A program made the translations under genes and the position numbers. Below, piece by piece: positions 1 to 64,000 of a stretch of 64,000 bases of DNA. This DNA comes from a bacterium (GTDB lineage: Bacteria > Patescibacteriota > Patescibacteriia > S139-126), in contig DAOUWZ010000001.1 of NCBI GenBank assembly GCA_030666865.1, positions 44,753-108,752 on the forward strand, in the 5' to 3' direction. The notes beneath the pieces were generated by a model, which was not told the DNA's origin, made no database searches, and saw only the letters and a program-made list of their open reading frames with translations. Numbering within the stretch: position 1 is the first letter of the stretch; each line of letters begins with the position of its first letter.

Positions 1-83
1 TGGAGTCTGTTATCAAGCTCAAAGTTCCCTTAATTGTAGATGTAAAAGTGGGTAATAATTGGTTGGAAATGACAAGAGTTTAA
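1..83 (+). CDS. polA: DNA polymerase I C-terminal fragment (5' end outside window)
   Basis: Frame 3 translates to ESVIKLKVPLIVDVKVGNNWLEMTRV*, which resembles the extreme C-terminus of bacterial PolA (E. coli ...VPLLVEVGSGENWDQAH*). Confidence 0.45.
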   Translation, partial: ESVIKLKVPLIVDVKVGNNWLEMTRV

Positions 84-194
84 ATTTAATACATTATTCT
101 CCCCCTCTAAAAATAAGATGGGGGCTGGGGGAGTTATGGAATGAAAGATAAAAATACTTATTTAATTACGTAATTCTTTTTCTTCCCTAAAATA

Positions 195-225
195 AATAAA
201 AAACCCCGGTTAAGTGTCCGGGGAA
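195..225 (-). terminator. Rho-independent terminator for the minus-strand gene 259..984
   Basis: Hairpin CCCCGG-TTAAGTGT-CCGGGG at 204..223, followed by a T-run when read on the minus strand. Confidence 0.55.
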
Positions 226-258
226 TATTTAGAAGACAAAAAGGCGTGCTACATTAGA

Positions 259-984
259 TTATTTAGCTAAAGAATAACATAATGAAGCTTTCTTTAGAAA
301 AAAACCATCTTTATTCTGCCTCAAAAAAAATGCTGTACCAGGAAATGGCAAAACGGAATTCATTATTTTATACTTTTCCCGCAAATATTTTATTGCTAAT
401 TTTTCATAACAGATAAAATGGATTTGTAATTTACCACTAGTAACTCGCTCAACTATTTCTGGTCGTGACATAAAGGGCTCAATAAAACGATTTTCTGTTA
501 TCACTATCAAATAATATAATGACTCAATATCCGATAATCGGTCAGTTAAAACCAGTCCAAAATGAACAACATCACGCAACTTATTTATTCTAATAGTAGC
601 AATATTTAAAAGACCAATACCTTGTCTTTCCAATATAACTGATCTCTCTTTGCTCAAACCCAAAGGCTTGCGAGTATAAAAAAATGGTATTCTCACTGTT
701 TCTGCTGTCTCTACTGGAGCTACTGACGGTTCATTTTGTCGATATTTACTATCTTTCTCGATCTGTTCAGCTACTTTCTGGACTGTTTCTTCTACCCACT
801 CTTGATTTCTCCTCTGGAATCTACTAATAGACCAAGCGAAAAAAAAGAATATGCCGACAATTAGAAATATCACTGTTACTACTGCCAATCGGTGAGACAA
901 CTCACCATGTAGAAGTAAACTATAGAACCAAGCAATTGGCTGGGCTAATAAATCAACATATTCGGACAAAAAATTATTTGGCAT
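259..984 (-). CDS. Hypothetical membrane-anchored protein
   Basis: 241-aa ORF with one N-terminal TM segment (VVTVIFLIVGIFFFFAW). No recognisable family by eye. Confidence 0.45.
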   Translation of the reverse strand: MPNNFLSEYVDLLAQPIAWFYSLLLHGELSHRLAVVTVIFLIVGIFFFFAWSISRFQRRNQEWVEETVQKVAEQIEKDSKYRQNEPSVAPVETAETVRIPFFYTRKPLGLSKERSVILERQGIGLLNIATIRINKLRDVVHFGLVLTDRLSDIESLYYLIVITENRFIEPFMSRPEIVERVTSGKLQIHFICYEKLAIKYLREKYKIMNSVLPFPGTAFFLRQNKDGFFLKKASLCYSLAK

Positions 985-1173
985 TATACACCCCCTGTTG
1001 TGATTATTAATTTTATTTATTTTAAATAACGGATTTCATTAGAATAACAAAAATGATAAATATGTCAATAACCTAAACTAGTATTTAGTATATTGTAGCT
1101 AGTGGTTAGTATATACCAAAATAATGATCCTATTCCCACGCTGACATATTTTTTTATCATTCTGCGCCACACT

Positions 1174-1234
1174 GTCATTCCTGCGAAGGCAAAAATCCAG
1201 AAACAAAAAAGATTCCTGCCTTCGCAGGAATGAC
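1174..1234. repeat. GC-rich inverted repeat (18-bp perfect arms, 25-nt spacer)
   Basis: GTCATTCCTGCGAAGGCA at 1174..1191 and TGCCTTCGCAGGAATGAC at 1217..1234 are exact reverse complements. The motif TGTCATTCC / GGAATGACA recurs at 21878 and 23650. Confidence 0.6.
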
Positions 1235-1279
1235 AAAAAAAACAAATATTACTTTATTATTAAACCTTTAATCTTTAAA

Positions 1280-1314
1280 ACATCCAACCGCTTATAAACG
1301 GTTGGATGTTTTTA
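1280..1314. terminator. Bidirectional intrinsic terminator hairpin
   Basis: ACATCCAACCG-CTTATAAA-CGGTTGGATGT is a perfect 11-bp stem, flanked by an A-run and a T-run. Confidence 0.55.
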
Positions 1315-1330
1315 TTGTAATACTAATTTT

Positions 1331-1516
1331 TTATCTCAACTCTTGCAATACTTTCTCTATACTTTCTTTATCTTTAATACCAAGTTCATCAAGTTTTTCT
1401 AACAATGTATTTAATTTATCTACAAACATTTGTTTAACTTCCGCTAAATTTATTTCTTCTTCATTTTGTACCTTAGTGCCTAAATCAATAAAATCAGACT
1501 CGTCATAAACATACAT
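1331..1516 (-). CDS. Small hypothetical protein (61 aa, acidic, coiled-coil-like)
   Basis: ORF downstream of gyrA on the same strand. An overlapping plus-strand ORF (1302..1508) also exists. Strand choice is weak. Confidence 0.3.
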   Translation of the reverse strand: MYVYDESDFIDLGTKVQNEEEINLAEVKQMFVDKLNTLLEKLDELGIKDKESIEKVLQELR

Positions 1517-1663
1517 TAATCCTCTTCTAATTATTTACCAAGATTCTTGATCAAATAAATCTGCTTCTCTTATTTCAGTAAAAGTATCAATTTTATCATT
1601 AATAACTTTTATGGTTTCCTGTGGATTTTTTTCCTATCTTAATCATAAACTTATATTAATAAT

Positions 1664-4189
1664 TTAAACAAAAGTAACTTTAGCTACACTGTCCCCCTCA
1701 GTCTTGAATCTCATTACCCTCACACCTTGCGTGGCTCTACCCAAAACAGATACTGATTTCAATGGCAACCTAATAACCTGCCCTTTCTTGGACATTACAA
1801 TTATATCTTCTTGTTCCAATTTAGCACTGACGACAAATGCGGAAGTAGCACTACCGGTTTTGGTGGTTATATTAGCAGCTTTGACTCCGCTACCGCCCCT
1901 ACCTTGAACTTTAAATTCAGTAACTTTTGATCTTTTAGCATAACCATTTTTCATTACTACCAAGAGCTGTTCCTCTTTTCCTGGCTTGCCTTCAAAAATC
2001 AAATCCATGCCAATTACACTATCTCCTTTTTTGAGTCTAATTCCTCTTACTCCTGACGCTGATCTCCCCATTGCTCTAATGCCCGCTTCTTTGAAACGAA
2101 TAGCTTGACCATTCTCTGAAACCAACATAATATCATCCCTGCTAGTTGAAGGTCTGACCCAATCAAGCTGATCATCACCTTTTAATTTGATAGCAATCAA
2201 ACCTGACCGCCTGACATTATCAAACTGATCAAATTCAACCTTCTTAATAACACCATGCTTAGTAACCATGACTAAAAACTTATATTCATTTTTGACTTCC
2301 GAGAGCGGTAAAATTGATGATATTTTTTCTTCAGGCGCTAGTTGCAAAAAATTAACAATTGCCTGACCCTTGCTGGTTCTGGAACCACCGGGCACCTCGT
2401 AAGCCTTGAGCTGAAATACGCGCCCTCTGGTAGTAAAAAATAAAAGATCAGCATGAGTGTTGGTGCTAAATAAATGTTCAACTACATCTTCTTCTTTGGT
2501 AGTTAGACCAATCACCCCTTTACCTCCCCGGCTTTGAGTTTTGAAAGTATCAGGCGACAACCGTTTGATGTACCCATCACGAGTTACAGTAACAACAGTA
2601 GCTTCATTTGGTATCAAATCCTCTTGAGAAAATTTATCAATCGCATGCGGTACAATTTGCGTCCGACGCCCATCACCATGCTTATCTTTAATCTCTTGCA
2701 ATTCATCTTTGATAATTTGTAAAATTTTTACTTTACTCTTCAATAATGCTGTTAACTCTTTAATCAATTTTAATTTTTCTTTCAATTCTTCTTCCACGCG
2801 CAAACGTTCCAAATTAGCTAGCTGCTGCAATTTCATTTCCAGAATCGCCAGCGCTTGCCGCTCAGACAGCTTGAATTTTTTGATCAAATTCAATTTAGCG
2901 TCAACTCTATCTTTTGATTTTTTGATAGTGGCAATAATTTTATCAATATCCTCAAGCGCCATTGCCAAGCCTTCTAAAATGTGCGCCCGATCTTTGGCCC
3001 TGTCAAGTTCATATTGTGTTCGCCTAGTAATAACTTCTTGACGATGCTTGATGTACTCTTCTAAAATATTTTTTAAAGTCAGAACTCTTGGCTGAATACC
3101 GTCTACTAAAGCTAATAAATTTACATGAAATGAAGTTTGTAAATCAGAAAATTTATATAATTGATTTAAAATCTTTTTTGGATAAGCGTCTTTTTTCAAT
3201 TCTATTACTATTCGTATTCCATCTTTATCTGATTCATCGCGCAAATCTCTAATGCCTTCTATTTTTTTATCACGCACTAGTCCGGCAATTTTTTCAATCA
3301 AACTAGATTTATTTACTTGATACGGGAGTTCGGTGGTTATTATTTGAAATTGACCTTTTTTATCTTCAACAATCTCTACTTTTGCTCTCATAACAATACC
3401 TCCTTTACCAGTAGCATAAGCTGTTTTGATATCGTCAACGTTAAAAATGATTCCTCCAGTTGGAAAATCAGGCCCTTTGATAAATTGCATTAAATCATCA
3501 AGACTTGAATCCGGCTTGTCTATTAAAGCAAAAATTCCATCAATAATCTCAGTTAAATTATGCGGCGGAATTGAAGTTGCCATGCCAACAGCAATACCAA
3601 CTGCACCATTAAGCAATAAATTCGGTAATTTCGCTGGCAACACCAATGGTTCTTTTTGAGAACCATCATAATTTGGAACAAAATCAACTGTATTTTTATC
3701 AAGATCATACAGTAATTCTTCAGAAATCGCCCTCAATTTAGCTTCAGTATAACGCATGGCAGCAGGACGATCACCGTCAACTGAACCAAAATTACCCTGT
3801 CCATTAACCAATTGATAACGCATAGCAAAATCTTGAGCCATTCTCGCCATACTATCATAAACCGCAGTATCACCATGCGGATGATATTTACCAAGCACTT
3901 CTCCAACTACAGTGGCTGATTTTCTGAATTTAGCTCCTGATTTTAATCCGATATTCCACATTGCGTACAAAATCCTACGATGTACTGGCTTAAGGCCATC
4001 TCTAACATCAGGCAAAGCTCTTGCCACAATAACGCTCATTGCATAATCAAGATATGATTGTTCCATTTCCTCAACCAAGGATTTCTCTATTACTCGGTTA
4101 CCTAGTAAAACTTTATCTGCTTCTATTTCAGCTGGCTTGCCTTTTGTCGGTTTACCTTTCGCTGACTCATCTTTCTTTTTCTTTGGCAT
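1664..4189 (-). CDS. gyrA: DNA gyrase subunit A
   Basis: [29 protein letters not shown] active-site region; GyrA-box-like QSRGGKG; C-terminal beta-pinwheel repeats; Lys-rich N-terminal extension. Confidence 0.9.
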
Positions 4190-4210
4190 ATTATAAATAA
4201 TTACATTTAA

Positions 4211-4615
4211 TTATAACTCTTCTGAAGTTGTTGTTGCGATATCTGAATTTTTAATCTCTTCTGACTGCTGTTTTATTTTTTCTTTAATATCATCAATTAT
4301 CTTTTGCTCTGTTTTGGTTGTTTCTTCCACTACCTGCGCCTTATCAATTTCTTGTTTTGATTTTGTTTTAAATTCAAAAATATCAGAACCTATTTCATTA
4401 CTGACCTCTTGCAAGCCTTTTATCAATGTATTGCTTTCTTTCCTATGACCACTCCAAGAATCACTATTTATTATCCAAAAAACCCACCCAATTAACACCA
4501 ATAAAATAACGACTCCTACTAAATATTTCAATAATTTTTCTTTTTTATGTCTGTGTTGGCTAGTTTTTAAACTTTCGTTTATAATTTTTTCAATTTTTCT
4601 TACTTTCCTTGTCAT
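4211..4615 (-). CDS. Hypothetical single-TM protein with coiled-coil tail
   Basis: 134-aa ORF packed tightly upstream of gyrA, with a TM helix (LVGVVILLVLIGWVFWII). Confidence 0.4.
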   Translation of the reverse strand: MTRKVRKIEKIINESLKTSQHRHKKEKLLKYLVGVVILLVLIGWVFWIINSDSWSGHRKESNTLIKGLQEVSNEIGSDIFEFKTKSKQEIDKAQVVEETTKTEQKIIDDIKEKIKQQSEEIKNSDIATTTSEEL

Positions 4616-4640
4616 AACAAAATTAATTACGCAACAAACT

Positions 4641-5282
4641 TTATGGCTGCAGGATTATTAACCTACTTTCATCCTGAGGTAGGTCACGAGCAGTAATTCT
4701 AACCTTATCAGTATTCTCAACTTTGGATGTACCCAATTCTTTAACAAATAAATCTGCTGCATCAAGCGGCAACTTACTACCAGGAAATTTATAATATATT
4801 GGAATTATTATTCTTGGCTCAATCGCTTGAACCAAATGAGCAGCCTGCTTCGCGTTTAAACTGTCATGCCCGCCGATCGGAACAAAAAGAACATCAGCGT
4901 TCTCTATCTGCTCTAATTGACTGTCAGTTAAATCTTTTTGACTCATCTGACCCAAATGCACAATATTCATATCCTCAACTTCAATAGAATAAATTATTTT
5001 ACCAGTAGGAATGTCGCCGCCATCATACTCAGAAATACCGTAAACAAATATTTGTTTTGATTCGTACTCACCTGGACTGTCAATCAAAAAACAACTTTCA
5101 GAAAGTTTCAAATTTTTATCCAATTTACCACTGGTCATCAAAACCATGTCAGCGTCCATTTTTGGCTGCCTCAAACCAATCGTCTTAACAACAAATGGAT
5201 CTATAAGTAAATTTGAATCACCATTTTGAGGTGACTTTGTCTGCATTTTTATAAATGTTTGTCCGTACCATTGAATATACAT
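4641..5282 (-). CDS. MBL-fold metal-dependent hydrolase (UPF0173-like)
   Basis: MYIQWYGQTFIKM...LLIDPF N-terminus typical of the metallo-beta-lactamase-fold UPF0173 family. Start taken at the internal Met; the track ORF extends to 5315. Confidence 0.5.
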   Translation of the reverse strand: MYIQWYGQTFIKMQTKSPQNGDSNLLIDPFVVKTIGLRQPKMDADMVLMTSGKLDKNLKLSESCFLIDSPGEYESKQIFVYGISEYDGGDIPTGKIIYSIEVEDMNIVHLGQMSQKDLTDSQLEQIENADVLFVPIGGHDSLNAKQAAHLVQAIEPRIIIPIYYKFPGSKLPLDAADLFVKELGTSKVENTDKVRITARDLPQDESRLIILQP

Positions 5283-5352
5283 ATTTACTTGGTTAATACG
5301 TAGAAATATTACCATTTTTAGTTGAAAAAATCAACTGTTTATTATAAAATTC

Positions 5353-5994
5353 TTAAATCTGCAGAGTAGGTAAATTCTTTGATTTTTTTTTAACATCTCT
5401 CAAATTAGTTGCCTTTGATTTGTTATTTTCTTTAACTTGATTATCAGTCTCTACTTTTTTGTTGATATCATGCACTGTAGCGGATTTGTTATTTTCTACA
5501 TTTTGCCAAGCTGTCTTTTCAGGATTAATAAAACTATTTCTCATAGAATTCACTCTTCTGTCTTTCGCTGAGATACCGCTTTTTACTGATGTGTGCCTAG
5601 CTGGTCTTTTATCCTCTTTGGTTTCTTTGCCTGTTAATTTCCTTACCATATCTTCAGCTCTTTTAGACTTGTCCTCTTTTATTCGCGATTTTTTAATTCT
5701 TTCTTTTCTTAATTCGTCTTGATAAGAGTCATATTCCATTTGTTTTTCCTTTAAATAACCCTCCCACCTTGAACTCGCTCCTGAGCCACTTTCAGCAATC
5801 GCTTGCTTAAATTGTCCTTCAGTCATGGTTTTACCAGAAATCAACAATTTATTATTACCAGCTTGTTTTTTAAATTTGACTATATCGCGAGTAGTCATCT
5901 TCATATGATTTTTCAAAAAATCCTCTTGTTGAGCATGATTCAATCTAAGCTTATTTAATTTGTAAACTGGTTTTTTGCCAGATAAAAATCCCAT
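5353..5994 (-). CDS. Hypothetical basic Lys/Arg-rich protein
   Basis: 213-aa ORF. Low-complexity charged sequence, no recognisable domain. Confidence 0.4.
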   Translation of the reverse strand: MGFLSGKKPVYKLNKLRLNHAQQEDFLKNHMKMTTRDIVKFKKQAGNNKLLISGKTMTEGQFKQAIAESGSGASSRWEGYLKEKQMEYDSYQDELRKERIKKSRIKEDKSKRAEDMVRKLTGKETKEDKRPARHTSVKSGISAKDRRVNSMRNSFINPEKTAWQNVENNKSATVHDINKKVETDNQVKENNKSKATNLRDVKKKSKNLPTLQI

Positions 5995-6228
5995 GATTTA
6001 TTACGTTAGTATTTAATAGTAAATGCTTACATATAGTATACCTAAATTATAAAATAAGGTCATATTTTACTAACTAACTAGGTTTACAAACCTGCTATTT
6101 TGTTAATTTCTCAAACTCTTGCCAAAATTAAGATTTTATAATATACTAGGCAAAGTCATCTGCTACCTAATCTAACCTGCTGGCAGACAGGACTATCTTT
6201 CAATAAGATGGTTATATCTAATAATTAA

Positions 6229-7461
6229 ATGGCAAAACAAAAAACTGTTTCTGATGAAGAAAGTAAATTAAAAAAACCAAAAATGGAGGATTTACTGGAT
6301 CAGCTAAAAAATCAAAAATTTCCAAAGGTTGGCGAACTAATAGAAAGTACTGTAATCAATGTTGGTAAAAATGAAGTAATTCTTGATATCAATGGAATTA
6401 CTACCGGCATGGTCAGAGGTAAAGAACTTGAAGATGAATCAGGAGAATATTCTGATCTAAAAGTTGAGGACAAGGTCAGCGCTACTGTTCTAGAATTGGA
6501 AAATGAAAAAGGATTAATAGAACTTTCTTTCAGACATGCTGGACATCAAAAAGCTTGGGAAAACCTTGAAAAAACACTTCAAGAAGAAACTATTGTAAAA
6601 ACTAAAATTATTGACGCCAATAAAGGCGGTCTGATGTGTAAAGTTGGTGGAGTAATTGGATTTATGCCGGTTTCACAACTTACTACTGAACATTATCCAA
6701 GAGTTGAAGGTGGAGATAAAAATCGTATCCTTGATATTTTAAAAAGTTATACTGGCAGTGAATTTGATGCCAAAATTATTGATGTGGATGAAAAAGAGAA
6801 TAAATTAATTGTTTCTGAAAGAGCTGCTTGGGAAGAAAAGCAACATGAAACTATCAGTAAATATAAAGTGGGACAAGTCGTTAAAGGAAAAATTACCGGT
6901 GTGGTTGATTTTGGCGCTTTTATAGAATTTGACGATAATATGGAAGGACTTGTTCATATCTCCGAAATAGCTTGGCAGCGTATTGATAATCCTCGTGATT
7001 ATGTAAAAGTTGGCGATGAAGTGGAAGGTAAAATTATTGAAATTGAAAAATCAAAAATTTCACTCTCTATTAAAGCTCTCCTTAAAGATCCTTGGAAAGA
7101 AGTGGTTGCCAAATACAAAATTGGCGACAAAGTAAAAGGTAAAGTTTTGAAAACCAATAATTTTGGCGCTTTTGTTGAGCTAGATAAAGATATTCATGGA
7201 CTAGCTCATATTAGCGAGCTGTCAGAATACCCAATCAAAACTGCCAGCGAAGTTGTTCAGATTGGCGAGACTTATGAATTCCAAATTGTATCAATAGAAC
7301 CAAATGAACATCGCCTCGGTCTTTCTATCAAAGCCATGAAAAGAAAAAAGAAACCAACAGTAGAAAAAAAATCTGAAGCAAAAAAGCAAACAACTAAAAA
7401 AAAGAAAGGGGACGATAAAACAGTGGAAAAAAAGGAAAAAGAAAAAAATAATCAGCAATAA
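6229..7461 (+). CDS. rpsA: 30S ribosomal protein S1
   Basis: Four S1-domain repeats (GxV.G.V....FGAF.E., e.g. GKITGVVDFGAFIEF and GKVLKTNNFGAFVEL), plus a Lys-rich C-terminal tail. Confidence 0.85.
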   Translation: MAKQKTVSDEESKLKKPKMEDLLDQLKNQKFPKVGELIESTVINVGKNEVILDINGITTGMVRGKELEDESGEYSDLKVEDKVSATVLELENEKGLIELSFRHAGHQKAWENLEKTLQEETIVKTKIIDANKGGLMCKVGGVIGFMPVSQLTTEHYPRVEGGDKNRILDILKSYTGSEFDAKIIDVDEKENKLIVSERAAWEEKQHETISKYKVGQVVKGKITGVVDFGAFIEFDDNMEGLVHISEIAWQRIDNPRDYVKVGDEVEGKIIEIEKSKISLSIKALLKDPWKEVVAKYKIGDKVKGKVLKTNNFGAFVELDKDIHGLAHISELSEYPIKTASEVVQIGETYEFQIVSIEPNEHRLGLSIKAMKRKKKPTVEKKSEAKKQTTKKKKGDDKTVEKKEKEKNNQQ

Positions 7462-7498
7462 CAGGTCACGACCTGTCACTACAAAATAATATAAACTT

Positions 7499-7544
7499 AC
7501 ATAATTAAAATGAATCCCATGAACGGGATTCGTTTTAATTATGT
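7499..7544. terminator. Compound hairpin terminator between convergent rpsA and the SpoIID-like gene
   Basis: ACATAATTAAAA-TGAATCCC-ATGAAC-GGGATTCG-TTTTAATTATGT forms nested perfect stems. Confidence 0.6.
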
Positions 7545-7566
7545 AGCTATTCTATCAAAATAACAA

Positions 7567-8808
7567 TCAATAACTCTTACTGATTTCAATATCCTGATAA
7601 AAATAATCAACAATATCCCTATACGAAGCACCGTCTTGAGCCATAATCATAGCACCAATTGCTGACAAACCAACTCCGTGACCAAGCTGAGAAAAACCTT
7701 GTTCTTGCGGAACTGAAACAGGTTTAACATAAGGATATGGCTCGCCATACCAAACTTCAGCCCAACTTTTAGTTTGACCATTAGATCTAGCAAAATAAGG
7801 AGTTACCGCAACTTCACCTTGATAAGTTACGACCTCGCCAAAAGTATCTTCTACTGCTTTGACCAAAAAAGGATGTCTGTCCTCATTACTATACCCTCGA
7901 TAAACTTGATCCCAATAGGCATCAATATGAAAATATTCACTATCGTGCTTGTAATTATCATTCATATGATAATAAGCATATGACCTGCCCACCACGGTCA
8001 TTACTTTTAAATATTCAAAATTATCACTAGCTCTGGTTTCACTCAAACCTTTCAAATAATCCTCAAGCGGTAATTCGTTTATCATCCAGATTCTGCCAGT
8101 ATATTCAGAATAATTCAATTCCAAACTACCACGAAAAGTATTATCTGATAATGAACGATTCCATTTTGGCGGATTTTGATATGATTCAATTTTTAAAATT
8201 GAGTCATTTTCACCTACAATTTTATATGGCTCTAGGGAACTGTCTTGTATGTTTTGACTACTAATATTATAAGTCTTGTTTACCTTATTAAACCAAATAA
8301 CTACTGGGATTTCACCTTGACTGGTTATCAAAACACTGCCATTAAAATTCAATACTTGATATGAACCAGTAGACGTAATTTTATGCTGCCGGGTAGTATA
8401 AAACAATCCAATTCTAATCAAAGGCGATATCAACAAAGAGCTATCTGTTTTATTTGGTAACACCTCCTGCAAAGCCGCTTCAGCATATTTCAAATTGAAT
8501 GGATTTATATCTGAAATAATTTCTGACCACTCTTTATCAACTTTTTTATTGTCAATAATTTCTAAATCAACTTCATTAATCGCTAAATTTTTTTCCAATC
8601 GCTTTTCTTGATAGCTAATTAATGATTTATATTCCCCATTTATATTTTTTTCAACTGAAATATAAACTATTGAACATGATAATAAAATAGAAACAAAAAT
8701 AAAAAAAGTCATACCTATATCAGAATACGACAAACCTTTGTTTATATGTTTATTTGTTTTATTGCGAAAATATAATATTTTTTTACTAAAATCAACTATA
8801 TTTTTCAT
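7567..8808 (-). CDS. SpoIID/LytB-domain protein (peptidoglycan remodelling)
   Basis: C-terminal ...PYFARSNGQTKSWAEVWYGEPYPYVKPVSVP...GHGVGLSAIGAMIMAQDGASYRDIVDYFYQDIEI matches the SpoIID/LytB signature. Has an N-terminal TM anchor. Confidence 0.6.
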   Translation of the reverse strand: MKNIVDFSKKILYFRNKTNKHINKGLSYSDIGMTFFIFVSILLSCSIVYISVEKNINGEYKSLISYQEKRLEKNLAINEVDLEIIDNKKVDKEWSEIISDINPFNLKYAEAALQEVLPNKTDSSLLISPLIRIGLFYTTRQHKITSTGSYQVLNFNGSVLITSQGEIPVVIWFNKVNKTYNISSQNIQDSSLEPYKIVGENDSILKIESYQNPPKWNRSLSDNTFRGSLELNYSEYTGRIWMINELPLEDYLKGLSETRASDNFEYLKVMTVVGRSYAYYHMNDNYKHDSEYFHIDAYWDQVYRGYSNEDRHPFLVKAVEDTFGEVVTYQGEVAVTPYFARSNGQTKSWAEVWYGEPYPYVKPVSVPQEQGFSQLGHGVGLSAIGAMIMAQDGASYRDIVDYFYQDIEISKSY

Positions 8809-8888
8809 TTTTTTATTTTTGTTTCTATTTTTATTTTTTAGCTAATATTAGCTAAGCTCTAACTACATTCTATCATATTTTTTTTGTT

Positions 8889-10367
8889 TTGTCAATTCAA
8901 AATAAAAAAGGTAAAATTAATAAGCCTACTATAAAAAAATTTATGGAAACAAAAAAAATAGCAAAAAACACAATTTGGCATTTTAGCGCAAAATCATTTG
9001 GGCTCTTGATTGGAATAGTCACTATTGCTATTGTTACCCGTTACTTAGGTAGAGAAGGTTTTGGTCAATATGCCACTGCATTAGCCTGGCTGCAATTTTT
9101 CGGTATTTTTGTCGACTTTGGTCTTTATATGATCATGTTATCTGAACTAGGGCGGGCGGGCAGCCATGAACAAGAAAGTAAAATTGTAAGTAATATTCTC
9201 TCCTTAAGGATAATCTCGGCTATAATAATTTTAGGAATCAGTATCTTTGTAAGCTGGCTGATGCCTTATGACCATATTATTAAAATGAGTATAATAATTT
9301 TGGTCTGGTCTTTCTTCTTTCAGTTAATTAATCAAATATTGGCTGCTCTTTTTCAAAAAAAATTAATCATGCATATTGGCAGTCTGAATGAAATTATCGG
9401 TAAAGCCTTAGCATTAATACTAATTATCTTTATTATCCATAATAATTGGGGTTTACTCGCTATTGTTGCCGCGATCTCCATAGCTAATGCTATAAATACT
9501 ACTATTATGTGGTTGATAGCTAATAAATACGTAAAAATAAAACTTGATTTTGATTTCTCCTATTGGCGTTATATTGGCAAATTAGCATGGCCGCTCGCTA
9601 TTGCTACGATATTTAATTTATTTTATTTTAAAGCCGACACGATCATTTTATCAATATTTAGACCAATCCAAGAAACCGGTATATATGCCGCGCCTTACCG
9701 CATACTTGAAGTTCTTATTTCGATGCCGCCAATCTTTTTAGGATTAATATTGCCGCTACTAGCTAAGCAATGGAAAGAAAAAAATATTCCTGGTTTCAAA
9801 CTTACTATACAAAGAAGCCTAGATCTCTTTCACATTGCTATAATTCCTTTAATTATTATCTCATTATTATTAGCCGAACCAATTATGATCTTGGTGGCCG
9901 GAAATGAATTTGCTATATCAGCGCCAGTTCTCCGTTTATTAATCATAGCCACTGCTTTTATTTTTTATTCCCAAATATTTTCATTTGCAATCGTGGCGAT
10001 GGAAAAACAAAAACAAATTCTCAAATTTATAATTAGCGCTGCTATTATTGCCCTTATTTTATACTTTATATTTATTCCGATTTATTCTTACTATGCTGCT
10101 GCTATTATTACTATTCTAATTGAAGGTGTTATTATGCTAACCTTTATTTATATTACCCATAAACAAATAAAACAAAAATTTTCATTTAATATTTTCATTA
10201 AAGCTATTATTAGCTCCTTGCCGATGATTTGCTTTATTCTTATTTTTAACAATTTATCAATCATTCCCTTATTATTTATAGCGGTTATAATATATATAAT
10301 TAGTTTATTTCTTACCAAGGCGCTTAACTTTTCAGAAATTAAAAATTTACTACTAAATAAATCCTAA
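8889..10367 (+). CDS. Polysaccharide biosynthesis flippase (Wzx/MOP superfamily-like)
   Basis: 492 aa with about 12-14 TM helices and a Wzx-like architecture. Confidence 0.5.
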   Translation: MSIQNKKGKINKPTIKKFMETKKIAKNTIWHFSAKSFGLLIGIVTIAIVTRYLGREGFGQYATALAWLQFFGIFVDFGLYMIMLSELGRAGSHEQESKIVSNILSLRIISAIIILGISIFVSWLMPYDHIIKMSIIILVWSFFFQLINQILAALFQKKLIMHIGSLNEIIGKALALILIIFIIHNNWGLLAIVAAISIANAINTTIMWLIANKYVKIKLDFDFSYWRYIGKLAWPLAIATIFNLFYFKADTIILSIFRPIQETGIYAAPYRILEVLISMPPIFLGLILPLLAKQWKEKNIPGFKLTIQRSLDLFHIAIIPLIIISLLLAEPIMILVAGNEFAISAPVLRLLIIATAFIFYSQIFSFAIVAMEKQKQILKFIISAAIIALILYFIFIPIYSYYAAAIITILIEGVIMLTFIYITHKQIKQKFSFNIFIKAIISSLPMICFILIFNNLSIIPLLFIAVIIYIISLFLTKALNFSEIKNLLLNKS

Positions 10368-10414
10368 GCACCCGTCTCGATTCATCGTCAAGACGAGGCG
10401 GACGAAATACTAAT

Positions 10415-11695
10415 ATGAATTTAATATTTTTTTATACTAGTTTATTATTTTTTTTAATTCTAGCCAGTATTAATACTAGACTCGGTATTTATATTATTTT
10501 AATTTTCCTGCCCACCTATCTGTTGCGTGTCCAAATTTGGCTTATCCCAACTACCTGGCTGGAACTGACAATATATTTACTTTTCTTTGCTGTGGTAGTC
10601 AAACTAATATGGCAAAAAAAATTAATCGTTAGTTTAAAACATTTATATCACAAATACTCTATTGTTTTATTATCTTTGGGTTTGTGGTTTCTGGCAGCGC
10701 TTGTTGCCACTTTTGTTTCGCCTGATTTAAAATTGTCAGCTGGAGTATTGAAAGGTTGGTGGCTTGACCCCATCATTCTTATCTTGATAATTTTATTAAA
10801 CATCAAAAACAGACAACAAATAGAAAAAACTATTTTAGCCTTGTTGTTAGGGTCTGCCTTAGTATCTTTATATGGATTAATTGAACATATTTTCGGCTTC
10901 GGCCTGCAAGCTGATGGGTTGTTAAACGCCATGTATAAACCCGCCAATTATGTAGCTATGCTTATTGTTCCTGTTACAATCATGTCACTTGGCCTTTTAT
11001 TTTATTATAAAAATAATTATAGATATAAATACTTAACGATTTTTCTAATAGCAATTTCTCTGGTAGCCTTATTTTATACCAAGTCATACGGCGGTTTTTT
11101 GGGATTTAGTTTAGGAGTCTTTACTCTTTTATTTTGGCAAGAGAATAAAAGAAAAAAAATAATTTCAATAATACTTTTTATCATTCTGGGATTATCTGGT
11201 GTCAGTATTTTATCAACTCAAGCCAAATTTAAAAATATTATCAATTTTACTGAAAGAAATTCATTGACTACCCGCTTGCAAATTTGGGAAATATCTACTG
11301 AAGTGCTAAAAAATAATTTAATCTTTGGAGTTGGACTTGGCAACTTTCAAAAACCCTACCGAAAGATGGCCTTTACCATGTATCAACCGCCTCTAGAATG
11401 GGATGTTGTCAAAGCGCACAATCTTTTTCTTAACACCCTGCTTGAAATGGGAATTATCGGTCTCTCTGTTCTTTTGTATTTACTAATTGTATTTTTATGG
11501 CAAACTAAAAAATTAATTAGACTGGTAAAAACTACTAATTATTGGTGGCTGGTGGCTGGAACTTTTGCGGCTATGATTAGTATTTTATCACACGGACTCC
11601 TTGATACACCTTTTTTTAAAAATGATCTAGCTATACTCTTCCTGGTTGTATTCATCCTGCCGTTTATTATATACAAGGATATAAAACAAAAATAA
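10415..11695 (+). CDS. O-antigen ligase (Wzy_C)-like polytopic membrane protein
   Basis: 426-aa multi-TM protein. Central large loop followed by more TM helices, as in the O-antigen ligase family. Confidence 0.45.
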   Translation: MNLIFFYTSLLFFLILASINTRLGIYIILIFLPTYLLRVQIWLIPTTWLELTIYLLFFAVVVKLIWQKKLIVSLKHLYHKYSIVLLSLGLWFLAALVATFVSPDLKLSAGVLKGWWLDPIILILIILLNIKNRQQIEKTILALLLGSALVSLYGLIEHIFGFGLQADGLLNAMYKPANYVAMLIVPVTIMSLGLLFYYKNNYRYKYLTIFLIAISLVALFYTKSYGGFLGFSLGVFTLLFWQENKRKKIISIILFIILGLSGVSILSTQAKFKNIINFTERNSLTTRLQIWEISTEVLKNNLIFGVGLGNFQKPYRKMAFTMYQPPLEWDVVKAHNLFLNTLLEMGIIGLSVLLYLLIVFLWQTKKLIRLVKTTNYWWLVAGTFAAMISILSHGLLDTPFFKNDLAILFLVVFILPFIIYKDIKQK

Positions 11696-11805
11696 AAATG
11701 ATACTAAAATTTCATTGACAGAATGGAAAAAATATGGTACTATTAGGATAGATAGGGTAGAAAAACAAAAAAATCAAGCAAAAATAAAAATAAAATGGTA
11801 AAAAA

Positions 11806-12522
11806 ATGGGTAAATTTGAATATTCTAAATATTTGGTAGCTAGTTTGCTAGTTGCTTTTTTTATTGTTCAAATAATACCCGTGACTGCAAATGAAGCCCT
11901 GCTAAATTATTTCGACAAAGCCTACCTTAACAATTCTAACAATAATATTCTACCGATTAGTGATAATGAAATTGGTATTATTGATTGGCTACCTGGTCAA
12001 GAATTTGAAATCCTGCTACAAAATCAAAAATCTGAAATTAAGAATGAAATTCCATTAAATAAAACTCCTGAATATATTCTTGAAAATTTGGAAAAGAAAA
12101 TCAAAATCCTGCAAAAACCAAATACCATAGAAGCTGCTAAGACAATTCAAGCCAGCGTGACTGAACACAATTTGCCTATTGCCGTTCTAAATGTTTGGAG
12201 ACCTCATACTGTTATCAAAATAAAAAATGAAACTAAAGAAACGTGGCTACAGAAAAACACCAAGCTGGTCAGTGAAAATTTTTCTGGAAATTTAAGCTTT
12301 TTTAGGGATCCAACATGGCTATCAAAAAAAATAATAACCACAATGGATGAAAAAAAAGTTTTACCAGGAAAAATCGCTACCTTTGAATTCATAATTGATG
12401 GTAGAGGCCAATCAATGGTTTATGGACATGTTTATAAACTTAAAATCAACGATAAATTAATTCACCTTGATGCCAAAGGAGCGCTTTATTGGCTGACTAG
12501 AGTTGACCCATACAGCAACTAA
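11806..12522 (+). CDS. Hypothetical secreted protein
   Basis: N-terminal signal/TM segment (LVASLLVAFFIVQIIPVTA); 238 aa. Confidence 0.45.
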   Translation: MGKFEYSKYLVASLLVAFFIVQIIPVTANEALLNYFDKAYLNNSNNNILPISDNEIGIIDWLPGQEFEILLQNQKSEIKNEIPLNKTPEYILENLEKKIKILQKPNTIEAAKTIQASVTEHNLPIAVLNVWRPHTVIKIKNETKETWLQKNTKLVSENFSGNLSFFRDPTWLSKKIITTMDEKKVLPGKIATFEFIIDGRGQSMVYGHVYKLKINDKLIHLDAKGALYWLTRVDPYSN

Positions 12523-12603
12523 CCTGTCTATGCTTATTCATTTATATGGACAAACATAGCCAGATTAGGCTACACAACCAAATATCTGGCATGGGGAAAA
12601 AAG

Positions 12604-12635
12604 AAAACCGCCTGGACTCATAAAGGGCGGTTTTC
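12604..12635 (+). terminator. Rho-independent terminator
   Basis: AAAACCGCC-loop-GGCGGTTTT hairpin followed by T-rich sequence, downstream of ORF 11806..12522. Confidence 0.55.
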
Positions 12636-12661
12636 TAATTATCTAATAAGTCTTTATCAAT

Positions 12662-12697
12662 ATAAGTCCGATACCGCGTACGCGGTATCGGACTTAT
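12662..12697. repeat. Perfect 34-36 nt GC-rich palindrome (ATAAGTCCGA...TCGGACTTAT family)
   Basis: ATAAGTCCGATACCGCGTACGCGGTATCGGACTTAT. The same terminal 10-mers bound a second palindrome at 22919..22956. Confidence 0.6.
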
Positions 12698-12780
12698 ACT
12701 TAATCTCCTTCTCAAGTTAAAACCAAAATTTCCTGATAATAAATTATCCCCGTAGCAAGCTAACAAAAAATTCTTTAAAT

Positions 12781-12812
12781 TAAAAAACTTCGCGCTAGCG
12801 AAATTTTTGTGA
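12781..12812 (-). terminator. Terminator downstream of nrdG
   Basis: Imperfect 9-bp hairpin AAACTTCGC-GCTA-GCGAAATTT, followed by a T-run on the minus strand. Confidence 0.45.
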
Positions 12813-12827
12813 CTAAACAGATTCTAA

Positions 12828-13517
12828 TTATCTAACATTACAATTTTTTACAAAAATTTTTAATTCTTGAGACAATTCTCGAAGCTCTTCATCCGAATAT
12901 GAAACCTCTCCCATAAGACTTGGGTCACATACTTTTGTTGGAATAAATCTTTGCAAATAATAATTTTCTGCGCCTTTGATTGTTTGTGCAATTTTTCTCA
13001 AATCGTCTTTACTAGTAAGAGATTTCACAATTGTCGTTCTGAATTCATACTCAATACTGGATTTCATTATTAAATTAATGCTTGTTTTTAGCTTATTGAT
13101 CAACACTGAACATCCCACAAACTTTGAATAATTTTCTAGTGGCGCTTTGACATCCATGGCAAGGTAATCAATCAATTTTTTATCAATCAATTTTTTCAGC
13201 ATCTCCGGTTTACTTCCATTACTGTCCAATTTTACCAAAAATCCCATTTCTTTTATCTCCCTAATCACTTTTGGTAAGTCTGGATGCAGAGTCGGCTCTC
13301 CTCCGGTAATACTTACGGCATCTAGCTTGTTTTGCCGAATTTTTAAAAAACTATAAATTTCTGCCAGCGGAATTTTTGACGCATATTTTTCAGGTATAAC
13401 CAATTCTGGATTATGACAATAAGAACAGCGAAAATTACAACCTATGGTAAAAATTATGGCGGAGGTTTTTCCCGGATAATCAATCAAAGAAAACTTTTGT
13501 AAACCACCAATAATCAT
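12828..13517 (-). CDS. nrdG: Anaerobic ribonucleoside-triphosphate reductase activating protein (radical SAM)
   Basis: CNFRCSYCHN radical-SAM cluster motif. Overlaps nrdD stop by 4 nt. Confidence 0.8.
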   Translation of the reverse strand: MIIGGLQKFSLIDYPGKTSAIIFTIGCNFRCSYCHNPELVIPEKYASKIPLAEIYSFLKIRQNKLDAVSITGGEPTLHPDLPKVIREIKEMGFLVKLDSNGSKPEMLKKLIDKKLIDYLAMDVKAPLENYSKFVGCSVLINKLKTSINLIMKSSIEYEFRTTIVKSLTSKDDLRKIAQTIKGAENYYLQRFIPTKVCDPSLMGEVSYSDEELRELSQELKIFVKNCNVR

Positions 13518-15610
13518 ATCTCTAATTTATACGTTTTCCGTATATCAAATTCAGCTTTTTTACCATCGTTCCATTGTTTTACAGGGCGCAAATAACCGAC
13601 AATTCTTGAATAAATTTCACACGAACTCTGACACTTAGGGCAAACTGGAACATCACCAGAAATATATCCATGAATTGGGCAGACACTGAATGTTGGGGTT
13701 AAGGTAAAATAAGGCAAACGATAATCTTTACATATTTTTTTCACCAAATTTTTGACACTCGTTCCATCTTCAATTTTTTCACCAAGAAAAAAATGTAAAA
13801 CAGTGCCACCGGTATATTTTGTCTGCAAGTCGTCCTGTAATTCTAAAACTTCAAAAATATCATCAGTAAAATTAACCGGCAAATGTGATGAATTGGTATA
13901 AAACGGACTTTTAACATTTTTCCCTTTTCCATTGGCAAAAATCGCATTCCCGCATTCCTTTTGATCAAGTAATGCCAACCTATATGACGTTCCCTCAGCA
14001 GGCGTTGCTTCAAGATTATAATTATTTCCAGTATCTTCCTGAAAAATAAGGAGTATTTTACGCATATATTCAAGTACTTCTTCTGCAAATTTTTTACCTT
14101 TGACTGTCGCTATTGTCCCACCATAAAAATTTTGTATTGCCTCATTCATTCCTACAATGCCAATAGTAGAAAAATGATTTTTCCAAAAACTACCATGACG
14201 GGATTTAATATTTCTTAAATAAAACTCTGTGTATGGATATAAACCACTTTCAGTAAACCGTTCCAGCACTTTTCTTTTCGTTTCCAGACTGTCTTTAGCA
14301 ATAATTAATAATTCCTTTAGATTATCAAAAAATTCTTTCTTGTTTTTCGCATTAAATCCAAGACGAGGCAAATTGATAGTTACCACTCCAATTGAACCTG
14401 TCAACGGATTTGCGCCGAATAAACCGCCACCACGTCTTTCCAACTGTCTGTTATCAATCCTTAACCGACAACACATTGAACGAGCATCATCAGGATTCAT
14501 ATCAGAATTGATAAAATTGGAAAAATAGGGCAAGCCATATTTACCAGTTGCCTGCCATAACAATTTACTGGAATCACTATCCCAATTAAAATCTTTTGTG
14601 ATATTATATGTAGGAATTGGAAAGGTAAAAACACGACCGCTTGAATCACCTTCTGCCATTACTTCCAGAAATGCCTTGTTGAACATATCCATTTCTCTTT
14701 TAAATTCTTTGTATGTTTCTTTTTGTGGCTTGCCTCCAATAATAACTGATTGTTTTTTGTAATAGCTAGGCACAGTTAAATCTAATGTGATATTTGTAAA
14801 CGGCGTCTGGAAACCTACGCGAGTAGGAACATTGATATTGAAAATAAATTCTTGAAGCGCTTGTTTAACTTCTTTATATGATAAATTGTCATACCTTATA
14901 AACGGTGCAAGTAGTGTATCAACATTACTAAATGCCTGAGCGCCAGCCGCCTCGCCCTGCAGAGTGTAAAAAAAATTAACAACCTGTCCAAGAGCCGACC
15001 GAAAATGCTTCGGCGGTTTGCTTGATATTTTTCCTTCAACTCCAGTAAACCCTTCGACTAACAAATCAAAAAGATCCCAACCAACACAATAAACTGAAAG
15101 AAGATTCAAATCATGAATATGAAAATCTCCGTCTGTATGAGCATCTCTAATATTTTTGGGATAAATTTTGTTTAACCAGTAATTTTTGCTTATTTCGCTA
15201 GAAACATAATTATTCAAGCCCTGCAGTGAATAAGACATATTGCTATTTTCTTTAACCTGCCAGTCGGTTTTATACAGATATTGCTCAACCAAACCATTAT
15301 TGACAGAATTGGTAATATTTCTTAACTGATTATGCTGATCTCGGTATAAAATATAAACCTTGGCGGTTTTTTTGAATTTTGAACGCAATAAAACATCTTC
15401 AACAATATCTTGAATTTGTTCAACTTGAATTATTGACTCTTTAACATTCTTTTTAGCGTAAGCTATGACTTTTTGCGTCAGTTTTTGCGCCTCTTTGTTG
15501 TCAAATTCGCCAGTAACTTGACCCGCCTTAGTAATCGCCATAGCTATTTTCTTTTTATCAAAAGAAACTACTTTACCGTTTCGTTTTTTTATTTGTTTGT
15601 GCATAATCAT
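13514..15610 (-). CDS. nrdD: Anaerobic (class III) ribonucleoside-triphosphate reductase
   Basis: N-terminal ATP cone (KRNGKVVSFDKKKI); C-terminal glycyl-radical motif SRIVGYLRP; Zn ribbon CPIHG...CPKC. Confidence 0.9.
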   Translation of the reverse strand: MIMHKQIKKRNGKVVSFDKKKIAMAITKAGQVTGEFDNKEAQKLTQKVIAYAKKNVKESIIQVEQIQDIVEDVLLRSKFKKTAKVYILYRDQHNQLRNITNSVNNGLVEQYLYKTDWQVKENSNMSYSLQGLNNYVSSEISKNYWLNKIYPKNIRDAHTDGDFHIHDLNLLSVYCVGWDLFDLLVEGFTGVEGKISSKPPKHFRSALGQVVNFFYTLQGEAAGAQAFSNVDTLLAPFIRYDNLSYKEVKQALQEFIFNINVPTRVGFQTPFTNITLDLTVPSYYKKQSVIIGGKPQKETYKEFKREMDMFNKAFLEVMAEGDSSGRVFTFPIPTYNITKDFNWDSDSSKLLWQATGKYGLPYFSNFINSDMNPDDARSMCCRLRIDNRQLERRGGGLFGANPLTGSIGVVTINLPRLGFNAKNKKEFFDNLKELLIIAKDSLETKRKVLERFTESGLYPYTEFYLRNIKSRHGSFWKNHFSTIGIVGMNEAIQNFYGGTIATVKGKKFAEEVLEYMRKILLIFQEDTGNNYNLEATPAEGTSYRLALLDQKECGNAIFANGKGKNVKSPFYTNSSHLPVNFTDDIFEVLELQDDLQTKYTGGTVLHFFLGEKIEDGTSVKNLVKKICKDYRLPYFTLTPTFSVCPIHGYISGDVPVCPKCQSSCEIYSRIVGYLRPVKQWNDGKKAEFDIRKTYKLEI

Positions 15611-15703
15611 TATTTTTTAGTGAATAAAAAATTTTTATTGGGCATCAAAAATATAATCCTAAAATATTATATTTTAATACATGTCTTGTATTAAAGTTTC
15701 TGT

Positions 15704-15736
15704 AAAAATAAAAAATCACTTGGCTCAAACCAAGTG
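15704..15736 (-). terminator. Intrinsic terminator between putative riboswitch aptamer and nrdD start (expression-platform candidate)
   Basis: On the minus strand, CACTTGG-TTTGAG-CCAAGTG hairpin (15717..15736) followed by ATTTTTTATTTTT. Confidence 0.5.
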
Positions 15737-15759
15737 TTTATAAGAATACGAAACAATAT

Positions 15760-15890
15760 ATCAATACTCTAAGTAGGCTTGACGCGAGCCAAAAATGGTC
15801 CTCCTTTATGGAGTATAATATGCGAGATCGGACTATTACCGTAGCGCGACTGTGCCGGAATTTCACCGGACTTCACCGCATAACCATTAA
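15760..15890 (-). promoter_or_regulatory. Putative cobalamin (B12) riboswitch aptamer in nrdDG leader
   Basis: GC-rich island on the minus strand: GCGGTGAAGTCCGGTGAAATTCCGGCACAGTCGCGCTACGGTAATAG. This resembles the cobalamin riboswitch core GGTGAAAATCC...CCCGC.ACTGTAA, and the E. coli btuB CAGTGCGAATCTGGAGCTGACGCGCAGCGGTAAGG. Confidence 0.4.
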
Positions 15891-16060
15891 TGAAATTAAA
15901 TTATGTAAATGAGTGTTTGTATTATAACATAATTTGTGAAACTCTAATTTTGGAAGATGTTAATAACTTAATAAAATTATTTAATTTTAACTAAAATGCT
16001 AAATAAAAAATAACTAAATACAAAAAACGCCTAACCCTTGTTTTATTACTATTATTTCTA

Positions 16061-16417
16061 CTAAATATCAACAAACGGCTCCTGATTAACTTTTTTGCTA
16101 ATCAAACAAGACTCCTCTACCCAATGTTTTATTTCTTCTTTATTTTCCAATACAGAAAGCGGCAATTCCCAATAAGACAACGATACTTTTTTATTTTTTC
16201 TATAATAAACAAACGGTTGAGAATGGTGTTTTTCATATTTAGCTTGATTGGTTTCGTCAACTTTAAAATAAATATTGTTATTAGAAACAATAGCAAATAT
16301 TATTCCGTCTTTATAAATACCATAACTGCTAAACATCGGCCGATAGCTTATATCATCAATTCCTAATAAAACATCGTAAACAATATATTCAAGAAAATTT
16401 GTGTCTAGTTTTGTCAT
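16061..16417 (-). CDS. TfoX N-terminal domain protein
   Basis: YRPMFSSYGIYKDGIIFAIVSNNNIYFKVD matches the TfoX_N pattern (R.MFGGYG.Y.DG..FA.....LY.K.D). Confidence 0.5.
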   Translation of the reverse strand: MTKLDTNFLEYIVYDVLLGIDDISYRPMFSSYGIYKDGIIFAIVSNNNIYFKVDETNQAKYEKHHSQPFVYYRKNKKVSLSYWELPLSVLENKEEIKHWVEESCLISKKVNQEPFVDI

Positions 16418-16447
16418 TTTAATTAAGTAAACCTATTTATTATTAAA

Positions 16448-16537
16448 TGGCGGTGGGACTGGGATTCGAACCCAGGAAGAGCGTAAACCCTTACCGCATT
16501 TCGAGTGCGGCGCTTTCGACCACTCAGCCATCCCACC
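16448..16537 (-). tRNA. tRNA-Ser (anticodon CGA), CCA encoded
   Basis: GGTGGGATGGCTGAGTGGTCGAAAGCGCCGCACTCGAAATGCGGTAAGGGTTTACGCTCTTCCTGGGTTCGAATCCCAGTCCCACCGCCA. Cloverleaf with long variable arm; anticodon loop CTCGAAA. Confidence 0.85.
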
Positions 16538-16544
16538 ACAATAC

Positions 16545-16802
16545 TTATTTTATTTTTAGCTTTTCAATAATATCGCGATATTGCTGATTTAACAATCGTC
16601 TTCCTTTATTTGATTTCAAAAATTTTTCTCTTCTTTGGGCATCGCTCTTTAAAGCATATGCTTCGTAACCAATTAAAACAATTGGTCTATAATTTCTAGT
16701 AGATGCAACCTTACCTGACTTATGCTCATACAACCTTCTTTTTAAATCATTACAACTTCCTTTATAAATATCCTGGTTGGATAATTGGATTCGCCGGGTC
16801 AT
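16545..16802 (-). CDS. Small GIY-YIG nuclease-domain protein
   Basis: IYKGSCNDLKRRLYEHKSGK...IGYEAY...AQRREKFLKSNKGRR carries the GIY-YIG / R / E / N motifs. The stop lies 7 nt before the tRNA-Ser 5' end. Start is ATG at 16800..16802; the track ORF uses a TTG at 16860..16862. Confidence 0.6.
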   Translation of the reverse strand: MTRRIQLSNQDIYKGSCNDLKRRLYEHKSGKVASTRNYRPIVLIGYEAYALKSDAQRREKFLKSNKGRRLLNQQYRDIIEKLKIK

Positions 16803-16905
16803 CCGACCCGGCGCCCCGTCGTATGACTGGGGCGAACCCACGGTACGGTATAATCCGCACAACTGATTTCGAGTCAGTCCCGTTAAACCACTCCGGCACC
16901 CTTCC
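16790..16905 (-). ncRNA. tRNA-Ser-like 5' module (acceptor 5' strand + D arm + anticodon arm CGA) fused to non-tRNA GC-rich hairpins; GIY-YIG leader
   Basis: GGAAGGGTGCCGGAGTGGTTTAACGGGACTGACTCGAAATCAGT closely parallels E. coli tRNA-Ser GGAAGTGTGGCCGAGCGGTTGAAGGCACCGGTCTTGAAAACCGG. It is followed by GCCGGGTC-GGAT-GACCCGGC, which encloses the GIY-YIG ATG, and a CGCCCC/GGGGCG stem. There is no T arm or 3' acceptor strand. Confidence 0.45.
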
Positions 16906-17017
16906 TTAATATTAAATTATAAAAATTAATTTATATACTACATACTATCTCCTATATACTAATTTAGCAATTATGCCTAATTTTTGTTATAATATAAATA
17001 ATTAAATAACAAAAATA

Positions 17018-17893
17018 ATGAAACAAACAGTAACTAAAGCTATTGTCACTGTAGCTGGAACTGGAACTAGATTTATTCCGGCTACTAAAAACATCCCAAA
17101 AGAAATGCTACCAATTGTTGATAAACCAATTGTCCAGTATGATGTGGAAGAACTGGTAGCTTCTGGTATTAAAGATATAGTTTTGGTTACCAAACAAGGT
17201 GGCGGAGCTATTGAAAACCATTTTGACACAAATCCAGAATTGGAAGAACAATTAAAAAAGACTAATAAAAAAGAATATTTAAAAATAGTACAAAAAATTC
17301 CCCGCCTGGCCAATTTTATTTACATGCGCCAAAAATCATTTATGCCTTATGGGAATGCCACTCCCCTGCGCTTGGCAAAAAATATTGTGGCAGATGGTCC
17401 GTTTCTTTATCTTTTTGGTGATGACCTTACTTTATCAAAAGTGCCGGTCTGTAAACAATTAATTGATTTATATAAAAAAAATCCTGATGTCTGCGCAATT
17501 ATCGCCGCACAAAAAATTCCCCGAAAATATGCTTACCGCTATGGCATGATTAAACTAAAACCAGGTACCAAAAATGTGTATGATAGTATTGTTGAAAAAC
17601 CAAAACTAGGAAAAGAACCATCCAATTTAGCTGGTTTTGGCAGATATCTATTTACCCCAAAAATTATTCCTATAATTGAAAAACTAAAAACAGGCAAAAA
17701 TAATGAACTATGGTTAGTTGATGCAATCAACGAACTAGCTAAAATTGAAAAGGTTTTAGTTCATGAAATTGAAGGTAAATGGATTACTACTGGCGATCCT
17801 TTGAATTATCTCAAAGCTTCAGTAGAGTTTGCTCTTGCCAGAAATGATCTAAAGAAAGATTTTAAACAATATTTAAAAACAGTCGTAAAATAA
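17018..17893 (+). CDS. galU: UTP--glucose-1-phosphate uridylyltransferase
   Basis: TKAIVTVAGTGTRFIPATKNIPKEMLPIVDKPIVQYDVEE is the GalU signature. Confidence 0.85.
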   Translation: MKQTVTKAIVTVAGTGTRFIPATKNIPKEMLPIVDKPIVQYDVEELVASGIKDIVLVTKQGGGAIENHFDTNPELEEQLKKTNKKEYLKIVQKIPRLANFIYMRQKSFMPYGNATPLRLAKNIVADGPFLYLFGDDLTLSKVPVCKQLIDLYKKNPDVCAIIAAQKIPRKYAYRYGMIKLKPGTKNVYDSIVEKPKLGKEPSNLAGFGRYLFTPKIIPIIEKLKTGKNNELWLVDAINELAKIEKVLVHEIEGKWITTGDPLNYLKASVEFALARNDLKKDFKQYLKTVVK

Positions 17894-17903
17894 TTTAATA
17901 AAT

Positions 17904-19307
17904 ATGAAAAAAAAGCATATTACTAAACTTTTTCTCTTATTAATCCTGATTAGTCTTCCCATTTTGGGTTTTGGCTGCAAAGGCGGTGATAAAGCCGCCC
18001 AAAAAGCTGCTCAACCAGTTACCATAAAATTCTGGGGTGTTTGGGATGAAGAAGATTATTGGAAAGAAATTTTTAGTGATTATAAACAATCACATCCAAA
18101 TGTAAAATTTGAATATCGTAAATTAAGAATTGAAGAATACGAACGCGCCTTGCTAGAAGCCTGGGCTGAAGACAGAGGACCTGATATTTTTATGCTCCAT
18201 AATACTTGGATTCGCGGTTATCAAAACAAGCTGGAACCCCTACCAACAAAAATAACCTTACCAGCCAAAGAAGTACAAGGTTCTATAAAAAAAGAAATAG
18301 TTTGGGTAATGAAAGAATTTCCAACTATCACCACCGCTCAAGTAGAAGAAAAATTTGTTGACATCGTAGCCGAAGATATTATCGTTGACAATCAAATCTA
18401 TGCCCTGCCAATGTCTATTGATACTTTAGTACTATATTATAATTCCAATATATTTAATGACGCAGGAATTGCCACTTATCCTGGCACTTGGATTGATTTC
18501 AAAAACGCAGTTAAAGCCATTACCAAGCTAAACGAAGATAATAAAATCCTAAGAAGCGCTGTAGCGATGGGAAGATCTGATAATGTTGATCGTTCAGTTG
18601 ATTTACTATCAGTTTTGATGATGCAAAACGGAGCCCAAATGATTGACGCCAGCGGTCGACCAACTTTCAATATAACTCCCCATGAAGGATCCAAGGATTA
18701 TAATCCAGGCTCTCAAGCTTTGATATTTTATACAGACTTTGCCAATCCAATTAAAGAAGTTTACACTTGGAATGAGGGTTTCTCTTCTTCTCTAGAAGCT
18801 TTTGCTCAAGGACAAACAGCTATGATGTTTGGCTATTCATACCATGAACCACTAATCAAAGCCCGGGGTCCTAAAATAAATTTCAAAATAGCCCCGCTGC
18901 CACAAATTGACCCGTTGTCAAAAAAATATAATTTTGCCAATTACTGGACTATGGGCATTTCCAAAAAAGGAGAAGTAAAAAGAAAAGACACAGCCTGGGA
19001 TTTCCTGTTGTTCGCCACTACCAAGTCAAAAGAAGTTGAAAAATATCTGAAAAAATCAAACAAAGCTCCAGCGCTTAGAGAACTAATTGAAAAAGAAATA
19101 AAAGAACCATTACCCTCGCCTTTTGCCACTCAAGTTTTAACTGCTAAAAGCTGGTATCGTGGATATAATTCTAATGCAACAGAAGAGATTATGAAACGAC
19201 TAATAAGTAATATTAATAAAGGTAATTTTTCCAATATCCAAAGTCTGCTTAACAACGCGGTTGACCAAATCAAACAAACTTATATAAAACCATCTTATGC
19301 GCAATAA
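17904..19307 (+). CDS. Extracellular solute-binding lipoprotein (ABC sugar-transporter SBP family 1-like)
   Basis: Lipobox LGFGC; 467 aa; SBP-like two-lobe composition. No permease or ATPase genes adjacent. Confidence 0.5.
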   Translation: MKKKHITKLFLLLILISLPILGFGCKGGDKAAQKAAQPVTIKFWGVWDEEDYWKEIFSDYKQSHPNVKFEYRKLRIEEYERALLEAWAEDRGPDIFMLHNTWIRGYQNKLEPLPTKITLPAKEVQGSIKKEIVWVMKEFPTITTAQVEEKFVDIVAEDIIVDNQIYALPMSIDTLVLYYNSNIFNDAGIATYPGTWIDFKNAVKAITKLNEDNKILRSAVAMGRSDNVDRSVDLLSVLMMQNGAQMIDASGRPTFNITPHEGSKDYNPGSQALIFYTDFANPIKEVYTWNEGFSSSLEAFAQGQTAMMFGYSYHEPLIKARGPKINFKIAPLPQIDPLSKKYNFANYWTMGISKKGEVKRKDTAWDFLLFATTKSKEVEKYLKKSNKAPALRELIEKEIKEPLPSPFATQVLTAKSWYRGYNSNATEEIMKRLISNINKGNFSNIQSLLNNAVDQIKQTYIKPSYAQ

Positions 19308-19323
19308 AATTATACAAATTTAT

Positions 19324-19341
19324 CCCCCCGACAAGGGGGGC
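19324..19341 (+). terminator. GC hairpin terminator after the SBP gene
   Basis: CCCCCC-GACAA-GGGGGG, followed by CTAAAAGAGTTTT. Confidence 0.4.
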
Positions 19342-19398
19342 TAAAAGAGTTTTACTAAAAAATCTTATCTTAAAACATTAAAGCAACAAGAGACAAAC

Positions 19399-19467
19399 TA
19401 CAAGAAACAAACACCTGCCTGCCGGCAGGCAGGAACTACAAATTAAAAAATTCCAAATCTTAAACCA
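19399..19467. repeat. ~70-nt direct repeat copy A (contains 20-nt palindrome CCTGCCTGCCGGCAGGCAGG)
   Basis: TACAAGAAACAA..ACCTGCCTGCCGGCAGGCAGGAA.TACAAATTAAAAAATTC...AATCT.AAACC. About 90% identical to copy B at 20156..20226. Confidence 0.6.
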
Positions 19468-19527
19468 CCACCATACTATTCCGTTGTATTAGAATAATAA
19501 AACCTGAAAATAATTAAAACCTTACCA

Positions 19528-20118
19528 ATGAGTATAAAATCCATCTCTTATTCAATCCTCTTTATTACTTTATTGATATTCCCACAAATTTCTAAAGCTG
19601 GATTTATTCCCCAAGAATGTCTTGATGAAAAAGCTGAAAATTGTGGATTGGAACAATTTACCGAATTATTTGTTTTTCTTTATTATTTTTCGCTTAAATA
19701 TTTAGGCGCGCTGGCCTTGCTTTTATTTGTAGTTGGTGGAATTATGTGGCTGACTTCTGGAGGTAATCAGGAAAGAGTAGCTAAGGGGAGAAAAATTCTA
19801 GTTGGCACGACTGTGGGTATCATGATTGTGCTGGGCAGTTTTGCAATTGTAAGTAAAATGCAGGAATATATTGGAGTTAGTACAGGCAATAAAGAAACAG
19901 GATCTCCCAATTTTAGAATTCAAGAAAATCCAGATATAAATAAGGATAAAGCATGTCGAATGCAAAATGGAACATGTATGCAATGCACAAAAAAAAATAG
20001 TGACCCAAAAGAACCGATTGACTGCCTTCCTACAACTGCTGATGTTACTCATAGTTGTCAAGGAAAATTTGTTGAGGGATTATGCCCTGGTGGAAAAGAT
20101 AATATGTGTTGTATATAA
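19528..20118 (+). CDS. T4SS-pilin-like (TrbC/VirB2-like) double-TM protein with cysteine-rich C-terminal domain
   Basis: Signal peptide; motif FVVGGIMWLTSGGNQERVAKGRKIL shared with five downstream paralogs. C-terminus ACRMQNGTCMQCTKK...DCLP...HSCQGKFVEGLCPGGKDNMCCI has 10 Cys. Confidence 0.5.
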   Translation: MSIKSISYSILFITLLIFPQISKAGFIPQECLDEKAENCGLEQFTELFVFLYYFSLKYLGALALLLFVVGGIMWLTSGGNQERVAKGRKILVGTTVGIMIVLGSFAIVSKMQEYIGVSTGNKETGSPNFRIQENPDINKDKACRMQNGTCMQCTKKNSDPKEPIDCLPTTADVTHSCQGKFVEGLCPGGKDNMCCI

Positions 20119-20155
20119 GTAGATTGTAGGTAGTGGTTTATAGAAGATAGATATT

Positions 20156-20226
20156 TACAAGAAACAAGATACCTGCCTGCCGGCAGGCAGGAATTACAAA
20201 TTAAAAAATTCACTAATCTAACCAAA
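20156..20226. repeat. ~70-nt direct repeat copy B
   Basis: See copy A. Together the two copies flank only the first pilin-like gene. Confidence 0.6.
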
Positions 20227-20380
20227 GTTGTCTGACCGCTATACATTTATTTGACATTAAATCATTTTGATTTGATTTGATATTTAGATTTTTTAATTTG
20301 TATATAATAATAGTCTGTGTTATAATATTATTAACCCTAAACTAGGGTCATTCGTTAAGAAATAAAAATTACCTTTAGAA

Positions 20381-20389
20381 AGGAGGTGA
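20381..20389 (+). promoter_or_regulatory. Strong Shine-Dalgarno (AGGAGGTGA) for pilin-like gene 2
   Basis: AAAGGAGGTGAAAATATG. TATAAT-like boxes lie at about 20293 and 20318 upstream. Confidence 0.55.
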
Positions 20390-20393
20390 AAAT

Positions 20394-20756
20394 ATGAAAA
20401 AACAAATTTTATCACTCGGAATTTTAACTGCTCTTTTAACTCCATTTGTAGCTTTTGGTCAAACTGATATGTTCGGAACTGGCTATGGAACAGCGATCGG
20501 CCTAGGAACTCAAGATGTTAGAGAAACTATTTCCAAAATTATTAATGTAGTATTAGGAATTTTAGGTATTGTAGTTACTTTGATTATCATTGCTGGTGGT
20601 TTCCGTTGGATGACTGCTGGTGGTAATGAAGAATCTGTTGCTCAAGCTAAAAAGATTATCAGTTCTGGTGTTATTGGTTTATTAATTATTATTGTTGCTT
20701 ACGCTTTATCTAACTGGATCTTCTCAGTTATTATTGGAGCTACTACCACTCCTTAG
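20394..20756 (+). CDS. T4SS-pilin-like (TrbC/VirB2-like) small double-TM protein
   Basis: Signal peptide, then AGGFRWMTAGGNEESVAQAKKII, then second TM helix. 120 aa. Confidence 0.55.
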   Translation: MKKQILSLGILTALLTPFVAFGQTDMFGTGYGTAIGLGTQDVRETISKIINVVLGILGIVVTLIIIAGGFRWMTAGGNEESVAQAKKIISSGVIGLLIIIVAYALSNWIFSVIIGATTTP

Positions 20757-20836
20757 TATTTAAAATTAGTCTAAGTTAATTACCTCTTTTTTTGGTAATT
20801 AACTCAAATAAACAAATTTTGAAAGAAATTTATATA

Positions 20837-21454
20837 ATGGATTCTCAGTTTTCACAAGTTAAAGATAGATCTATACGTTACCATATCACGGTGGCTGTCA
20901 TTCTGATAGCCACCGTGATTATTGGTTGCGGTTTGACCTTGGCTTCTATTTCTGCTGAAGAAATAAATCAAGGTCAGACTCATTTAGCTCAATACTATGG
21001 CTTAGATACTGCAGCTCCCAATGCTTTAACAAAACAGGATGATATCGCTACCCAGTCTGGAAAAATTATTAAAGCTATTTTAGGATTAACAGGTATAATA
21101 TTATTATATTTACTTGTTTTCGGTGGTTTCACTTGGATGACTGCTGGCGGTAATCCAGAAAAAATTGAAAAAGCTAGAAAGTTAATCACCAGCGCTATTA
21201 TTGGTTTCATTTTGATGTTTATGTCATATTCTCTCACTATATTAATTGCTAGAAATTTCTTTACTACGCCTAGTGAATCTCCGACATTAGGTCCAAATTC
21301 ATGTATTTGGACTGATGTAAGTCCTCCAACCACATATTGTTGGCAATGGACTAATGCTCCTCAAGCAGACTGTGATGCTGATGGTGGTACATTTAGCCCT
21401 AACACTCCATGTCCTGGACATACCGCTGACGAAGAAGGAGAATGGCCAATATAA
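20837..21454 (+). CDS. T4SS-pilin-like protein with C-terminal Cys/Trp-rich extension
   Basis: FGGFTWMTAGGNPEKIEKARKLI motif. C-terminus NSCIWTDVSPPTTYCWQWTNAPQADCDADGGTFSPNTPCPGH has 4 Cys. Start taken at ATG 20837; a TTG at 20792 is also possible. Confidence 0.5.
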   Translation: MDSQFSQVKDRSIRYHITVAVILIATVIIGCGLTLASISAEEINQGQTHLAQYYGLDTAAPNALTKQDDIATQSGKIIKAILGLTGIILLYLLVFGGFTWMTAGGNPEKIEKARKLITSAIIGFILMFMSYSLTILIARNFFTTPSESPTLGPNSCIWTDVSPPTTYCWQWTNAPQADCDADGGTFSPNTPCPGHTADEEGEWPI

Positions 21455-21461
21455 AATTATT

Positions 21462-21827
21462 ATGAAAAATATTATAAAAAAAATTTCTATTTTATTTGTT
21501 ACCCTCTTAATAAAAACAAATATTGTCCTAGCTCAAGACCCAGGCGCTATGCTTGGTAAGACAGGTTCTACAGCTGGTTTAAAAAATGTAGACACATCTC
21601 AACTAGTTGGACAAATTATCAAAGGATTTATTGGCTTTATGGGGACTGTTTTTATGTTATTGATAGTATATGCTGGATTTTTATGGATGACTGCCCAAGG
21701 CAATGAAGAAAAAATAACCAAAGCCAAAAATACTATTCAAAGCTCTGTTATTGGTCTTTTAATAGTAGCCCTGTCATATGTGATAGTTCAATTTGTATTT
21801 GACACTCTGATCGGCGCTGGCTTGTGA
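21462..21827 (+). CDS. T4SS-pilin-like small double-TM protein
   Basis: Signal peptide (MKNIIKKISILFVTLLIKTNIVLA), then YAGFLWMTAQGNEEKITKAKNTI. Starts 8 nt after the previous stop. Confidence 0.55.
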   Translation: MKNIIKKISILFVTLLIKTNIVLAQDPGAMLGKTGSTAGLKNVDTSQLVGQIIKGFIGFMGTVFMLLIVYAGFLWMTAQGNEEKITKAKNTIQSSVIGLLIVALSYVIVQFVFDTLIGAGL

Positions 21828-21877
21828 TATAGTATATAGTATTTGGTATGTAGTATATAGGTAAATTCAACCCACTA

Positions 21878-21928
21878 TGTCATTCCGGAATTTTTCTGTA
21901 GTAAAACGAAAGAAAAATATCCGGAATC
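21878..21928. repeat. Paired ATTCCGGAAT palindromes sharing the TGTCATTCC motif with repeat at 1174
   Basis: TGTCATTCCGGAAT ...32 nt... ATCCGGAATC. Confidence 0.35.
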
Positions 21929-21945
21929 TAGAAACAAAAAAATAA

Positions 21946-22341
21946 ATGAAAAAAATATTCAAAAATTTAACTCTTTCCAGTATCACTACTTATTTTTTTA
22001 TGCTGAGTATAAAAATTGCTAATGCTTCAGCTCTGACAGATGCTCAAAAAGCAGCTAGTGATTCAGCTGATGCTGGAGGGTTAGCTAAAGATCAAGAATT
22101 ATCTGATGTTATAGGAACTATTATCAACTCCGCCATCGGGCTCTTGGGTAGTATTTTTATGTTATTGATAGTATATAGCGGGTTTTTATGGATGACTGCT
22201 CAAGGTAATGAGGAGCAAATTGGAAAAGCTAAAAAAATACTACAAAACTCCTCGATTGGACTATTGATAGTTATTTTATCTTTCTTAATATCACTATTTA
22301 TAATTAATGTAATAATTAAGGCTGAGAATCCAAATGTTTAA
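21946..22341 (+). CDS. T4SS-pilin-like small double-TM protein
   Basis: YSGFLWMTAQGNEEQIGKAKKIL motif; 131 aa. Confidence 0.55.
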   Translation: MKKIFKNLTLSSITTYFFMLSIKIANASALTDAQKAASDSADAGGLAKDQELSDVIGTIINSAIGLLGSIFMLLIVYSGFLWMTAQGNEEQIGKAKKILQNSSIGLLIVILSFLISLFIINVIIKAENPNV

Positions 22342-22759
22342 TTATAAAAAAATATCATTCATTTTTGTGTTATCCTTGTTAATTTTTAATTTATTAGCAA
22401 TACCAATTTTAGTATCAGCTCAAACAACCACTCCAGCTAGTGTTAGAATCAAAGAAGGGATTACAGATACTGGGGCAAAAGCAGGCCTTGTTCAAGAAGG
22501 TACTGAAACAGAGCTACCGCTTATTATTATGAGAATTGTTAAACAATTACTTGCACTGCTTGGTACAATATTTACTATTTTGATAATGTATGGCGGATTT
22601 TTATGGATGACTGCTGGCGGAAATGAAGAACAAGTTGGCAAGGCTAGAAAAATATTGCAAAATGCCGTCATTGGTTTATTAATAGTGGCTCTATCTTATG
22701 CTATCAGCACTTTTATTATTGGTAATGTCCAAAAAGAAGTTGATCAAATTTATTTTTAG
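22334..22759 (+). CDS. T4SS-pilin-like small double-TM protein
   Basis: YGGFLWMTAGGNEEQVGKARKIL motif; 141 aa. Overlaps the previous gene by 8 nt. Confidence 0.55.
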   Translation: MFNYKKISFIFVLSLLIFNLLAIPILVSAQTTTPASVRIKEGITDTGAKAGLVQEGTETELPLIIMRIVKQLLALLGTIFTILIMYGGFLWMTAGGNEEQVGKARKILQNAVIGLLIVALSYAISTFIIGNVQKEVDQIYF

Positions 22760-22772
22760 GTTCAGCTTATAT

Positions 22773-22807
22773 AAAAAATCAGATTGTTAACAAACAATCT
22801 GATTTTT
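22773..22807 (+). terminator. Rho-independent terminator ending the pilin-like array
   Basis: AAAAATCAGATTGTT-AACA-AACAATCTGATTTTTT perfect hairpin plus T-run. Confidence 0.7.
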
Positions 22808-22918
22808 TGATTGATATTAATATGTAGTGACAGAGCAATGCTTTGTCACTACGGTTTAAAAAAATAAATATTATATTGTTCAACTCTAGGTGTGGGTTTT
22901 ATTTAATATACATCTTTC

Positions 22919-22956
22919 ATAAGTCCGACTTCTGGGACTCTAGAAGTCGGACTTAT
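22919..22956. repeat. GC-rich palindrome with ATAAGTCCGA / TCGGACTTAT termini (second family member)
   Basis: ATAAGTCCGACTTCTGGGACTCTAGAAGTCGGACTTAT. The termini are identical to 12662..12697 but the centre differs. Confidence 0.6.
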
Positions 22957-22984
22957 GTACTTTTATAAATATTACCTAAAAAAA

Positions 22985-23014
22985 GAAAAAGCGGAAAACT
23001 GGTTCCGCCTTTTT
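22985..23014. terminator. Bidirectional terminator
   Basis: AAAAAGCGGAA-AACTGG-TTCCGCCTTTTTT, between the pilin array (+) and the lipoprotein gene (-). Confidence 0.6.
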
Positions 23015-23028
23015 TGAAAATTAAATCT

Positions 23029-23376
23029 TTATTGTCGTGTTCGTTTGCGAGCGTCCCTTGCTCGCATACGCTGAATAGATTCTTTGATCATGGCTCTGTC
23101 CTGTTCTGGACTTCCTGGAGCGCCTGTCATCCAAGCAGTACGATACCGGCTATAATCATAATTAATACGATAAATTATATGCTCATCCGGAGCATACATT
23201 ACTTTGATAATTAATTCATTAGCCTCCTTGGCGGTATAAAAACCTCCTTTCTTCATTTCCAAAACTTTCTCGGAAATTGAACGCTTGGTATAAGCGTTAA
23301 TTTGACCAATATTATAACAACTGGTCAATAAAATAACGCTTACCAACAATACAAATAAGATAATTGATCTTTTCAT
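23029..23376 (-). CDS. Hypothetical lipoprotein
   Basis: Signal peptide with lipobox LLTSC; 115 aa; Arg-rich C-terminal tail. Confidence 0.5.
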   Translation of the reverse strand: MKRSIILFVLLVSVILLTSCYNIGQINAYTKRSISEKVLEMKKGGFYTAKEANELIIKVMYAPDEHIIYRINYDYSRYRTAWMTGAPGSPEQDRAMIKESIQRMRARDARKRTRQ

Positions 23377-23765
23377 TGCACACCTCCATAATAATTTATA
23401 TTTCTGTTAATGATACTTTAAATCATTATAAAATAACATAAATATCAATATTTGTCAATGACATTAAAAAAAGATAAAATAAAGATAAGAAATTAAATAC
23501 TTATTAAAATACCTATTTAAATAAGTATTTAATTTTTATATACAATATGACACACCCCGTCTTTGGCTAAAGCCAAAGCCACCCCTCTTGATAGAGGGGA
23601 ATAGCGACCGTAACGTTTTAATTAATAAATAAAGGAAAAGCAGGAATGACAGTAGAGATGCAAGAATAACAATACACCACCTTGTCACCTCTGCGCAGGC
23701 AGGGGTCTAGAAAATAAAAAAATATAATAATTTTAACTGGAACTAAAAATAAATTTAAAAACCAA

Positions 23766-25598
23766 GTGAAAATACTTAAAAATAAATTAAAACTAAATAA
23801 AAATATTATCTGGCTGGGAATTGGAATATATATTCTTCTACTGACAGCAATTACTTGGTTTAAATATTACCAACTTGGCTATAACGCGCTGGATTTAGCT
23901 ATTTTTAATAATATTTTTTTCAATGCCGCAAATGGCAATGGTTTCTGGTCATCTATTCAAGGTCATCATTATTTTGCTGATCATTTCGCGCCATGGCTTT
24001 ACGCCTTATTACCTATTTACTGGCTATGGCAATCCCCGCTTAACTTACTAATTATTCAGTCGGTTATTTTGAGCCTATCCGCTTGGCCGATTTACTTGAT
24101 TGCTAAAAAAATATTAAACCAAAAAGCAGCTATTATTTTATCACTGGCTTGGTTGCTTAATCCGCTAGTTTGGAATATAAATCTGCATGAATGGCACATT
24201 CTCCCCCTAGCCATCCCCTTGATACTACTGGCTTATTATTTTTATCTACAAAACAATTTAGGCAAATTCACTATTTTTATTCTATTAGCGATGCTGGTCC
24301 GGGAAGATGTGGCGATTGTAACTGGAATGTTTTCCATACTGGCCTTGCTAGACAAAAAAAAGCTCAAATGGATCATATTACCGGGATTATTAAGCGGGAT
24401 TTATTTCCTTGGTACCATGAAACTAATTAGTTTTTTTACTACCACTGGAACCAGATTTGCTATTTATTATCAATGGCTCATAAATACAACTTTTATTGAT
24501 TTTATTAAACATATTTTAAGCCTGGGTAATTTGGAAATGATTTTGGGCTTAACTCTAGCTTTTTTATTTCTACCATTTTTAAAACCAAAATATCTAATCC
24601 TGGCTTTGGGACCATTTTTACAATTTGTTTTAGGACGACCTGGTGGCAGCAACTTAATGATTGACACACATTACTCTAGTTTGTTCATTCCTGGACTCGT
24701 AATCAGTTCTCTTTGGGCAATTAAAATATTGCCACATAAGAACCCTCGCTTAAATAAATTAATAAAATTTGATCCTGGACTGACCAAACTAATCATTGTC
24801 TGCTGTCTGATATATTTAGTGATATTTTTGGGACCTGGACTTGGTGTTGGTAAAAAAATTATTAATCGCACGAACTATTCAGAATTGACTGAAAAAATAG
24901 CAACTATCCCAATAGAAGCTAGTGTAGCAACTGGATATTCACTATTGCCAATTTTATCATCTCGGATAAATACATATTCCCTGCATTATATTATGATTGG
25001 CAAGGAACAGTTCTCAGAAAATCAATATTTTTACACTACTCCTGATTATATTTTGATTGACAGTGACGATTTAATAACTTATGAATTACAATTTTCAAAT
25101 AATCCATATTATTCAAAATATTATCCCAAAGGCTTGGATAATATTCGCGATCTATTTTTATCAGGTCATACAGAAAACTATAGTGATATCAGGTATACAA
25201 CATATCAATCAAGCAATAACTTAATAACTTTTGAACAAGCCAAAAAAGACTTTATTAAACCAATAACGGTTTATCAGCTACCTCCTTTCACTATATATGT
25301 TGAGAATAATATCTTATACTGGGAAATTGAAAAAAAGGTAGATAAAAATTACTTCATCGCTGTCACTGGAGACGATTACACAAACTTTATTAAACCAATA
25401 AATCTTCTTACTCCAACTAGCCTTTGGAGTGATGAACTAATTTATAAATTACCATTACCAATATCTAAAAAAGATACCACCATATCAATTCAACTTTTAA
25501 CTATAGACAGTCAAATAGAAATAGACAGCTGGCGCGGAATAAAAAATAGTCCTAAACAAGAAATTATCGGCGAACCTATTGAGATAACTTTAAATTAA
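23766..25598 (+). CDS. DUF2079-like polytopic membrane protein (putative GT-C-type glycosyltransferase)
   Basis: N-terminal YYQLGYNALDLAIFNNIFFNAANGNGFWSSIQGHHYFADHFAPWLYALLPIYW resembles the DUF2079 family signature. 610 aa; multi-TM plus C-terminal soluble domain. Confidence 0.45.
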   Translation: MKILKNKLKLNKNIIWLGIGIYILLLTAITWFKYYQLGYNALDLAIFNNIFFNAANGNGFWSSIQGHHYFADHFAPWLYALLPIYWLWQSPLNLLIIQSVILSLSAWPIYLIAKKILNQKAAIILSLAWLLNPLVWNINLHEWHILPLAIPLILLAYYFYLQNNLGKFTIFILLAMLVREDVAIVTGMFSILALLDKKKLKWIILPGLLSGIYFLGTMKLISFFTTTGTRFAIYYQWLINTTFIDFIKHILSLGNLEMILGLTLAFLFLPFLKPKYLILALGPFLQFVLGRPGGSNLMIDTHYSSLFIPGLVISSLWAIKILPHKNPRLNKLIKFDPGLTKLIIVCCLIYLVIFLGPGLGVGKKIINRTNYSELTEKIATIPIEASVATGYSLLPILSSRINTYSLHYIMIGKEQFSENQYFYTTPDYILIDSDDLITYELQFSNNPYYSKYYPKGLDNIRDLFLSGHTENYSDIRYTTYQSSNNLITFEQAKKDFIKPITVYQLPPFTIYVENNILYWEIEKKVDKNYFIAVTGDDYTNFIKPINLLTPTSLWSDELIYKLPLPISKKDTTISIQLLTIDSQIEIDSWRGIKNSPKQEIIGEPIEITLN

Positions 25599-25611
25599 GT
25601 TGTATTGGACA

Positions 25612-25647
25612 TACATCCGATGTCGGGAGTTCCCGACATCGGATGTA
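25612..25647. repeat. GC-rich palindrome (17-bp perfect arms) between convergent genes
   Basis: TACATCCGATGTCGGGA-GT-TCCCGACATCGGATGTA. Confidence 0.55.
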
Positions 25648-25664
25648 TATCAGCTTATCAACTT

Positions 25665-27305
25665 TTACTCAACAAACTTAAATATACTAACCTCTTCATT
25701 TTGAAATACCAACTCCAAATAATCTTTATTGTAAGGATTGTAGGATCCAACTGAACGCTCTTGTTCACTATAAAATATATGAGTAATTCCATTATTCTTT
25801 AGCCAAAAATATTTTTTTTCATCCTGTCTATTATTAACAAAAAATATCCAAATCAAGCCTGTCTTAGCTTCATAATAAGCTGTTTCTACTCCATGACTGG
25901 CATAAACCCTTCTGCCTGCCACGCCTGGTATATAGTTACCAACCTTAGGTCCGCAAAATATTCTGGCATCTTGCTTGGTATTATTTTTCAACCAAATCAT
26001 TCCTTTATATAAATCCGCGGAATAATAAAAATGTTCTTCACCATCAACATAATAAACAGCATCCCTGGCAACATTATAAATACTAGATGGTATTAAAAAA
26101 AATAATATTAATAATCCAACGCCAATGTATTTATTGATTTTTTTAATTTTAATATTAGAACTAAAAAAATTATAAAGCCATCCAACAAATAAAATCATCA
26201 ATGGTATTTGTAAACCTTGCAACATACGTCGCTGCCAAGGTATTGGCAAATAAATCAATATTATTTGTACTATTATCCAAATAATCAAAAATAGATTATT
26301 TGGATTTTTTATTTTCTTATTTTTTATCAATTTATAAATTTGCCAAAGCGCTAATGGTAAAATTATACTAAAACCAGCTATCACCATTGATATATGAGGA
26401 GTAGGAGTCAAATTTTGAGCTGCTTTTACTACTGTTAGCCAATCACCAGCCATGTAATAAATATGATAAAAAACTCCAACTGAAGATATTACCCCAAAAA
26501 CAAAAAGTGGAATTAAGCTTTTTTGCGCTTTCTCTTTATCAACAAACAATAAAACTAACCAATAAATTCCAACTACAAAGTATACAGGTAAAATATGAAA
26601 AGGATGTCCAATAAATAATAAAATTCCGAGCAGACCAACACCAACACTATATAAATACGCTTTTAAGCGCGACATATTTTTATTAATTACAAGCAATAGT
26701 AATAAGTAAATAACTAATATTAACATCCATGAAATTAAATAATGCGGTGAATGCAGTATGGAAAGAAAAATAAATGCTTCTGGCACCCACATATCAATTG
26801 GCCAAAATAAAGTCGTAGCATAATCAGGCAGTAAACGAGACAAAGACAGTATCAGCCAAATGCCAACTCCCGTAGTTGTGGTTAATAACAATAAAGCAGT
26901 CCAAACTTGTTTTTTATTATTAAAAAAATATTTCAAAAAATACATTATCACCACGAGCAATATCCCTGTGCATAATATTCTAGCAATATGAAAGGTTACC
27001 AAAGGAGTTAAGCTAAAAAATTTTCCAAACAATCCGATCAAAAGCCAAAAAGGCCGAAACATCGGCCAGCTGTCCTCTGTAGTAAAAAGAGTATTTAAAA
27101 GATAATTACCGTCATTTATTTGGCTTAAATAAGATAAGTAAACATTAATATCGCCAAAAGCTAAGGAATGAATACCAGAAATAATTTCACCAGATTGAAT
27201 ATGCGAGTAAGAAAATAGCATTGGCAATAAAGAAATAAATGACAAAATAAACCAAAGCCCTAGCAGTCCCAACCAATCTTTTTTACTAAAAAATTTATTA
27301 CTCAT
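25665..27305 (-). CDS. Polytopic membrane protein, GT-C-like glycosyltransferase candidate
   Basis: 546 aa with more than 10 TM helices and a C-terminal periplasmic domain. Immediately upstream of the polyprenyl-phosphate-mannose synthase gene. Confidence 0.35.
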   Translation of the reverse strand: MSNKFFSKKDWLGLLGLWFILSFISLLPMLFSYSHIQSGEIISGIHSLAFGDINVYLSYLSQINDGNYLLNTLFTTEDSWPMFRPFWLLIGLFGKFFSLTPLVTFHIARILCTGILLVVIMYFLKYFFNNKKQVWTALLLLTTTTGVGIWLILSLSRLLPDYATTLFWPIDMWVPEAFIFLSILHSPHYLISWMLILVIYLLLLLVINKNMSRLKAYLYSVGVGLLGILLFIGHPFHILPVYFVVGIYWLVLLFVDKEKAQKSLIPLFVFGVISSVGVFYHIYYMAGDWLTVVKAAQNLTPTPHISMVIAGFSIILPLALWQIYKLIKNKKIKNPNNLFLIIWIIVQIILIYLPIPWQRRMLQGLQIPLMILFVGWLYNFFSSNIKIKKINKYIGVGLLILFFLIPSSIYNVARDAVYYVDGEEHFYYSADLYKGMIWLKNNTKQDARIFCGPKVGNYIPGVAGRRVYASHGVETAYYEAKTGLIWIFFVNNRQDEKKYFWLKNNGITHIFYSEQERSVGSYNPYNKDYLELVFQNEEVSIFKFVE

Positions 27306-28023
27306 AATATTTTTTAATGCTGGTGAACCTCAATTTAATTACTATATAAAAAAACTTAAAAATTTCTTTATAAGAAAGTTTGGACTTTCCTTTTGCTCGG
27401 TCATTAAAAATTACTGGCACTTCTTTTATTTTTCCCTGCAAGCGTTCTGTCAGCCACACTAATTCTTCTTGAAAAGAATAGCCACTGCTGTTTATTTTAT
27501 CAAGTGGCAATTTCGCTATCATGGATTTTCGATAACATCTGAAACCAGCTGTTACATCTTTTGTTTTTAACCCAAGTATAACCCTAGAAAAATCCATTGC
27601 TCCTCTGCTCATAAATCTTCTCAAGAATCCCCAGCCAACTATATCCCCTCCTTTAATTCTTCTGGAACCAATTATCAAATCATAACCTTCTTTGGCTGCA
27701 GCAACAAGCTTAGGAATATCATTTGGGTCGTGTGAAAAATCCGCATCCATCTCCATGATATATTCAGCCTGATCTAATAAAGCTTTTTTAAAACCTTGAA
27801 TATAAGCACTGCCAATCCCCATTTTACCTGACCGATGCAATACTTCAATATTATATTTATCTGCTAATCTATCAGCCATTTCACCAGTGCCATCAGGAGA
27901 ATTATCATCAATAATTAATACTTTTATTTCTAAATCTAATAAAAAAATTTTTTCTACCAGTTTAGAAATATTTTCTGCCTCATTATAAGTTGGAATTATT
28001 ATATAAATCATATTAATGATCAT
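27298..28023 (-). CDS. Polyprenol/dolichol-phosphate mannosyltransferase (GT2)
   Basis: IIIPTYNEAENI...LIIDDNSPDGTGE...MDADFSHDP carries the classic GT2 DXD / Dpm1-like motifs. Confidence 0.8.
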   Translation of the reverse strand: MIINMIYIIIPTYNEAENISKLVEKIFLLDLEIKVLIIDDNSPDGTGEMADRLADKYNIEVLHRSGKMGIGSAYIQGFKKALLDQAEYIMEMDADFSHDPNDIPKLVAAAKEGYDLIIGSRRIKGGDIVGWGFLRRFMSRGAMDFSRVILGLKTKDVTAGFRCYRKSMIAKLPLDKINSSGYSFQEELVWLTERLQGKIKEVPVIFNDRAKGKSKLSYKEIFKFFYIVIKLRFTSIKKYYE

Positions 28024-29603
28024 TTTAGTAATTTATCCTCTAAATTATCTGTTATATCAATAAATGCATAAGGAAATGCTTTAAGTGTATTGTAACTTTT
28101 ATCAGGTAACAATTCCAAACTATCTCCAAAATACTGATTACTAATCACTCGAAAAGTATTTACTGGAGAAATAGACTGATATAAATCATCATATTTTTTA
28201 TCAAAAAAATAATATGCATTTAATATAGCAAATCTTTCTTTTAAATATGAGCCATTGTATTTATTATAATTATAATATAAAGACGGACCATGATCAGCTT
28301 GCAATATTATAATACTTGGCCTAGTAGCATTTATTAATATTTTATCTATAGTTATTTGCAATGCTTTATCAATAAATATCAATTGATCTCCATAGTAATC
28401 ACTATATTTTTTTTGATTATATTCTCTTTCATCTTTATTTGATTCACATGGAGAGGTATAACCGCTATTATGTAAAATAAAAGATACCTCATTTAAAACC
28501 TCTCTTCCATTTTGATCAAAAACAAATGGAAAATGAGGTGAAACAATATGAGCTATTACAAATTTTGGACCATCCTCTTTGACAACTTCTGGCAGATTTT
28601 CAAAAGTATACAGAATACGACTGCGATGGGAATTAAAAATAGTATAATTAATCAATCTGATTGAAATATTTGATAAAGGAGTCATTCTTAATAAAACCTT
28701 ATGAAAATCATTAAATGTACCTTTTGGACCTAAATAATAATCAACATTTTTTTTCTCAGTAGCTGATGCACCAGTAGCAAAGCTATAAGTTTTATAACCC
28801 AAAGCTTCTAACTTCTTTTGAAAAATATTGTCATGTATTTTTCGAATTACTAAACCAGCATCTCTTGACTTTCTATCATAACCTTCATGATATTCCATAT
28901 TTAAAGATGAGGAGAGAGATAAGATAGTTTGTGGGTAATTAGTATAACTTTTTTCAGCTAGATAAAACCCCCTGTCTTTCAAAAAATTGATAAAATCACT
29001 ATTATCAATATCATATAACTCTTCTAAGATATCACTGCGAGCATGAGCGTCAGGAATAATATAATAAATATCAGGCAAAACTTCTGGCATTTCTTCTGTT
29101 TGAACTGCTTCTACTGGTAACTTACTGTTTAATCCTGCTTTAACCTGATATGAAACAATAGAATAGATTGAAAAAATACAAAGAATAACTGCGGTAATAT
29201 TTAAAAAATTATTTACTGCTCTTAACTTTTTGTCAGAAATGTATATACCTAAAAAGAATATTAAGGGAAATAAGGCGTAAGTTGACAGTATAATCAACTC
29301 TTTAACTTGATTTGTGACAAATAAAGAATTTAAAATAGTATTAAAAGGAAAATAATGTGTAAAAAACCATACTACAGATAACGAAGCTACAAAAGAAGCT
29401 CGGTATACACTTCGATAAAAAATAAAAACCGTCACCCAAATAATCCAAATAAATATTTCAATTATTAATATGGGTAAAAAAATATCATGCACATTTAAAT
29501 ATTGTTGATTAAATTCAAAAACATATAAAACCGGATAAGCAGCAAATAATATCACATTAATAAAAAACCAATTAAATTTTGTATTATGATTAATATTTTT
29601 CAT
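28020..29603 (-). CDS. Membrane-anchored sulfatase/LtaS-like (alkaline-phosphatase superfamily) protein, paralog 1
   Basis: Four N-terminal TM helices, then an extracellular domain (PDIYYIIPDAHARSD...). About 55-60% identical to the adjacent paralog. Confidence 0.4.
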   Translation of the reverse strand: MKNINHNTKFNWFFINVILFAAYPVLYVFEFNQQYLNVHDIFLPILIIEIFIWIIWVTVFIFYRSVYRASFVASLSVVWFFTHYFPFNTILNSLFVTNQVKELIILSTYALFPLIFFLGIYISDKKLRAVNNFLNITAVILCIFSIYSIVSYQVKAGLNSKLPVEAVQTEEMPEVLPDIYYIIPDAHARSDILEELYDIDNSDFINFLKDRGFYLAEKSYTNYPQTILSLSSSLNMEYHEGYDRKSRDAGLVIRKIHDNIFQKKLEALGYKTYSFATGASATEKKNVDYYLGPKGTFNDFHKVLLRMTPLSNISIRLINYTIFNSHRSRILYTFENLPEVVKEDGPKFVIAHIVSPHFPFVFDQNGREVLNEVSFILHNSGYTSPCESNKDEREYNQKKYSDYYGDQLIFIDKALQITIDKILINATRPSIIILQADHGPSLYYNYNKYNGSYLKERFAILNAYYFFDKKYDDLYQSISPVNTFRVISNQYFGDSLELLPDKSYNTLKAFPYAFIDITDNLEDKLLK

Positions 29604-31161
29604 TAAAGTTATTTAATAATTTATCTTCTAAACTATCTGTTATTTCTTGAAAAAAATATGGGTGACTTTGCAGAGTGTTAAAGCTCTTATCTTCTAATAG
29701 TTTATACTCTTTGTCAAAATACTGATTACTAATCAATCTAAAAGTATTAACTGGCGAAATAGATTGATATAAACTGTTATACTTTTTGTCAAAAAAATAA
29801 TAGGCATTTAATATAGCAAACTTTTCTTTCAAATATGAACCTTCTAAACTATTTGTGCGGTAATGCGACATTGGACCATGATCAGCTTGTAAAATAATAA
29901 TACTTGGTCTAGTAGCATTCTCTAATATTTTGGTTATAGATTCTTTTAATTTTAAATCAACAAATTTTAATTGTTCACCATAAGAGTTTATATACTCTTG
30001 CCTGGAATTTTCATCATTAATATTGAATTCATTAAGCAATAAAAATGCAGTTTCGTTTTCTACTAAACTACCATCTTTTTTAAAAATAAAAGGATAATGC
30101 GGGGCTATAATATGAGCTATTACAAATTTTGGTCCTGGTGCTTTAGAAACTTCTGGTAAATTTTTAAAAGTATACAAAATACGACTGCGACGAGAATTAA
30201 AGACAGTATAATTAATTAATCTAATTGGAATATTTAATAAGGGAGTCATTTTTATTATACTCATATGAAAATTATTTAATACACCTTTTGGGCTTAAATA
30301 ATAATCAACATTCTTTCTTTCTACAGTTGGTAATCCAGTGGCAAAATTGTAAGTTTTGTAACCTAAAGATTCTACTAGCTGTTGAAAAGTATTATACTTA
30401 AAGATTTTTTTAATTGGTGATATATCCATTAACCTTCTATCGTAACCATCGTGATATTCCATATTTAAAGATGAAGAAAGCGATAAAATAGTTCTAGGGT
30501 AATTAGTATAACTTTTTTCAGCCACATAAAACCCCTTATCTTTCAAAAAATTGATAAAATCACTATTATCAATATCATATATTTCCTCCAAAATATCACT
30601 ACGAGCATGAGCGTCAGTAACAATATAATAAATATCAGGTAAAATTTCTGGCGCTGCTGTAGTTTGTGTTACTACTATTTGTTGTTCATCATTTATTCCA
30701 GCTTTGACTTGATAAGAAACTATATTATAAATTGAAAATGCACAAAGAATAATAGCAGTAATATTTAAAAAATTATTTATTTTTGTTAACTTTTTATCTG
30801 ATATATATATACCTAAAAAGAATATTAATGGGAATAGGGCGTAAGCTGATAAAACAAGTAAACCACTCAAATCATAAGAGATAGATGTTGATTTCAATGT
30901 AATAGTGCGAATAAAATTGAATGAAAAAAACAAAATCACGCTCAACGAAGTGATGAAAGAAGTTTGTTTAACATTTTTCAAAATAACAAAAACTGTCAAC
31001 CAGACTATCCAAACAATTACCTCAACTATTAACAACGGCATCAAAATATCTCGTAAGTCTAAATGTTGTTGGTTATACACAAAAACATACAAAACTGGGT
31101 AAATGGCAAATAAAGCCACATTAATAAAAAACCATTTATACTTTTTCTCTTTATTTGGCAT
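29590..31161 (-). CDS. Membrane-anchored sulfatase/LtaS-like protein, paralog 2
   Basis: Same architecture as paralog 1. Shared blocks YYIxxDAHARSDILEExYDIDNSDFINFLKDxGFYxAEKSYTNYPxTILSLSSSLNMEYH. Confidence 0.4.
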   Translation of the reverse strand: MPNKEKKYKWFFINVALFAIYPVLYVFVYNQQHLDLRDILMPLLIVEVIVWIVWLTVFVILKNVKQTSFITSLSVILFFSFNFIRTITLKSTSISYDLSGLLVLSAYALFPLIFFLGIYISDKKLTKINNFLNITAIILCAFSIYNIVSYQVKAGINDEQQIVVTQTTAAPEILPDIYYIVTDAHARSDILEEIYDIDNSDFINFLKDKGFYVAEKSYTNYPRTILSLSSSLNMEYHDGYDRRLMDISPIKKIFKYNTFQQLVESLGYKTYNFATGLPTVERKNVDYYLSPKGVLNNFHMSIIKMTPLLNIPIRLINYTVFNSRRSRILYTFKNLPEVSKAPGPKFVIAHIIAPHYPFIFKKDGSLVENETAFLLLNEFNINDENSRQEYINSYGEQLKFVDLKLKESITKILENATRPSIIILQADHGPMSHYRTNSLEGSYLKEKFAILNAYYFFDKKYNSLYQSISPVNTFRLISNQYFDKEYKLLEDKSFNTLQSHPYFFQEITDSLEDKLLNNFNEKY

Positions 31162-32572
31162 TCTTATTTCTCATCAAATATAAAACTCGTTTGCTTTCCG
31201 AAATCACTCCTGATTTCAGAATATCAAAATGAGTTGACATTGCTTTTTCAAAATTTTCTTGGCTATAATCTGAAAAAATATCCTCTCGATTCCATAACAG
31301 TTTCTGGGCATTGGAATCACTTTTTGGCACATATTCAATTATCAACCATTTTCCTATTTGTTGAAAAAAATCTGCCAATTTTAAAAATGGTATATTATTA
31401 CTTATAGATAAATGATGCATCAATGCCAGTGCTAATACCAAATCAGCTGGACCACGCTCTAACAAAGATTCCCGCTCAGCATGAGCCCAACCTAAAGCTG
31501 GACTAGGATTAGTAATATCCAAAACTAGAGGTAATAAATTTTTATTATTATTTTTAACAACTTCCCGACTATTTATCTCTACTGCCTCAAAATCAAAATC
31601 AAAAGCAACTGTAAAAATATCTTGCTTACTCAAAATCCTACTGAACTCGCCGGTATTAGCTCCCAAATCCCAAGCAGTAATTAATTTTTCATCAATACTG
31701 TCAACAAAACTGATAAAAACTTCTTTTTTCTTATTAAAAGACTCATCTGAATAATTTGTTTCTTGGTAATAGTTTGACCACTCACTGCGAGATATTTTCC
31801 ATTGTAAATTTTTAATGGTATTGGCTAAATTATCCAATATACTTAGTAAAGCTTGTTTAGATATTTTTATATTTTTTTGTTTGGAAAATTTTTCCGAATA
31901 ATGTTTTTGAGTTTTAGCATGTAAATGAATATGCGATAAAAGAGAAAATGATAATTTAGATTTAACTGGTAACAATTTACTTGCCAGATCCAAAGGAATG
32001 CCATCTATATATTCTCTTAATAAATTTTGTAATCTAATATCAACCATAGACATAAGTGCCAATGGTGCTAAAAAATGCTGGCAGAATTGCCTGTAAGCAA
32101 TCCATGGTGTGTTTGGCTTATATTTTTTAAAAGATAGGGTGTCTATCAATAATGGCTTATTTTCATAAAACTGAATATTATAAGCACTAGCATCTTTTAA
32201 TATCATGTTATGAGTCAAGGCAATTTTTTGTATTTGCAGAGTTGCCAAAGCTGCTTGCTTGAATCGCGAAAAACTCCATTCATACGGATAAGAAAAAAAA
32301 GGAATCTCTTGTGGAGATATTATCTTGTAAGCATCGTCAGACTGCTTAAAATCTCTAAGTGAAACTTCTTCATGTTTGATGACTAAATTTTCTTTCAATA
32401 AACTTTCATACAATCCGCTTTCCATCAAATAATCATAATCAACTTGATATATTTTATTAATCTGACGATATATTTTATTATCTTTAATAAAAACAAATCC
32501 GCTGGGATCGCGAAAAGAAGATGGCAAAATTTGATTATTTTTATTTTTCATTTTCGTCAATTTTTTGCTCAA
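31151..32572 (-). CDS. SAM-dependent methyltransferase-domain protein
   Basis: C-terminal motif I-like LDLGANTGEFS and ...VAFDFD...; N-terminal 270 aa unassigned. Confidence 0.4.
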   Translation of the reverse strand: MSKKLTKMKNKNNQILPSSFRDPSGFVFIKDNKIYRQINKIYQVDYDYLMESGLYESLLKENLVIKHEEVSLRDFKQSDDAYKIISPQEIPFFSYPYEWSFSRFKQAALATLQIQKIALTHNMILKDASAYNIQFYENKPLLIDTLSFKKYKPNTPWIAYRQFCQHFLAPLALMSMVDIRLQNLLREYIDGIPLDLASKLLPVKSKLSFSLLSHIHLHAKTQKHYSEKFSKQKNIKISKQALLSILDNLANTIKNLQWKISRSEWSNYYQETNYSDESFNKKKEVFISFVDSIDEKLITAWDLGANTGEFSRILSKQDIFTVAFDFDFEAVEINSREVVKNNNKNLLPLVLDITNPSPALGWAHAERESLLERGPADLVLALALMHHLSISNNIPFLKLADFFQQIGKWLIIEYVPKSDSNAQKLLWNREDIFSDYSQENFEKAMSTHFDILKSGVISESKRVLYLMRNKNAK

Positions 32573-32786
32573 CTTTCTTTTTTGAAAAAACCGAACTTAA
32601 AATTTTAAATAATTTTGACCAAAAATTCTTAAACATAAACGTTACGCTAAGCAAACCAGCTAAAATTATCTGTACAATATAACTGCCTGTCCCTGGATCT
32701 AGATAAGCGTAAGAAATTTTCGGAATTAGTAAACAATAAACAGCTGCTAAAAATAAAAAAAACGTTAAATTTTGATGTTTTGACAT
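32541..32786 (-). CDS. Small two-TM membrane protein (hypothetical)
   Basis: 81-aa ORF with two hydrophobic helices. Overlaps the start of the methyltransferase gene. Confidence 0.3.
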   Translation of the reverse strand: MSKHQNLTFFLFLAAVYCLLIPKISYAYLDPGTGSYIVQIILAGLLSVTFMFKNFWSKLFKILSSVFSKKKVEQKIDENEK

Positions 32787-32928
32787 GGGAAATTTATTTA
32801 AATTTTATAATAAAATTATTGTTACAATAAGTCTATTACTATTATACAAAATTTTACGTACTTTTACTATAAAACCCGCTCATCCTATAAATAAAAGTTG
32901 AACGGGTTTAAAACTTCAAAATATAAAA

Positions 32929-34902
32929 CTAAAGTAGTGGCGCGATAACAATTGCTATAATAGCCATTAACTTAATCAAAATGTTTAAACTTGGACCAGA
33001 AGTATCTTTAAAAGGATCGCCAACCGTATCACCAACAACAGCTGCTTTATGAACATCGCTTCCTTTTCCGCCTAAATTACCAGCTTCAACATATTTTTTG
33101 GCATTATCCCAAGCACCACCAGAATTAGCCATAATAACAGCTAATAAGAATCCAACCACAATAGAGCCTACTAACATTCCGGCCAAAGCCTCGCTACCTA
33201 AAATAAATCCTACCAATACTGGTGAAATTATTGCTAAAACTCCTGGCAAAATCATATGTTTTAAGGCTGAGGTAGTAGAAATATCTACGCACCTTTTATA
33301 ATCAGGCTTACCAGTTCCTTCCATAATTCCTGGAATTTCTTTGAACTGCCTTCTAACTTCTTCAACCATTTCTTGAGCAGAGGTTCCAACTGACTTCATA
33401 GTTAAAGCTGAAAAAACAGCTGGCAATAATCCGCCAAGGAATGTTCCAATTAAAACACTGGGCTTTAAAATATCTACATAATCTAAATTAACAACTAAGC
33501 CATAGGTAATTAAAAGCACTAAAGCAGTAAGAGCTGCGCTGCCAATGGCAAAACCTTTACCGATCGCAGCCGTAGTATTGCCAATAGCATCAAGAGTTTC
33601 TGCTCTCTCTCTAGTCTCTTGTCCAAGCCCTGCCATTTCAGCAATACCAGCAGCATTATCAGCTACTGGACCGAAACTATCAGTAGCAAGTGTAATACCA
33701 AGCGTGGCAAGCATACCAACCGCGGCCATAGCAATATTATAAATACTTATTTCAGCAGTGCTGCCAAGTTGATAAGCAATCCAAATAGTGGCACAAACTG
33801 CTGCTACTGGAATAATCGTTGAAATCATTCCCAACGATAAACCAGAAATGATATTTGTTGCCGGACCAGTCTTTGAGGCTTCGGCAACGCTTCTAGTTGG
33901 TTTGTTTTTTTCAGAAGTATAGTACTCAGTAGCTAAACCAATAATTACACCTGAAACTAAACCAGCGATAATTGACCAGAACACTCCGCTATTGGCAACT
34001 GTACCTTTGACCAAAAAATATGAACCAAGAGCAACAATTATTCCGGCAGTCCAAATACCAAAATTTAAAATTGAGTGAATTGATCCTGATTTACGTAAAC
34101 TTATAACAACATTGCCAATTAGAGAAGCGATAATTCCAAAACCGGCAATTAATAAAGGCAAATAAACCGCAGTTTCTCCAAGCATAAAATTAGCAGCTAC
34201 CCCAAGTGCCATTGCCGCAATAAGTGAATCACTATACGACTCAAACAAATCAGCGCCCATACCAGCAACGTCTCCTACATTATCACCAACATTATCGGCG
34301 ATAGTAGCTGGATTTCTTGGATCATCTTCTGGAATCCCAGCTTCAACCTTTCCTACCAGATCCGCTCCAACATCTGCCGCTTTGGTGTAAATACCACCGC
34401 CAACTCTAGCAAAAAGAGCTACTGATGAAGCGCCAAAACCAAAACTATAAATAACATTTGGATCTCCAATAAAATAATAAAGCGCCCCAATTGTCACTAA
34501 AGACAAACCAGTAACAGATAGTCCCATTACTGATCCTGACGAAAAGGCTACTTTTAATCCAGCAAAAATATTATCTTTTACTGCCTCAGCAGTTCTGGAA
34601 TTTGCCAAAGTTGCAATTCTCATACCAATATTACCGGCCAGAGCTGAAACAATTGCCCCGAGAATAAAACATCCTGCTTGAGACCAGCCAAGCCCAAAAC
34701 CCATAACAACCATGACAACTAAAACAAAAACTGATAAAATTTTATACTCTTTATTCAAAAAAGCCATAGCGCCTTCATGAATATAACTGGCAATTTCACC
34801 AACCTTCTCCTCCTTTATTTTTACTTTTTTGATTTGGAATGCTAAGACCCCAGCATATGCCAGACCCAAAACACCAGCTCCAATTGCATAAAAATAAGAC
34901 AT
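32929..34902 (-). CDS. hppA: Membrane-bound proton/sodium-translocating pyrophosphatase
   Basis: [19 protein letters not shown] and DNVGDNVGD signature motifs; 657 aa, polytopic. Confidence 0.9.
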
Positions 34903-34955
34903 AATGTATTTTTAATTAATTATAAATACCTACTTATTTAGAATATATTAATAAA

Positions 34956-36335
34956 TTATTTTTCTGGCTTAATAGTTTCTTCAATAACTTTTTCTGCTTC
35001 TCCGTCCACTTCTTCGGATTCTTCTTCTCCTGTATTTTCCTCTTCATCTGTTTTTGATTCTTTCTCCTTCTCCTTTTTAGATTTTTTTTCTCTGCCTGCC
35101 CTTTCTTCTTCGGTTTGTTTTTCAGACTGCTTTTTATCTTCGTCCTTTTCTACATTTACTACTTTACCTTCTTCAGATGCAATATCAATTTTCCAACCAG
35201 TTAATTTCGCTGCTAATCTGACATTTTGTCCAGCTTTCCCTATAGCCAAAGAAAGTTGATCCTCTTTAACTAAAGCAGTTGCCTTTTTCTCTTTTTCATC
35301 AATATCAACTGACAAAATCTGAGCTGGTGAAAGTGAATTGGAAATAAATTGCTTAATATCTTCATTCCATTCAATAATATCAATTTTTTCCCCGCCCAAT
35401 TCACTAATAATTGTTTGCACCCTGGTGCCTCGCTGACCTACGCATGAACCGATTGGATCAATATTTTCTTGATGAGCTACTACCGCAATTTTTGATCTAC
35501 CACCCGCCTCCCTGGAAACAGCTTTTATTTCAACTGTTCCAGCGGCAATTTCTGGCACCTCTAAAGTGAACAATTTAATTAATATTTCTGGATGTGAACG
35601 AGAGGCGATTATTTCCGGCCCTTTATTACCACGATTAACAGACACGAGATATATTTTTACCCTCATGCCTGGGCGTAAATTTTCTCCAGGTATTTGCTCA
35701 TCAGCAGGCAATATTGCAAAAACTTTACCAAGATCAATAAACGCGGTCCTACCTTCAACTCTTTGAATAGTGCCATTGATTAATTCTCCTTCTTGAGATT
35801 TATAATCACTAAATATTGTATCTCTCTCAACTTCTCTCAATTTTTGAATAATAACCTGCTTAGCAGTTTGAGCAGCTACTCTACCATAATCAGCTGGTAC
35901 TTCTAGCTCTTGGGTTAGCACATCGCCAATCTCTGCTTTTTTATCAATTTTTCTAGATTCACTAAGCATAAGATCGGTTTTAGGATTGTATCTTTTCATA
36001 TCAGTAATTTCAGCTGGGTCAGGCTCATTAAATTCTTTGCCTGCTTCTTCAGCTTTTTTCTTTTTTTCATACCATTCTTCCTTTAAAACACGAAATTCTT
36101 CTCTTTCTTTTTCCAATTCTTCCAAATCAAAATCCTCAACAACTGTTTTTTCATCAAAAACTCTAGCCCCGCCTGTTTCGGGAATAAATTGAACTTTAAT
36201 ATTTTGATCTTTACTGCCAAAATCTTTACGAAAGGCAGCTGCTAAAGCTGCTTCAATAGTTTCAATTACTAATTCCTTCTTTAGGCCTTTTTCATCACAA
36301 ATCTGCTGAATAGCGGCCATGATTGGATTTGACAT
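34956..36335 (-). CDS. nusA: Transcription termination/antitermination factor NusA
   Basis: N-terminal domain, S1 and two KH domains (IDPIGSCVGQRGTRVQTIISELGGEKIDIIEW); acidic/Lys-rich C-terminal tail. Confidence 0.85.
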   Translation of the reverse strand: MSNPIMAAIQQICDEKGLKKELVIETIEAALAAAFRKDFGSKDQNIKVQFIPETGGARVFDEKTVVEDFDLEELEKEREEFRVLKEEWYEKKKKAEEAGKEFNEPDPAEITDMKRYNPKTDLMLSESRKIDKKAEIGDVLTQELEVPADYGRVAAQTAKQVIIQKLREVERDTIFSDYKSQEGELINGTIQRVEGRTAFIDLGKVFAILPADEQIPGENLRPGMRVKIYLVSVNRGNKGPEIIASRSHPEILIKLFTLEVPEIAAGTVEIKAVSREAGGRSKIAVVAHQENIDPIGSCVGQRGTRVQTIISELGGEKIDIIEWNEDIKQFISNSLSPAQILSVDIDEKEKKATALVKEDQLSLAIGKAGQNVRLAAKLTGWKIDIASEEGKVVNVEKDEDKKQSEKQTEEERAGREKKSKKEKEKESKTDEEENTGEEESEEVDGEAEKVIEETIKPEK

Positions 36336-36487
36336 AAATATAAATTAAAAATTATCCATAAAAAATAACTAGTATTAAATACTAGCTTAATTTAAATATA
36401 ATGGAATTATTCTTTATTGTCAACCTTGACAAATAACAATTTTTTAGTTATGATTTGTAATCAGTAAAATATGATAGGAGGAATAAA

Positions 36488-36988
36488 TTGGACATTAAAA
36501 AAATAATACTGCAATATTTCCCTGAAGCAGTTCTTGACGTAATAACAATAAAAAAAGAAGCAACTAAAACATTCATAGAATTATTTCCTGGAAACAGCAT
36601 TAATCACACAGCTATTTTGTATATTTCTGAAAAGGACTTTTTAGACAAAAAATTTTTTAATCTAAAAATAATTCACGAAATTAGTCACTTTTTATCTGGT
36701 TATTATACAAACGATATGATGGATCGGCTGAATAAATTGAGAGGCGCAAAACACTTTAATTCTTTACTTACTTTTTTAATTAATCTGATTGGTCTGCTTA
36801 GCGGTCAAACGTTAAAAAATGAATTAAGTGCTGACTTTAAAAGCCTTAAAATAATTAATGACAAAACAAATTATACCAAAGATGATTATCTTGAATTCAT
36901 CAAGCAATCAATCAATAAACAAGGAGATGGTATAATCTTAAAAATACTATTTATTTTGAGGAGAAGGGAAATATTAAAATTTACTTAA
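36488..36988 (+). CDS. Hypothetical protein (TTG start with strong SD)
   Basis: TAGGAGGAATAAATTGGAC; 166 aa; no recognisable domain. Confidence 0.4.
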   Translation: MDIKKIILQYFPEAVLDVITIKKEATKTFIELFPGNSINHTAILYISEKDFLDKKFFNLKIIHEISHFLSGYYTNDMMDRLNKLRGAKHFNSLLTFLINLIGLLSGQTLKNELSADFKSLKIINDKTNYTKDDYLEFIKQSINKQGDGIILKILFILRRREILKFT

Positions 36989-37077
36989 AAGATTTGGAAG
37001 TCTCCAAATCTTTTTTTTGACAAAAACATAAATTTATGCTAATATAAAATATATTCATAATAATTAACTCATGAATT

Positions 37078-37275
37078 ATGAACATGGAACAACCAAATAC
37101 CACTTGCGCATGCGGCGAACCTATTGGAGAAAAAAGAGTAGCTTTAGGATGTAGTACTTGTTTAAAATGCGCAGAAAAAAATCCTGGAAAAGACTCATTG
37201 GGTGTTGATTCTAGTGGTAAAATATATAATACTGACTTAGGAAAAAATTTAGAAGATATAAAAGAAAAAGAATAG
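37078..37275 (+). CDS. Small Cys-rich (zinc-ribbon-like) protein
   Basis: CACGEPIGEKRVALGCSTCLKCAEK; 65 aa. Followed directly by a strong terminator. Confidence 0.35.
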   Translation: MNMEQPNTTCACGEPIGEKRVALGCSTCLKCAEKNPGKDSLGVDSSGKIYNTDLGKNLEDIKEKE

Positions 37276-37297
37276 TATTGATTTTTTTCAAACATAA

Positions 37298-37330
37298 AAA
37301 ATCCCGCTAAATTGCGGGTTTTTTTATAAC
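37298..37330 (+). terminator. Rho-independent terminator
   Basis: AAAAAATCCCGC-TAAATT-GCGGGTTTTTTT. Confidence 0.7.
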
Positions 37331-37455
37331 CCTTCTAATTTATCTCTTACTTGTTCCAGCTTTTCTCTTTCCATAATCACCACTTGCTCGGGTGCGTTAT
37401 CTATAAATAAATTATTATTTACTATCCCAACTGCTATATTTTTTGACCGGGTTTT

Positions 37456-37878
37456 CTAATATTCAATTATTCTGATCTTCAAGTTTTTACTATAAGCTAA
37501 ATCTATCTTCAAAACACTTTCTGGCCAAGAGCCTTTTATCCGTTCTGGCCACTCTACTACCACTAAACTTTCCGGATCTCTCAAATAATCAGTCAATCCT
37601 AAATCATCAACATTAACATCAAATTCAATTCGATACAAATCAACATGCACCAGTCTTTTAAAAAATTTATTTTTTAGTTTGTAAATTTTCATTAAAACAT
37701 AACTAGGACTAGTAATCACCTCGTCAACTCCCAATACTTTAGCTATTCCTTTGGCTAGCGTTGTTTTACCAACTCCTAAATCACCTTGTAGCAAAACAAT
37801 ATGTCTATTATTAAGATTAGCTAATATATCTTTAGCTAAATTCATAGTCTCCTCTAATGAGCAGGTAACCTTTTTCAT
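37456..37878 (-). CDS. tsaE: tRNA threonylcarbamoyladenosine biosynthesis protein TsaE
   Basis: LQGDLGVGKTTLAKGI P-loop followed by ...SPSYVLMKIY. Confidence 0.8.
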   Translation of the reverse strand: MKKVTCSLEETMNLAKDILANLNNRHIVLLQGDLGVGKTTLAKGIAKVLGVDEVITSPSYVLMKIYKLKNKFFKRLVHVDLYRIEFDVNVDDLGLTDYLRDPESLVVVEWPERIKGSWPESVLKIDLAYSKNLKIRIIEY

Positions 37879-37882
37879 ATCT

Positions 37883-38935
37883 TTATTTTATTTTCATATT
37901 AGGATTGACTGACAACTCTAAATAACTCTTCTTGCCACTTGCCGTGCCTGCCGCTTGTTTCTTATTACATAACAGATATCCCGCCAAAGCGATCATGGCA
38001 GCATTATCGCCCGTATACATTATTTCTGGGACCCTGACCTCAATATTATTTTTTGCAAAGGTTGATTTTATTTCCTGTCTTAATTTTTTGTTTGCACTAA
38101 CACCGCCACTGATAGCGATTATTTTAATTGGATAATTTTCTATCGCTATTTTTAATTTTTGTATCAAAGTATCAATGACAGCGGTCTCGAAACTGGCTGC
38201 CATATCGTTTACATATTCTTTATTTTTATTTTTAATTTTTTTATCTTTATACAAAACCGCTGTCTTCAAACCAGCAAAAGAAAAATCAAAATTTCTCTTT
38301 TTTGTCATTGGCCGAGGCAAATCAAATTTATCTCCTCGGCCTAAAACTGCCTTTTTACTAATTTCCGGTCCACCAGGATAAGCTAAACCTAATATTTTTG
38401 CTACTTTATCAAAAGCTTCTCCTGCAGCATCATCCACAGTTCGCCCTAACACTTTATACTTATGATAATTTTCCACTAAGACCAATTCGGTATGACCGCC
38501 AGAAACTATCAATCCTAAATAAGGAAATTCTGTTTTTATCTTGCCTAACTCCTTTGGTAATTTTAGCTGCCAAGACCATAAATGCCCAACTAAATGATTA
38601 ACCGGAATTAACGGTATGTTTTGAACAAATGCAATAGTCTTAGCTGTTTCCAATCCAACCATTAAAGACCCAGCCAGTCCTGGTCCTTGGGTCACTGCTA
38701 TTAAATCAATATCAGTAAAGGCTAAATTCGCATCACTTAAAGCTTGTTTAATGATAGGAATAGTGTCCTTACTATGCTGCCTGGCCGCTACTTCTGGCAC
38801 TACTCCGCCATACTCGGCATGAATATCAACTTGTGAATTTACTAAATTTGATAATACTTTAATATTATCTTGAACAACCTCAACTACGGAGGCTGAGGTT
38901 TCATCACATGATGTTTCGATCCCTAATATTTTCAT
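37883..38935 (-). CDS. tsaD: tRNA N6-adenosine threonylcarbamoyltransferase TsaD (Kae1/Gcp)
   Basis: ILGIETSCDETSASVV N-terminus; HxxGH metal site (VNHLVGHL). Confidence 0.9.
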   Translation of the reverse strand: MKILGIETSCDETSASVVEVVQDNIKVLSNLVNSQVDIHAEYGGVVPEVAARQHSKDTIPIIKQALSDANLAFTDIDLIAVTQGPGLAGSLMVGLETAKTIAFVQNIPLIPVNHLVGHLWSWQLKLPKELGKIKTEFPYLGLIVSGGHTELVLVENYHKYKVLGRTVDDAAGEAFDKVAKILGLAYPGGPEISKKAVLGRGDKFDLPRPMTKKRNFDFSFAGLKTAVLYKDKKIKNKNKEYVNDMAASFETAVIDTLIQKLKIAIENYPIKIIAISGGVSANKKLRQEIKSTFAKNNIEVRVPEIMYTGDNAAMIALAGYLLCNKKQAAGTASGKKSYLELSVNPNMKIK

Positions 38936-39031
38936 AAATTTAATTTATTAGCATAATAATTATAACCCAAGAACCATATACTTGACAAAAAGCCAAAAAT
39001 ATGCTAGTATATACTGTTATTAATATATAGT

Positions 39032-40561
39032 ATGAAAAACAAGAAAAAAATCAATAATATCACAACATTTTTAATCATTTTAGGATTATTATTGACTTCA
39101 TTTTTCCCATTTTCAAATACCAACGCCGCTAGTTTTGATTTTACCAAAATTGAATTGACTAACATAGACAATGACATTGCCACCTTTAAATGGTCAACTA
39201 ACTTCCCAGCGCAGGGTTGGTTTCAAATTGGTGAAAATAAATCAATATACACTCAAACTATTAGTGCTGTTGAATTTGACAATCATCAGCAAGCAATTGT
39301 CAGATTGCCAAAAGAAGATATTACTTACTTTTACCGTGTTATTGCAGAAAATACTGAGGGCGCAAGAATAACTTCTTTTGAATTTAACTTCAAAGTCAAA
39401 GATTTTACTGACGATACATTACCTAAATTTATTAATATTCCAAAAATTTTATACAAAGACAGTTCAACGGTATATCTGACATGGGAAACAGATGAAAAAA
39501 CTACTAGCAGACTTTATTATAGTCAAAAAAAAGATTTGTCCGATGCTAAAAAAATTAAAGGGAAGAGTAATAAAGAAAATATAACTAAAGTTAAAATTTC
39601 TAAATTAAACATCAATACTGTTTATTATTTTGAAGTAATAATTATAGATGATTCTGGCAACGAAGCTAAGACTTCGACTCTATCTTTTTCTACCAAACAA
39701 TTTAATGATCAAACTGACCTTCATCTTATTAATCAAAAACCTTTATCAAATAATTCCAACGAAATAAAAGATTCAGAAGTTAAGATGAGCTGGTTAACAT
39801 CCAAACCTTCTATTTGTAATATTTATTACGGAGAAAAAGGGAGGACTAGCAAAAAAATAAATGAAAAAGGTTTAGAAAAAATAGATCATAAGTTTTTAAT
39901 ATCAGATCTTTCTTCAGACACAGAATATACTTATTATATCTATTGTAAAGATATTTTAGGTAAAAAACTGAAAACTGAAAGAACTACTTTGAAAACCAGA
40001 TCGCCGAAAGTCTTGGGATTTGAATACACCAAGAATTTATTAGTAGAAAAATTTATGGGACAGGAATACCGATTGGTAACTACTAATAATAATCCAAATA
40101 TTTACGCCATTGTAAACAAACAAAAATATTTAATTAAAAGTCCAAATATATTTAAATCATACAATTTTTCCTGGAACGAAGTTGAAACTATTACTGATAA
40201 AGCATTGAATAAATACTCTGACGCTCAATTAGTTAAAACAATCAAGAATCCTTCTGTATATTATTTATATAACAATTATAATAGAAAAAAATCATTGCTT
40301 TCAGAAATAGCTTTTAAATCTTATCGCGGTAATTCATGGAAAAAAGTTATCCTGGTCAATAAACTGGATTTAAATCAATACCGAGATTTAGTATTAGTTA
40401 AAGAAAAAAATAATCCGACCGTTTATTTGATTCAAAACAATATTAAAAAACCGATAAAATCATGGGATGTTTTGGTTAAACATAAACTTGATGACCAGCC
40501 AATTGGTATTATCAGTAAAAAAGATCTTGATTCATATATTACCTCTTCAATGCTAGAATAA
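39032..40561 (+). CDS. Secreted protein with three fibronectin-III/PAP-N-like repeats
   Basis: Signal peptide; repeated ...W.T...T...Y.........Y.Y.V...D..GN modules; 509 aa. Confidence 0.4.
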   Translation: MKNKKKINNITTFLIILGLLLTSFFPFSNTNAASFDFTKIELTNIDNDIATFKWSTNFPAQGWFQIGENKSIYTQTISAVEFDNHQQAIVRLPKEDITYFYRVIAENTEGARITSFEFNFKVKDFTDDTLPKFINIPKILYKDSSTVYLTWETDEKTTSRLYYSQKKDLSDAKKIKGKSNKENITKVKISKLNINTVYYFEVIIIDDSGNEAKTSTLSFSTKQFNDQTDLHLINQKPLSNNSNEIKDSEVKMSWLTSKPSICNIYYGEKGRTSKKINEKGLEKIDHKFLISDLSSDTEYTYYIYCKDILGKKLKTERTTLKTRSPKVLGFEYTKNLLVEKFMGQEYRLVTTNNNPNIYAIVNKQKYLIKSPNIFKSYNFSWNEVETITDKALNKYSDAQLVKTIKNPSVYYLYNNYNRKKSLLSEIAFKSYRGNSWKKVILVNKLDLNQYRDLVLVKEKNNPTVYLIQNNIKKPIKSWDVLVKHKLDDQPIGIISKKDLDSYITSSMLE

Positions 40562-40608
40562 TTATTAAAAGAAAAATTCATCTACCTAAAAGGTAAATGA
40601 ATTTTTCT

Positions 40609-40683
40609 TGGTGACCCGTAGGGGAATCGAACCCCTGTTGCCAGGATGAAAACCTGGTGTCCTAACCCCTAGACGAACGGGCC
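40609..40683 (-). tRNA. tRNA-Glu (anticodon UUC), CCA encoded
   Basis: GGCCCGTTCGTCTAGGGGTTAGGACACCAGGTTTTCATCCTGGCAACAGGGGTTCGATTCCCCTACGGGTCACCA. Confidence 0.85.
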
Positions 40684-40697
40684 ATCAAATTTTAAAT

Positions 40698-40931
40698 TTA
40701 TAAACTAAATAATCTATTAAATAATTTTTCTTTAGCCGAACTGTTATTTTTAAGCTCTATCTCTCTCTTTAGCGCTGTGGTTTTATTATTATATGCTTCA
40801 TAATAAATCAATACCATCGGTAATTTATGTTTTATTGATTTAGTTTTTCCTGAATTATGTTGTTTTAAGCGTTCTTTCAAATCTTCAGAACAACCAATAT
40901 AAGTGGTACTATCTTTTTCACTCTTTAACAC
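40698..40931 (-). CDS. Small GIY-YIG nuclease-domain protein (non-ATG start)
   Basis: (YVYV)LKSEKDSTTYIGCSEDLKERLKQHNSGK...LIYYEAY...ALKREIELKN. The only in-frame start is GTG at 40931. The conserved YVY strand is encoded in-frame just upstream, after a TGA. Stop is 14 nt before the tRNA-Glu 5' end. Confidence 0.55.
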   Translation of the reverse strand: MLKSEKDSTTYIGCSEDLKERLKQHNSGKTKSIKHKLPMVLIYYEAYNNKTTALKREIELKNNSSAKEKLFNRLFSL

Positions 40932-40967
40932 ATATACATAAATACATGATCATAATTTAATTTTTAG

Positions 40968-41059
40968 GATGCCACCCTAGCGGGTGGTCACCCGTAAGGG
41001 TGAAAAACCTGGTGTCCTTGCCTCCCGCTAGGGACGGCTAACCCCTAGACGAACGGGCC
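40968..41059 (-). ncRNA. tRNA-Glu-derived structured element (leader of GIY-YIG gene)
   Basis: GGCCCGTTCGTCTAGGGGTTAG [CCGTCCCTAGCGGGAGGCAAG] GACACCAGGTTTT TCACCC-TTAC-GGGTGA CCACCCGCTAGGG. The first 22 nt and the next 13 nt are identical to the adjacent tRNA-Glu. A perfect 10-bp long-range pair (CCCTAGCGGG / CCCGCTAGGG) and a 6-bp hairpin replace the anticodon-3'/T arm. A 3' acceptor-like ACGGGTGACCA is retained. Confidence 0.5.
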
Positions 41060-41231
41060 GAAATAAATTACTAATAATTTATAACTAATAACAAATAGCT
41101 ATTTTTAAAAAAATCGCCAAACAAGCAGCGCATAAGCAATATTAATACAATTTTACACAAATGTCAAATATGTATTGCCCTAAATATAAAAATTTTCTAT
41201 AATATACTTACTTATCATTATATCCAAATAA

Positions 41232-41750
41232 ATGACTAAACTAAAAAAATTAATTTTAGGCAGAATTAAAAACTCACAAGATGATCTAGTAGATCAAAAT
41301 AATTTAGAAAAACAAAATGAATTTTTATCTGACGATGACATTGGTCAAATTACTGAAAGTAAAAATAGTGTTATGAAACAAAACCAAGAAACCGACCAAG
41401 AATGGCTTGATGAAGATTTAGAAGGACAGTTGTCAGTTGACGTCTTTCAAAATAAAGATAATGTTATTATCAAATCAACAATCGCTGGGGTGAAACCTGA
41501 AGATATTGATATTGATATTAATAATGACATGATAACCATCAAAGGAAAAAGAGAAGCTGAATATGTAGTCAAAAAAGATGACTATTTTTATCAAGAATGT
41601 TATTGGGGGAATTTCTCTCGCTCAATTATTTTGCCAGTTGAAGTAAAAGCAGATAAGACGGATGCTGAGTTAAAAAATGGAATACTAACAATCACCATTC
41701 CAAAAGCCAAGGCTTCTAAAGCAATCTCAGTAAAAGTAAAAAGCGAATAA
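41232..41750 (+). CDS. Hsp20/alpha-crystallin family small heat-shock protein
   Basis: VDVFQNKDNVIIKSTIAGVKPEDIDIDINNDMITIKGKRE...ELKNGILTITIPKA. Confidence 0.75.
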   Translation: MTKLKKLILGRIKNSQDDLVDQNNLEKQNEFLSDDDIGQITESKNSVMKQNQETDQEWLDEDLEGQLSVDVFQNKDNVIIKSTIAGVKPEDIDIDINNDMITIKGKREAEYVVKKDDYFYQECYWGNFSRSIILPVEVKADKTDAELKNGILTITIPKAKASKAISVKVKSE

Positions 41751-41751
41751 T

Positions 41752-41979
41752 ATGAGTAATGAAAATATCATATCTGCCACAATAAAAAAACTAGAAACTG
41801 ACAAGGTTATAATTACAATTAACAATGGTAATGAAATTACTCTGCCTTTAAATTATATCCCAGCTGATGTTGGTGAAGGCGATGTTTTGCATATTACTAT
41901 CAGCAATCCACTTGATAATCAAAAAAAATCTGAGCAAACTAAAGAATTGTTAAATGAAATTCTTAAACCAAATAGCTAA
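41752..41979 (+). CDS. DUF3006-like small protein
   Basis: ATIKKLETDKVIITINNGNEITLPLNYIPADVGEGDVLHITI matches the DUF3006 pattern (..DRFEGD.AV....G....P...LP..A.EGDVL). Confidence 0.4.
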   Translation: MSNENIISATIKKLETDKVIITINNGNEITLPLNYIPADVGEGDVLHITISNPLDNQKKSEQTKELLNEILKPNS

Positions 41980-43822
41980 AATAAATAAATTCAAAAATAA
42001 ATGGTTATTGGCGTCGTTAACTATTTTTTTTATAGTTTTGGGGATTATTTTTGGATTACTAACCACCCTTCAAGTTGTATATGCTAAAAAAATATTACCG
42101 AATACATACATAGCCGGCATAAGAGTAGGGGGACTAGCTCCTCCAGAAGCTTATAAACTCGTACAGAAAAAAACTGACAACCTTCTACAAAAAGGATTTG
42201 TTTTTAATTATAAAAATCAAAAAATAATAGTACAAAACTCATTACAATCACTGGGAGACCCTGATATAAATCAAGAGTTAGTTAGTTTTGACCTGACGAA
42301 AAGTATTGACGAAGCGGCTCTAAACATCATGACAGAAAAAAATCATCTGGACTATCTCAAATATTTTTATACTATTATTAAAAGAAAGAACGTTCCTCTT
42401 TATTTTTACGCTAATTATGATGAAATAGAAGAAATTATTAGCCGAGATATGAAACAAATAATTTCTCGAGCCAAGCCAGTTGGAATTGAAATAGATAACG
42501 ATAATTTTTCTATTACCCCTGATATAAGCGGTAAAAATATAGACTGGATAAAAATATTTGGAATATTTGACGCACAATTGAAAAACTTAATATCTGTTGA
42601 GATTCCCTTGACCTTGAAACTTGAAAATGCAGCCATATCTTATGATCAAGCTAAAAAAAATACCAATAAAATCCAGGAAATAATCAATAAAAGACCAAAC
42701 ATCAAACTAACTCACAAGGGATATTATTGGACAATTTCTTGGCCTGAAATTAACAGGTGGCTTATTTTTAAAAAGAATAATCAAGATATAGTAATCACCC
42801 TGTCTTATGATGAACTAAAAATATATTTGGAAGACAATATTTTAGATGAAATAAATACTCCAGCCAAGGATGCCAAATTTGAAATTAAAAATGGACGAGT
42901 AATAAAATTTCAAGGCAGTCATGATGGCAAAGAAATGAATTTAGATAAAACAATTAATCTGATTCAAAATAATTTCTCAAATAATTTATTTGAAAATGAA
43001 ATAATTGTAAGCCCTATCCAAGCTAAAGTTAATACCAAGGATATTAATGATTTCGGCATTAGAGAAATTATTGGCACTGGTACTTCAAATTTCTCTGGCA
43101 GTCCTAGAAATAGAAGACACAATATCCAAATTGGCGCTAATACCCTAAATGGTATTTTAATAAAACCTGGTGAAGAATTTTCTTTGGTAAAAACATTGGG
43201 CGAGATTAATAAAGAGAATGGATATTTAACTGAATTGGTAATTAAAGGAAATAAAACTATTCCTGAATATGGTGGCGGACTATGCCAAATTGGCACTACC
43301 ACATTCAGAACTACCTTCAATTCTGGATTACCTATACTTGAAAGAAGAAATCATTCCTACCGAGTTCGTTATTATGAACCAGCTGGAACAGACGCGACTA
43401 TCTATGACCCAAAGCCTGATTTTAGATTCCTAAATGATACAAAAAATTATGTACTTATTCAAACTAGAATTGAAGGTGATGAGTTAATTTTTGATTTTTG
43501 GGGAACAAAGGATGGACGAGAAATTAAAATATCTGAACCAAAAATCTATAATATCACTGCTCCACCAGCAACTAAATATATTGAGACAACCGAATTAGCT
43601 ATTGATGAAAAAAAATGCACAGAAAGCGCGCACGCTGGTGCTGACGCGCATTTTACCTATCAAGTAACCTATTCGGATGGCAAAATTGATGAAGAAATTT
43701 TCACCAGTCATTATAAACCATGGGGAGCTGTCTGCTTAATCGGTGTGGAAGAATTGCCACCTGAAAATCCTGAAAAAAACAATAGTCAGGTCAGCACTTC
43801 CACTGAAGAAAGTCTTGACTAA
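41954..43822 (+). CDS. VanW-family protein
   Basis: PGEEFSLVKTLGEI...EYGGGLCQIGTTTFRTTFNSGLPILERRNHSYRV is the VanW signature. N-terminal TM anchor; 622 aa. Confidence 0.65.
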   Translation: MKFLNQIAKINKFKNKWLLASLTIFFIVLGIIFGLLTTLQVVYAKKILPNTYIAGIRVGGLAPPEAYKLVQKKTDNLLQKGFVFNYKNQKIIVQNSLQSLGDPDINQELVSFDLTKSIDEAALNIMTEKNHLDYLKYFYTIIKRKNVPLYFYANYDEIEEIISRDMKQIISRAKPVGIEIDNDNFSITPDISGKNIDWIKIFGIFDAQLKNLISVEIPLTLKLENAAISYDQAKKNTNKIQEIINKRPNIKLTHKGYYWTISWPEINRWLIFKKNNQDIVITLSYDELKIYLEDNILDEINTPAKDAKFEIKNGRVIKFQGSHDGKEMNLDKTINLIQNNFSNNLFENEIIVSPIQAKVNTKDINDFGIREIIGTGTSNFSGSPRNRRHNIQIGANTLNGILIKPGEEFSLVKTLGEINKENGYLTELVIKGNKTIPEYGGGLCQIGTTTFRTTFNSGLPILERRNHSYRVRYYEPAGTDATIYDPKPDFRFLNDTKNYVLIQTRIEGDELIFDFWGTKDGREIKISEPKIYNITAPPATKYIETTELAIDEKKCTESAHAGADAHFTYQVTYSDGKIDEEIFTSHYKPWGAVCLIGVEELPPENPEKNNSQVSTSTEESLD

Positions 43823-43924
43823 TTAGTCGGTTTTGATTACAATAATAAAGCTATTTAAAATATATTACTAATATAATCACTGATTGTTATTAGTTATTAG
43901 TTATAAATTATTAGTGATTTATCT

Positions 43925-43971
43925 GCGGGTGTAGTTTCCGCCCGAGGCGGACCCGCCTTTGGCGGGCAGTC
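43925..43971 (+). ncRNA. tRNA-Gly-derived GC-rich hairpin element (orphan, no GIY-YIG gene)
   Basis: GCGGGTGTAGTT (identical to the first 12 nt of tRNA-Gly 55 nt downstream), then TCCGCC-CGA-GGCGGA and CCCGCC-TTTG-GCGGG perfect hairpins. Confidence 0.45.
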
Positions 43972-44025
43972 AAAGATTAACATTAATTAATTTCTAATAT
44001 TTCGATTTTACTTTTAAATTTTCAA

Positions 44026-44102
44026 GCGGGTGTAGTTCAGTTGGCTAGAACGTTTCCTTGCCAAGGAAAAGGTCGCCGGTTCGAATCCGGTCACCCGCTC
44101 CA
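44026..44102 (+). tRNA. tRNA-Gly (anticodon GCC), CCA encoded
   Basis: GCGGGTGTAGTTCAGTTGGCTAGAACGTTTCCTTGCCAAGGAAAAGGTCGCCGGTTCGAATCCGGTCACCCGCTCCA. Confidence 0.85.
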
Positions 44103-44266
44103 ACAAATCAAACTCGATTAGAGTTTGGCGAAGCTGACACAAATCAGATTTGACCATAATCATCTATAGAAATAAATACATTACGAAAACACCTTGTAGT
44201 TTGTGGCTAATGGGATGACTATAAGCTATAGACTATAAATTGTTTTATTTAAATTTATCTAATCAA

Positions 44267-44353
44267 GCCGGGATGGCGGAATTGGTAGACGCGTTGGACT
44301 TAAAATCCAATAGTATTTATACTGTGGGAGTTCGATTCTCCCTCCCGGCACCA
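44267..44353 (+). tRNA. tRNA-Leu (anticodon UAA), CCA encoded
   Basis: GCCGGGATGGCGGAATTGGTAGACGCGTTGGACTTAAAATCCAA + long variable arm + GGGAGTTCGATTCTCCCTCCCGGCACCA. Confidence 0.85.
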
Positions 44354-44573
44354 CGCTGAACGTGATTAAAAAATGCTTAGCGTTTCACCAAGTTAGACCT
44401 AGTCAAACTTGGTTTATTAGAGCTTTAATGCTCTACTAAAATATTTGTATCTTGCTGCCAATTAATTTTGGCTTATCATATTGCAAGATAATATCTTTCT
44501 TTGATTAATAATCAGTACACTGCAAGTAGACACATTAATGTGTCCTTTCAGTCTGAGCTTCAGAGAAAGACCT

Positions 44574-44606
44574 AAGAGAAAATCGCGCAAATAATGCGCG
44601 ATTTTC
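44574..44606. terminator. Strong perfect hairpin (14-bp stem) at the end of the minus-strand operon
   Basis: GAGAAAATCGCGCA-AATAA-TGCGCGATTTTCTC. No clear U-run on either side, so terminator function is uncertain. Confidence 0.4.
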
Positions 44607-44629
44607 TCGTTGAATAAAAATAGATAACA

Positions 44630-44917
44630 CTATTGAATATTTAATTTTTTACTAATAAATTTTTTAGTGATATTTTTTATTATCAAAACTTTCTTTTGAT
44701 TTGTAATCCCTTGAATTACTTCAATATATGACTTTGGCACACCAATTACCTTAGCTAAAAAAGAAATCAACTCTTTATTAGCTCTGCCTTTTTCTGGAAC
44801 AGCTGGAATTCTCATTTTTAAATCTTCATTAAACCAACCAATAATTTCACTCTTATCTGAATTGGGAATAATTTTCACTGACAACCAAACATCTTTTTCT
44901 TTTTGAATAAACATCAA
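44630..44917 (-). CDS. DUF167/YggU-family protein
   Basis: LSVKIIPNSDKSEIIGWFNEDLKMRIPAVPEKGRANKELISFLAKVIGVPKSYIEVIQGITNQKKVLII. Confidence 0.55.
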   Translation of the reverse strand: MMFIQKEKDVWLSVKIIPNSDKSEIIGWFNEDLKMRIPAVPEKGRANKELISFLAKVIGVPKSYIEVIQGITNQKKVLIIKNITKKFISKKLNIQ

Positions 44918-44918
44918 T

Positions 44919-45698
44919 CTATAAATACTTTAATAGTTTATTATGCACCTTGCCATTTGTGGCCATAATATTTTTTGATTGTAAATTCCAATTTTTTCCT
45001 TTAAAATCTGTTACCTTGCCACCAGCTTCCCGAACCAACAACATCCCCACTGCTACATCCCATGAATGCGCTCCAGGGATGACAATACTTTCAGTAATAC
45101 CAGCAGCTACTCTGGCAAATTCGATTGTAGCTGCGCCTAATTGTCTAATCTCACAACCAGCTAAAAATAATTTTTGATGATAAATATTGGCTTGCCTGCC
45201 ATAAAATAATTTACTAGAACCATAACAATAAGTATGGAAAGCTTTAAGATAATTGCTTTCTGATGAAACTTTTATTCTTTTGCCGTTCAGCCAAGCCCCT
45301 TTTCCTTTTTCTGCAATATAAAACTCTTCCAAAATTGGAGCATAAATAACTCCATAAACAACTTCCCCTTTATAAGCTAAAGCGATTGATACTGAAAACA
45401 AAGGATTTTTAATAGTAAAATTGGTAGTACCGTCAACTGGATCGATAATCCATAAATAATCTTTAGAAGCAAAATCAAGACTGCCTGTTTCTTCTGACAA
45501 AATATCATGATCAGGAAAAATTTTCCTTATCTTTTTAATAATAATCTTATCGGCTAATTTATCGGCTACTGTAACCACTTGGTGCTTAGATTTTAAAGTG
45601 AACTTAATCTTGCCTGGACGATCGTATATCTTTTTAATTTCTTTCCCGGCTTCTCGAGCCGCTATTTGAGCGACTTGTTTTATTTTTTTTGTAATCAT
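44919..45698 (-). CDS. Inositol monophosphatase family protein (SuhB-like)
   Basis: WIIDPVDGTTNF metal-binding motif plus IMPase fold blocks. Confidence 0.75.
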   Translation of the reverse strand: MITKKIKQVAQIAAREAGKEIKKIYDRPGKIKFTLKSKHQVVTVADKLADKIIIKKIRKIFPDHDILSEETGSLDFASKDYLWIIDPVDGTTNFTIKNPLFSVSIALAYKGEVVYGVIYAPILEEFYIAEKGKGAWLNGKRIKVSSESNYLKAFHTYCYGSSKLFYGRQANIYHQKLFLAGCEIRQLGAATIEFARVAAGITESIVIPGAHSWDVAVGMLLVREAGGKVTDFKGKNWNLQSKNIMATNGKVHNKLLKYL

Positions 45699-46198
45699 AT
45701 AATTTTTTCCAATAATTTTAATTCAAGTTTTTTATTCTCAGTGTCATATACAGCAAAAGTAGCTTTTTGAAATAACCCCGCTAAAGTACCAGGGTTAACT
45801 AACCTGGTTTTACCTACTAACTCTTCCCAAGGTTTGTGATTGTGACCATAAAATACCAAATCATATTTTCCGCTAACAGCTAAATCTTTGGCTTGATCTG
45901 GGTAATGAATAACTGCATAATTTTCTCCATCAATTTCAAACTCTGCCAAATCACCATAATGAATTACATGGGGAAAATCTTTAGCAATCATGGTAAGCAT
46001 TTCTCGGTCAGTTACGTTACCAAAAACCATACGAATTTTTCCGCTAAATTCAACTGCTAACAATTTTTTTAAAATGCTAGGCGCACATAAATCGCCGCAA
46101 AAAATAATTTCTTTAATACTACTTTGATTTACCCAATTTAAAAATTTTTCTAAATTCGGCACATTATCATGCGAGTCAGAAAAAACCGCTATTTTCAT
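45695..46198 (-). CDS. Metallophosphoesterase (YfcE-like)
   Basis: MKIAVFSDSHDN ... GDL ... GHNHKP motifs. Confidence 0.7.
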   Translation of the reverse strand: MKIAVFSDSHDNVPNLEKFLNWVNQSSIKEIIFCGDLCAPSILKKLLAVEFSGKIRMVFGNVTDREMLTMIAKDFPHVIHYGDLAEFEIDGENYAVIHYPDQAKDLAVSGKYDLVFYGHNHKPWEELVGKTRLVNPGTLAGLFQKATFAVYDTENKKLELKLLEKII

Positions 46199-46393
46199 AA
46201 ATTTTATTTAATTGTTATTAATAGTTTAACAAAAAAAATAAAAAAAGTCAGCTACTCATTCTTTTCTATATCAAATGCTAACAAAAAAACGGGTGGACTA
46301 CCCGAATTTTTTAGACTCACTATCTAATAAATTATGCAGTGGGTCTAGTATATATTATTGGCATGGGGAATATAATATATTTTGTATTATAAA

Positions 46394-47275
46394 CTATATT
46401 TTAGATTTCCGCAATTTTTTCAAAATGTTAATATCTTTTTTAATAGTCTTTTCTCCGTCTACCCATGGAGTTTCTAAAATGAAATCCATATTTTTAAACT
46501 TAGGATAAGTCAGTATAGCTTTGATACCGTTCATCCCTATTTTACCCTTGCCCAAATTTGCATGCCTGTCTTTATGTGAGTCAAGTTCAGCCAAAGAATC
46601 ATTAATATGTATAACTTCCAACCTATTTAGTCCAATAGTTTGATCAAACAACTTAAATGTCTTTGATACTTGTTGTTTATTTCTTAAATCATAACCACTG
46701 GCAAAGGCGTGACAAGTGTCAAAACAGACACCTATTTTATTATTTGTACGGACGGGTCGCGACCCGTCCCTACCTTCTACTAACTTGATAATCGCCGCGA
46801 TTTGTTCAAAATTATCACCAACAATCTGCCCAGCACCAGCCGCAATCTCTATTAAAAATTTATTCCTACCTCGGTAGCCCTTAAGAGTCGCAATCAAAGC
46901 CTCAGCTGTTTTATTTACTATATCTCTGCTATCAATATCTTTTGCGCTGCCCAAATGCGTCATAGTAGCTCGCACGCCCAATTTATCACCCCGCTCTAAT
47001 TCTTGCCTGACAACTTCAATTGATCCTTTTAATATTCGATTATTAGTTGAAAGAAAATTTATATAGTAAGGCGTATGAAGATAATAAGAATCATAGTTAT
47101 TATCCTGACAATTATTTTTAAATTCTTTAACAACTTCTTTGGTCAAATCAGCCGGCTTGCCACCACGTGGCGACCGGGAAAACATTTGAAAAATCTCACA
47201 ACCAGCATTACGAGCATTCAAAGGAGCATTCTCAACTCCTCCAACTATAGAAATATGAGCACCAAATTTCATCAA
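46394..47275 (-). CDS. nfo: Endonuclease IV (AP endonuclease family 2)
   Basis: MMKFGAHISIVGG... TIM-barrel Nfo blocks and His/Asp/Glu metal ligands (HLGSAKD, HINDS). Confidence 0.8.
   Translation of the reverse strand: MMKFGAHISIVGGVENAPLNARNAGCEIFQMFSRSPRGGKPADLTKEVVKEFKNNCQDNNYDSYYLHTPYYINFLSTNNRILKGSIEVVRQELERGDKLGVRATMTHLGSAKDIDSRDIVNKTAEALIATLKGYRGRNKFLIEIAAGAGQIVGDNFEQIAAIIKLVEGRDGSRPVRTNNKIGVCFDTCHAFASGYDLRNKQQVSKTFKLFDQTIGLNRLEVIHINDSLAELDSHKDRHANLGKGKIGMNGIKAILTYPKFKNMDFILETPWVDGEKTIKKDINILKKLRKSKI
46750..46769. repeat. Perfect 20-nt GC palindrome embedded in-frame in nfo coding sequence
   Basis: GGACGGGTCGCGACCCGTCC (100% GC apart from two A/T), inside an AT-rich CDS. Encodes ...RDGSRPVRT... 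Confidence 0.6.
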
Positions 47276-47356
47276 TTAGAATATAGCATTTAGTATATGG
47301 TATATTGGTAAAATAATTTTAAATTATAATTCTCTAAATCACTAAAACCTAGAACC

Positions 47357-47372
47357 CCTGCCGGCAGGCAGG
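47357..47372. repeat. Shorter copy of the CCTGCC(G)GCAGG palindrome family
   Basis: CCTGCCGGCAGGCAGG. Related to the 20-nt palindromes at 19414 and 20172; degenerate relatives at about 6177 and 23688. Confidence 0.5.
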
Positions 47373-47385
47373 TATCAACTAAAAC

Positions 47386-48666
47386 CTAATCAGACACTTT
47401 CTCTTTCAATAAATCAATTACCTTTCTGTTAGTCAAGGTGTGAAATATATAATCTTTAAAACTATCTGACTTTAAATTTTCTTCTACTTCTGGTTGACCT
47501 TTATGCTGCTCTTTCATTTTTTCAATTTCTTGCTCAACCTCTTTCTGACTTGCTTCTACTTTATTGTCTTCTGCAAATTTTCTAGCAATCAAAGCTGTTT
47601 TTACTCTTTTGATAGCTGGCTGATCCCACTCTTTATGTAAATCTTCTTCAGTTTTATTTATTCTATCTAAATATTGTTTCAAATTAATCCCTTGCCCGGA
47701 TAAATTTTCTTCCAACTCGTGCTTCATCTTGCGCTTTTCGTTATCAATAAGCACTTTTGGTATTTGCGATATCTCTGACAATTCCATCAACTTTTCTAAT
47801 ATCTCTACTTCAAATTTTTGATCGGCTTTAGCTGTTTTGTCAGTTTGTAAATTTTTCTTTACTTGTTCCTTTAATTCACCCAAATTCTTATAATTACCGG
47901 CTTGTTTGGCTAACTCATCGTCAATTTTGGGAAGAATTCTTTCAAATACAGACAAAAGTTTTACTTCAAAATCAGCTTCCTTGCCAGCCAAATCAGGCTT
48001 GTAATCTGCTGGCATTTTTAGTTTAAATTTCTTCGTCTCATCCTTTTTCATACCAACCACATTTTCTTCAAAACCAGGAATAAACATCTTGTCTCCGATA
48101 ACTAATGGATATTTTTTAGCGCTACCGCCTTCAATAACCACATTATCTATTTTTACTTCAAAATCAATTTCAACTTTATCACCACTTTTTACTGCTCTTG
48201 AAACCAATTGTTCTTTGACACGCATTTTTTGCAAATCTTTTATGATTTGATTGATCTCCTTATCTTCAATTTTAACTTCTGATCGATTAACCTTAACTTT
48301 ATTTACATCACCAACTGTTACCTCGGGTAATAAAGCAACTTGAGCTGTATATTCAATATCATTATCTGGCACCATCTTCTTTATTTCTATTTTTGGCTGT
48401 CCAATTGATAATATTTTTTCTTGTTTAAGGGCTTGGTAATATGTATTGGTGATTATTTCGTCAATTGCTTTCTCAAGCACTGCCATAGCTCCATGCGCTT
48501 TTTCTACTACTTCCCGAGAAGCCTTGCCTGGTCTGAAACCGTCAATTGGTTTTTGTTCAGACAAAATTTTAGCAGCTCTATTTAAATAATCTTGCTGTTC
48601 ATCAACAAAAATTGTGATAGTTAATAACTTTTCTCCTTGTTCTAAATCTTTTGTTTCTACTTTCAT
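47386..48666 (-). CDS. tig: Trigger factor
   Basis: N-terminal ribosome-binding domain (DGFRPGKA), FKBP-type PPIase middle domain, C-terminal arm. Confidence 0.8.
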   Translation of the reverse strand: MKVETKDLEQGEKLLTITIFVDEQQDYLNRAAKILSEQKPIDGFRPGKASREVVEKAHGAMAVLEKAIDEIITNTYYQALKQEKILSIGQPKIEIKKMVPDNDIEYTAQVALLPEVTVGDVNKVKVNRSEVKIEDKEINQIIKDLQKMRVKEQLVSRAVKSGDKVEIDFEVKIDNVVIEGGSAKKYPLVIGDKMFIPGFEENVVGMKKDETKKFKLKMPADYKPDLAGKEADFEVKLLSVFERILPKIDDELAKQAGNYKNLGELKEQVKKNLQTDKTAKADQKFEVEILEKLMELSEISQIPKVLIDNEKRKMKHELEENLSGQGINLKQYLDRINKTEEDLHKEWDQPAIKRVKTALIARKFAEDNKVEASQKEVEQEIEKMKEQHKGQPEVEENLKSDSFKDYIFHTLTNRKVIDLLKEKVSD

Positions 48667-48893
48667 TAGAATAATATAAATAATTAAGTAAAATAATTTT
48701 ATACTAATTTCACAAATATATCAATATTGATATATTTTACATTGATTTTTTACCCACTTTTTGCTATAATTTATATATGATAAATACTGATTTCCGCTAA
48801 CTAAAATACGGATTTTTTTTATGCTCTTTTCTGTATTAAATAAATGTAATAAAATTACATTATACCTAATACCTGGTACTAAATACTTAACTT

Positions 48894-49610
48894 ATGTCCG
48901 GACACTCAAAATGGTCAAAAATTAAAAGACAAAAAGGCGCCCTGGATGCTAAAAGGGGTAATTTATTTACCAAGTTAGCAAACGCTATTTCAATGGCTGC
49001 TAAAGAAGGTGGTGATGACCCAGACATGAACTTTAAACTCCGCCTGGCCATGGATAAAGCCAAACAAGCTAACATGCCCAAAAATAATATTGATCGAGCT
49101 ATTAAAAGAGGGGCTGGACTCTTGGCTGGTGGTCAACTAGAACAGCTAACTTATGAAGGATTTGGTCCAGAAAAAATAGGTGTTATTATTGAAGTAGTTA
49201 CTGATAATAGAAACAGGGCATCCTCAAACATTAAACATATCTTGGCAAAATATGACGGAGCACTTGGTAGTAATGGCTCTGTTTCTTGGATGTTTGACTA
49301 TAAGGGAATTGTTATATGTGAATCAATCAAACCTCTTAGTGAAAAACAAGAACTGGAACTTATTGAAGGCGGTGCTGAAGATTGGGAAATAGACGAAAGT
49401 CAATTAATCATTTATACATCTATAGATAATTTACAAAAATTATCAAAAAATTTATCAACTATTGGAATAGAAATCACTTCATCAGAGCTTGTTTACCTAC
49501 CAAAAAAAACGATCAAAATAAACAATCCAGGAAAATGGCAAAAATTTATCAATACTCTTGAAGCAGATGATGATGTAATTAATTATTATTCAAATGGTGA
49601 ACAAGGATAA
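48894..49610 (+). CDS. yebC: YebC/PmpR-family transcriptional regulator
   Basis: MSGHSKWSKIKRQKGALDAKRG is the canonical N-terminus. Confidence 0.85.
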   Translation: MSGHSKWSKIKRQKGALDAKRGNLFTKLANAISMAAKEGGDDPDMNFKLRLAMDKAKQANMPKNNIDRAIKRGAGLLAGGQLEQLTYEGFGPEKIGVIIEVVTDNRNRASSNIKHILAKYDGALGSNGSVSWMFDYKGIVICESIKPLSEKQELELIEGGAEDWEIDESQLIIYTSIDNLQKLSKNLSTIGIEITSSELVYLPKKTIKINNPGKWQKFINTLEADDDVINYYSNGEQG

Positions 49611-50091
49611 TACAATAATTTTAGGCATTGATCCTGGCTTTGCTATCACAGGTTTCGCTTTTTTATTAAAACAAAAAAATGAATTGAAAGTTATTGATTA
49701 TGGTGTTATCAAAACATCTGCTTCAGAAAGCTTTGATAAAAGACTAAAAAAAATATACACTAAACTTGATAAATTAATAAGAAAATATCAACCTCAAATT
49801 CTTGCGATTGAAGATTTGTTTTTTGCTAAAAATGCCAAAACCGCTATAAAGGTAGGACAAGCTAGAGGAGTTGTGGTCTTATGCGGTGTCTTAAATGAAT
49901 TAAAAATTTATGACTTTACTCCCCTGCAGATTAAACAAGCAGTAACCACTTACGGTCGAGCAGAAAAAACACAAGTACAAAAAATGATAAAATTATTACT
50001 TAATTTAAAAACCATCCCTCAGCCTGATGACGCGGCTGATGCTTTAGCAATAGCATATGCCTGCGCTCAATCACTAACAACAAAATTATGA
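49594..50091 (+). CDS. ruvC: Holliday-junction resolvase RuvC
   Basis: ILGIDPG ... EDLFF ... DAADALAIA catalytic residues. Confidence 0.85.
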   Translation: MVNKDNTIILGIDPGFAITGFAFLLKQKNELKVIDYGVIKTSASESFDKRLKKIYTKLDKLIRKYQPQILAIEDLFFAKNAKTAIKVGQARGVVVLCGVLNELKIYDFTPLQIKQAVTTYGRAEKTQVQKMIKLLLNLKTIPQPDDAADALAIAYACAQSLTTKL

Positions 50092-51584
50092 CTAAAAATA
50101 AATTAAAAATAATTTCTATTTGTAGTGAACTTGATCCATTTGCTAAAACCGGTGGTATGGCAGATGTTGCCAGATCTCTGCCAAAATCTTTGAAAAAACT
50201 TGGACATTTTGTTAGAGTAGTCGCCCCCCTATATTCACAAATAGACAAAGTTAAACATAAATTAAAATTGATAAAAGAAAACATTCCTTTAAAAATTGAT
50301 AAGAGTAAGACTGTGTCAATTAATATTTGGCAGGGATTTTTAATGGAAAATCTCCCTATTTATTTCATTGAGGAAAAAAACATTTTATCATACCAGTATT
50401 CAAAAGAAAACCGACCACAAGAATTATATATTGGAGTACATGACGCCCAAAGATTCTATATTTTTGACCTAGCTACTATTGAATTATTAAAAATACTTGA
50501 TATTAAACCTGATATAATACAATGCCACGATTGGCAAACTGGATTAATTCCTTACTTATTGAAAAATAACTATAAAGCAGACACACACTTCATAAACACA
50601 GCTATAGTATATACTATTCACAACCTCACCTATCAAATGGGGATCAATTGGTGGGAAATTCCTCTTGATAAAAGAGAAAGCGGGTTGGGAGAGTTGCCAC
50701 TATTCACTAGCAAAGACTTATTAAAGAATGTAAATTTTGCTAAAAGAGCAATCCGGAATACAGATATTATTAACACGGTTTCAGAAAAATATTCTGAAGA
50801 AATAATGACAAAAAAATTTGGAAACGAACTCCACGCTGTTTTGAAATACAAGAAGGATGGGGTGTTTGGAATAATTAATGGTATTGATTATTCAGATTGG
50901 AATCCATCTACAGATCCTGGGCTTGAATGTCAGTATGATTTTGATTCTTTATCTGGTAAAACAAAAAATAAGTTGTATTTACAAAAATTTTTAAATCTGA
51001 CTGAAGAGGTCAAAATTCCTATAATTAGTTGGACATCCCGGTTAACCGAACAAAAAGGTATTGAACTTATTAAAGAAATAATCGAACCAATATTAAGAAT
51101 GAATGTTCAATTGGTAATTTTGGGCGAAGGAGCTAAACAATACGAAGAATATTTTAGAAAATTAAGCAAAAAACATCCGAAAAAAATAGCTGCCATGTTT
51201 GATTTTGACAATCAAAAAGAAACTATGATTCTGGCTGGAGCTGATATTTTTTTACTACCATCAAGATTCGAACCTTGCGGTCTAGCGCAAATGAAAAGCC
51301 TGCGCTATGGAACTATTCCAGTTGTACACGCTGTCGGGGGTTTGGTTGACACAATTATAGACTTTAATCCTAAAACAAACAAAGGTAATGGGTTTGTTTT
51401 TACTCGCTACGATTCAAGAGATTTGTTAATAGCTATAACCAGAGCGGTTGAAAATCATAAACATCGTGACACCTGGCTCAGATTGGTAAGAAAAGCTATG
51501 CAACAATCTTTTTCTTGGGAAATTCCTGCTCAAAAATATGTACTACTATTTAAAAAAGCTATTAGAAATCATCAAAATATATGA
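50088..51584 (+). CDS. glgA: Glycogen/starch synthase (GT5), copy 1
   Basis: SELDPFAKTGGMADVARSLPKSL N-terminus; ...PSRFEPCGLAQM... C-terminal GT-B block. Confidence 0.8.
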   Translation: MTKNKLKIISICSELDPFAKTGGMADVARSLPKSLKKLGHFVRVVAPLYSQIDKVKHKLKLIKENIPLKIDKSKTVSINIWQGFLMENLPIYFIEEKNILSYQYSKENRPQELYIGVHDAQRFYIFDLATIELLKILDIKPDIIQCHDWQTGLIPYLLKNNYKADTHFINTAIVYTIHNLTYQMGINWWEIPLDKRESGLGELPLFTSKDLLKNVNFAKRAIRNTDIINTVSEKYSEEIMTKKFGNELHAVLKYKKDGVFGIINGIDYSDWNPSTDPGLECQYDFDSLSGKTKNKLYLQKFLNLTEEVKIPIISWTSRLTEQKGIELIKEIIEPILRMNVQLVILGEGAKQYEEYFRKLSKKHPKKIAAMFDFDNQKETMILAGADIFLLPSRFEPCGLAQMKSLRYGTIPVVHAVGGLVDTIIDFNPKTNKGNGFVFTRYDSRDLLIAITRAVENHKHRDTWLRLVRKAMQQSFSWEIPAQKYVLLFKKAIRNHQNI

Positions 51585-52735
51585 AAAAAACTAATTGGAT
51601 AAATTTTCTTCATTTTTATTTACCTCCCACTTCTGATCCAGAAATAATTCATGAAGCAGCGAGTCGTAGTTATGATTGGATTGCCGAAATGGCTGTCAAA
51701 TATTCTGATTTCCGTTTTACCTTCAATATGAATGCTTGTCTTACTGAAATGCTAATACAAAACGGCTATAAAAAATTATTAAGCACTTTTGAAAAACTAA
51801 TAAAAAAAAATCAACTAGAGATTGTGGACTCTTTGGCGTATCATCCTATTGCTCCGTTAATTTCTGAAAATGAAGTAATAGAACAAATAAAAGAAAATCA
51901 AAAAATTAACAGAAGAGTTTTTGGAAAAAAAGCCCATGGTTTTTTCTTGCCAGAAATGGCCTATTCACCAAAAATTGGTAAATTAATTTCTTCTTTGGGA
52001 TATAAATGGCTAATATTAGATGAAATAAGCCATAACGGCAAATTAAATCAAGTTGATTGGCAGAACAAATATACACTTAAAAATACAGACTTAAACATTG
52101 TATATCGTTCACGTTTTTGGTCAAAAGAATACGTTCCTCGATTAATTATAAATAAATCGGATAATTTACCAAAAAATATAATTACCGCCACAGATGGTGA
52201 GCTTTATGGACATAGATTTGTTGATTGGGAAGGATGGCTTGTAAAAATAATAAAAAATAAAAATATTAATTTTTTAACAGTTAGTGAATATTTAAAAAAT
52301 ATTAAAAATACAACCACCACCAGCCCAATATCTTCTAATTGGGAAAGTTTGGAAAAAGAACTAAAAAATAACCGTGCATTTGGTCTTTGGATTAATAAAA
52401 AAAATAATATTCAAAACAAACTTTGGGAATTAGCCTCAACCTCAATTGAACATGTAAAAAATAATAGTAGTGACGAAAATATATTTTGGGCAAAAAGACA
52501 TCTGCGCAGAGGTTTGGCTAGTTGTACTTTTTGGTGGGCATCAGGAAGAGATTTTAGATTGTTTGGACCTCCAGCTTGGAAACCCGATGAAGTAGAAAAA
52601 GGAATCAATGAATTGATTAAAGCAATCCGAACTCTAAAAATATCATCTACAAAAAAAATAGAAGCTGAAAAATTATACACACAAATAAAAAAAGCTTTAT
52701 GGACTAAACATTGGCAAGTGTATGACAAAAAATAA
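51581..52735 (+). CDS. Glycoside hydrolase family 57-like protein
   Basis: INFLHFYLPP... and EIVDSLAYHPIAPL resemble GH57 signature blocks (H.H.P..., ...YHPILPL). Confidence 0.5.
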   Translation: MKKTNWINFLHFYLPPTSDPEIIHEAASRSYDWIAEMAVKYSDFRFTFNMNACLTEMLIQNGYKKLLSTFEKLIKKNQLEIVDSLAYHPIAPLISENEVIEQIKENQKINRRVFGKKAHGFFLPEMAYSPKIGKLISSLGYKWLILDEISHNGKLNQVDWQNKYTLKNTDLNIVYRSRFWSKEYVPRLIINKSDNLPKNIITATDGELYGHRFVDWEGWLVKIIKNKNINFLTVSEYLKNIKNTTTTSPISSNWESLEKELKNNRAFGLWINKKNNIQNKLWELASTSIEHVKNNSSDENIFWAKRHLRRGLASCTFWWASGRDFRLFGPPAWKPDEVEKGINELIKAIRTLKISSTKKIEAEKLYTQIKKALWTKHWQVYDKK

Positions 52736-54761
52736 ATTCACAACCAAACAAATCGAAGTTATTGTAAAAAAAGTATCAAAAAAATTTAATCTCACGCCCC
52801 AATATATTATGAGTACTAGTGGTGAATTTTTTGTTAAAACCTATGTTGTAAATAAAAAAACTTACTTATTGAAAATAAGAAAATTAAAATCACCAAAAAA
52901 CAAACAAAGATTTATCAAAGAAATAAATATCAACCACTTACTATCTAAAAAAAACATACCCTATCTAGAAACTCCTAAATTTATAGAATCAAATACAAAA
53001 CTCAAACCTGAATATTTATTATACGAGCTAATTAATGGCACGCCTTTAAATACTTATTATTTTTATTTAGGCACTAGGCGAACGCAAAATTTACTAAACT
53101 CTCATTTTTTAGAAATTATACAAAATATTCAAAAAATTAAACCAACTAAAAAACTGGGATTAAAAAAATTTTATTTTCAAAACAATTATAATGAATATTT
53201 AAAATATGAAAAATATTTAAAAAAATATTTATCAACAAAAAATTTGCGTAGAATTAAAAAAGCTCTGCAATTAAATAAACATTATTTAAATAATTGCGAT
53301 TTGGTAATTACCCATGGTGATTTAAATCCCAAAAATCTTATTTTAAAAAATAATAAATTAGCCATCATTGACTGGAGTGACACTCATCTTAACAATCCTT
53401 TATTTGATTTATGCTCTTTGTACATGTATTCATGGAACATACCTGAAGTAGAAAAAAATATAAAAAAATATATAAATGAAAAATATCAAAACATAGAGAA
53501 TGTTGATAAATTATATTTAATCAACCGCATTATATCAACTCCTAAAATTATAAAAATTACAGAAGACTCAATTAAAGGTTTAAAACTTGATAAAAAAAAT
53601 AAAATTATCTTGCCAACTACTGAAAAAAAACTTGAACGCAAAGCAGAAAAAGCTATTAAAACTCATATTGAATCGTTACTTGATATTATCGAGCATTTTG
53701 AATTATGGCAAAAACCAATTCCTGTTATAAAATCTATAGACAAATTCTGTAATACAATATTTATAAAAAAATTCTTACATCAAGAAAAAGATAATTTGAA
53801 TATCAATATCAATTATAACGACTTATCTGTTAAAAGATTGCGCTTGACCATTAGACCTGGTGATCAAAAATTAATATCACAATACACTTTAACTGATAAG
53901 AATAAACGAAAAATAATAATAATGGCAAAAATCAGAATGGAAAGAGGTGACGATTTAGCCAAGCAGTCATATCAAACAATTAAAGCTATCTGGAACAATA
54001 AAAAAAATAAGCACATGATTTCAAAACCGCTTAATTATTATAAAAAATACAACTTGTATTTATATAATAAAACAATAGGTGATTCAATTTCCTTATTAAT
54101 AGAAAATAAAAAAATAAACAAAAATACTCTCAAAAAGCATGTTAAACAAGCAGGTGAAACCATGTCTGAACTTCACAATATTGATATTACCAATTTTTCA
54201 AAAATAAAATTTATAGATAATTATGGCACAGATGAACAGCTAAAATGGTTTAAGTTCTATTTAAATAAAATACCCCAACTAGATACTAAAAAAAACCATT
54301 CTTTGCCCAAAAAAACTAAAAATTTGATTGACAAATATTTAAATAATAATCAAAAAACTTTCGTCCATGGCGATTTTCAATTACAAAACCTCATTGTTCA
54401 TAAAAATAAAATAAAACTTATTGATTTTGATAACTCTGATATTAATGATCCGTTGCTAGATGTTGGAAATTTTCTAAATCAACTTAATTATAAAGGATTA
54501 TTAAAAGAAGGGGTTGACGATTTAAGAAAAATATTTTTAAAATCATATTTAAAAAATAACCCCAAATTATCTAAAATAAATTTTAACGAGAGATTAAATA
54601 TTTACATCATCATGGGGATTATAAAAAATATCAATTTCAATTGTTTGTCAGGAGATTTTGTCATTGCCAAACATGATATTAAAAAATTATTTTTTCTCAT
54701 AAAAAATCTTTCTAAAAATCCTCTTGTTAATCTAAAAAGTATAAAAAAATTTATTCATTAA
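52722..54761 (+). CDS. Tandem APH/choline-kinase-fold phosphotransferase (two kinase-like domains), Lys/Asn-rich
   Basis: Two HGDxxxxN...IDW/F-D catalytic blocks: ITHGDLNPKNLILKNNKLAIIDWSD and VHGDFQLQNLIVHKNKIKLIDFDNS. Confidence 0.5.
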   Translation: MTKNKFTTKQIEVIVKKVSKKFNLTPQYIMSTSGEFFVKTYVVNKKTYLLKIRKLKSPKNKQRFIKEININHLLSKKNIPYLETPKFIESNTKLKPEYLLYELINGTPLNTYYFYLGTRRTQNLLNSHFLEIIQNIQKIKPTKKLGLKKFYFQNNYNEYLKYEKYLKKYLSTKNLRRIKKALQLNKHYLNNCDLVITHGDLNPKNLILKNNKLAIIDWSDTHLNNPLFDLCSLYMYSWNIPEVEKNIKKYINEKYQNIENVDKLYLINRIISTPKIIKITEDSIKGLKLDKKNKIILPTTEKKLERKAEKAIKTHIESLLDIIEHFELWQKPIPVIKSIDKFCNTIFIKKFLHQEKDNLNININYNDLSVKRLRLTIRPGDQKLISQYTLTDKNKRKIIIMAKIRMERGDDLAKQSYQTIKAIWNNKKNKHMISKPLNYYKKYNLYLYNKTIGDSISLLIENKKINKNTLKKHVKQAGETMSELHNIDITNFSKIKFIDNYGTDEQLKWFKFYLNKIPQLDTKKNHSLPKKTKNLIDKYLNNNQKTFVHGDFQLQNLIVHKNKIKLIDFDNSDINDPLLDVGNFLNQLNYKGLLKEGVDDLRKIFLKSYLKNNPKLSKINFNERLNIYIIMGIIKNINFNCLSGDFVIAKHDIKKLFFLIKNLSKNPLVNLKSIKKFIH

Positions 54762-54763
54762 TT

Positions 54764-55705
54764 ATGGAGACCAAAAAAATTAAAGAATATCTAATAAACA
54801 ATAATTTATTTAGAAAACCAAAAATAAACACCTTGGGTAAGGGAAATATTCATAATGCTTGGCTAATAAAAGAAGGAAAAGAAAAATACTGTTTACTTGC
54901 AAATAATAATATCTTAATAAAAGACAATGGCCTAGAAAGACAATATCTTAATTTAAAATTTTTAGAAGATGAAAAAATTAACTTCTGCTCTAAACCAATA
55001 TTTTTTGATAAAAAAAATAAAATACTCATATACACATACATACCAGGTAATACTCTAAATAACAAAACTATAAATAAAACTACTATTAATAATATAGCCA
55101 CTAACATTTATAAAATTCACAACATTCCTTATAAAAACTACAAAAAATTTACTAAAAAAAATAACATTAAACCCCTTTTACCTCAAACACCCATTGAAAA
55201 CTTGCATCAATATGGAATAAACAGATTCAAATACATAAAAAAATACAATTACGACAAAAATCTAACCAAATGGATAGAATCTCAACTTCAAGAAACAAAA
55301 AAATATGTAAAAGAATTGGGCTACTTCAAAAAAAACATTATTTTTGATCATGCTGATATTACAAAAAACAATGTAATAAAAAATAAACAAGGAATTTTTT
55401 TTATTGATTGGGAACAAGCTAAATACTTATATAACATTGATTATGGTCTTACCTATATATATATTCACGGTGGATTTAATGATAGAGAATTTATGCAATT
55501 GATTGAATTGTATGCTAGTTTGGAAAAACTATCACCAAGTATTTTATACAATAAGGTAAAAGAATTAGAAAAAATAAATAAAATAAAGGATATTGTTTGG
55601 GCAGCTATGGTGTATACTGAGGTTAAGTTTAAAAAATTAAAAAAAGATGAATATTATAAAAAAATAATTGATAAAAGAATTAGAGAATTCAAAAAGTTAA
55701 TTTAA
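54764..55705 (+). CDS. APH/choline-kinase-fold phosphotransferase
   Basis: DHADITKNNVIKNKQGIFFIDWEQA catalytic block. Confidence 0.5.
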   Translation: METKKIKEYLINNNLFRKPKINTLGKGNIHNAWLIKEGKEKYCLLANNNILIKDNGLERQYLNLKFLEDEKINFCSKPIFFDKKNKILIYTYIPGNTLNNKTINKTTINNIATNIYKIHNIPYKNYKKFTKKNNIKPLLPQTPIENLHQYGINRFKYIKKYNYDKNLTKWIESQLQETKKYVKELGYFKKNIIFDHADITKNNVIKNKQGIFFIDWEQAKYLYNIDYGLTYIYIHGGFNDREFMQLIELYASLEKLSPSILYNKVKELEKINKIKDIVWAAMVYTEVKFKKLKKDEYYKKIIDKRIREFKKLI

Positions 55706-55710
55706 TATAT

Positions 55711-57165
55711 ATGCAAGATAAAAGAAAAATAAATGTGCTTATGGCCGCGGCCGAATGCTCACCCTTCGCTAAGGTAGGCGGATTGGCTGATGTAGTAGGT
55801 TCTTTGCCAAAAGCATTGCAAAACAAAGGGTGTGTAGTAAAAATAATCATGCCTTTTTACAAAACCATTGACAGTAAAAAATATAATACTAAATTATATA
55901 AAAAATACAGCATAAAATTCAATGGTAAAAATGAAATAATTGAGATACACAAAACTTTTTTACCGGGCAGCAAGGTTGGCGTATTTTTACTTAAAAATAA
56001 TTCTTATATTTCTAATGGAAATATTTATCAAAAAGGTTTTAATGACTTGAATCAAAAAAGATTTTCTTTTTTTTCTCTAGCTATATCTCAAGTATTGCCG
56101 CTACTTGGATTCAAGGCAGATATTTTTCATCTACACGATTGGCACACTGGTTTATTAGTTAAATTACTAGCTAGTAATAAAGAATATCAAAATCAAAAAA
56201 TAGTATATACTATCCATAATTTGTCAGTTCAAGGAAGGTGGGACATTAAAAGAGCTAAAAAAATATTTAGGGACTATTTTGATATTTTCACTAAACAAGA
56301 CTTAAAAAACAGTACTTTAAATTTTATGCGACTAGGTATTATTTACTCTGATATTATAAATACTGTCAGTCCAACTTATGCTAAAGAAATTTTAACCAAT
56401 AAATATTCAGAGGGTTTAAAAACAGAACTTACTAAAAGAAAAAAAGATCTATTTGGCATTTTAAATGGCCTAGATTACAGTTTCTTTAATCCAAACACTG
56501 ATAAATTGATTTATAAAAATTTTAATATCAAAAATATTTCCGGAAAAGCAATTAATAAACAAAAATTACTAAGATTACTAAAATTAGCAACCTCTAAAGA
56601 CAAGCCGTTAATTGGCGTTATCTCACGCATATACGATCAAAAAGGTTTGGACTGGGTAGCAAGTATTATCCCAAAATTGGTTAAAAAAAATGCGCAGATT
56701 GTTATTTTAGGAACTGGTGACAAAAATCTTGAAAAAAAATTTATTAATTATGCCAAACAATACCCAAATAATGTTTCTGCTTTAATTAAATTTGACATTG
56801 AATCTGCTCAAAAAATCTATGCAGCTTCAGATATATTTTTAATACCTTCAAGATTTGAACCTTGTGGACTTACTCAAATGATGTCTATGTGTTATGGTAG
56901 TGTACCGATAGTAAGAGCTACTGGAGGTTTAAAAGATACAGTTATCCCCTACAAAAAAACCAATCATAAAATAACTGGCAATGGTTTTGTTTTTACCAAA
57001 GAGAATAGTCAAGCTTTATTTATTACTATTGTCAAAGCTTTAAAAGTATACGATAATAAAAATGACTGGAAAAAATTACGCTATAATTGTTTTAAACAAG
57101 ATTTTTCATGGAATCAATCAGCTAAGGAATATATAAAACTTTATAAAAAAATACTTAATACTTAA
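55711..57165 (+). CDS. glgA: Glycogen/starch synthase (GT5), copy 2
   Basis: AECSPFAKVGGLADVVGSLPKAL; ...PSRFEPCGLTQM. Paralog of 50088..51584. Confidence 0.8.
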   Translation: MQDKRKINVLMAAAECSPFAKVGGLADVVGSLPKALQNKGCVVKIIMPFYKTIDSKKYNTKLYKKYSIKFNGKNEIIEIHKTFLPGSKVGVFLLKNNSYISNGNIYQKGFNDLNQKRFSFFSLAISQVLPLLGFKADIFHLHDWHTGLLVKLLASNKEYQNQKIVYTIHNLSVQGRWDIKRAKKIFRDYFDIFTKQDLKNSTLNFMRLGIIYSDIINTVSPTYAKEILTNKYSEGLKTELTKRKKDLFGILNGLDYSFFNPNTDKLIYKNFNIKNISGKAINKQKLLRLLKLATSKDKPLIGVISRIYDQKGLDWVASIIPKLVKKNAQIVILGTGDKNLEKKFINYAKQYPNNVSALIKFDIESAQKIYAASDIFLIPSRFEPCGLTQMMSMCYGSVPIVRATGGLKDTVIPYKKTNHKITGNGFVFTKENSQALFITIVKALKVYDNKNDWKKLRYNCFKQDFSWNQSAKEYIKLYKKILNT

Positions 57166-57189
57166 TTCATTATTCATAATTCTATTACC

Positions 57190-58128
57190 ATGCCCATTAT
57201 CTATGATAAAAAATCAGAAGTCAGAAAAGATTATTTTCTTGAACGTTATGTTATTATTTCCCCAGCTAGGATGAAACGCCCTAAAGATGTGGTGGAAAAC
57301 TCTCACCGACAGCCCGGGCAAAAATGCGTCCTGTGCCCAAATAACGTGGAGCAAGATTTAATTGTTGACTCTATTGGTAGCAAAAAAAACTGGCGGGTAC
57401 TGGCAATTCTTAATAAATTCCCGGCTGTCGCTAGAGAAAGCGCCAAAGCTTATGGAGTTCAGGAAGTAATAATAGAAACTAACCGACACGGACACGAACT
57501 AGGAGACATGACACAAACAGAAATTATGGATGTGCTTAATATGTATGTTAAACGCACTAACAAACTTAGTCAAATAAAAGACATTGACTACATCTTAATT
57601 TTCAAAAACAATGGCGGTCCGGCTGGCGCTTCTCTGCTGCATGCTCATTCACAAATTTTTGCTGCTAAAAAAATCCCACCTGATGTTTTTCATGAACTTG
57701 ATAAAGCTCAAGAGTATAAAATAAAAAATGGCAGTTGTGTTTATGAAGATATTATTAAAAGAGAAATGAAATCACCTCGTTTTGTTTGGAAGGATAAAAA
57801 TGTTATTGTTTTCTGCCCTTACGCTTCAATGTATCATTATGAAGTCTGGATCTTTCCTTTTGCCCACCGTGATAATATTACCAACTTAACTGAAGATGAA
57901 TTAAAATCTGTTGCTAAAGCTATGAAACTGGTCTTAGGAAAAATTAATCAATATAACCTCCCCTATAACTTTTTTATGCACCAATCTATTTCTGATGAAG
58001 ATCAACATTTTTATATAAAAGTACAGCCCAGAGAATCTATTTGGGCCGGCCTTGAACTAGGCGCTGGAATGATAATAAATTCTGTTTCCCCAGAAAGAGC
58101 GGCCAAATTTTATCAAAATAAAAAATAA
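57190..58128 (+). CDS. GalT-family (HIT-like) hexose-1-phosphate nucleotidyltransferase
   Basis: Zn motif CVLCPNN near the N-terminus and active-site LLHAHSQ (the HxHxQ motif of galactose-1-P uridylyltransferase class I). Confidence 0.55.
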   Translation: MPIIYDKKSEVRKDYFLERYVIISPARMKRPKDVVENSHRQPGQKCVLCPNNVEQDLIVDSIGSKKNWRVLAILNKFPAVARESAKAYGVQEVIIETNRHGHELGDMTQTEIMDVLNMYVKRTNKLSQIKDIDYILIFKNNGGPAGASLLHAHSQIFAAKKIPPDVFHELDKAQEYKIKNGSCVYEDIIKREMKSPRFVWKDKNVIVFCPYASMYHYEVWIFPFAHRDNITNLTEDELKSVAKAMKLVLGKINQYNLPYNFFMHQSISDEDQHFYIKVQPRESIWAGLELGAGMIINSVSPERAAKFYQNKK

Positions 58129-58141
58129 TTTTAAAAAATGA

Positions 58142-58172
58142 AAAACGGCGATAATGTTTCGCCGCTTTTTTA
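58142..58172 (+). terminator. Rho-independent terminator
   Basis: AAAAACGGCGA-TAATGTT-TCGCCGCTTTTTT. Confidence 0.65.
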
Positions 58173-58329
58173 TAAATAATTAAGTCGTAAATTCTGATTA
58201 CAACTGCTGAAATTTTTATTGGATTTCTCTACCCTCTTGTTTAGATGGTTGTTTTTATTAATTAAATTTTAATACTACTTTCAAATATCTTCATATTATT
58301 ACATATAAACTACTATTTACTATCAATGG

Positions 58330-59544
58330 CTATTTGATTTTTACAAATTTGCGTTTTCCTACTTGAATAATATCACCTGATTTAATGCTAACTTCGGTAA
58401 GTTTCATATCCCATTGCTTAAATTTTTTATTATTAATCTTAACAGCCCCGCTTTTTATATGTTCCTTAGCTTTATTTTTTGATTCAACTAAATTAAATTC
58501 CACCAACAAATCATACAAAAACCACTCAGCTGCTTTTTTGGGCAAAGCAACCTCTTTAATATTATCAGGCAGGGCTTTATCTTTGAAAACTTTGTTAAAT
58601 TCTTGCATAGCTTTATCAGCTTCATTTTGAGAATGATACATAGCTACAATCGCCTTACCTAATTCTACTTTTAAATCACGCGGATTCTTTCCTTGATCAA
58701 GCTCCTGCTTAACTCGGTCGAGATCTTCAGTTTTATATCTAGCAGCTAGTTCAAAATATGATAACAACAGCTTGTCGGGAATAGACATAATTTTCCCAAA
58801 CTGTTCACTTGGACTTTCGTCTAACCCAATATAATTTCCCAACGATTGACTCATTTTCATTTTTCCATCAGTGCCCACTAAAAGCGGTACTGTCACAATG
58901 TCCTGCGGTAGCCGTCCAGCAGACTCTTGCAAACCCCGAGCTTGCAGTTCGTTAAATTTTTGATCCGTACCTATTACAGTTAAATCAGATTCTAGCTCAA
59001 CTGAATCCCAACCTTGCAACATTGGATAAATTGGCTCGTGAAAATATATCTCTTTTTCATTTTTAATTCTAGTTTGGAACATATCACGCTCTAACATTCG
59101 AGCTACTGTAAACCTAGAAATCAATTTTAAACCATCCTCAAAAGACCATTTATCATACCATTCACTATTGTCTCTAATCTCTATTTTATCAACATCCAAA
59201 ACTCTTGCTAGTTGTTTAAGATAATTTTTTGATTTATCCTTAACTTCTTTTTTGTTTTTCATTTCTCTAGATTTATCCTTATCAGTCGGATCACCAAATC
59301 TACCAGTAAAACCGCCAATCAAAAAAATTATCTTATGCCCAAGTTCTTGAAATTCTCGAAGTTTATGATATACTACCCCGTAACCTAAATGTAAATCTTT
59401 AGAAGTAGGATCGACCCCATGTTTAACCCTTAACACTTTTCCGGAAATTAATTTTTTTTCTAAATCGGATTTTACCAAAACTTCATCCACTCCTAAAGTA
59501 AGTAATTCTCGTATTCTCTTTTTATTTGTTATAACTTTAGCCAT
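58330..59544 (-). CDS. tyrS: Tyrosyl-tRNA synthetase
   Basis: HIGH-like DPTSKDLHLGYG; KMSKS-like KMKMSQS; C-terminal S4 domain. Confidence 0.7.
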   Translation of the reverse strand: MAKVITNKKRIRELLTLGVDEVLVKSDLEKKLISGKVLRVKHGVDPTSKDLHLGYGVVYHKLREFQELGHKIIFLIGGFTGRFGDPTDKDKSREMKNKKEVKDKSKNYLKQLARVLDVDKIEIRDNSEWYDKWSFEDGLKLISRFTVARMLERDMFQTRIKNEKEIYFHEPIYPMLQGWDSVELESDLTVIGTDQKFNELQARGLQESAGRLPQDIVTVPLLVGTDGKMKMSQSLGNYIGLDESPSEQFGKIMSIPDKLLLSYFELAARYKTEDLDRVKQELDQGKNPRDLKVELGKAIVAMYHSQNEADKAMQEFNKVFKDKALPDNIKEVALPKKAAEWFLYDLLVEFNLVESKNKAKEHIKSGAVKINNKKFKQWDMKLTEVSIKSGDIIQVGKRKFVKIK

Positions 59545-59671
59545 AGTTATTATTTGGGTTACGTGTTAGATATTACATGTTATAATTATTATACAGAATT
59601 ATCAACTAAATAAAAAGTAAAAAAACTTAAAAAAATTCACATATTAATAACAGTTTGTTCAAATTAATCCT

Positions 59672-62242
59672 ATGGGTACAAGCAAAAACTATAAACAAGT
59701 GCACTCACCTAAATATTGGCAAAAAAAGAGTGGGTCAAAAAGAAAAAATCGCAAGTCAAATAAAAATATATCCAAACAAAAAATAATAAAATTTGGTATT
59801 TATTCTTTTGTTAGTTTAATCTTGTTTGGTCTTATTTTTGTATCCATTCTATTTGTTTGGATATCAAAAGATTTGCCTGAACCAGGAAAATTGCAAAAAA
59901 GACTATTAGCGGAAACTACAAAAATATACGATCGAACTGGAGAACACCTGCTTTATGAAATTCATGGAGATCAAAAAAGAACCCTTATTAAGCTAGAGGA
60001 GATACCAGATCACACCAAATTTGCATTTATTGCCCTTGAAGATAAAAACTTTTGGCAACACAAAGGGCTCTCCTTGAAACATATTTTTAAGGCTGTGATT
60101 TTTTACAGTTTTAAAAAAATAGGTTTGTATAGGGGGTTGGTGCCTGGCGGCTCAACCTTAACCCAGCAATTTGTAAAAAACTCAATTTTAACTCGTGAAA
60201 AAACTTTAGCCAGAAAACTAAAAGAGTGGATTTTAGCTTATCAAATAGAAAAAAAATTCACCAAGGAACAAATCCTTGAATTATATTTCAACGAAATACC
60301 GTTTGGCTCAACCGCTTATGGAATAGAATCGGCTGCCCAAACATATTTAGCAAAATCTGCAAAAGACCTTACTTTGGCAGAAAGCGCCATCTTAGCCGCT
60401 ATGATTCAAGCGCCAACCTATTATTCACCTTACGGTAATCACACTGATGAACTTTACAATCGTCAAAAATTTGTTTTGTCAGAAATGGTTGATATGGGAT
60501 TTGTATCCGAACAAGAAGTTGAGGAAGCAAAAAAACAAAATATTAAATTTGAAAGATCTATTTCTAATATCAAGGCTCCGCACTTTGTTTTGTACGTTAA
60601 AGAACAATTAACTGAAAAATTCGGCGAACGTTTAGTTGAACAAGGTGGACTTAAAGTTTTCACCTCTCTTGATATTTACAAACAGAATATTGCTGAAGAG
60701 ACTATTAATAAATTTGCTGAAGGGAATCAAAAAAATTGGGAGGCTAGCAATGCCGCTCTGGTTTCTCTTGATCCTAAAACAGGGGAAATTTTAGCTATGG
60801 TTGGTTCTAAAGATTTTTTTAATGAAGAAATTGACGGACAAGTAAATATCGCCTTAAGAGCCAGACAACCAGGATCTTCTTTTAAACCAATAGTTTACAC
60901 CGCCGCCTGGCAACAAGGCTATTTTCCTGAAACTGTTATTTTTGACGTTGTAACAAAATTTAAAACTGAAACAGGTAAGGATTATGAACCTCACAATTAT
61001 GACTATGAAGAACATGGTCCAGTATCACTAAAAAAAGCCCTGCAAGGATCTTTAAACATCTCTGCTGTTAAAACTATTTATTTAGCTGGAGTTAGTAATG
61101 TTTTAGATTTAGCTGAAAAACTAGGTTACACCACTTTGTCTGACAGATCACGCTTTGGTTTGTCGCTTGTTTTAGGTGGTGGCGAAATAAAATTATTAGA
61201 ACATGTAGCTGCTTTTGGGGTTATTGCCAGAGAAGGAATAAAACAAGAACCAATATCAATACTTAAAATAGAAGATGCAAGTGGTAATATTTTAGATGAA
61301 GTAAAAATAAAAAAAGGTGACAGAGTGATGAATGAACAAATTGCTCGTATTACCAATTATATACTATCTGATGATAATGCTAGATCGTATGTATTTGGTA
61401 CAAGAAGCTTGCTTACTCTACCAAATAGATCTGTTGCTTCAAAAACCGGTACTACCAACAACTACCGCGATGCATGGACAATAGGTTATACCCCGTCGTT
61501 AGTAACTGGTGTTTGGGTGGGTAATAACAATAATTCAGAAATGAAAAAAGGCGCTTCTGGTTATCAAGTGGCTGCTCCAATTTGGCACGAATATATGTCT
61601 TTGGTTTTAGGCGACACACCACCTGAGGAATTCAAAAAACCTAAATATGAATTACCTGAAAAATCAATGCTCGGCGGTTCTATTGGAAAAGAAACAATAG
61701 TAACAATAGACAAGTCAAGCGGTCTATTAGCTAGTGAATACACCCCTGAACACTTAAAAGAAAACAAAACATATCGTGAGTTACATAATATTCTTTATTT
61801 TATCAATAAAAATAATTTATCTGATCCTGAACCTGGTTATGCTTCAAACGATATACAATTTGAAAGTTGGGAACAAGCAGTTGTGACTTGGGCGATTGAT
61901 CAGGAAATTGATATAAATGAAGAACCACCAAAAGAATTTGACAACATTCATATTTTAAAAAATAAACCATTTTTAGCTATTTTAGAACCGTGGCCTGATA
62001 GTAAAATAGACAAGTCTTTCAATGTTAGAATTGAATGGGAGGCTTTATTACCTATTAAAAAAATAGAATATTATGTTGATGATGTTTTATTGGTTACAAA
62101 AAAAAATAACTTTACCAACCAAATAAATCAACTATTAATTTTGCCAAACACCTTTTTAAAAGGAGATCATTATTTAAAAATTGTTATTTATGACGAAGAA
62201 GAAAATTCAAATCTAGCTTGGCATAAAATAATACTAAAATAA
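59672..62242 (+). CDS. Penicillin-binding protein 1A family (bifunctional transglycosylase/transpeptidase)
   Basis: GT51 motif ALEDKNFWQHKG; transpeptidase SxxK (GSSFKP), SxN and KTG(T) motifs; N-terminal TM anchor. Confidence 0.85.
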   Translation: MGTSKNYKQVHSPKYWQKKSGSKRKNRKSNKNISKQKIIKFGIYSFVSLILFGLIFVSILFVWISKDLPEPGKLQKRLLAETTKIYDRTGEHLLYEIHGDQKRTLIKLEEIPDHTKFAFIALEDKNFWQHKGLSLKHIFKAVIFYSFKKIGLYRGLVPGGSTLTQQFVKNSILTREKTLARKLKEWILAYQIEKKFTKEQILELYFNEIPFGSTAYGIESAAQTYLAKSAKDLTLAESAILAAMIQAPTYYSPYGNHTDELYNRQKFVLSEMVDMGFVSEQEVEEAKKQNIKFERSISNIKAPHFVLYVKEQLTEKFGERLVEQGGLKVFTSLDIYKQNIAEETINKFAEGNQKNWEASNAALVSLDPKTGEILAMVGSKDFFNEEIDGQVNIALRARQPGSSFKPIVYTAAWQQGYFPETVIFDVVTKFKTETGKDYEPHNYDYEEHGPVSLKKALQGSLNISAVKTIYLAGVSNVLDLAEKLGYTTLSDRSRFGLSLVLGGGEIKLLEHVAAFGVIAREGIKQEPISILKIEDASGNILDEVKIKKGDRVMNEQIARITNYILSDDNARSYVFGTRSLLTLPNRSVASKTGTTNNYRDAWTIGYTPSLVTGVWVGNNNNSEMKKGASGYQVAAPIWHEYMSLVLGDTPPEEFKKPKYELPEKSMLGGSIGKETIVTIDKSSGLLASEYTPEHLKENKTYRELHNILYFINKNNLSDPEPGYASNDIQFESWEQAVVTWAIDQEIDINEEPPKEFDNIHILKNKPFLAILEPWPDSKIDKSFNVRIEWEALLPIKKIEYYVDDVLLVTKKNNFTNQINQLLILPNTFLKGDHYLKIVIYDEEENSNLAWHKIILK

Positions 62243-62243
62243 A

Positions 62244-62285
62244 ATATCAAAAAAACAGAATTTTCAATCTCTGTTTTTTTGATAT
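62244..62285. terminator. Bidirectional terminator between PBP1A and dnaN
   Basis: ATATCAAAAAAACAGA-ATTTTCAATC-TCTGTTTTTTTGATAT. Confidence 0.65.
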
Positions 62286-62291
62286 AAAAAT

Positions 62292-63392
62292 TTATTGCTT
62301 AATAGGCATTATTATATACAAATAATCATCCTTATTTTTAGCTTTAACAACTCCTGGCAGGGCTTTGTTGTTTAAATTAAATTCAATCTCTTCACCCTCT
62401 ACAATATTTAAAACATCTAAAATATAATGATAATTAAAAATTATATCATTCTGATCCCCTTTCACAATCGCCTCTATAATATTTTGGCTTTCTCCTAATT
62501 GATCATTAACAGCTTTTACCTCTATTTTATCTTTTAATACAATAAGATGAATATCGTTAATTCCTTGCCTGCAAAACAAACTTGCTGCTTTAATAATTTG
62601 TTGAAAATCATTTCTTTTTACTATTGTTTTGGTTTTGGTTTCTGTAGGAATTACTTGTTTATAATCAGGATATTCTCCTTCCGTTATACGTGACACCATC
62701 CTTGTTGAATCCACTTCAAATAAAATCTGGTTATCATTTAAACTTATTGTTAACTCACCTTCATCTTCCATGTCGCTCAAAACCCTGTTTAACTCCTGTA
62801 AACTAAATGATGGTATAATCACTTTTTTTTCAAATCCTTTGTTTATTATTTCCACTTTCTTTTCTGCTAGTCTGTAACTATCAGTGGCTACTAAAGTTAA
62901 TCCATCTTCTTGAAAATCAAAAAGAACTCCACTTATTTCTGGTCTGGTGGTGTCCATTGCGGTTGCAAATAAAACAGAAGAAAGTGATTTTTTCATTATT
63001 TTTTTCATCACCTTAATTGTATTTTTCTTTTCAATTTCTGGTATTAAAGGGAATTCTGAAGCATCTAAACCCTTTATAACCGTTTGGGAATTTTTTGTTG
63101 TTATAGAAAGATTTTTTTCATCCCATTTTAATTCAATGTTTTCGTTTCTTAAACTTTGAATATAATCATTAAAAAGCTTTGCTGGAACCGTAAAAACACC
63201 CTCTTGTTCCATTTTACCTCTCACAGTACTTTTTATTCCTATTTCTAAATTTGTGGTTGCTAAAAATAAAATTCCGTTTTTAACTTCTATAAGAACGTTA
63301 TTTAAAACTGGTAAGTTTTTGTTTTTTCCTGCTAGGTGACTTACTAAATTTAATCCCTTTTTTAAATTTTCTTGGGTACATGTAAATTTCAT
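62292..63392 (-). CDS. dnaN: DNA polymerase III beta sliding clamp
   Basis: MKFTCTQENLKKGLNLVSHLAGKNKNLPVLNNVLIEV N-terminus; three-domain length (366 aa). Confidence 0.85.
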   Translation of the reverse strand: MKFTCTQENLKKGLNLVSHLAGKNKNLPVLNNVLIEVKNGILFLATTNLEIGIKSTVRGKMEQEGVFTVPAKLFNDYIQSLRNENIELKWDEKNLSITTKNSQTVIKGLDASEFPLIPEIEKKNTIKVMKKIMKKSLSSVLFATAMDTTRPEISGVLFDFQEDGLTLVATDSYRLAEKKVEIINKGFEKKVIIPSFSLQELNRVLSDMEDEGELTISLNDNQILFEVDSTRMVSRITEGEYPDYKQVIPTETKTKTIVKRNDFQQIIKAASLFCRQGINDIHLIVLKDKIEVKAVNDQLGESQNIIEAIVKGDQNDIIFNYHYILDVLNIVEGEEIEFNLNNKALPGVVKAKNKDDYLYIIMPIKQ

Positions 63393-63660
63393 ACTTTTAT
63401 AATATTATATTTATATATTAAATATTAATAATAGTAATAGTGATGTGAATTGTGTTAAGAAGTTGTTTTTTTAACTAAGGTTGGTCTAAATTTAGTTAAC
63501 AGCTCTTATTATAAAACAATGAAAAAGGTGTTAACAAATATTGTTTATTGTTTATTGTTTATTTGTTAATATTTTTTAAACAGTTTTTTGCACACAATTA
63601 TTGTTAGTTTTAAAAATTTTTTAAACAGCTTTTTACAAAGCTTATAAACAATTTTTTAAA
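63393..63660. other. AT-rich dnaA-dnaN intergenic region with short tandem/direct repeats (oriC candidate)
   Basis: 3x TTGTTTAT tandem; 2x TTTTTAAACAG(C/T)TTTTT 50 nt apart; about 85% AT. No canonical TTATCCACA boxes seen. Confidence 0.3.
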
Positions 63661-64000
63661 TTAACTTGAATTATATATTTTTTCTTTTATTAAATTTATA
63701 TCTCTAGAAATTTTTTCATCCTTATCAATCTCTAAATTAATTTTATTACAAGCGTGCATAGCAGTAGTATGATCTCTACCACCTAGCTCGTTGCCAATAT
63801 TCGGATAAGAGGCGTTCAATTCTTCTCTCATTAAATACATTACTATCTGTCTAGGAACCACAAGCTCTTTTTTTCTACTATTTCCAGTCAAACCATCTAT
63901 GGTAATGTCAAAATATTCCGAAACGGTTTGAATGAGTTTTTTTGGTGTAATATGTGCTTTTTTTGAACTAGTTGATACAGAAGATATAATATTTTTTATA
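63661..64000 (-). CDS. dnaA: Chromosomal replication initiator DnaA (C-terminal part; 5' end outside window)
   Basis: ...EYFDITIDGLTGNSRKKELVVPRQIVMYLMREELNASYPNIGNELGGRDHTTAMHACNKI matches DnaA domain IV. The reading frame continues open past position 64000. Confidence 0.8.
   Translation of the reverse strand, partial: IKNIISSVSTSSKKAHITPKKLIQTVSEYFDITIDGLTGNSRKKELVVPRQIVMYLMREELNASYPNIGNELGGRDHTTAMHACNKINLEIDKDEKISRDINLIKEKIYNSS

Follow-up and report, generated by a model that had tools for sequence, protein, structure and literature searches.

Six small open reading frames (ORFs) follow one another on the plus strand between positions 19528 and 22759 of the 64-kb stretch of DNA analyzed here (the window). 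Their resemblance to T4SS pilins raises two questions, namely whether they form an array of the type known from Patescibacteria and whether six copies in a row are equivalent variants of one subunit or have different roles. Quiñonero-Coronel et al. (2025, Microb Genom) reported 441 arrays of 2–11 VirB2-like genes each in Patescibacteria, with identity between paralogs averaging 25% and reaching 54% at most; these VirB2-like pilins were counted in assemblies that also contain VirB4, and surface variation is the explanation offered for the CPR arrays (PMC12102498). Wang et al. (2023, Cell) described an essential series of pilins in the T4SS cluster of Ca. Southlakia epibionticum ML1, and T4SS genes together with VirB2-like arrays are needed for epibiotic growth in the only genetically tractable Patescibacterium (PMC10633639). 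According to a 2025 review in FEMS Microbiol Rev, the Southlakia pilins are six divergent VirB2-like proteins (PMC12857230). Of 3,035 CPR assemblies, 2,417 (80%) contain VirB4, and T4SS-pilin genes are strongly expressed in cultured Paceibacterales. The papers cited here describe no visualised pilus of the PF18895 family.

Six pilin-like genes and their family

The six tandem, co-oriented ORFs lie exactly where the initial annotation had placed them (Table 1), and a family HMM applied to the 64-kb window matched precisely these six and no further member of the pilin family. For ORF3 and ORF4 the longest-ORF start probably lies 5' of the true one, and both starts were revised to ATG codons that are also used by gene calls on an identical Logan contig (L001). 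ORF5 and ORF6 overlap by 8 nt, and the array ends, as had been claimed, in a terminator-like hairpin, whose stem contains only 3 G-C pairs of 17 and which has more hairpins on its 3' side. The array is chromosomal, looks co-transcribed and belongs to a Patescibacteria (CPR) bacterium; pilin genes are co-oriented in 77 of 77 related arrays, which have an operon-like layout.

Table 1. Features of the pilin array and its upstream neighbours, with positions in the 64-kb window
Feature	Position	Strand	Remarks
GalU-like UTP-glucose-1-phosphate uridylyltransferase	17018..17893	+	Pfam NTP_transferase
Orphan carbohydrate-type solute-binding protein (SBP), lipoprotein-like N-terminus	17904..19307	+	Pfam SBP_bac_1/SBP_bac_8
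41-nt direct repeat, copy 1	19413..19453		SBP-ORF1 spacer; holds 20-nt perfect palindrome CCTGCCTGCCGGCAGGCAGG
ORF1	19528..20118	+	196 aa; "first pilin after the SBP" type
41-nt direct repeat, copy 2 (with palindrome)	20171..20211		ORF1-ORF2 spacer
Strong Shine-Dalgarno (SD) AGGAGGTGA	20381..20389	+	4 nt 5' of ORF2 ATG
ORF2	20394..20756	+	120 aa, short pilin
ORF3	20837..21454	+	205 aa from revised start (ATG 20837); longest-ORF form 220 aa from TTG 20792
ORF4	21462..21827	+	121 aa from revised start (ATG 21462); longest-ORF form 157 aa from 21354; short paralog
ORF5	21946..22341	+	131 aa, short pilin paralog
ORF6	22334..22759	+	141 aa, short pilin paralog
Terminator-like hairpin closing the array	22772..22809	+	17-bp A/T-rich stem, then T run

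The reading of these genes as T4SS-pilin-like was borne out by the Pfam scan. Against a gathering score of 26.6 bits for PF18895 (T4SS_pilin), ORF2 to ORF6 score 45.9, 42.4, 32.9, 35.0 and 37.1 bits, respectively, and ORF1, at 22.6 bits, falls just under the threshold. ORF1 can be aligned to the family through its conserved core, and six of its 11 non-identical homologs (P0095, P0097, P0098, P0100, P0101 and P0105) carry a precomputed PF18895 annotation. With PF18895 E-values from 6e-12 to 1e-4 and pairwise identities of 24–50%, the six ORFs are, judged by their sequences, true paralogs, and chance similarity is excluded. The TrbC/VirB2 family (PF04956, gathering score 27.9 bits), which had been proposed as a check, lies below its cutoff in all six ORFs; the best match, to ORF2 (20.5 bits, E = 5.8e-4), is in register but sub-threshold, and the other five ORFs reach at most 12.7 bits or give no match. 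Some ORF2 homologs carry a precomputed PF04956 annotation. An hhalign comparison of the family alignment with Ti VirB2 points to weak similarity (probability 38.8%, E = 3.2e-4, 56 columns in register), a phmmer search with Ti VirB2 as the query found no match, and a profile search of PDB sequences found none to the family. The best NCBIfam match for ORF2–ORF6 is NF045849 (Mbov_0395 pilin-like conjugal transfer protein) with 23.5–35.4 bits, all below the equivalog cutoff of 40 bits, and this model does not match ORF1. The family is large (~83,000 cluster representatives).

The motif GGFxWMTAGGNEE, initially described as invariant, holds only for the columns G..W.T..GN.E; the columns identical across the six ORFs are G, G, W, T, G, N, E and G. 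The motif region reads GGIMWLTSGGNQE in ORF1, and departures include NPE in ORF3 and AGF/SGF plus AQGNEE in ORF4 and ORF5. Of the proposed architecture, the two hydrophobic helices and the basic linker are present in all six by hydropathy analysis (loop net charge +1 to +3), and the N-terminal hydrophobic signal-like segment is clear in five but weaker in ORF5, where it is under the hydropathy threshold used. AlphaFold predicts for ORF2 a signal helix (H2-24) followed by the expected alpha-hairpin (H42-74 and H79-118; pLDDT 82.9), and for ORF1 a hairpin with pLDDT 76–85 and a low-confidence C-terminal tail. Since fold searches with the models return only generic alpha-hairpins, the structure does not distinguish a pilin from other two-helix membrane hairpins.

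The proteins resemble the VirB2/TrbC/TraA pilins (Agrobacterium T-pilin, RP4 TrbC, F TraA) in their small size, long signal peptide, two hydrophobic helices and basic loop, as well as in the weak in-register similarity to TrbC and Ti VirB2. They differ from them in scoring below the PF04956 cutoff, in the lack of a sequence match to solved pilin structures, in the absence of adjacent VirB3, VirB4, VirB5 or VirB6, and in comprising six paralogs instead of one gene, some with long Cys-rich C-terminal tails; moreover, the host here is a monoderm, unlike those of the Gram-negative systems. The initial annotation was inaccurate in citing Gram-positive genomes as a source of reports of this architecture, since the classical Gram-positive T4SSs have no VirB2 pilins. 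Mbov_0395, encoded on Mycoplasma ICEs, is likewise a pilin-like two-helix protein and functions in a T4SS of a wall-less monoderm, but the Mycoplasma genes lie on mobile elements next to conjugation genes, whereas the present array occupies a housekeeping chromosomal region.

A Patescibacteria VirB2-like pilin array has been defined as at least two PF18895 or PF04956 genes of low mutual identity, in tandem or split by one non-pilin gene, in a Patescibacteria genome (PMC12102498). The present locus has six consecutive genes with identities in the range given above, and its close relatives are all CPR MAGs, with Ca. Paceibacter sp. (82%) as the best of them. It shares with the published arrays the PF18895 family, tandem co-oriented divergent paralogs, chromosomal location and a CPR genome, and with Southlakia also the number of copies.

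Unequal conservation along the array

The related loci used for comparison were all chosen as relatives of ORF2. With the closest of them (L012) the array is collinear one-to-one, and the identities of ORF1 to ORF6 are, in order, 36, 82, 44, 53, 48 and 56%. The value for ORF2 is the highest of the neighbourhood, compared with 36–56% for the other five pilins and 45–66% for the flanking genes. Positions 1–3 are conserved in two further loci (L006 and L008), and the copy number in related loci varies from 4 to 15 with a mode of 9.

ORF2 is also distinguished by its translation signal, and the near-perfect SD claimed for it was confirmed. Anti-SD pairing of at least 8 nt precedes 52 of 81 ORF2-type orthologs (64%) compared with 8 of 550 other pilin genes (1%) and 8 of 836 non-pilin genes (1%), where the counts for genes other than the ORF2 type depend on simple start-codon calls. 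ORF2-type genes are preceded by a gap with a median of 95 nt, compared with 12 nt for the other pilins; the ORF1-ORF2 spacer in the window is 275 nt long, and its folding is more stable than that of shuffled controls (z = -4.6). We nominate ORF2 as a candidate major pilin because it is the most conserved gene, because the strong SD is specific to its orthologs and because it has its own upstream spacer. The 41-nt repeat found on both sides of ORF1 is absent from related pilin loci, and its palindromic core turns up scattered over at least 120 metagenome contigs that are unrelated.

ORF1 and ORF3 differ from the short copies in their C-terminal tails. In ORF1, which also carries a conserved N-terminal IPxECL..C motif, the tail comprises 84 aa with 8 Cys, and in an alignment of orthologs (A4) the core is conserved and the Cys tail hypervariable; in relatives, the pilin that comes first behind the SBP has a median length of 214 aa and 8 Cys. 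ORF3 begins with a long signal-anchor-like N-terminus and ends in a 66-aa tail containing Thr/Pro and Cys. Among related pilins with long C-terminal extensions, 111 of 119 extensions contain at least four Cys.

Upstream neighbours and T4SS core genes

The galU-like gene ends 10 nt 5' of the SBP gene and matches NCBIfam TIGR01099 (galU) with 264.9 bits, below the equivalog cutoff of 326.8; NCBIfam carbohydrate-SBP models match the SBP only weakly. A homolog of the galU-like gene occurs in 52 of 83 related loci and one of the SBP in 61 of 83, and 59 of 62 SBP copies lie immediately 5' of a pilin gene in the same orientation (median distance 6 nt). In the window, 220 nt with a hairpin separate the SBP gene from ORF1, which makes co-transcription of the two uncertain here. 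Neither the Pfam-scanned ORFs of the window nor the neighbour clusters examined from related loci include an ABC permease or ATPase. Envelope and glycan genes (Wzx, Wzy, GT2, DUF2079 and a sulfatase-like protein) surround the array. The SBP is a candidate partner of the pilins.

The absence of VirB4, VirB6 and VirD4 from the window, noted from the start, was confirmed by Pfam scans of 40 of the larger ORFs (three further ORFs at 4211-5994 were covered by Pfam annotations on an identical Logan contig, L004) and by phmmer, where Ti and pCF10 T4SS queries found no match in the six-frame translation. The window and the ~12 kb of flanking sequence recovered (L002, L004), ~76 kb in total, contain no VirB4, VirD4, VirB6 or VirB3 gene. 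Within 10 kb of 79 related arrays we found no VirB4-like ATPase or other T4SS core gene, and the only large Walker-A ORFs encode SMC and a Mg-chelatase/ComM-like protein. Both this separation from a T4SS cluster and the position of the array behind a galU-like gene and an orphan SBP set it apart from the published Patescibacteria arrays. Because no core gene lies near the array, we infer its tie to a T4SS machine in this genome from homology and from other CPR classes.

Proposed assembly and roles of the six copies

In our assessment, the locus is, with a probability of roughly 0.6, another PF18895 VirB2-like pilin array of the kind known in Patescibacteria, in which the copies differ in role, with ORF2 as the major one, and a T4SS polymerises the filament; as such arrays have already been described in this group, it would be a typical new example. 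The initially proposed variable surface filament with an epibiotic role agrees with the published view of these arrays. As suggested by sequence and model, the proteins would be exported by Sec, cleaved by signal peptidase and held in the cytoplasmic membrane as two-helix hairpins, with the basic W-M-T-A-G-G-N-E-E...K-A-K-K loop in the cytoplasm and both termini outside. A VirB4-type T4SS encoded elsewhere would then, by analogy with the family and the literature, extract the subunits and polymerise them into a surface filament. ORF2, given its conservation, upstream spacer and conserved very strong ribosome-binding site, would be the abundant, structurally constrained major subunit. The other five pilins would serve as accessory or variant subunits and lend diversity to the exposed surface, with host recognition as a plausible purpose; the proposed topology places the fast-evolving Cys-rich tails of ORF1 and ORF3 on the filament exterior, and ORF4–ORF6 would be fast-evolving short variants. 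In this clade the array, the galU-like gene and the SBP lipoprotein form a conserved unit.

That unit could instead work without VirB4, with the GalU-like protein, the SBP lipoprotein and the hairpin proteins making up a surface or membrane complex in its own right, possibly a scaffold or short fibre on which the SBP and the Cys-rich tails would be displayed or anchored for attachment or to capture nutrients. The close, co-oriented SBP gene, the lack of ABC partners among the window ORFs scanned and the neighbour clusters examined, the lack of a VirB4-like ATPase within 10 kb of related arrays and the envelope and glycan genes nearby all point in this direction, and yet we consider it unlikely: PF18895 adjoins virB4 in 1,135 of 1,948 CPR assemblies (PMC12102498) and lies within the essential cluster of Southlakia, T4SS components are sometimes encoded at dispersed loci, away from virB4, and the wide, hairpin-containing gap before ORF1 makes co-transcription with the SBP uncertain. 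Since all loci were selected as ORF2 relatives, the conserved gene order could also reflect vertical inheritance in one clade.

A model of six interchangeable major pilins of one T4SS pilus, alternated or mixed with no fixed major or minor roles, follows the antigenic or host-range variation suggested for VirB2 paralogs in Bartonella and Anaplasma phagocytophilum, where tandem amplification and divergence are likewise read as surface variation (PMC12102498), although those are Gram-negative intracellular pathogens. It is the explanation that the literature itself offers for CPR arrays, and it is consistent with paralogs that diverge around a conserved core, with the fast evolution of five of the six copies and with the variable copy number between relatives. 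However, the paralogs keep fixed positions in L012 and, for positions 1–3, in L006 and L008, and one of them, uniquely provided with a strong SD and an upstream spacer, is far more conserved across 81 loci, which argues for a division of labour instead of pure variation. A repeat scan found no evident recent gene conversion (DNA repeats between paralogs are only 63–74% identical) and no invertible or silent-cassette structure. We therefore regard this model, including its antigenic or host-range form, as quite unlikely. It is very improbable that the ORFs are unrelated two-helix proteins (holin-, bacteriocin-immunity- or toxin-like) resembling pilins by hydrophobic composition only. The generic hairpins from fold searches and weak Pfam noise matches to membrane families, a holin family among them, would fit such proteins, but the PF18895 matches are specific and above cutoff, composition cannot explain the conserved polar loop motif, the signal peptides look cleavable, no lysis, phage or bacteriocin genes lie nearby and the housekeeping context is syntenic across a deep clade.

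Returning to the array as a putative pilin operon with ORF2 as its candidate major subunit, what is new here is the one-to-one collinearity, the conservation and SD of ORF2, the Cys-rich tails and the galU/SBP linkage without a nearby VirB4; the array category itself is already published. The galU/SBP linkage, the Cys-rich tails and the SD-marked conserved paralog are not mentioned in the papers cited here on Patescibacteria arrays (PMC12102498, PMC10633639). A more far-reaching and doubtful possibility is that in this ABY1/Magasanikbacteria-like clade the array has become a self-standing operon (galU-like gene, SBP, Cys-rich-tailed pilin, SD-marked major pilin and variant pilins) building a heteropolymeric surface fibre, in which accessory subunits together with a dedicated SBP partner would recognise or capture host glycans, assembled without, or only loosely coupled to, a canonical T4SS locus. 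If true, the pilus would be SBP-associated and functionally differentiated, and not a case of simple antigenic variation. The locus leaves the general picture of Patescibacteria pilin arrays unchanged, and the comparative analysis sharpens it: one paralog is nominated as the major subunit, the Cys-rich-tailed paralogs are likely exposed, fast-evolving modules, and an orphan SBP, a candidate partner, is tightly linked to the array in a large clade whose arrays have no physical linkage to the T4SS ATPase.

Family membership and architecture of the pilin array

The ORF listing shows six forward-strand genes exactly where the initial annotation had placed them, and a family HMM run over all six reading frames of the 64-kb window matches these six (ORF1 to ORF6) and nothing else. 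Two starts differ between the longest ORF and the gene call on an identical Logan contig, namely TTG at 20792 versus ATG at 20837 (205 aa) for ORF3, and ATG at 21354, which overlaps ORF3, versus ATG at 21462 (121 aa) for ORF4; the longest-ORF starts are probably wrong. A common core can be aligned across all six proteins at 24–50% pairwise identity, and hydropathy and charge profiles give each of them two long hydrophobic helices and a connecting loop with a net charge of +1 to +3. The signal peptide that had been ascribed to every copy is clear as an N-terminal hydrophobic segment in five of them; that of ORF5 is weaker and falls under the hydropathy threshold used. The idea of an invariant GGFxWMTAGGNEE motif was overstated, the invariant core columns of the alignment being only G, G, W, T, G, N, E and G, with departures such as GGIMWLTSGGNQE in ORF1, NPE in ORF3 and AQGNEE in ORF4 and ORF5. 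ORF1 carries a tail of 84 aa with 8 Cys, and ORF3 a Thr/Pro-rich tail of 66 aa with 4 Cys.

Scored against the Pfam T4SS_pilin family (PF18895), ORF2 to ORF6 reach 45.9, 42.4, 32.9, 35.0 and 37.1 bits, all above the gathering score of 26.6, and ORF1 reaches 22.6 bits, which is under it. On sequence grounds ORF1 is a family member despite this score, because homologs are annotated with PF18895 (precomputed annotation in 6 of 11 non-identical ones) and because the alignment of its subfamily contains the same core, together with an N-terminal motif, IPxECL...C, that is invariant, and a Cys-rich tail that is hypervariable. The TrbC/VirB2 family (PF04956), to which the genes had also been compared, is matched only below threshold (best 20.5 bits versus 27.9), as is the Mycoplasma-ICE pilin-like NCBIfam model NF045849 (at most 35.4 bits versus 40). 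VirB2 of the Agrobacterium Ti plasmid aligns in register with the family profile at a probability of only 39% (E = 3.2e-4), and the sequence profile of the family, searched against all PDB chains, yields no pilin match and no match at all. Overall, the reading of these genes as T4SS-pilin-like is supported.

Positions of the array and of associated features in the window
Feature	Position (nt)	Strand	Remarks
nrdG	12828–13517		anaerobic ribonucleotide reductase, downstream of AdoCbl-II riboswitch
nrdD	13514–15610		anaerobic ribonucleotide reductase, downstream of AdoCbl-II riboswitch
AdoCbl-II (cobalamin) riboswitch	15815–15894	−	43.4 bits, gathering score 36.5
Stand-alone TfoX_N protein	16061–16417	−	118 aa; beside tRNA-Ser, ~3 kb upstream of array
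galU-like gene	17018–17893	+	
SBP_bac_1 gene (SBP)	17904–19307	+	solute-binding protein
41-nt direct repeat	19413–19453 and 20171–20211		flanks ORF1
20-nt perfect palindrome in repeat	19414–19433 and 20172–20191		CCTGCCTGCCGGCAGGCAGG
ORF1–ORF6	19528–22759	+	pilin array
Shine-Dalgarno sequence of ORF2	20381–20389		AGGAGGTGA, 4 nt upstream of ATG
16-bp G-C-rich inverted repeat	20885–20919	+	ATCACGGTGGCTGTC...GATAGCCACCGTGAT
Terminator-like hairpin	22772–22809		3' of ORF6; 17-bp A/T-rich stem and T run
Low-GC segment	52000–56000		GC 0.24–0.26 versus ~0.32
dnaN	62292–63392	−	right end; dnaA, rnpA, yidD, yidC directly beyond (L002 6403–7767)

Differentiation of the six paralogs

Sequence comparison shows that the six array genes are not interchangeable. 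In L012 (labelled Ca. Paceibacter sp.), the closest relative, the array matches ORF1 to ORF6 gene for gene in the same order, at identities of 36, 82, 44, 53, 48 and 56%, respectively. The flanking genes are 66% (SBP), 60% (GT2), 47% (galU-like) and 45% (DUF2079) identical, so that ORF2 at 82% is the most conserved gene in the neighbourhood. Positions 1–3 recur in two further loci, L006 and L008, as a Cys-rich long pilin, a conserved short pilin and a long-tailed pilin. C-terminal extensions of more than 40 aa occur in 119 of 637 pilins, and 111 of these 119 contain at least 4 Cys; such Cys-rich tails would be exposed, since a VirB2-like topology puts both termini outward.

The strong Shine-Dalgarno (SD) sequence previously noted before ORF2 is indeed present, and none of the other five array genes has a comparable one. 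Pairing of at least 8 nt with the anti-SD is found for 52 of 81 ORF2 orthologs, versus 8 of 550 other pilin genes and 8 of 836 non-pilin genes, the start codons of the comparison genes being crudely called, which may lower their SD counts. An ORF2-type gene is preceded by a median spacer of 95 nt, other pilin genes by one of 12 nt. Judged from these signals, ORF2-type genes carry the marks of high expression. The proposed terminator closing the array was recovered as a terminator-like hairpin, with further hairpins located beyond it. The G-C-rich inverted repeat in the 5' coding region of ORF3 (its signal-anchor segment) was also flagged as terminator-like by the scan and might attenuate read-through from ORF2.

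There is no support for cassette switching or recent gene conversion among the paralogs: the DNA repeats between them reach only 63–74% identity, and the repeat scan detected no invertible structure. A regulatory role in pilin expression was also weighed for the palindrome-bearing direct repeat around ORF1 and rejected, given its absence from 79 related arrays and its dispersal away from pilin genes. At least 120 metagenome contigs (among them L091–L170), of 27–69% GC and with unrelated flanks, contain exact copies of the 23-nt core of the repeat; these copies are mostly intergenic, some with extended stems or in tandem, and have no pilin genes nearby. The palindrome is a candidate REP/MITE-like element or protein-binding site.

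The galU-SBP-pilin unit and its chromosomal context

Among 83 related loci, picked as relatives of ORF2, the SBP homolog is present in 61 and the galU-like gene in 52. The SBP copy lies directly upstream of a pilin gene and in the same orientation in 59 of 62 cases, at a median gap of 6 nt; in one locus (L009) the SBP gene is located within the array. The conserved order is thus galU-like gene, orphan carbohydrate-type SBP and pilin array (17018–19307 in the window; L006, L008, L009, L010–L088), and the first pilin 3' of the SBP is typically of the long Cys-rich type (median 214 aa, 8 Cys). No ABC permease or ATPase partner for the SBP was found among the window ORFs and the neighbour clusters examined. 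The SBP-pilin linkage finds no mention in the published accounts of T4SS and pilins of Patescibacteria cited here. Other recurrent neighbours are an MGDG-synthase-like glycosyltransferase and an NYN-domain protein and, by eye, PNPase, PEP synthase and ribosomal protein S15. We also observed type IV pilus pseudopilin genes (N_methyl, "GFTLLE" N-termini) 2–4 kb upstream of the unit in about 20 related loci (L009, L027, L036, L077 and others), one pseudopilin having a CarboxypepD_reg domain, and a PilB/PilT-type T2SSE ATPase 3' of the array in L008 (12640–13821) and L026. These could reflect a functional neighbourhood of two filament systems or mere clade synteny.

The array region is ordinary chromosome. 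To its left lie gyrA, S1, SpoIID, Wzx/Wzy, nrdD/nrdG behind the riboswitch, the TfoX_N protein and the galU-SBP pair, and to its right DUF2079, GT2, a sulfatase-like gene, H+-PPase, nusA, tsaD/E, trigger factor, yebC, ruvC, glycogen synthases, tyrS, a class A PBP and dnaN. The riboswitch placement is somewhat unexpected because NrdD is B12-independent. TfoX/Sxy proteins are regulators of competence genes in other bacteria. The markedly low-GC segment is occupied by genes for a double APH/RIO-like kinase of 679 aa and for a choline/ethanolamine-kinase-like protein, which are inserted between two starch/glycogen synthase genes and a GH57 gene.

As initially reported, VirB4, VirB6 and VirD4 are missing from the window: no scanned ORF matches a Pfam T4SS ATPase, coupling-protein or channel family, which for the three ORFs at 4211–5994 rests on the annotation of the identical Logan contig. 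Searches of the six-frame translation by phmmer with Ti VirB4/B6/B3 and pCF10 PrgJ/PcfC/PrgH/PrgI gave no match, and the approximately 12 kb recovered past both window ends contain dnaA, rnpA, yidC and polA and no T4SS genes. With dnaA just beyond the right end, the window abuts the replication origin, and some 42 kb separate dnaA from the array. Some CPR classes are reported to have their T4SS near the origin, an arrangement rejected here because no T4SS genes flank dnaA. Genomes of class ABY1 tend to carry the T4SS locus near comF, recG and radA rather than dnaA (literature), in keeping with the lack of T4SS genes in this window close to the origin.

Published arrays and the proposed function

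In a search of 3,035 Patescibacteria genomes with PF18895 among the profiles, VirB2-like pilins were found in 1,948 VirB4-containing assemblies, near virB4 in 1,135, and 441 arrays of 2–11 pilin genes were described from 383 assemblies, with a mean identity of 25% and a maximum of 54% (Quiñonero-Coronel et al. 2025, PMC12102498). The window array thus belongs to a described category. The pilin series of Southlakia epibionticum is essential (Wang et al. 2023, PMC10633639); it comprises six divergent VirB2-like pilins, and a pilus in a monoderm has been called an intriguing possibility (2025 review, PMC12857230). In cultured Paceibacterales, genes with T4SS-pilin domains are among the most highly expressed genes of unknown function (Kuroda et al. 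2024).

Of 1.84 billion cluster representatives searched with the profile, 82,957 belong to the family at E ≤ 1e-3, a number that falls to 29,581 at E ≤ 1e-10, and a WMTAGGN[ED] scan of GTDB species genomes found at least 599 stretches. The best 80 of these all come from CPR MAGs (Magasanikbacteria, Falkowbacteria, Buchananbacteria, Parcubacteria) and usually hold 4–15 co-oriented pilin genes per array (mode 9); arrays of at least three pilin genes are fully co-oriented in 77 of 77 cases. A copy number of six is unremarkable. In public records, many array-bearing MAGs that represent GTDB species go under the titles "uncultured Gammaproteobacteria bacterium", "Candidatus Binatia" or "Candidatus Udaeobacter" (L014, L015, L019, L020, L022–L025, L077 and others), evidently as taxonomic mislabels. 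Family representatives (P0106–P0254) include single chains with 2–17 pilin modules (P0111, 1775 aa, has 17) and giant proteins with one N-terminal module (P0252, 3541 aa; P0254, 3481 aa; P0218, 1878 aa), which could be real fusions, anchors of very large extracellular domains or, in recoded CPR lineages, products of gene-calling read-through.

The comparisons establish family membership, architecture, an operon-like layout, and differences in conservation and RBS strength among the array genes. We propose that the proteins would undergo Sec export and signal cleavage and would reside in the membrane as hairpins with the basic loop on the cytoplasmic side, from where a VirB4-type T4SS encoded far away would extract and polymerise them. 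ORF2 would be the major subunit; ORF1, ORF3 and ORF4–6, as accessory or variant subunits, may add diversity to the exposed surface.

The main rival is that in the window's clade the SBP-linked array functions without a T4SS. No VirB4-like ATPase occurs within 10 kb of the related arrays in the 83 loci, where the large Walker-A ORFs are only SMC and a Mg-chelatase/ComM-like protein, and phmmer with VirB4/PrgJ/PcfC found no match in these loci; VirB4 is known from 2,417 of 3,035 CPR assemblies (literature), which gives a prior of about 0.8 for its presence in the source genome. Pure antigenic or host-range variation comes second as a rival. The published arrays were read as a possible adaptation to different host strains (PMC12102498), but the orthologs keep fixed positions and ORF2 has a singular status, which speaks against variation as the whole explanation here. 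A holin-like reading is disfavoured, holins and bacteriocins being rejected in view of the specific Pfam matches, the signal peptides and the housekeeping context.

The locus is a typical example of an already published category, and its added value is modest: the proposed differentiation into major and accessory pilins, the Cys-rich tails, and a conserved galU-SBP-pilin unit that is unlinked from VirB4 in this clade.

Follow-up and report, generated by a model that had tools for sequence, protein, structure and literature searches.

In the current study, computational analysis of a 64,000-nucleotide stretch of contig DAOUWZ010000001.1 (hereafter the window) revealed that the small GC-rich element in front of its tRNA-Gly(GCC) gene consists of nt 1–16 of that tRNA with a clean 30-nt double hairpin (DH) inserted between nt 12 and 13. 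The element is best read, with a probability of approximately 0.6, as an ORF-less relic or miniature of a widespread and apparently undescribed tRNA-targeting homing cassette, in which a tiny GIY-YIG nuclease gene is wedged between a hairpin-tagged piece of a tRNA and the intact copy of the same tRNA. The element had been proposed from the sequence alone, and that observation proved to be correct, while the interpretation offered with it was supported only in part.

The tRNA-derived 12-mer GCGGGTGTAGTT occurs exactly twice in the window, at the element and at the start of tRNA-Gly, where 0.06 matches with up to one mismatch are expected by chance. Both hairpins are perfect 6-bp stems with 3-nt loops. 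Two refinements of the sequence-only reading are required. As the four bases following the hairpins continue the tRNA, the element is not a tRNA 5' end simply fused to hairpins, and the CCCGCC stretch which had been likened to the acceptor 3' strand is the 5' arm of the second hairpin, which matches the family consensus YC(A/C)(C/G)CC whatever the tRNA, so that the acceptor resemblance is probably coincidental. The region is one of only four 30-nt windows of at least 73% G+C in a window of 31.5% G+C, another being the hairpin block of the tRNA-Ser leader. The gap to the tRNA amounts to 55 nt from the end of tRNA homology, or 59 nt from the end of the hairpins, and neither an ORF nor a GIY-YIG remnant is detectable in this spacer; six-frame translations of 43901–44030 gave no match to the GIY-YIG profile (best E > 1), and the element is consequently classed as an ORF-less derivative rather than as a complete cassette. 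The features of this locus and of the two sister elements in the window are collected in the table below.

Coordinates of the orphan element, its tRNA and the two related cassettes in the window
Position	Strand	Feature	Supporting observation
43815..43843	+	Promoter-like site TTGACT-17-TACAAT just after the VanW stop codon; probably drives the transcript containing the orphan element and tRNA-Gly	10 of 12 matches; a TTGACT/TTGACG-17-TAAAAT/TACAAT site lies at the same position in relatives L083, L084 and L085 (read from the sequence); transcription is inferred
43925..43936	+	Copy of tRNA-Gly(GCC) nt 1–12	12/12 identical to 44026–44037
43937..43951	+	Hairpin 1 of the DH, TCCGCC-cga-GGCGGA	Fits family positions 1–15, including the invariant T1, C2, C6, G10, G14 and A15
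43952..43966	+	Hairpin 2 of the DH, CCCGCC-ttt-GGCGGG	Whole 30-nt module scores 44.2 bits (E 7e-9) on the + strand and 34.8 bits on the − strand with model R1
43967..43970	+	CAGT, equal to tRNA-Gly nt 13–16; end of tRNA homology	Read against 44038–44041; four bases alone are weak evidence, but a short run of tRNA sequence past the hairpins is the family rule
43971..44025	+	55-nt AT-rich spacer	No ORF and no detectable GIY-YIG remnant
44026..44102	+	Intact tRNA-Gly(GCC)	71.7 bits; all 77 nt identical in L083, L084 and L085
40967..41059	−	Leader of the tRNA-Glu cassette: tRNA-Glu nt 1–22, a roughly 19-nt GC insert, nt 21–35, DH 41003–40972, then CATCC (nt 36–40)	nt 1–22 and 21–35 100% identical to the tRNA; 27.3 bits, E 8e-5 with R1
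40698..40948	−	GIY-YIG gene of the tRNA-Glu cassette, apparently frameshifted; ATG at 40948–40946 followed by an extra T, the in-frame reading starting behind a TGA	Pfam PF01541, 4.9e-17; homologues start MFFVYVL / MYYVYVL; the frameshift is read from the sequence and is an inference
40609..40683	−	Intact tRNA-Glu(UUC), of a type typical of Bacteroidota rather than of this lineage	68/72 identical to L003–L007, only 60–61/72 to relatives L083–L085
16780..16905	−	Leader of the tRNA-Ser cassette: pseudo-tRNA-Ser(CGA) with a 41-nt two-hairpin insert (16832–16792) in the T loop (TTCG^..^AATCC)	GC island 16786–16839; hairpins of a different type from the DH and not hit by R1
16545..16802	−	GIY-YIG gene of the tRNA-Ser cassette, first (GIY) strand missing or degenerate	Pfam match begins only at profile position 12
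16448..16537	−	Intact tRNA-Ser(CGA) downstream of that cassette	

The DH is a family module rather than a local oddity. A covariance model (R1), built from 26 DHs taken by position from tRNA-Glu leaders of other genomes, finds the orphan as the best hit in the window, with the window's own tRNA-Glu leader second and nothing else below E = 1. The module is defined by two adjacent 6-bp hairpins, TCxxCC-loop(3–5)-GGxxGA followed by YCxxCC-loop-GGxxGR, of 30–32 nt in total, and the orphan fulfils this definition, as well as the requirements that the insertion lies within tRNA sequence on the tRNA's strand (on which the score is about 10 bits higher) and that an intact copy of the same tRNA is adjacent. 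As a MAFFT alignment of DHs with variable loops was mis-gapped, covariation was assessed on a gap-free subset, in which 312 of 312 cells are paired and eight of 12 pairs show compensatory changes, with a covariation score of 0.467 against 0.136 for shuffles (0 of 500 reach it). The nested single long hairpin predicted by ViennaRNA for this copy was rejected as the family fold, since it is only 87% paired and its pairs 4–27 and 12–19 fail in 14–16 of 26 sequences. An acceptor-like pairing of GCGGG with CCCGC into a minihelix, the minimum free energy structure under DNA parameters, is specific to this copy and is not supported by the family.

Across 80 genome loci, mainly of Patescibacteria and Bacteroidota, GIY-YIG genes of about 80 aa that comprise the catalytic domain only show a common architecture, namely a 5' fragment of a tRNA, a DH or other GC hairpins in a loop position, the GIY-YIG ORF and an intact copy of the same tRNA. 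Of these 80 loci, 57 have a tRNA within 130 nt downstream of the GIY-YIG gene on the same strand (median 18 nt from the end of the protein match), and in 50 of 60 tRNA nt 1–8 recurs within 200 nt upstream. The DH of such loci is always a clean insertion in tRNA sequence, at nt 35/36, 55/56, 15–17 or 8/9, or, in the present element, 12/13. ORF-less copies next to intact tRNAs were found in many other genomes (L numbers denote the individual genome loci and contigs compared), among them L073 (tRNA-Gly GCC, DH in the D loop), L164 (tRNA-Pro), L064, L005, L003 and L111 (four tandem units), while stacked complete units occur in L019, L051 and L021. Both nuclease genes of the window match Pfam PF01541 above its gathering score (62.4 and 40.8 bits against a cut-off of 22.6), and Y5, Y16, G18, R26, N31 and E62 are invariant, and H30 nearly so, in the alignment of homologues, although both window copies look decayed. 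The closest homologues are 73–74% identical, the best carrying a Flammeovirgaceae (Bacteroidota) title. Whether the copy at the tRNA-Ser locus is native or foreign was examined through synteny of its galU neighbour, which is not conserved and therefore gave no answer.

Three syntenic relatives, L083, L084 and L085, allowed a direct comparison of loci. At tRNA-Glu, L084 is empty, L083 is occupied (nt 1–12, hairpins, an 81-aa GIY-YIG and the intact tRNA) and L085 is an orphan (nt 1–12, a degenerate hairpin, a 37-nt spacer and the intact tRNA), with the break at the same nt 12/13 position as in the element studied here; this was read from a pairwise alignment with cheap long gaps, since a three-way MAFFT alignment was mis-gapped. 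The suggestion in the sequence-only reading that the element is a footprint left by loss of the nuclease gene is thus supported by analogy, and its claim of a shared architecture with the GIY-YIG leaders is upheld by the covariance model. By the letter of the refutation test given with the sequence-only reading, occupancy at this tRNA is unproven: none of the three relatives carries a GIY-YIG gene at tRNA-Gly and none has this particular element, although each has a different tRNA-Gly hairpin or fragment arrangement there, L083 and L084 carrying other tRNA-Gly fragments and L085 only an upstream hairpin. Contigs L001 and L002, of the same species, carry an identical element and are therefore uninformative as to gain or loss. 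An occupied counterpart of the tRNA-Gly nt 12/13 junction was sought in metagenomes with a GCGGG-anchored DH pattern and none appeared among the 120 stretches retrieved, in a scan that was not exhaustive. The alternatives of a processing site or an att-like site, also raised from the sequence, are neither supported nor excluded.

Several other identities were tested and rejected. The DH is not a tRNA intron, as in silico excision of every perfect DH (271 strand instances) gave no tRNA spanning the junction with ARAGORN. No Rfam family matched credibly on the orphan, the tRNA-Glu leader or L084, only the intact tRNAs being recognised; no ribozyme family appeared in these scans, and inspection of the DH and its flanks by eye revealed neither a hammerhead-like core nor conserved unpaired nucleotides. 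No intrinsic terminator was called at 43937–43980, the sequence following the hairpins being CAGTCAAAGATTAAC. No relatives of the nuclease were found in IMG/VR viral contigs, and PADLOC returned only weak partial hits to defence systems. Full-text literature searches found no description of GIY-YIG genes with tRNA fragments and hairpins, although coverage of subscription journals was poor and a prior description cannot be excluded.

Based on these findings, we propose that the element is a solo member of a family of selfish cassettes that live at tRNA genes. A complete cassette reads, on the tRNA strand, as a tRNA fragment carrying GC-rich hairpins (in one large subfamily a 30–32-nt DH) inserted cleanly at a loop position, followed 10–25 nt later by the nuclease gene and 5–30 nt later by the intact tRNA. 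In this view the cassette would be transcribed from the tRNA's own promoter and the tRNA cut out of the precursor as usual, while the nuclease would break cassette-free copies of the tRNA gene in a loop-coding position and repair from a cassette-bearing copy, with conserved tRNA sequence serving as homology on both sides, would copy the cassette in, leaving a broken tRNA piece, the hairpins, the ORF and a restored tRNA. Because tRNAs are conserved across phyla, such a cassette could cross phyla and drag tRNA sequence along with it. At tRNA-Gly the nuclease gene would have been lost, either here or before a miniature copy arrived, and the remnant is most likely just part of the 5' leader of the tRNA-Gly precursor, removed by RNase P, with no function of its own. 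The architecture, the family membership, the structural covariation, the presence/absence/orphan polymorphism and the decay of the other two nuclease genes are demonstrated by the analysis, whereas nuclease activity, the cut site, homing and loss of the ORF at this particular locus are inferred, and what the DH does is not known. Cleavage of an element-free allele and copying by repair were not assayed, and the evidence for homing is indirect, resting on the empty, occupied and orphan alleles at one syntenic site, near-identical proteins across phyla, the foreign-type tRNA-Glu beside the cassette and the stacked units. Certain observations sit less easily with this proposal: the DH of the orphan is perfect, unlike the degenerate L085 orphan, and identical in two other samples of the same species, which would also fit a recent or a maintained element; its stems are of the CCGCC type while those of the window's tRNA-Glu cassette are of the CACCC type, so that it did not arise by copying from that cassette; and the homing model leaves the intact tRNA as a still-cleavable target and does not explain why hairpins are needed.

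Among the rival explanations, it is possible, though less likely, that the DH is itself a small non-autonomous mobile repeat (MITE- or REP-like) which inserts into loop-coding or hairpin-loop DNA, perhaps mobilised in trans by GIY-YIG nucleases or by something else, and that the tRNA-Gly copy never contained a nuclease gene, being either a DH insertion into a pre-existing partial duplicate of tRNA-Gly or a roughly 100-nt miniature cassette (DH, spacer, tRNA nt 1–12) copied in as such. Of 90 stretches with perfect DHs in the metagenome sample, only 5 had a GIY-YIG ORF within 900 nt and only 23 an intact tRNA within 400 nt, so that DHs may spread without ever carrying an ORF, although the sample was anchored on GCGGG and many contigs are short or end near the hit, which over-counts missing ORFs and tRNAs. 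A DH identical in 30/30 positions to that of the orphan occurs twice in tandem with 7-nt GACATTT repeats in front of a pilin-like gene of an unrelated 45% G+C contig with no tRNA nearby (L133), but an identical 30-mer can arise by chance in a very large database, as only about 6 loop bases and a few stem bases are free. Several DHs lie in the loop of an outer stem that does not look like a tRNA arm (L098, L119/L141, L129), tandem orphan arrays exist (four units in L111, three in L049, two in L033), and the intact DH of a different stem type from the resident cassette also favours this view. Against it, a plain DH insertion does not create a second copy of tRNA nt 1–16, the fragment-plus-intact-tRNA arrangement is the signature of the ORF-bearing cassettes, and the comparison of L085 with L083 shows an orphan derived from an occupied state.

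It is unlikely that the orphan is a working stand-alone RNA, whether guide-like, with the tRNA-derived segment pairing with the tRNA gene and the DH as a scaffold recruiting a nuclease made elsewhere, or a cis element affecting processing or stability of the tRNA-Gly precursor. This idea draws on the lack of any DNA-binding domain in the nucleases, which match only the catalytic part of the group I intron endonuclease model TIGR01453; on the occurrence of the same DH type at very different tRNAs and positions (Glu 35/36 and 55/56, Gly 12/13 and the D loops of Pro, Val and Ser), which is hard to reconcile with protein-only sequence recognition; on the DH always abutting a tRNA-identical segment of 8–38 nt; on conserved stem positions with variable loops, suggestive of a protein-recognised hairpin; on the two non-Watson-Crick pairs of the gap-free alignment both being G.U on the sense strand; and on the conserved upstream promoter, which makes transcription probable. 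However, there is no expression or binding evidence, the element is not conserved in the three syntenic relatives, its tRNA-derived part is only 12+4 nt, both nuclease genes of this genome look defective, its DH type differs from that of the resident cassette, two G.U pairs are too few to argue for RNA, and an 80-aa protein acting as an RNA-guided DNA nuclease has no precedent. A bolder and improbable form of the idea is that the fragment and DH form a guide-and-scaffold nucleic acid with cutting at the end of the duplex, so that targeting would be re-programmable by swapping the tRNA fragment and orphans and tandem arrays would be extra guides; this would be a minimal nucleic-acid-guided homing nuclease unrelated to Cas9, Cas12, TnpB or IscB. 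A terminator or stabiliser for the upstream VanW gene with a coincidental 12-nt match is effectively refuted: although GC hairpins such as GGCGGGcctgCCCGCC lie upstream of tRNA-Gly in all three relatives and the 12-nt match alone has a blastn-short E of only 0.21, no T run follows the hairpins, a conserved promoter sits between VanW and the element, the 12-mer starts exactly at tRNA nt 1 on the same strand and continues after the DH with nt 13–16, and the DH matches an independently built family model.

GIY-YIG nuclease genes next to tRNA genes are already known from the free-standing homing endonucleases of phage T4, where SegB is a site-specific endonuclease required for preferred inheritance of the T4 tRNA gene region in co-infection with a related phage (PMC2330249), that is, intron-less homing with transfer of flanking sequence, which matches the co-transfer of tRNA sequence seen here. 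Seg proteins are larger than about 80 aa and carry a DNA-binding region, no tRNA-fragment duplication or conserved double hairpin is described for Seg elements, and the present cassettes are chromosomal in Patescibacteria, Bacteroidota and other phyla. The closest solved structures are the small single-domain UPF0213 proteins (PDB 1zg2 and 1ywl, E 3e-14 and 3e-11) and SLX1 (6seh, E 1e-3), the latter named a structure-specific endonuclease in the PDB entries, which would suit recognition of extruded hairpins rather than of sequence; the function of bacterial UPF0213 proteins is unknown, and no link to tRNA genes or hairpin modules is recorded in the sources searched. Integrative elements with tyrosine integrases likewise target tRNA genes, leaving a partial tRNA copy at one end and restoring the tRNA from sequence carried on the element, and pairs such as [nt 1–35]-DH-..-tRNA-..-DH-[nt 36-end] look like attL/attR, but here there is no integrase, the element is only 0.1–0.5 kb, the duplicated part is usually the 5' rather than the 3' part of the tRNA, and the junctions lie in loop positions and carry hairpins. 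Bacterial REP/BIME elements with RAYT transposases, yeast mitochondrial GC clusters and the double-hairpin elements of Allomyces mitochondrial DNA are also short GC-rich hairpin modules in AT-rich genomes, with many ORF-less copies, insertion into structured or intergenic sites and an associated nuclease or transposase that may recognise the hairpin; RAYTs, however, are HUH/Y1 enzymes, no tie of these elements to tRNA-fragment duplications is known, and sequence similarity to them was not examined. Guide-RNA-bearing transposon nucleases (the OMEGA systems, PMC13565253; TnpB and IscB) are comparable only under the speculative reading of a selfish element whose nuclease is directed to the empty site by an RNA encoded at its end; there is no evidence for RNA guidance here, the protein fold is different and the protein is far smaller.

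If the proposed reading is right, tRNA genes of many uncultured bacteria, including Patescibacteria, Bacteroidota and other phyla, host a compact selfish cassette of 0.1–0.5 kb. How a bare GIY-YIG catalytic domain finds such different tRNA loops is an open question to which recognition of structure, recognition of the hairpin module, or base-pairing through the tRNA fragment are candidate answers. The orphan at tRNA-Gly is, on its own, most likely an inert relic. The cassette appears to use the universally conserved tRNA as both landing site and homology arm in its spread across phyla, to be able to overwrite a resident tRNA with a foreign one, as seen for tRNA-Glu in this window, and to leave as scars hairpin-tagged tRNA fragments that gene finders either ignore or mis-call, for which the covarying double hairpin provides a simple marker in annotation.

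The window is AT-rich (31.5% G+C) and carries four tRNA genes. The 12-mer GCGGGTGTAGTT repeats the first 12 nt of tRNA-Gly(GCC), and the two copies are the only ones in the window, with 0.06 copies expected by chance when up to one mismatch is allowed. Two perfect hairpins, each with a 6-bp stem and a 3-nt loop, follow directly (TCCGCCcgaGGCGGA and CCCGCCtttGGCGGG), and since the next four bases, CAGT, equal tRNA-Gly nt 13-16, the element is tRNA-Gly nt 1-16 with a clean 30-nt insertion after nt 12. A 55-nt AT-rich spacer without an ORF separates it from the intact tRNA. The region is one of only four short G+C islands in the window, another being the hairpin block in front of the GIY-YIG gene next to tRNA-Ser. 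The sequence-only reading described the element accurately, although the CCCGCC stretch which it likened to an acceptor strand is simply the 5' arm of hairpin 2. The positions of this and the other features are compiled in the table below, in which L-numbers denote the genome or metagenome loci used for comparison.

Positions of features in the window and in the compared loci
Sequence	Position	Strand	Feature
Window	43925-43936		Copy of tRNA-Gly nt 1-12
Window	43937-43966	tRNA strand	Double hairpin of the orphan element
Window	44026-44102		Intact tRNA-Gly(GCC)
Window	40609-40683	-	tRNA-Glu
Window	41003-40972	-	Double hairpin of the tRNA-Glu leader
Window	40944-40952	-	Apparent defect of the Glu-linked GIY-YIG gene
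Window	16448-16537	-	Intact tRNA-Ser(CGA)
Window	16780-16905	-	Pseudo-tRNA-Ser(CGA) in the leader
Window	16787-16802	-	Apparent defect of the Ser-linked GIY-YIG gene
Window	15815-15894	-	AdoCbl-II (cobalamin) riboswitch aptamer
L083	2744-2818		tRNA-Glu
L084	2371-2445		tRNA-Glu
L085	3007-3081		tRNA-Glu
L083	5913-5928		GC hairpin upstream of tRNA-Gly
L084	5169-5184		GC hairpin upstream of tRNA-Gly
L085	5924-5936		GC hairpin upstream of tRNA-Gly
L084	5257-5404		Second, larger insert family
L053	2897-2978		Second, larger insert family
L025	2910-2954		Second insert family, weaker match
L172	968-1010		Second insert family, weaker match
L133	1009-1077		Tandem double hairpins identical to that of the orphan
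L111	2550-2807		Tandem array of ORF-less units
L049	2912-3233		Tandem array of units
L021	2501-3727		Tandem array of complete GIY-YIG units

Two sister elements are present in the window. On the minus strand, tRNA-Glu is preceded by a GIY-YIG ORF (Pfam PF01541, 4.9e-17), which is itself preceded by a leader composed of tRNA-Glu nt 1-22, a roughly 19-nt GC insert, tRNA-Glu nt 21-35, a double hairpin (TCACCCttacGGGTGA CCACCCgctaGGGTGG) and CATCC, which is tRNA nt 36-40. In other words, a double hairpin (DH) is inserted cleanly into the anticodon loop of a truncated tRNA copy. The tRNA-Ser(CGA) gene is likewise preceded by a GIY-YIG ORF and, before that, by a pseudo-tRNA-Ser with a 41-nt two-hairpin insert in its T loop. 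The pseudo-tRNA-Ser(CGA) and the intact tRNA-Ser(CGA) have quite different sequences (GGAAGGGTGCCGGAGTGG... versus GGTGGGATGGCTGAGTGG...), and one of them is probably foreign, but synteny around galU is not conserved in relatives and gave no indication as to which. Both nuclease genes look defective: the Glu-linked gene has ATG followed by an extra T (after ATG TAT), so that the conserved MYYVYVL start is out of frame behind a TGA, while the Ser-linked gene starts inside the leader hairpin and lacks the first GIY strand, its Pfam match beginning at profile position 12. The AdoCbl-II riboswitch aptamer that was also detected (43.4 bits, above the gathering score of Rfam) is unrelated to these elements.

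Homologues of the Glu-linked protein are about 80 aa in length and occur in Patescibacteria and Bacteroidota at up to 74% identity. A scan of one genome per species found 560 relatives, of which 80 loci were retrieved for analysis. In 57 of these 80, a tRNA on the same strand starts within 130 nt of the end of the protein match (median 18 nt); three more have another unit in between, and ten have the tRNA just upstream. The tRNA is Glu for the closest subfamily, and Arg, Ser, Trp, Leu, Cys, Pro, Ile or Gly for more distant members. In 50 of 60 loci, the first 8 nt of that tRNA recur within 200 nt upstream of the ORF. For the tRNA-Glu subfamily, the leader reads tRNA nt 1-35, DH and nt 36 to about 45, followed by 10-25 nt and then ATG. 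The DH is always a clean insertion inside tRNA sequence, at nt 35/36 in the anticodon loop, at nt 55/56 in the T loop (L013, L015, L021, L032, L033 and L082), at nt 15-17 in the D loop (L060 and L073) or at nt 8/9 (L045). Many loci (L008, L015, L018, L037, L040, L041, L043, L049 and L079) also carry the complementary piece, roughly nt 27-35, DH and nt 36 to the end, downstream of the intact tRNA.

Complete units can be stacked in tandem before one tRNA (L019 and L051) or after it (L021 and L033). Among the tandem arrays, L111 has four 70-nt ORF-less units of tRNA-Arg nt 1-14 followed by a DH, L049 has three 146-nt units of a DH plus a tRNA-Glu 3' half, and L021 has three or more complete GIY-YIG units, each ending in a DH-tagged T-loop fragment. 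In the tRNA-Arg-linked subfamily (L066, L067, L075, L081, L059 and L076), the module inserted upstream of the GIY-YIG gene is not a DH; in most of these loci it is a single 20-nt GC palindrome, for example CCTGCCTGCCGGCAGGCAGG, placed after the D loop of the tRNA fragment, while L059 and L076 carry a longer, interrupted hairpin instead. The hairpin type therefore varies with the nuclease subfamily.

The DH is a structure under selection. Inserts were taken by position, between AGGTTTT and CATCC, rather than by complementarity. Twenty-six 30-nt inserts form two hairpins in 312 of 312 cells, and eight of 12 pairs show compensatory changes (51 cells). The covariation score is 0.467 as compared to 0.136 in shuffles, with none of 500 shuffles reaching it, while slid controls collapse to 20-45% paired. 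Positions T1, C2, C6, G10, G14 and A15 are invariant, whereas the loops vary. ViennaRNA prefers a nested long hairpin for the copy in the window, yet across the family this fold is only 87% paired and fails at two pairs in more than half of the sequences. A covariance model built from the 26 sequences, none of which derives from the window, was run without filters over the 64 kb and returned 44.2 bits (E 7e-9) at the orphan DH on the tRNA strand, 34.8 bits on the other strand, 27.3 bits at the Glu leader of the window and nothing else below E=1, and we conclude that the orphan is a member of the family. No Rfam family matches the orphan, the leaders or the locus of a relative.

VanW orthologues (about 53% identity) led to three syntenic relatives, L083, L084 and L085, all of which keep the order HSP20, DUF3006, VanW, tRNA-Gly, tRNA-Leu, with tRNA-Glu upstream. 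The organism is a member of the Patescibacteria, as inferred from the names on the best hits (Kuenenbacteria, Falkowbacteria and Komeilibacteria relatives). The tRNA-Gly gene is identical over all 77 nt in all four genomes, and a promoter-like TTGAC(T/G)-17-TA(A/C)AAT follows the VanW stop codon in each. Occupancy of the tRNA-Gly locus in relatives had been put forward in advance as a test of the proposal that the element is a footprint of a lost cassette, and none of the three relatives has a GIY-YIG gene or this element there. Each has something different: L085 has only a hairpin, GCGGGcattCCCGC, upstream; L083 has a similar hairpin upstream and, downstream of the tRNA, a 3' pseudo-fragment with a hairpin in place of the T arm; and L084 has tRNA-Gly nt 1-47, then a 148-nt ORF-less insert, then the intact tRNA. 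The GC hairpin (GGCGGGcctgCCCGCC or a variant) lies about 15 nt upstream of tRNA-Gly and downstream of the conserved promoter in all three relatives. Its arms resemble the tRNA-Gly acceptor stem (GCGGG/CCCGC), and it may be a normal pre-tRNA leader feature or an extremely reduced tRNA remnant. In L084, tRNA-Gly nt 1-47 is followed by a member of a second, larger ORF-less insert family, the core of which (GGGCAGAAATGAG..GAATGTCGATGAWTGCGA..AGCGCTGCCC, about 80 nt) is 78% identical between L084 and L053, where it sits in the T loop of a tRNA-Glu 3' fragment; it has no Rfam match, and weaker matches occur in L025 and L172.

At tRNA-Glu, the three relatives show three states. L084 is empty, with the promoter followed by the tRNA, while L083 is occupied, with nt 1-12, two long GC hairpins, an 81-aa GIY-YIG, 5 nt and the intact tRNA. 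L085 is an orphan, with nt 1-12, a degenerate remnant of the same hairpin, a 37-nt spacer and the intact tRNA, but no ORF. The break at nt 12/13 is at the same position as in the tRNA-Gly orphan of the window, and this represents the best evidence that orphans are ORF-less descendants of occupied sites. The footprint proposal is thus partly supported, by analogy with the tRNA-Glu locus rather than by any allele at tRNA-Gly itself.

ORF-less copies were also observed elsewhere. Among the genome loci, they lie between a GIY-YIG gene and the tRNA in L003, L005 and L064, and in tandem in L033. L073, a Bacteroidetes MAG, carries a pseudo-tRNA-Gly(GCC) with a DH in its D loop, situated 18 nt upstream of the intact tRNA-Gly(GCC) with no nuclease gene between them. 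A metagenome scan for GCGGG followed within 30 nt by a degenerate DH returned at least 120 stretches. In the 120 examined, 90 have perfect DHs, with an intact tRNA within 400 nt in 23 and within 100 nt in 20, and a GIY-YIG ORF within 900 nt in only 5. Clear orphans directly upstream of intact tRNAs include L164 (tRNA-Pro nt 1-17, DH and nt 18-23, then 7 nt, then the tRNA), L159, L114, L136, L162, L153, L170, L194 and L111, while T-loop 3' fragments include L089, L097, L118, L128, L156, L179 and L203. Some DHs are not in tRNA context: in L133 (metagenome contig Ga0209542_10001782), a DH identical 30/30 to the orphan DH of the window occurs twice in tandem, each copy flanked by the 7-nt repeat GACATTT, just upstream of a pilin-like gene on the opposite strand in an unrelated 45% G+C contig. 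This is either a chance identity in a huge database or evidence that DHs move on their own. Removal of DHs in silico never restores a complete tRNA (0 of 271 strand instances), and the DH is therefore not an intron in a working tRNA.

The proteins match the GIY-YIG domain, with Y5, Y16, G18, R26, N31 and E62 invariant and H30 nearly so, and the closest solved structures are UPF0213 proteins and SLX1. They cover only the catalytic part of the group I intron endonuclease model, below its cut-off, and so have no separate DNA-binding domain. No relatives were found in viral contigs, and there is no convincing defence-system match. With regard to horizontal movement, the tRNA-Glu of the window (GGCCCGT...ACGGGTC acceptor) is of Bacteroidota type, being 68/72 identical to the tRNA-Glu beside the closest nuclease homologues, which are in Bacteroidota (L003-L007), but only 60-61/72 identical to the tRNA-Glu of its own syntenic relatives (GGCGCCA...), which are nearly identical to one another; tRNA-Gly, in contrast, does not differ between the four genomes. 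The cassette seems to have brought its tRNA along, or to have converted the resident one.

Free-standing GIY-YIG homing endonucleases next to tRNA genes are known, for example T4 SegB (PMC2330249). The combination of a catalytic-domain-only nuclease, a duplicated tRNA fragment and a covarying double hairpin, the breadth of this combination across phyla, and the many orphan scars were not found in Rfam or in full-text literature searches, although these left out most subscription journals and a prior description is not ruled out.

The simplest account of these findings is a homing-type selfish cassette, which would use the tRNA promoter for expression and the tRNA sequence as homology. In this view, the nuclease breaks a cassette-free tRNA gene in a loop-coding position, and repair from a cassette-bearing copy then generates the tRNA fragment, the hairpins, the ORF and a restored tRNA. 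While the architecture, the covariation and the allelic states are read directly from the sequences, the breakage and repair steps are inferred, and none of them has been shown biochemically. The account explains the constant order and strand, the empty, occupied and orphan alleles, the stacking (because the intact tRNA remains a target), the cross-phylum distribution and the foreign-type tRNA-Glu. It does not explain what the hairpins are for, although their location exactly at the break in tRNA homology, their subfamily-specific sequence with strict pairing and the conservation of the stem ends suggest a protein-recognised structure. Candidate roles are a nuclease recognition or immunity site, an RNA stabiliser or, most speculatively, a scaffold next to a tRNA-derived guide.

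The main rival explanation is that DHs spread as independent miniature repeats and that the copy at tRNA-Gly never held an ORF; we consider this less likely, yet the metagenome sample, in which ORF-less DHs dominate, keeps it possible. Based on the findings of this analysis, we conclude, with a probability of about 0.6, that the tRNA-Gly element is an ORF-less relic or miniature of such a cassette, which is now probably only part of the pre-tRNA-Gly leader.
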